From the IMG/VR virus record IMGVR_UViG_2526164602_000016: a stretch of DNA of 7,924 bases. One strand, written 5' to 3'. Source of the stretch: a virus (Duplodnaviria > Heunggongvirae > Uroviricota > Caudoviricetes). Positions within the stretch are counted from its first letter, which is position 1. Every line of letters starts with the position of its first letter. The notes beneath the pieces are model-generated. The model saw only the letters and a list, made by a program, of their open reading frames with translations. It did not search any database and was not told where the DNA came from. Below, one piece after another: positions 1-7,924 of this stretch. Position numbers and translations under genes: made by a program.

Positions 1-6416: not shown

Positions 6417-7730
6417 ATGGCAGTAAAGATTTCAGGTGTACTGAAAGACGGCACAGGAAAACCGGTAGAGAACTGCACCATTCAACTGAAAGCCAGACGT
6501 AACAGCGCCACGGTGGTGGTGAACACGGTGGCCTCTGAAAATCCGGATGAAGCCGGTCGTTACAGCATGGACGTTGAGTACGGTCAGTACAGCGTCATTC
6601 TGTTGGTGGAAGGATTCCCGCCGTCACATGCCGGGACCATCACCGTGTATGAAGATTCTCAACCCGGTACGCTGAATGATTTTCTCGGTGCCATGTCGGA
6701 GGATGACGTCCGGCCGGAGGCACTGCGTCGTTTTGAACTGATGGTGGAAGAAGCGGCGCGTCACGCTGAGGAGGCGAAGAAGAATGCCGGAGAGGCGGAG
6801 ACGTCCGCGAGGAATGCCGGCATATCAGCCAGTCAGGCAGAAGAGAGCGCGGCAAATGCTGACACTTCAGCAGGGGATGCATTGGAGTCAGCCCGGCAGG
6901 CGGCAGAAAGTGCAGCCGCTGCAAAGCAGTCAGAGGATGCGTCCTCGTCCTCGGCTTCTGCGGCCGCTCAAAAAGCCAGTGAGTCATCACAAAGTGCAGC
7001 AGAAGCTGAATTGTCAAGAAAGACGGCAGAAAGTGCAGCCGGTAATGCAGCCAGGGATGCAACGACCGCAACAGAAAAAGCCCGGGAGTCAGCAGAAAGC
7101 GCACAGTCAGCGGAACAAAGCAGGATAGCGGCGGAAGAGGCCGTAAACCGAATCCCCACCGTGGTGGGGCCTCCCGGGCCAAAGGGGGAACCGGGGCCCG
7201 CGGGTCCTCAGGGGCCGAAGGGAGATAAAGGAGAGCGTGGAGACACCGGCCCGGCAGGGGCAACCGGCGAACGGGGACCGGCAGGTGATGCTGGTCCGGC
7301 AGGCCCGCAGGGGCCGAAAGGTGACAGGGGAGAGCGGGGAGAGACCGGTCTGACGGGAAATGCAGGTCCACAGGGTCCAAAGGGAGATACCGGTGCGGCA
7401 GGCCCGGCAGGCCCACAGGGACCGAAAGGAGAAACAGGTGCGGCTGGCCCGGTGGGGGCAACCGGACCTCAGGGACCGAAGGGCGACCCGGGGGAGACAC
7501 AAATCCGTTTTCGTCTGGGGCCGGCGAGCATTATTGAGACAAACAGCAATGGCTGGTTCCCGGATACAGATGGCGCACTCATCACCGGACTGACCTTTCT
7601 TGACCCCAAAGATGCCACACGGGTTCAGGGTTTTTTTCAGCATTTGCAGGTCAGGTTTGGTGACGGGCCGTGGCAGGATGTTAAGGGGCTGGATGAAGTG
7701 GGCAGTGATACAGGCAGAACAGGAGAATGA
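6417..7730 (+). CDS. stf: Side tail fibre (Stf-like) protein with an Ala/Ser/Glu-rich low-complexity region and a collagen-like Gly-X-Y domain
   Basis: The N-terminus [30 protein letters not shown]...[44 protein letters not shown] matches the lambda Stf N-terminus from memory. The track start at 6411 is a GTG; the ATG at 6417 aligns with lambda. About 36 Gly-X-Y triplets follow, then a 77-aa C-terminal segment. Stop TGA at 7728-7730. Confidence 0.8.
7167..7496 (+). repeat. Collagen-like Gly-X-Y triplet repeat coding region within the stf-like gene
   Basis: Translation [110 protein letters not shown]. The unit GPQGPKG[D/E] recurs five times, so the nucleotide sequence is degenerately repetitive and GC-rich. 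Confidence 0.85.
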
Positions 7731-7731
7731 C

Positions 7732-7924
7732 ATGAACATATTAAAAAAACTTATGCAGCGTCTGTGCGGTTGCGGAAAGCATGATGACCGTGAAAACGGG
7801 CAGTCACTTACAGCACAGCTGCGACTGGGACCGGCAGACATTCTGGAGTCCGATGAGAATGGTATTATCCCGGAGCAGGACAGGGTAATCACGCAGGTGG
7901 TGATACTGGATGCGGATAAAAAGC
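7732..7924 (+). CDS. Hypothetical protein, 3'-partial, possibly an alternative tail-fibre C-terminal module
   Basis: ATG at 7732 lies 1 nt after the stf-like stop and has an AGGAG Shine-Dalgarno sequence at 7721-7725. It is open to the window end (64 codons, MNILKKLMQRLCGCGKHDDRENGQSLTAQLRLGPADILESDENGIIPEQDRVITQVVILDADKK). Residues 30-64 resemble the stf-like segment [34 protein letters not shown]. It is absent from the ORF track because no stop falls inside the window. Confidence 0.5.
   Translation, partial: MNILKKLMQRLCGCGKHDDRENGQSLTAQLRLGPADILESDENGIIPEQDRVITQVVILDADKK

Follow-up and report, generated by a model that had tools for sequence, protein, structure and literature searches.

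EPclA (EHEC prophage collagen-like protein, architecture A) is defined by the domain series PfN, PCoil, Col and PfC. The copies of E. coli O157:H7 were tabulated as 437-aa proteins in which the PCoil has 116 aa and the collagen domain 111 aa, and they are more than 90% identical to each other. ECs2717 and ECs2941 of E. coli O157:H7 Sakai are examples of this class, and the copy in prophage Sp15 is ECs2941 in Table 2 of that study. Collagen lengths of 63, 78, 81, 111, 114 and 144 residues were also listed, and differences in PCoil length are multiples of seven (Ghosh et al. 2012, PMC3368898). As a recombinant protein, EPclA (ECs2717) forms a trimer with the shape of a hinged dumbbell that is 55–62 nm long. 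It contains a coiled coil, and its collagen part has the CD signature of a triple helix with a Tm of 42 C. PfC is a trimerisation domain that nucleates refolding of the triple helix, and rotary-shadowing EM revealed the hinge, which lies between PCoil and Col (PMC3368898).

Short-tailed Stx phages, among them 933W and Sp5, have fibres of the EPclB architecture (Ghosh et al. 2012, PMC3368898). In Sp5, an antibody against the EPclB-type fibre labels the tail end, and deletion of this fibre abolishes plaque formation and lysogenisation. The EPclB-type fibre of short-tailed phages was long assumed to bind BamA, which is now disputed. A cryo-EM preprint on phi24B (2026) speaks against BamA, as a lambda-like phage with closely related collagen and C-terminal sequences does not recognise it. 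In the long-tailed phage Ur-lambda, four trimeric fibres contribute twelve Stf N-terminal domains to a collar at the gpV/gpM junction, and these domains are joined to a trimeric coiled coil through 10-residue linkers (PMC12617516).

The gene described here lies in a 7,924-nt stretch of viral DNA (IMG/VR record IMGVR_UViG_2526164602_000016), which is called the window below. It is a real feature that was already known, namely a full-length, ordinary member of the published EPclA class. Its product has a PfN domain, a PCoil built of heptads, a single uninterrupted Col domain and PfC, and the gene is located among lambdoid tail genes. With a probability of roughly 0.88, it encodes the side (lateral) tail fibre of a long-tailed, lambda-like prophage of the EHEC type, in the form of a full-length EPclA.

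Genomic setting of the fibre gene

In lambda order, the window carries the end of L, the genes K, I, J and lom, then the fibre gene, and lastly the first part of a small ORF. This setting among lambdoid prophage tail genes is common to Stx phages and EHEC chromosomes. A 1.6-kb region is 97–98.6% identical in DNA to VT1-Sakai, phage 2851, many Stx1a- and Stx2a-converting phages and EHEC chromosomes. Where a genome contains related sequence, up to 16 places in it match. For the whole window, no complete E. coli genome matched better than 98%. The mechanical ORF list opens the fibre gene two codons earlier, at GTG 6411. The ATG in Table 1 was adopted because RefSeq annotations of 98%-identical relatives use it and give a gene of 1314 nt.

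Table 1. Positions of the fibre gene, its domains and neighbouring elements in the window
Feature	Position (nt)	Strand	Description
Second terminator-like hairpin	5704-5723		Upstream of lom
Terminator-like GC-rich hairpin and T run	6379..6400	+	Between lom and the fibre gene; 8 pairs (7 G-C) followed by TTTTTG
Side tail fibre gene, EPclA type	6417..7730	+	ATG 6417, stop TGA 7728-7730; 437 aa plus stop
PfN collar/attachment domain	6417..6695	+	aa 1-93; the PF08400 match reaches aa 133
PCoil, Ala/Ser/Glu-rich trimeric coiled-coil rod	6717..7151	+	aa 101-245, about 20 heptads
Junction IPTVV	7152..7166	+	aa 246-250, from coiled coil to collagen; read from sequence
Collagen triple-helix domain	7167..7499	+	aa 251-361, 37 uninterrupted Gly-X-Y triplets (111 aa), five GPQGPKG units
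Left copy of 9-nt direct repeat GCAGGCCCG (Gly-Pro-Ala)	7299..7307	+	Left edge of the 90-bp deletion in 27-triplet alleles
Tandem 9-nt repeat GCAGGCCCG GCAGGCCCA	7398..7415	+	Right edge of the 90-bp deletion
PfC distal knob	7500..7727	+	aa 362-437, 76 residues; PF06820 at aa 363-426, nt 7503-7694
PfC-only gene, start	7732..7924	+	Cut by the window end; 89 aa in relatives; AGGAG 6 nt before ATG; ATG 1 nt after the fibre stop

The hairpin between lom and the fibre gene presumably acts as a terminator. No sigma-70-like promoter was found near the fibre gene, which would fit its expression from an antiterminated late transcript. The two hairpins bracket lom, so that lom resembles an independently expressed insert inside the tail operon.

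The J gene, which encodes the central tail fibre, occupies positions 2210–5685 of the window. It is split into ORFs of 147 aa and 1011 aa by a 1-nt deletion near 2633, where the window reads CAGTTGAGCGT and the relatives read CAGTTGCAGCGT. In four related prophages, J is broken elsewhere, about 1.25 kb into the gene, and is annotated as 'frameshifted' or 'truncated'. Unless the deletion is a sequencing error, the window prophage may be defective.

In relatives, genes for type III effectors lie downstream of the pair formed by the fibre gene and the PfC-only ORF (loci L001 9828–11368, L083 12022–14261 and L085 3462–5810). The cargo in these relatives consists of tccP2 with an espV fragment, nleA with a DUF1076 gene, and a SopA-like gene. 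The window stops short of this position.

Domain architecture of the fibre protein

Three Pfam domains were matched in the protein. PF08400 (phage_tail_N, 'Prophage tail fibre N-terminal') covers residues 1–133 (E 8.7e-69; 230 bits, where the cut-off is 26.6), PF01391 (Collagen) was matched with E 3e-18, and PF06820 (Phage_fiber_C, described as a putative C-terminus of prophage tail fibres; PfC) was matched over its full profile (1–64 of 64, E 2e-36). The best PHROG matches of the protein are tail fibre families. Residues 1–93 are about 93% identical to residues 1–93 of lambda Stf (87/93, E 7e-54; PDB 9e7m, chain Ta).

The Ala/Ser/Glu-rich stretch extends over aa 114–245 (about nt 6756–7151) and contains 33% Ala, 17% Ser and 14% Glu. 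Ala positions in aa 101–245 have one sharp periodicity at 3.5 residues (z = 21.5, a value reached by 0 of 2000 shuffles), and the xxAxxAx heptad register is unbroken from the first to the last of these residues. Therefore, this 'spacer' is a rod of about 20 heptads. The IPTVV pentapeptide behind it is probably the hinge. The unbroken run of Gly-X-Y triplets far exceeds chance, and the five GPQGPKG-coding units compare with none in 200 shuffles. Judged from its sequence, the window protein itself would trimerise and form both a collagen triple helix and a coiled coil, as recombinant ECs2717 does.

Most of this layout had been described in the earlier note, which located the ORF and its parts correctly and proposed both the Stf-like N-terminal attachment domain and the Pfam search for collagen and tail-fibre domains that has now confirmed it. 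Its counts of 438 aa, about 36 triplets and 77 final residues become 437, 37 and 76. An Ala/Ser/Glu-rich region of about 130 residues was rightly placed, but its label of low-complexity spacer gives way to the coiled coil.

An AF2 monomer model of the last 88 residues, built from a 12-sequence alignment, was mostly beta and of low confidence (mean pLDDT 58, pTM 0.43). A fold search from this model was dropped because the model was too poor. Structure prediction failed likewise for the PfC domain in the phi24B cryo-EM preprint (2026). PfC may be derived from an Ig-like beta-sandwich. Its aa 21–63 (window 7560–7690) align with positions 8–48 of bacterial Ig-like Big_7 (PF17957) repeats from two distant matches (hhalign probability 89%, E 2.6e-6). 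PfC residues 7–32 also resemble the repeated 'G..QLVQT..GK.PALDGSLITG' motif of a 1402-aa protein.

Named protein matches of PfC are confined to E. coli, E. albertii and Citrobacter rodentium. An exhaustive representative search gave 44 matches, which are E. coli-type fragments apart from weak multi-repeat ones. The 'divergent' matches of the first protein search were rejected as distant homologues, as their alignment reveals contig-end fragments, frameshift products and chimeras. P0163, in which a collagen tract is fused to the PfC of the small ORF, was considered as a natural tip swap and set aside; its start lies 4 nt away from the end of its 3.3-kb contig, and it may be an assembly artefact. 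Database entries for PfC are mostly 'partial' contig-end proteins in clusters of hundreds of members.

Collagen length variation and selection

In 27 full-length relatives, the collagen domain has 37 triplets in 20 cases, 27 triplets in four, 38 in two and 36 in one, and 437 aa is the modal length. One 27-triplet allele also has a PCoil that is seven residues shorter. The multi-copy fibre gene seems to break short-read assemblies, and copy and triplet numbers from draft genomes are therefore unreliable. Comparison of triplet numbers agrees with the suggestion of the earlier note that this length may vary between strains. Slippage or recombination, which the note had proposed at the GPQGPKG units, is borne out as a process but not at these units, which are only 83–87% alike in DNA. 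The endpoints lie at the 9-nt GCAGGCCCG repeat next to them. Alleles with 36, 37 and 38 triplets carry one, two and three copies of the tandem 9-mer. The 10-triplet deletion corresponds exactly to nt 7308–7397, between the left 9-mer and the tandem pair. A plain single crossover between two GCAGGCCCG copies was rejected as its cause, since it predicts a loss of 99 nt, whereas the observed gap is 90 nt and three tandem copies are left.

Selection was estimated from 19 distinct 437-aa alleles of IMG/VR and GenBank loci. The dN/dS ratio is 0.18 overall, with 0.12 for PfN, 0.29 for PCoil, 0.09 for Col and 0.27 for PfC. Therefore, the fibre gene is maintained under purifying selection and is not decaying.

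Proposed fibre mechanism and the receptor

Three chains would form one fibre. Their N-terminal beta-domains (aa 1–93) would dock on the tail as in Ur-lambda, where twelve such domains from four trimers form the collar at the junction of tail tube and tip. A flexible linker would lead into the Ala-core trimeric coiled coil, whose 20 or so heptads would span roughly 15–20 nm. A short hinge would follow, and then the 111-residue collagen triple helix of about 30 nm. The small trimeric PfC knob would end the fibre and nucleate folding of the triple helix from the C-terminus. This knob would be the only candidate for a surface-binding tip, and it presumably binds a cell-surface receptor. The fibre would speed or broaden adsorption, and committed receptor contact would be made by the central J fibre. 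By analogy with Ur-lambda, the fibre is expected to attach to the window phage's own tail, and a role in adsorption is likewise expected. The frameshift in J counts against this reading, because the fibre copy may sit in a defective prophage and may never be assembled.

The siphophage phi330 (vB_EcoS_phi330, PV189401.1; L086 5118–6430) carries the fibre locus of the window at 97% identity. This phage is OmpC-dependent and BamA does not inhibit it; in the model of its authors, the J-like central fibre makes the OmpC contact. The fibre gene deposited for phi330 is annotated as two ORFs, with 1 nt missing at about codon 98. As phi330 forms plaques with this frameshifted gene, the fibre is dispensable on laboratory hosts (K-12), a further point against the proposed reading. 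This frameshift parallels the stf frameshift of laboratory lambda, in which Stf is likewise dispensable. Phages with these fibres spread genes for Shiga toxin and type III effectors, and the binding target of the fibres thus affects which strains are open to conversion.

The downstream PfC-only gene and alternative explanations

Full copies of the small ORF are found in relatives (L001 9433–9702, L082 11731–12000). Its 89-aa product consists of a 27-residue Cys-containing leader (MNILKKLMQRLCGCG...) and a PfC domain, which is 37% identical to the fibre PfC over 62 aa. The ORF is intact at 89 aa in most related loci examined, with a dN/dS of 0.06 in the PfC part. In one genome (L085), the fibre gene is followed by a 92-aa hybrid ORF (P0052, 2697–2975), the normal 89-aa ORF and the SopA-like effector gene. 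In P0052, the leader of the small ORF is joined to the C-terminus of the fibre PfC at the shared RLGPA.I.E motif, which points to recombination between the two PfC paralogues.

The fibre could be only a stalk, with the co-transcribed 89-aa protein (or another) as the true receptor-binding or tip component that caps the PfC knob or assembles with it. This is rather improbable, although it is the alternative that survives best. The small ORF starts directly behind the fibre gene with its own AGGAG, shares the PfC fold family, is conserved as described above, and travels with the collagen–PfC module into the EPclB-type locus L031. It also occupies the place that tfa has on the lambda map. On the other side, ORF68, its homologue in Sp5, is one of the genes listed as non-essential in that phage, and PfC trimerises alone, without the small protein. 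It is similarly doubtful that the 89-aa protein, which is strongly conserved and translationally linked to the fibre, works as a partner of the tip (as a factor in assembly, or as a distal cap by which receptor specificity is carried or shaped) and recognises, together with the PfC knob, an E. coli surface structure other than BamA. If this were true, a portable cassette of collagen, PfC and small ORF would set the first-contact specificity of both long- and short-tailed Stx phages.

It is very improbable that the protein is a bacterial collagen-like surface adhesin, comparable to Scl1/Scl2 or Lcl and carried as prophage cargo that serves the bacterium. NCBIfam adhesin models do match the Gly-X-Y region, many intact fibre copies lie in prophages with a broken J, and a bacterial role was left open by Ghosh et al. 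(PMC3368898). However, the matches to these equivalog models (Scl1/Scl2, Lcl) reach only 84, 82 and 69 bits, where the curated cut-offs are 500, 325 and 400, and they cover the Gly-X-Y repeat only. The N-terminus is the Stf collar domain and not a signal peptide or anchor, the gene lies in the tail operon after J and lom and behind a terminator, and the available evidence for EPclP expression is tied to phage induction (Ghosh et al., PMC3368898).

The least probable explanation, which is largely refuted, is that the gene descends from a longer lambda-type stf and is now truncated or decaying, without its distal receptor-binding part. The protein is far shorter than lambda Stf, as the earlier note held. 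It is also without the Pf2 repeats and gp37-like distal domain of Ur-lambda, and the neighbouring J is frameshifted, but its length is the modal one in relatives, a conserved Pfam domain that folds and trimerises stands at its end, the dN/dS is low and few related copies are disrupted.

Comparison with known systems

The reading as a full-length EPclA side tail fibre is set here against the systems that share parts with it. The Stf of lambda (Ur-lambda; PDB 9e7m, PMC12617516) has the same N-terminal collar domain, followed by a linker and a trimeric coiled coil, and its gene likewise lies downstream of J and lom. Lambda Stf goes on from there with a long proximal rod, then a hinge, then a distal coiled coil of gp37 type and a tip that binds OmpC (PMC12617516), and tfa is the next gene. 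In contrast, the window fibre has an Ala-zipper, a collagen triple helix and a 76-residue PfC end. No PF03406 (Pf2 repeats) or other distal fibre domain was found in it with Pfam, and the next gene is PfC-only and not tfa.

Scl1/Scl2 of Streptococcus pyogenes and Lcl of Legionella resemble the window fibre in having an unhydroxylated Gly-X-Y triple helix that is nucleated by a flanking trimerisation domain. Unlike these adhesins, the window fibre is without a signal peptide or cell-wall anchor, scores below the thresholds of their models and is found in a phage tail context.

The EPclB-type fibres (933W L0121, Sp5 ORF67/ECs1228 and phi24B gp61) have essentially the same distal module of collagen, PfC and 89-aa ORF. 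Over 743 nt, window positions 7182–7924 (collagen, PfC and downstream ORF) share 95.6% DNA identity with the distal part of an EPclB-type fibre gene that has two collagen domains (IMG/VR locus L031). EPclB differs in its N-terminal attachment domain, which is suited to a podovirus tail, in its two collagen domains split by a Pf2 repeat, and in its length of about 635–678 aa.

The closest system is EPclA itself. The window adds nothing beyond the published description of this class, and the family is present many times per EHEC genome. Architecture and dimensions are identical to those of the window protein, and the position in the prophage is likewise after J and lom. The fibre protein is 98.9% identical to H0004 of VT1-Sakai (prophage Sp15). 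It differs from this copy by five substitutions in 437 residues (P259Q, A280V, R402Q, F406L and Q408R) and otherwise in nothing of substance.

Follow-up and report, generated by a model that had tools for sequence, protein, structure and literature searches.

The window, that is, the whole stretch of 7,924 nucleotides analysed here, closes with the two genes at the end of the tail module of a lambdoid prophage: an stf-like side tail fibre gene and, behind it, a small ORF (hereafter ORF2) carrying the same Phage_fiber_C domain (PfC, PF06820) that ends the fibre. The prophage is of the lambda-like long-tailed type, and J and lom are also present. The question raised by this locus is why a second PfC should follow the fibre tip, and whether it is of use as DNA, is a remnant or acts as a protein. 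A preliminary description had noticed a motif shared by the two genes and considered a recombination junction, a remnant of cassette exchange or a separately expressed protein.

The fibre gene and the small ORF behind it

The program-called start of the stf-like ORF is GTG 6411 (439 aa); the coordinates in Table 1 count from the internal ATG. The protein consists of PfN, a coiled coil, collagen and PfC, which is the layout of the EPclA type of EHEC prophage collagen-like fibres. Pfam matches were phage_tail_N (PF08400, aa 3-135, 8.7e-69), Collagen (PF01391) and, at aa 365-428, PF06820 (2e-36), the last one over profile positions 1-64 of 64 with 124.6 bits. All the features that define EPclA (PfN, a low-complexity coiled coil, a single collagen domain, PfC and a length of ~437 aa) were found, and Table 2 of Ghosh 2012 (PMC3368898, PLoS One 7:e37872) contains EPclA entries of 437 aa, the same length as the protein studied here. 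The same work showed experimentally that the fibre PfC is a trimerisation domain; it makes up the distal knob and needs no helper protein to nucleate the collagen helix.

Table 1. Features of the fibre gene and ORF2 in the window
Feature	Position	Strand	Remarks
stf-like side tail fibre gene	6417..7730	+	437 aa from ATG 6417; EPclA architecture
Collagen-like Gly-X-Y region of the fibre	7167..7499	+	Translation, Pfam Collagen, repeat families D1, D2, D5
Microhomology ACGGGGACCGGCAG in the collagen-coding region	7271..7284	+	Family D8; matches 7824-7837, same frame (G-P-A)
PfC copy 1 (PF06820 Phage_fiber_C) of the fibre	7503..7694	+	Pfam; RLGPAS from 7512
Shine-Dalgarno AGGAG	7721..7725	+	6 nt upstream of ATG 7732, within the last stf codons
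stf stop TGA	7728..7730	+	Followed by one spacer base, C 7731
Small PfC-only ORF (ORF2)	7732..7924	+	Cut at window end after codon 64; 89 aa in relatives
ORF2 leader, aa 1-30	7732..7821	+	Predicted amphipathic helix aa 3-12, then variable linker
PfC copy 2	7813..7924	+	Pfam from aa 28; RLGPAD from 7822; ~75 nt more beyond window
Microhomology partner ACTGGGACCGGCAG, start of PfC copy 2	7824..7837	+	Family D8

As the preliminary description had stated, the ATG of ORF2 lies one spacer base past the stf TGA and is preceded by an AGGAG, and the frame differs from that of stf; it is the +1 frame. The presence of its own ribosome-binding site one base past the fibre stop means that translational coupling would be possible. 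The junction, GATACAGGCAGAACAGGAGAATGACATG, was identical over 28 nt in 63/65 related loci. The translation of ORF2, MNILKKLMQRLCGCGKHDDRENGQSLTAQLRLGPADILESDENGIIPEQDRVITQVVILDADKK, continues past the window end, and even this truncated part matched PF06820 (E 4.7e-18, 65.7 bits, profile positions 1-39), so that both the fibre and ORF2 exceed the gathering threshold of the family (25 bits). PF06820 was also present in full-length relatives of ORF2, according to a precomputed table. The name of the family implies a location at a fibre C-terminus, and ORF2, with 89 aa, has no fibre shaft; this does not disqualify it, because the family already holds hundreds of stand-alone members. The leader, previously given as 29 residues, needs a small correction, since 30 residues precede R-L-G-P-A and the Pfam domain starts at residue 28. 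A lipoprotein or secreted protein, which the L-C-G-C at residues 11-14 might suggest, was rejected: no hydrophobic core precedes it and there is no signal peptide. In two Salmonella orthologues, P0179 and P0180, another residue stands in place of the second cysteine.

Downstream of ORF2, a strong hairpin followed by a T-run was revealed by direct folding of a relative, locus L001 (-25.1 kcal/mol, z -5.4); a simple terminator scan had overlooked it. A simple consensus scan of the region, also done on L001, detected no promoter, and the expression of ORF2 therefore appears to be tied to the late operon.

The AlphaFold2 monomer of ORF2, for which the alignment was shallow (15 sequences), reached a mean pLDDT of 77. 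The model consists of a helix at aa 3-12, residues 14-22 below 50 and a beta domain at aa 30-89 with pLDDT of roughly 75-90, and its top matches in BFVD were tail fibre proteins. PDB sequence searches, either with the single domain or with a profile, returned chance matches only. The corresponding model of the fibre PfC, from a 7-sequence alignment, had a pLDDT of 51.6 and was unusable.

Homology and conservation of the two domains

The two PfC copies are homologous. RLGPAS and RLGPAD were found at the positions described previously (7512 in stf and 7822 in the next ORF), and the fibre copy is 37% identical over 62 aa to the full 89-aa ORF2 (BLASTP E 2e-14). When the 34-residue window parts were aligned locally with BLOSUM62, a score of 69 was obtained, which 0/20000 shuffles reached (mean 16.9, sd 3.3). 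The preliminary description had made the relationship depend on statistical support, and these values, together with the PF06820 match of both proteins, provide it. The protein similarity covers the whole ~60-residue domain and not a short motif, and in copy 2 it lies mostly beyond the window end. At the DNA level, the roughly 60 percent identity reported for the motif start was reproduced (27/45, 60%); it was 56/99 (57%) across the in-window part and 97/174 (56%) over the whole domain, with the full ORF taken from L001. This DNA similarity is weak, its local alignment score being equalled in 36/2000 shuffles, and a repeat search of the window yielded no direct DNA repeat linking the two copies. 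Judged by their sequences, the copies are best described as old, anciently diverged paralogues and not as a recent scar.

ORF2 is not a new entity. It is already known as RefSeq WP_001023420.1 ("phage tail fiber C-terminal domain-containing protein"), as PHROG 576 (annotated "tail fiber protein", which P0007 matches over positions 1-89 of 89 with E 3.4e-59) and as ORF68 of prophage Sp5. Over its 64 residues the window copy is 96-98% identical to the family, L001 differing at 2/64, and against a query ORF composed of these 64 residues extended with L001, the copies in phages and prophages show 90-98% identity. We found no proteomic or structural study of the protein in the literature.

The distribution of the two genes is almost the same. 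Among 5426 complete E. coli genomes, the fibre PfC was present in 697 (6160 places) and ORF2 in 698 (6372 places); about 697 genomes carry both, with about 10 copies of each. ORF2 was also detected in 296 phage records at a protein identity of at least 90%, including short-tailed AU5Stx1 and phage 434, and the pair is common to long-tailed and short-tailed E. coli Stx/lambdoid phages. A scan of species-representative genomes gave two short contigs only, one of them a likely contaminant. Every E. coli phage locus with both genes inside the retrieved DNA showed the fibre PfC, a 1-nt spacer and then the small ORF. The length of ORF2 was fixed at 89 aa in E. coli loci, and it was intact in 75/76 loci sampled with the fibre PfC as query, i.e. 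independently of ORF2.

In loci found with the ORF2 query, pN/pS was 0.126 for the whole ORF2, 0.038 for its PfC part, 0.26 for the leader and 0.198 for the fibre PfC; in those found with the fibre PfC query, the values for whole ORF2, PfC part and leader were 0.18, 0.083 and 0.31, all these estimates being blurred by the many copies within one genome that can exchange sequence. The PfC part of ORF2 is thus under strong purifying selection, with a stronger amino-acid constraint than the fibre PfC. This indicates that the ORF2 protein matters, but does not specify its function. Directly past the ORF2 stop, nucleotide diversity rose from 0.04 to 0.33, and the conserved tail module ends exactly at this stop codon.

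A diverged version of the pair was found in Salmonella prophages, in which a 79-aa ORF2 orthologue follows a fibre that ends in PfC. There, the two genes overlap by 23 nt, the small ORF is served by an AGGAGG of its own, and behind it a hairpin and T-run resembling a terminator were recognised by eye. The leader pattern M-x-I-[LF]-K-K-[LI]-x3-L is common to the E. coli and Salmonella proteins, and the linker is 10 residues shorter in the latter. E. coli and Salmonella ORF2 are 63% identical, versus 32-40% between each of them and its neighbouring fibre domain. From these sequence identities, the two paralogue lineages appear to have stayed distinct since before the split of the E. coli and Salmonella phage lineages. 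The earlier suggestion of modular tail-fibre C-termini is fair in this general sense, as the shaft that precedes PF06820 is collagen in E. coli phages and of a non-collagen type in Salmonella phages.

Proposed role of ORF2 and rival explanations

With moderate confidence, we propose that ORF2 is a separately translated, probably trimeric and dispensable accessory protein of the fibre tip. Its separate expression, one of the readings of the preliminary description, is supported by its own Shine-Dalgarno sequence and ATG, the conserved junction, the constant length, its intactness, the low pN/pS of its PfC (0.04-0.08) and the Salmonella orthologue. The protein, in which a flexible linker joins a short helix at the N-terminus to the second, anciently diverged PfC, would be produced alongside the fibre late in infection and would probably trimerise through this domain like its paralogue in the fibre. 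Most likely it would then work as a dispensable tip accessory which, for example, docks at the distal knob or beside it, or modulates adsorption. A more specific version, possible but doubtful, is that ORF2 represents a putative class of fibre-tip partners: free knob paralogues that assemble onto the tip or exchange into it through PfC-PfC contacts, with the helix as a second contact, and that thereby change the receptor range or the adsorption to natural hosts. If this were true, plaque assays on K-12 would not reveal the role, although it would be conserved in phages of both E. coli and Salmonella and in long- and short-tailed virions. Counting against a virion role, no phenotype was reported for the loss of ORF68 in Sp5 on K-12 (Mondal 2016, Sci Rep 6:39036, PMC5155283), where this 89-aa, PfC-only protein of E. 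coli O157:H7 Sakai is given as non-essential and listed as unneeded for plaque formation or lysogeny. K-12 itself is without these collagen-like ORFs, according to Ghosh 2012 (PMC3368898).

The position of ORF2, immediately downstream of stf, could also be that of a tail fibre assembly chaperone which aids folding or trimerisation of the fibre C-terminus. On the lambda map, tfa lies directly downstream of stf. Furthermore, the phage 434 record (GenBank OL657227) names ORF2 "tail fiber assembly chaperone", and the best Foldseek PDB match of the ORF2 model was 5yvq, a complex of Mu fibre and chaperone in which the matched chain (5yvq_A, 358 residues) is assumed to be the fibre. We nevertheless consider this explanation unlikely. 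ORF2 showed no similarity to the Tfa family (Caudo_TAP and relatives), its only Pfam match being PF06820 and NCBIfam giving none; trimers of recombinant EPclA and of PfC on its own form in E. coli with the small protein absent (Ghosh 2012, PMC3368898); and the Sp5 fibre, ORF67, is essential while ORF68 is not, in a K-12 background (PMC5155283). A published alternative is the silent reservoir cassette, in which ORF2 is a spare PfC sequence whose recombination into the fibre gene alters the tip, the protein product being irrelevant (Mondal 2016, PMC5155283). It draws support from the in-frame 14-nt microhomology between the collagen region and the start of the ORF2 PfC (repeat family D8), at which a natural protein, P0063, joins collagen to an ORF2-type PfC (GERGPA|DILESDENG). 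However, P0063, 95 aa long, begins at the edge of a contig and is itself a deletion fusion, of which there are many others (P0013, P0029, P0065 and P0087 among them), and a full-length fibre with an ORF2-type PfC was absent among the best 120 of 176 matches (E <= 0.001) in 5.8 billion proteins. Use as DNA only should not produce such a low pN/pS in the PfC part together with a conserved Shine-Dalgarno sequence, ATG and length, an identity of 56% makes the two copies a poor substrate for homologous recombination, and the long separation of the paralogue lineages also speaks against exchange, all of which makes the reservoir rather improbable. ORF2 is thus unlikely to be required as a folding chaperone or to be kept as a silent spare. 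As for a soluble mimic of the tip that acts outside the virion, a PfC trimer freed at lysis or expressed by the lysogen would bind the fibre receptor or another surface structure, and could limit the loss of progeny on debris or exclude related phages. ORF2 would suit this as a free copy of a domain for which binding to the cell surface has been proposed (Ghosh 2012, PMC3368898), dispensable for plaque formation (PMC5155283) and more strongly conserved than the fibre tip. Against it stand the missing signal peptide, the apparent dependence on the late operon with no promoter in the consensus scan of L001, and an identity to the fibre tip of only 37%, which makes a shared receptor specificity doubtful; we regard this explanation as very unlikely.

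Tail fibre genes are mosaic, and the pair might accordingly be a recombination junction or the decaying remnant of an exchange of distal fibre modules, as the preliminary description had considered, or, in a variant, be translated as a fibre-ORF2 fusion by programmed frameshifting. No stop codon interrupts the ORF2 frame in the 46 codons ahead of the ATG, and a run of seven Ts lies at 7631-7637 inside the fibre PfC, both of which would be in favour. This explanation is nonetheless already largely refuted, and we give it almost no weight. The arrangement does not vary and is under selection, mosaicism sets in past the ORF2 stop and not between the two genes, and the orthologous Salmonella pair has a different junction; neither a junction nor a cassette-exchange remnant fits copies that are 56% identical in nucleotides and an ORF2 that resembles its Salmonella counterpart (63%) more than the fibre domains (32-40%). 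Regarding the frameshift, the T run was present in only 43/80 loci and was not seen in the Salmonella fibre PfC region, the last sense codon before the TGA is GAA, which would not be slip-prone, and no frameshift signal was found by Mondal 2016 (PMC5155283). Slippage at the T run was rejected on its lack of conservation. A prfB-like +1 frameshift at GAA-TGA-C with the upstream AGGAG was likewise discarded, as re-pairing from GAA to AAU would be implausible and the Shine-Dalgarno spacing differs. We also rejected a recombination hot spot at "DTDGALITG" in the fibre PfC as a recurrent chimera breakpoint: the sole traced example is on a 769-bp metagenome contig (k127), so that assembly chimeras at the repeat boundary are more likely. 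A diversity-generating retroelement was dismissed as well, the copies being so diverged in nucleotides and the 9 kb to each side in L001 containing no annotated reverse transcriptase.

The preferred reading, a separately translated tip accessory, has a bearing beyond this prophage. EPclA-type fibres sit on EHEC prophages that carry Shiga toxin and effectors, and anything that tunes the adsorption of these fibres would therefore affect the spread of virulence genes. What is added here to the known protein is the strong purifying selection on ORF2, its ancient paralogy with the fibre tip and its pairing with the fibre gene even in Salmonella phages, which together argue against both the published reservoir idea and the assembly-chaperone annotation.

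Comparison with known systems

The closest known case is Sp5 ORF68, of the same family and length, which also starts one base past the fibre stop and consists of a leader and PF06820. The two cases show no substantial difference; the fibre upstream of ORF68 is the longer EPclB of a short-tailed phage, whereas here it is EPclA on a lambda-like long-tailed prophage. With the PfC of EPclA and EPclB fibres, ORF2 shares a homologous domain, which in the fibre is the proven trimerisation domain and distal knob. It differs from them in being shaftless, in its 30-residue leader with a predicted helix, in its sequence and in its slower evolution. Lambda Tfa, Mu U/U' and P2 G are likewise small proteins encoded directly after the fibre at the end of the late operon, and like them ORF2 could associate with the tip; they are, however, unrelated to it in sequence, the fibre folds without ORF2, and ORF2 is dispensable where the fibre is essential (Sp5).

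Two versions of a fibre C-terminal domain also lie side by side in the Mu G segment, the P1 C segment and the e14 pin region. In contrast to these invertible fibre ends, both copies are on the + strand here, and no invertase was annotated within 9 kb downstream in L001 or among the called genes of two other loci (L087 and L089), and alternative ends switched by an invertase were rejected on these grounds. As ORF2 has its own start codon on the same strand, any switch would need a deletion and not an inversion. Finally, the Mu tail fibre tips S and S' (PDB 5yvq, 8ju3) were the best structural matches to the modelled PfC by two methods, one of them with 28% identity over 57 aligned residues.

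Two PfC-coding genes at the fibre end

The window represents the distal tail region of an EHEC-type lambdoid prophage. Among complete E. coli genomes, the top DNA match of positions 7400-7924 was the prophage located beside the trp operon of the O157:H7 strain SS52. Its identity to the window was 99% in the final 525 bases and about 94% along J-lom-stf. Gene J appeared as two ORFs (2210-2653 and 2650-5685) with a break near 2633, caused by the deletion of one base relative to the SS52 prophage, where gpJ is intact (1158 aa). Either the prophage is defective or the sequence contains an error here.

Features of the distal tail region
Feature	Position	Strand
End of gpL, then K-like C40 peptidase, then gpI	first ORFs of the window	+
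Host-specificity protein J, frameshift-split	2210-5685	+
Lom	5753-6352	+
stf-like fibre, 437 aa	ATG 6417 to TGA 7730	+
Start of one more ORF (small ORF)	7732	+

The fibre stop codon (TGA, 7728-7730) was separated by one spacer base from the ATG of the small ORF, which was in the +1 frame and preceded by AGGAG at 7721-7725, while the two related motifs started at 7512 (RLGPAS, fibre) and 7822 (RLGPAD, small ORF). Every element of the preliminary description was found in the sequence, with the only correction that the leader before the second motif counted 30 residues and not 29. The resemblance extends beyond a short motif, with both proteins assigned by profile to Pfam PF06820 (Phage_fiber_C, PfC): the family matched amino acids 365-428 of the fibre (E 2e-36) and, in the small ORF cut by the window end, profile positions 1-39 of 64 (E 4.7e-18). 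The complete small ORF, taken from the SS52 relative, encoded 89 aa, with differences in 2 of the 64 window residues. In BLASTP, the fibre C-terminus and this protein were identical at 37% of 62 aligned residues (E 2e-14). None of 20,000 shuffles reached the score observed for the 34-residue window parts, and at the protein level the previously noticed similarity has solid statistical support. DNA identity between the two PfC copies was only 56-60% and a repeat search found no DNA repeat linking them; the duplication is thus an old one, visible at the protein level, and not a recent event at the DNA level.

A T run at 7631-7637, within the coding sequence of the fibre PfC, consisted of seven Ts in 43 of 80 loci, six in 23 and was interrupted in 14, these variants altering residues of a Q-G-F-F segment. 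Many chimeric proteins pass from an unrelated N-terminal part (of repressor, DUF1737, portal, IS66 or other origin) into the fibre PfC at or only a few residues away from 'DTDGALITG' (proteins P0142, P0149, P0150, P0152, P0154, P0156 and P0158; locus L170). The single chimera traced was a 769-bp k127 metagenome contig, so that these junctions more likely arose during assembly, at a repeat boundary, than from a biological hot spot.

Pairing of the genes and selection on the small protein

In the IMG/VR sample (80 loci retrieved with the small ORF as query), the small ORF came after the fibre PfC in every locus with both genes, always separated by an identical 1-nt spacer, and the 28-nt junction, AGGAG and ATG included, was identical in 63 out of 65 loci. 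Of 5426 complete E. coli genomes, 697 contained the fibre PfC, at 6160 places, and 698 the small ORF, at 6372 places; the median copy number per genome was ten. The small ORF is common (about 13% of complete E. coli genomes) and was also present in 296 phage-collection records, all with at least 90% protein identity and with long-tailed as well as short-tailed Stx phages among them. The pairing of fibre PfC and small ORF is obligate. A 725-bp contig of Xanthomonas pisi DSM 18956 (L002) carried an E. coli prophage fibre end and small ORF with 96-97% protein identity, almost certainly a contamination of that assembly.

Nei-Gojobori analysis of the loci found with the small ORF, whose synonymous divergence was about 0.12, gave pN/pS values of 0.126 for the whole small ORF, 0.26 for its leader and 0.038 for its PfC part, and of 0.198 for the fibre PfC. 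As a sample retrieved with this query might be biased to a conserved protein, a second one was drawn with the fibre PfC as query. There, the small ORF was intact in 75 out of 76 loci and had a pN/pS of 0.18 over its full length, with 0.31 in the leader and 0.083 in the PfC part. Selection on the protein maintains the small ORF; a pure recombination substrate or a remnant would not show such pN/pS values and intactness.

Module boundary and age of the duplication

The mosaic boundary lies after the small ORF and not before it: nucleotide diversity was 0.01-0.14 over the two PfC-coding regions and rose abruptly to 0.33 in the 30 bases past the small ORF stop. The downstream sequence varies among prophages, including T3SS effector genes and IS elements, and in SS52 contains a strong hairpin terminator. 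A 67-nt RefSeq 'tail assembly protein' pseudogene fragment lies directly 3′ of the SS52 small ORF (L001 9603-9669), overlapping the terminator hairpin, with IS1 next. Extra partial copies of the small ORF 3′ half, with about 78% identity, were present 0.8-2.4 kb downstream, past the genes directly after the small ORF (L020 4048-4116 and L066 3954-4100; also L021, L026, L028-L030, L078 and L082), and resemble the traces that cassette insertion would leave at the tail module end.

A search of the domain HMM against 1.84 billion representative proteins yielded only 86 clusters, indicating that the PfC family is narrow. One cluster was a 79-aa Salmonella enterica protein, whose gene follows, in Salmonella prophages, a 468-aa fibre with PfN, Phage_fiber_2 and PfC, lacking collagen. 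This small ORF overlaps the fibre end by 23 nt, carries its own AGGAGG and precedes a terminator-like hairpin with a T-run, as read by eye. The E. coli and Salmonella small-ORF domains shared 63% identity versus 41% for the fibre PfCs, identifying the small ORF as the slower-evolving copy, and cross-paralogue pairs shared 32-40%. No sign of conversion between paralogues was found in these comparisons; the duplication is ancient and the two lineages stay apart. In a Salmonella locus (L087 3193-6240), a GDSL-lipase-like gene lies 5′ of the PfC-ended fibre and SopA-like and NleG-like effector genes downstream; thus, the layout of a tail fibre end followed by effector cargo also occurs in Salmonella prophages. 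An unrelated phage fibre-like protein (P0145, 565 aa) contains four tandem repeats similar to the C-terminal half of PfC (for example, VVVLDADA...ILQVRRADGTWMEIPALKG), with collagen after them; in other phages, this half may serve beside collagen as a reusable beta unit.

In the AlphaFold2 model of the small protein (15-sequence alignment, mean pLDDT 77), a helix is predicted for residues 3-12 and a compact beta domain for residues 30-89 (pLDDT roughly 75-90), joined by a disordered linker (13-29). The helix pattern M-x-I-[LF]-K-K-[LI]-x3-L is common to Salmonella, with a different linker length. The scores are weak; they are compatible with a fibre-tip domain and are no proof of ancestry.

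Putative role of the small protein

The small gene is separately initiated and encodes a selected stand-alone paralogue of the trimerising distal knob of the fibre, and its position may allow translational coupling to the fibre gene. Its product would be made late, together with the fibre, and would trimerise as the fibre PfC does. It would serve as an accessory, located at the fibre tip or close to it, that the phage can do without. A separately expressed protein had been among the explanations initially considered, and it is supported by the own start and AGGAG, the intactness in 75 out of 76 loci and the low pN/pS. A recombination junction or remnant of cassette exchange found no such support, given the pN/pS of 0.038-0.083 in the PfC part and the boundary after the small ORF.

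The proposal of Mondal et al. (2016) that the small ORF is spare PfC sequence recombining into the fibre gene has in its favour a natural fusion, P0063 (95 aa; L084 4-291), which joins collagen to a PfC of the small-ORF type through an in-frame 14-nt microhomology (7271-7284 versus 7824-7837, core GGGACCGGCAG, encoding G-P-A). However, the P0063 sequence starts at the edge of a contig, and several other deletion fusions also end in the small ORF. The arguments against such a reservoir are the selection on the small protein, the low DNA identity of the copies and the length of time for which the paralogues have been separate. A frameshift fusion of both genes is unsupported, since Mondal et al. 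found no frameshift signal (PMC5155283) and the T7 run is polymorphic among relatives. Regarding a tail fibre assembly chaperone, as the gene is named in phage 434 ("tail fiber assembly chaperone" in GenBank), Ghosh et al. 2012 (PMC3368898) revealed by SEC-MALS, CD and electron microscopy that PfC alone is a trimer, forms the distal globule of a dumbbell-shaped molecule and nucleates the collagen helix again once it has melted; no other phage protein was needed for any of this. Fibre and PfC folding alone argues against this role, as do the absence of similarity to Tfa families and a systematic in-frame deletion screen on K-12, in which the small late gene ORF68 was listed as non-essential while the fibre gene ORF67 was essential (PMC5155283). 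Instead of an accessory at the tip, the small protein could possibly mimic the tip in soluble form and have its role outside the virion.

The small gene is already known: Pfam, RefSeq (as "phage tail fiber C-terminal domain-containing protein") and PHROG cover it, the 89-position profile of PHROG 576 corresponding exactly to this protein, and its description and knockout have been published; GenBank also names it "alternate tail fiber tip" (AU5Stx1). The observation and the main ideas of the preliminary description are thus on record. The downstream gene, treated by Mondal et al. 2016 (PMC5155283), is not discussed by Ghosh et al. 2012 (PMC3368898). EPclA fibres consist of PfN, an alanine-, serine- and glutamate-rich coiled coil, one collagen domain and PfC in 437 aa (PMC3368898), and the fibre in the window presents the same architecture.
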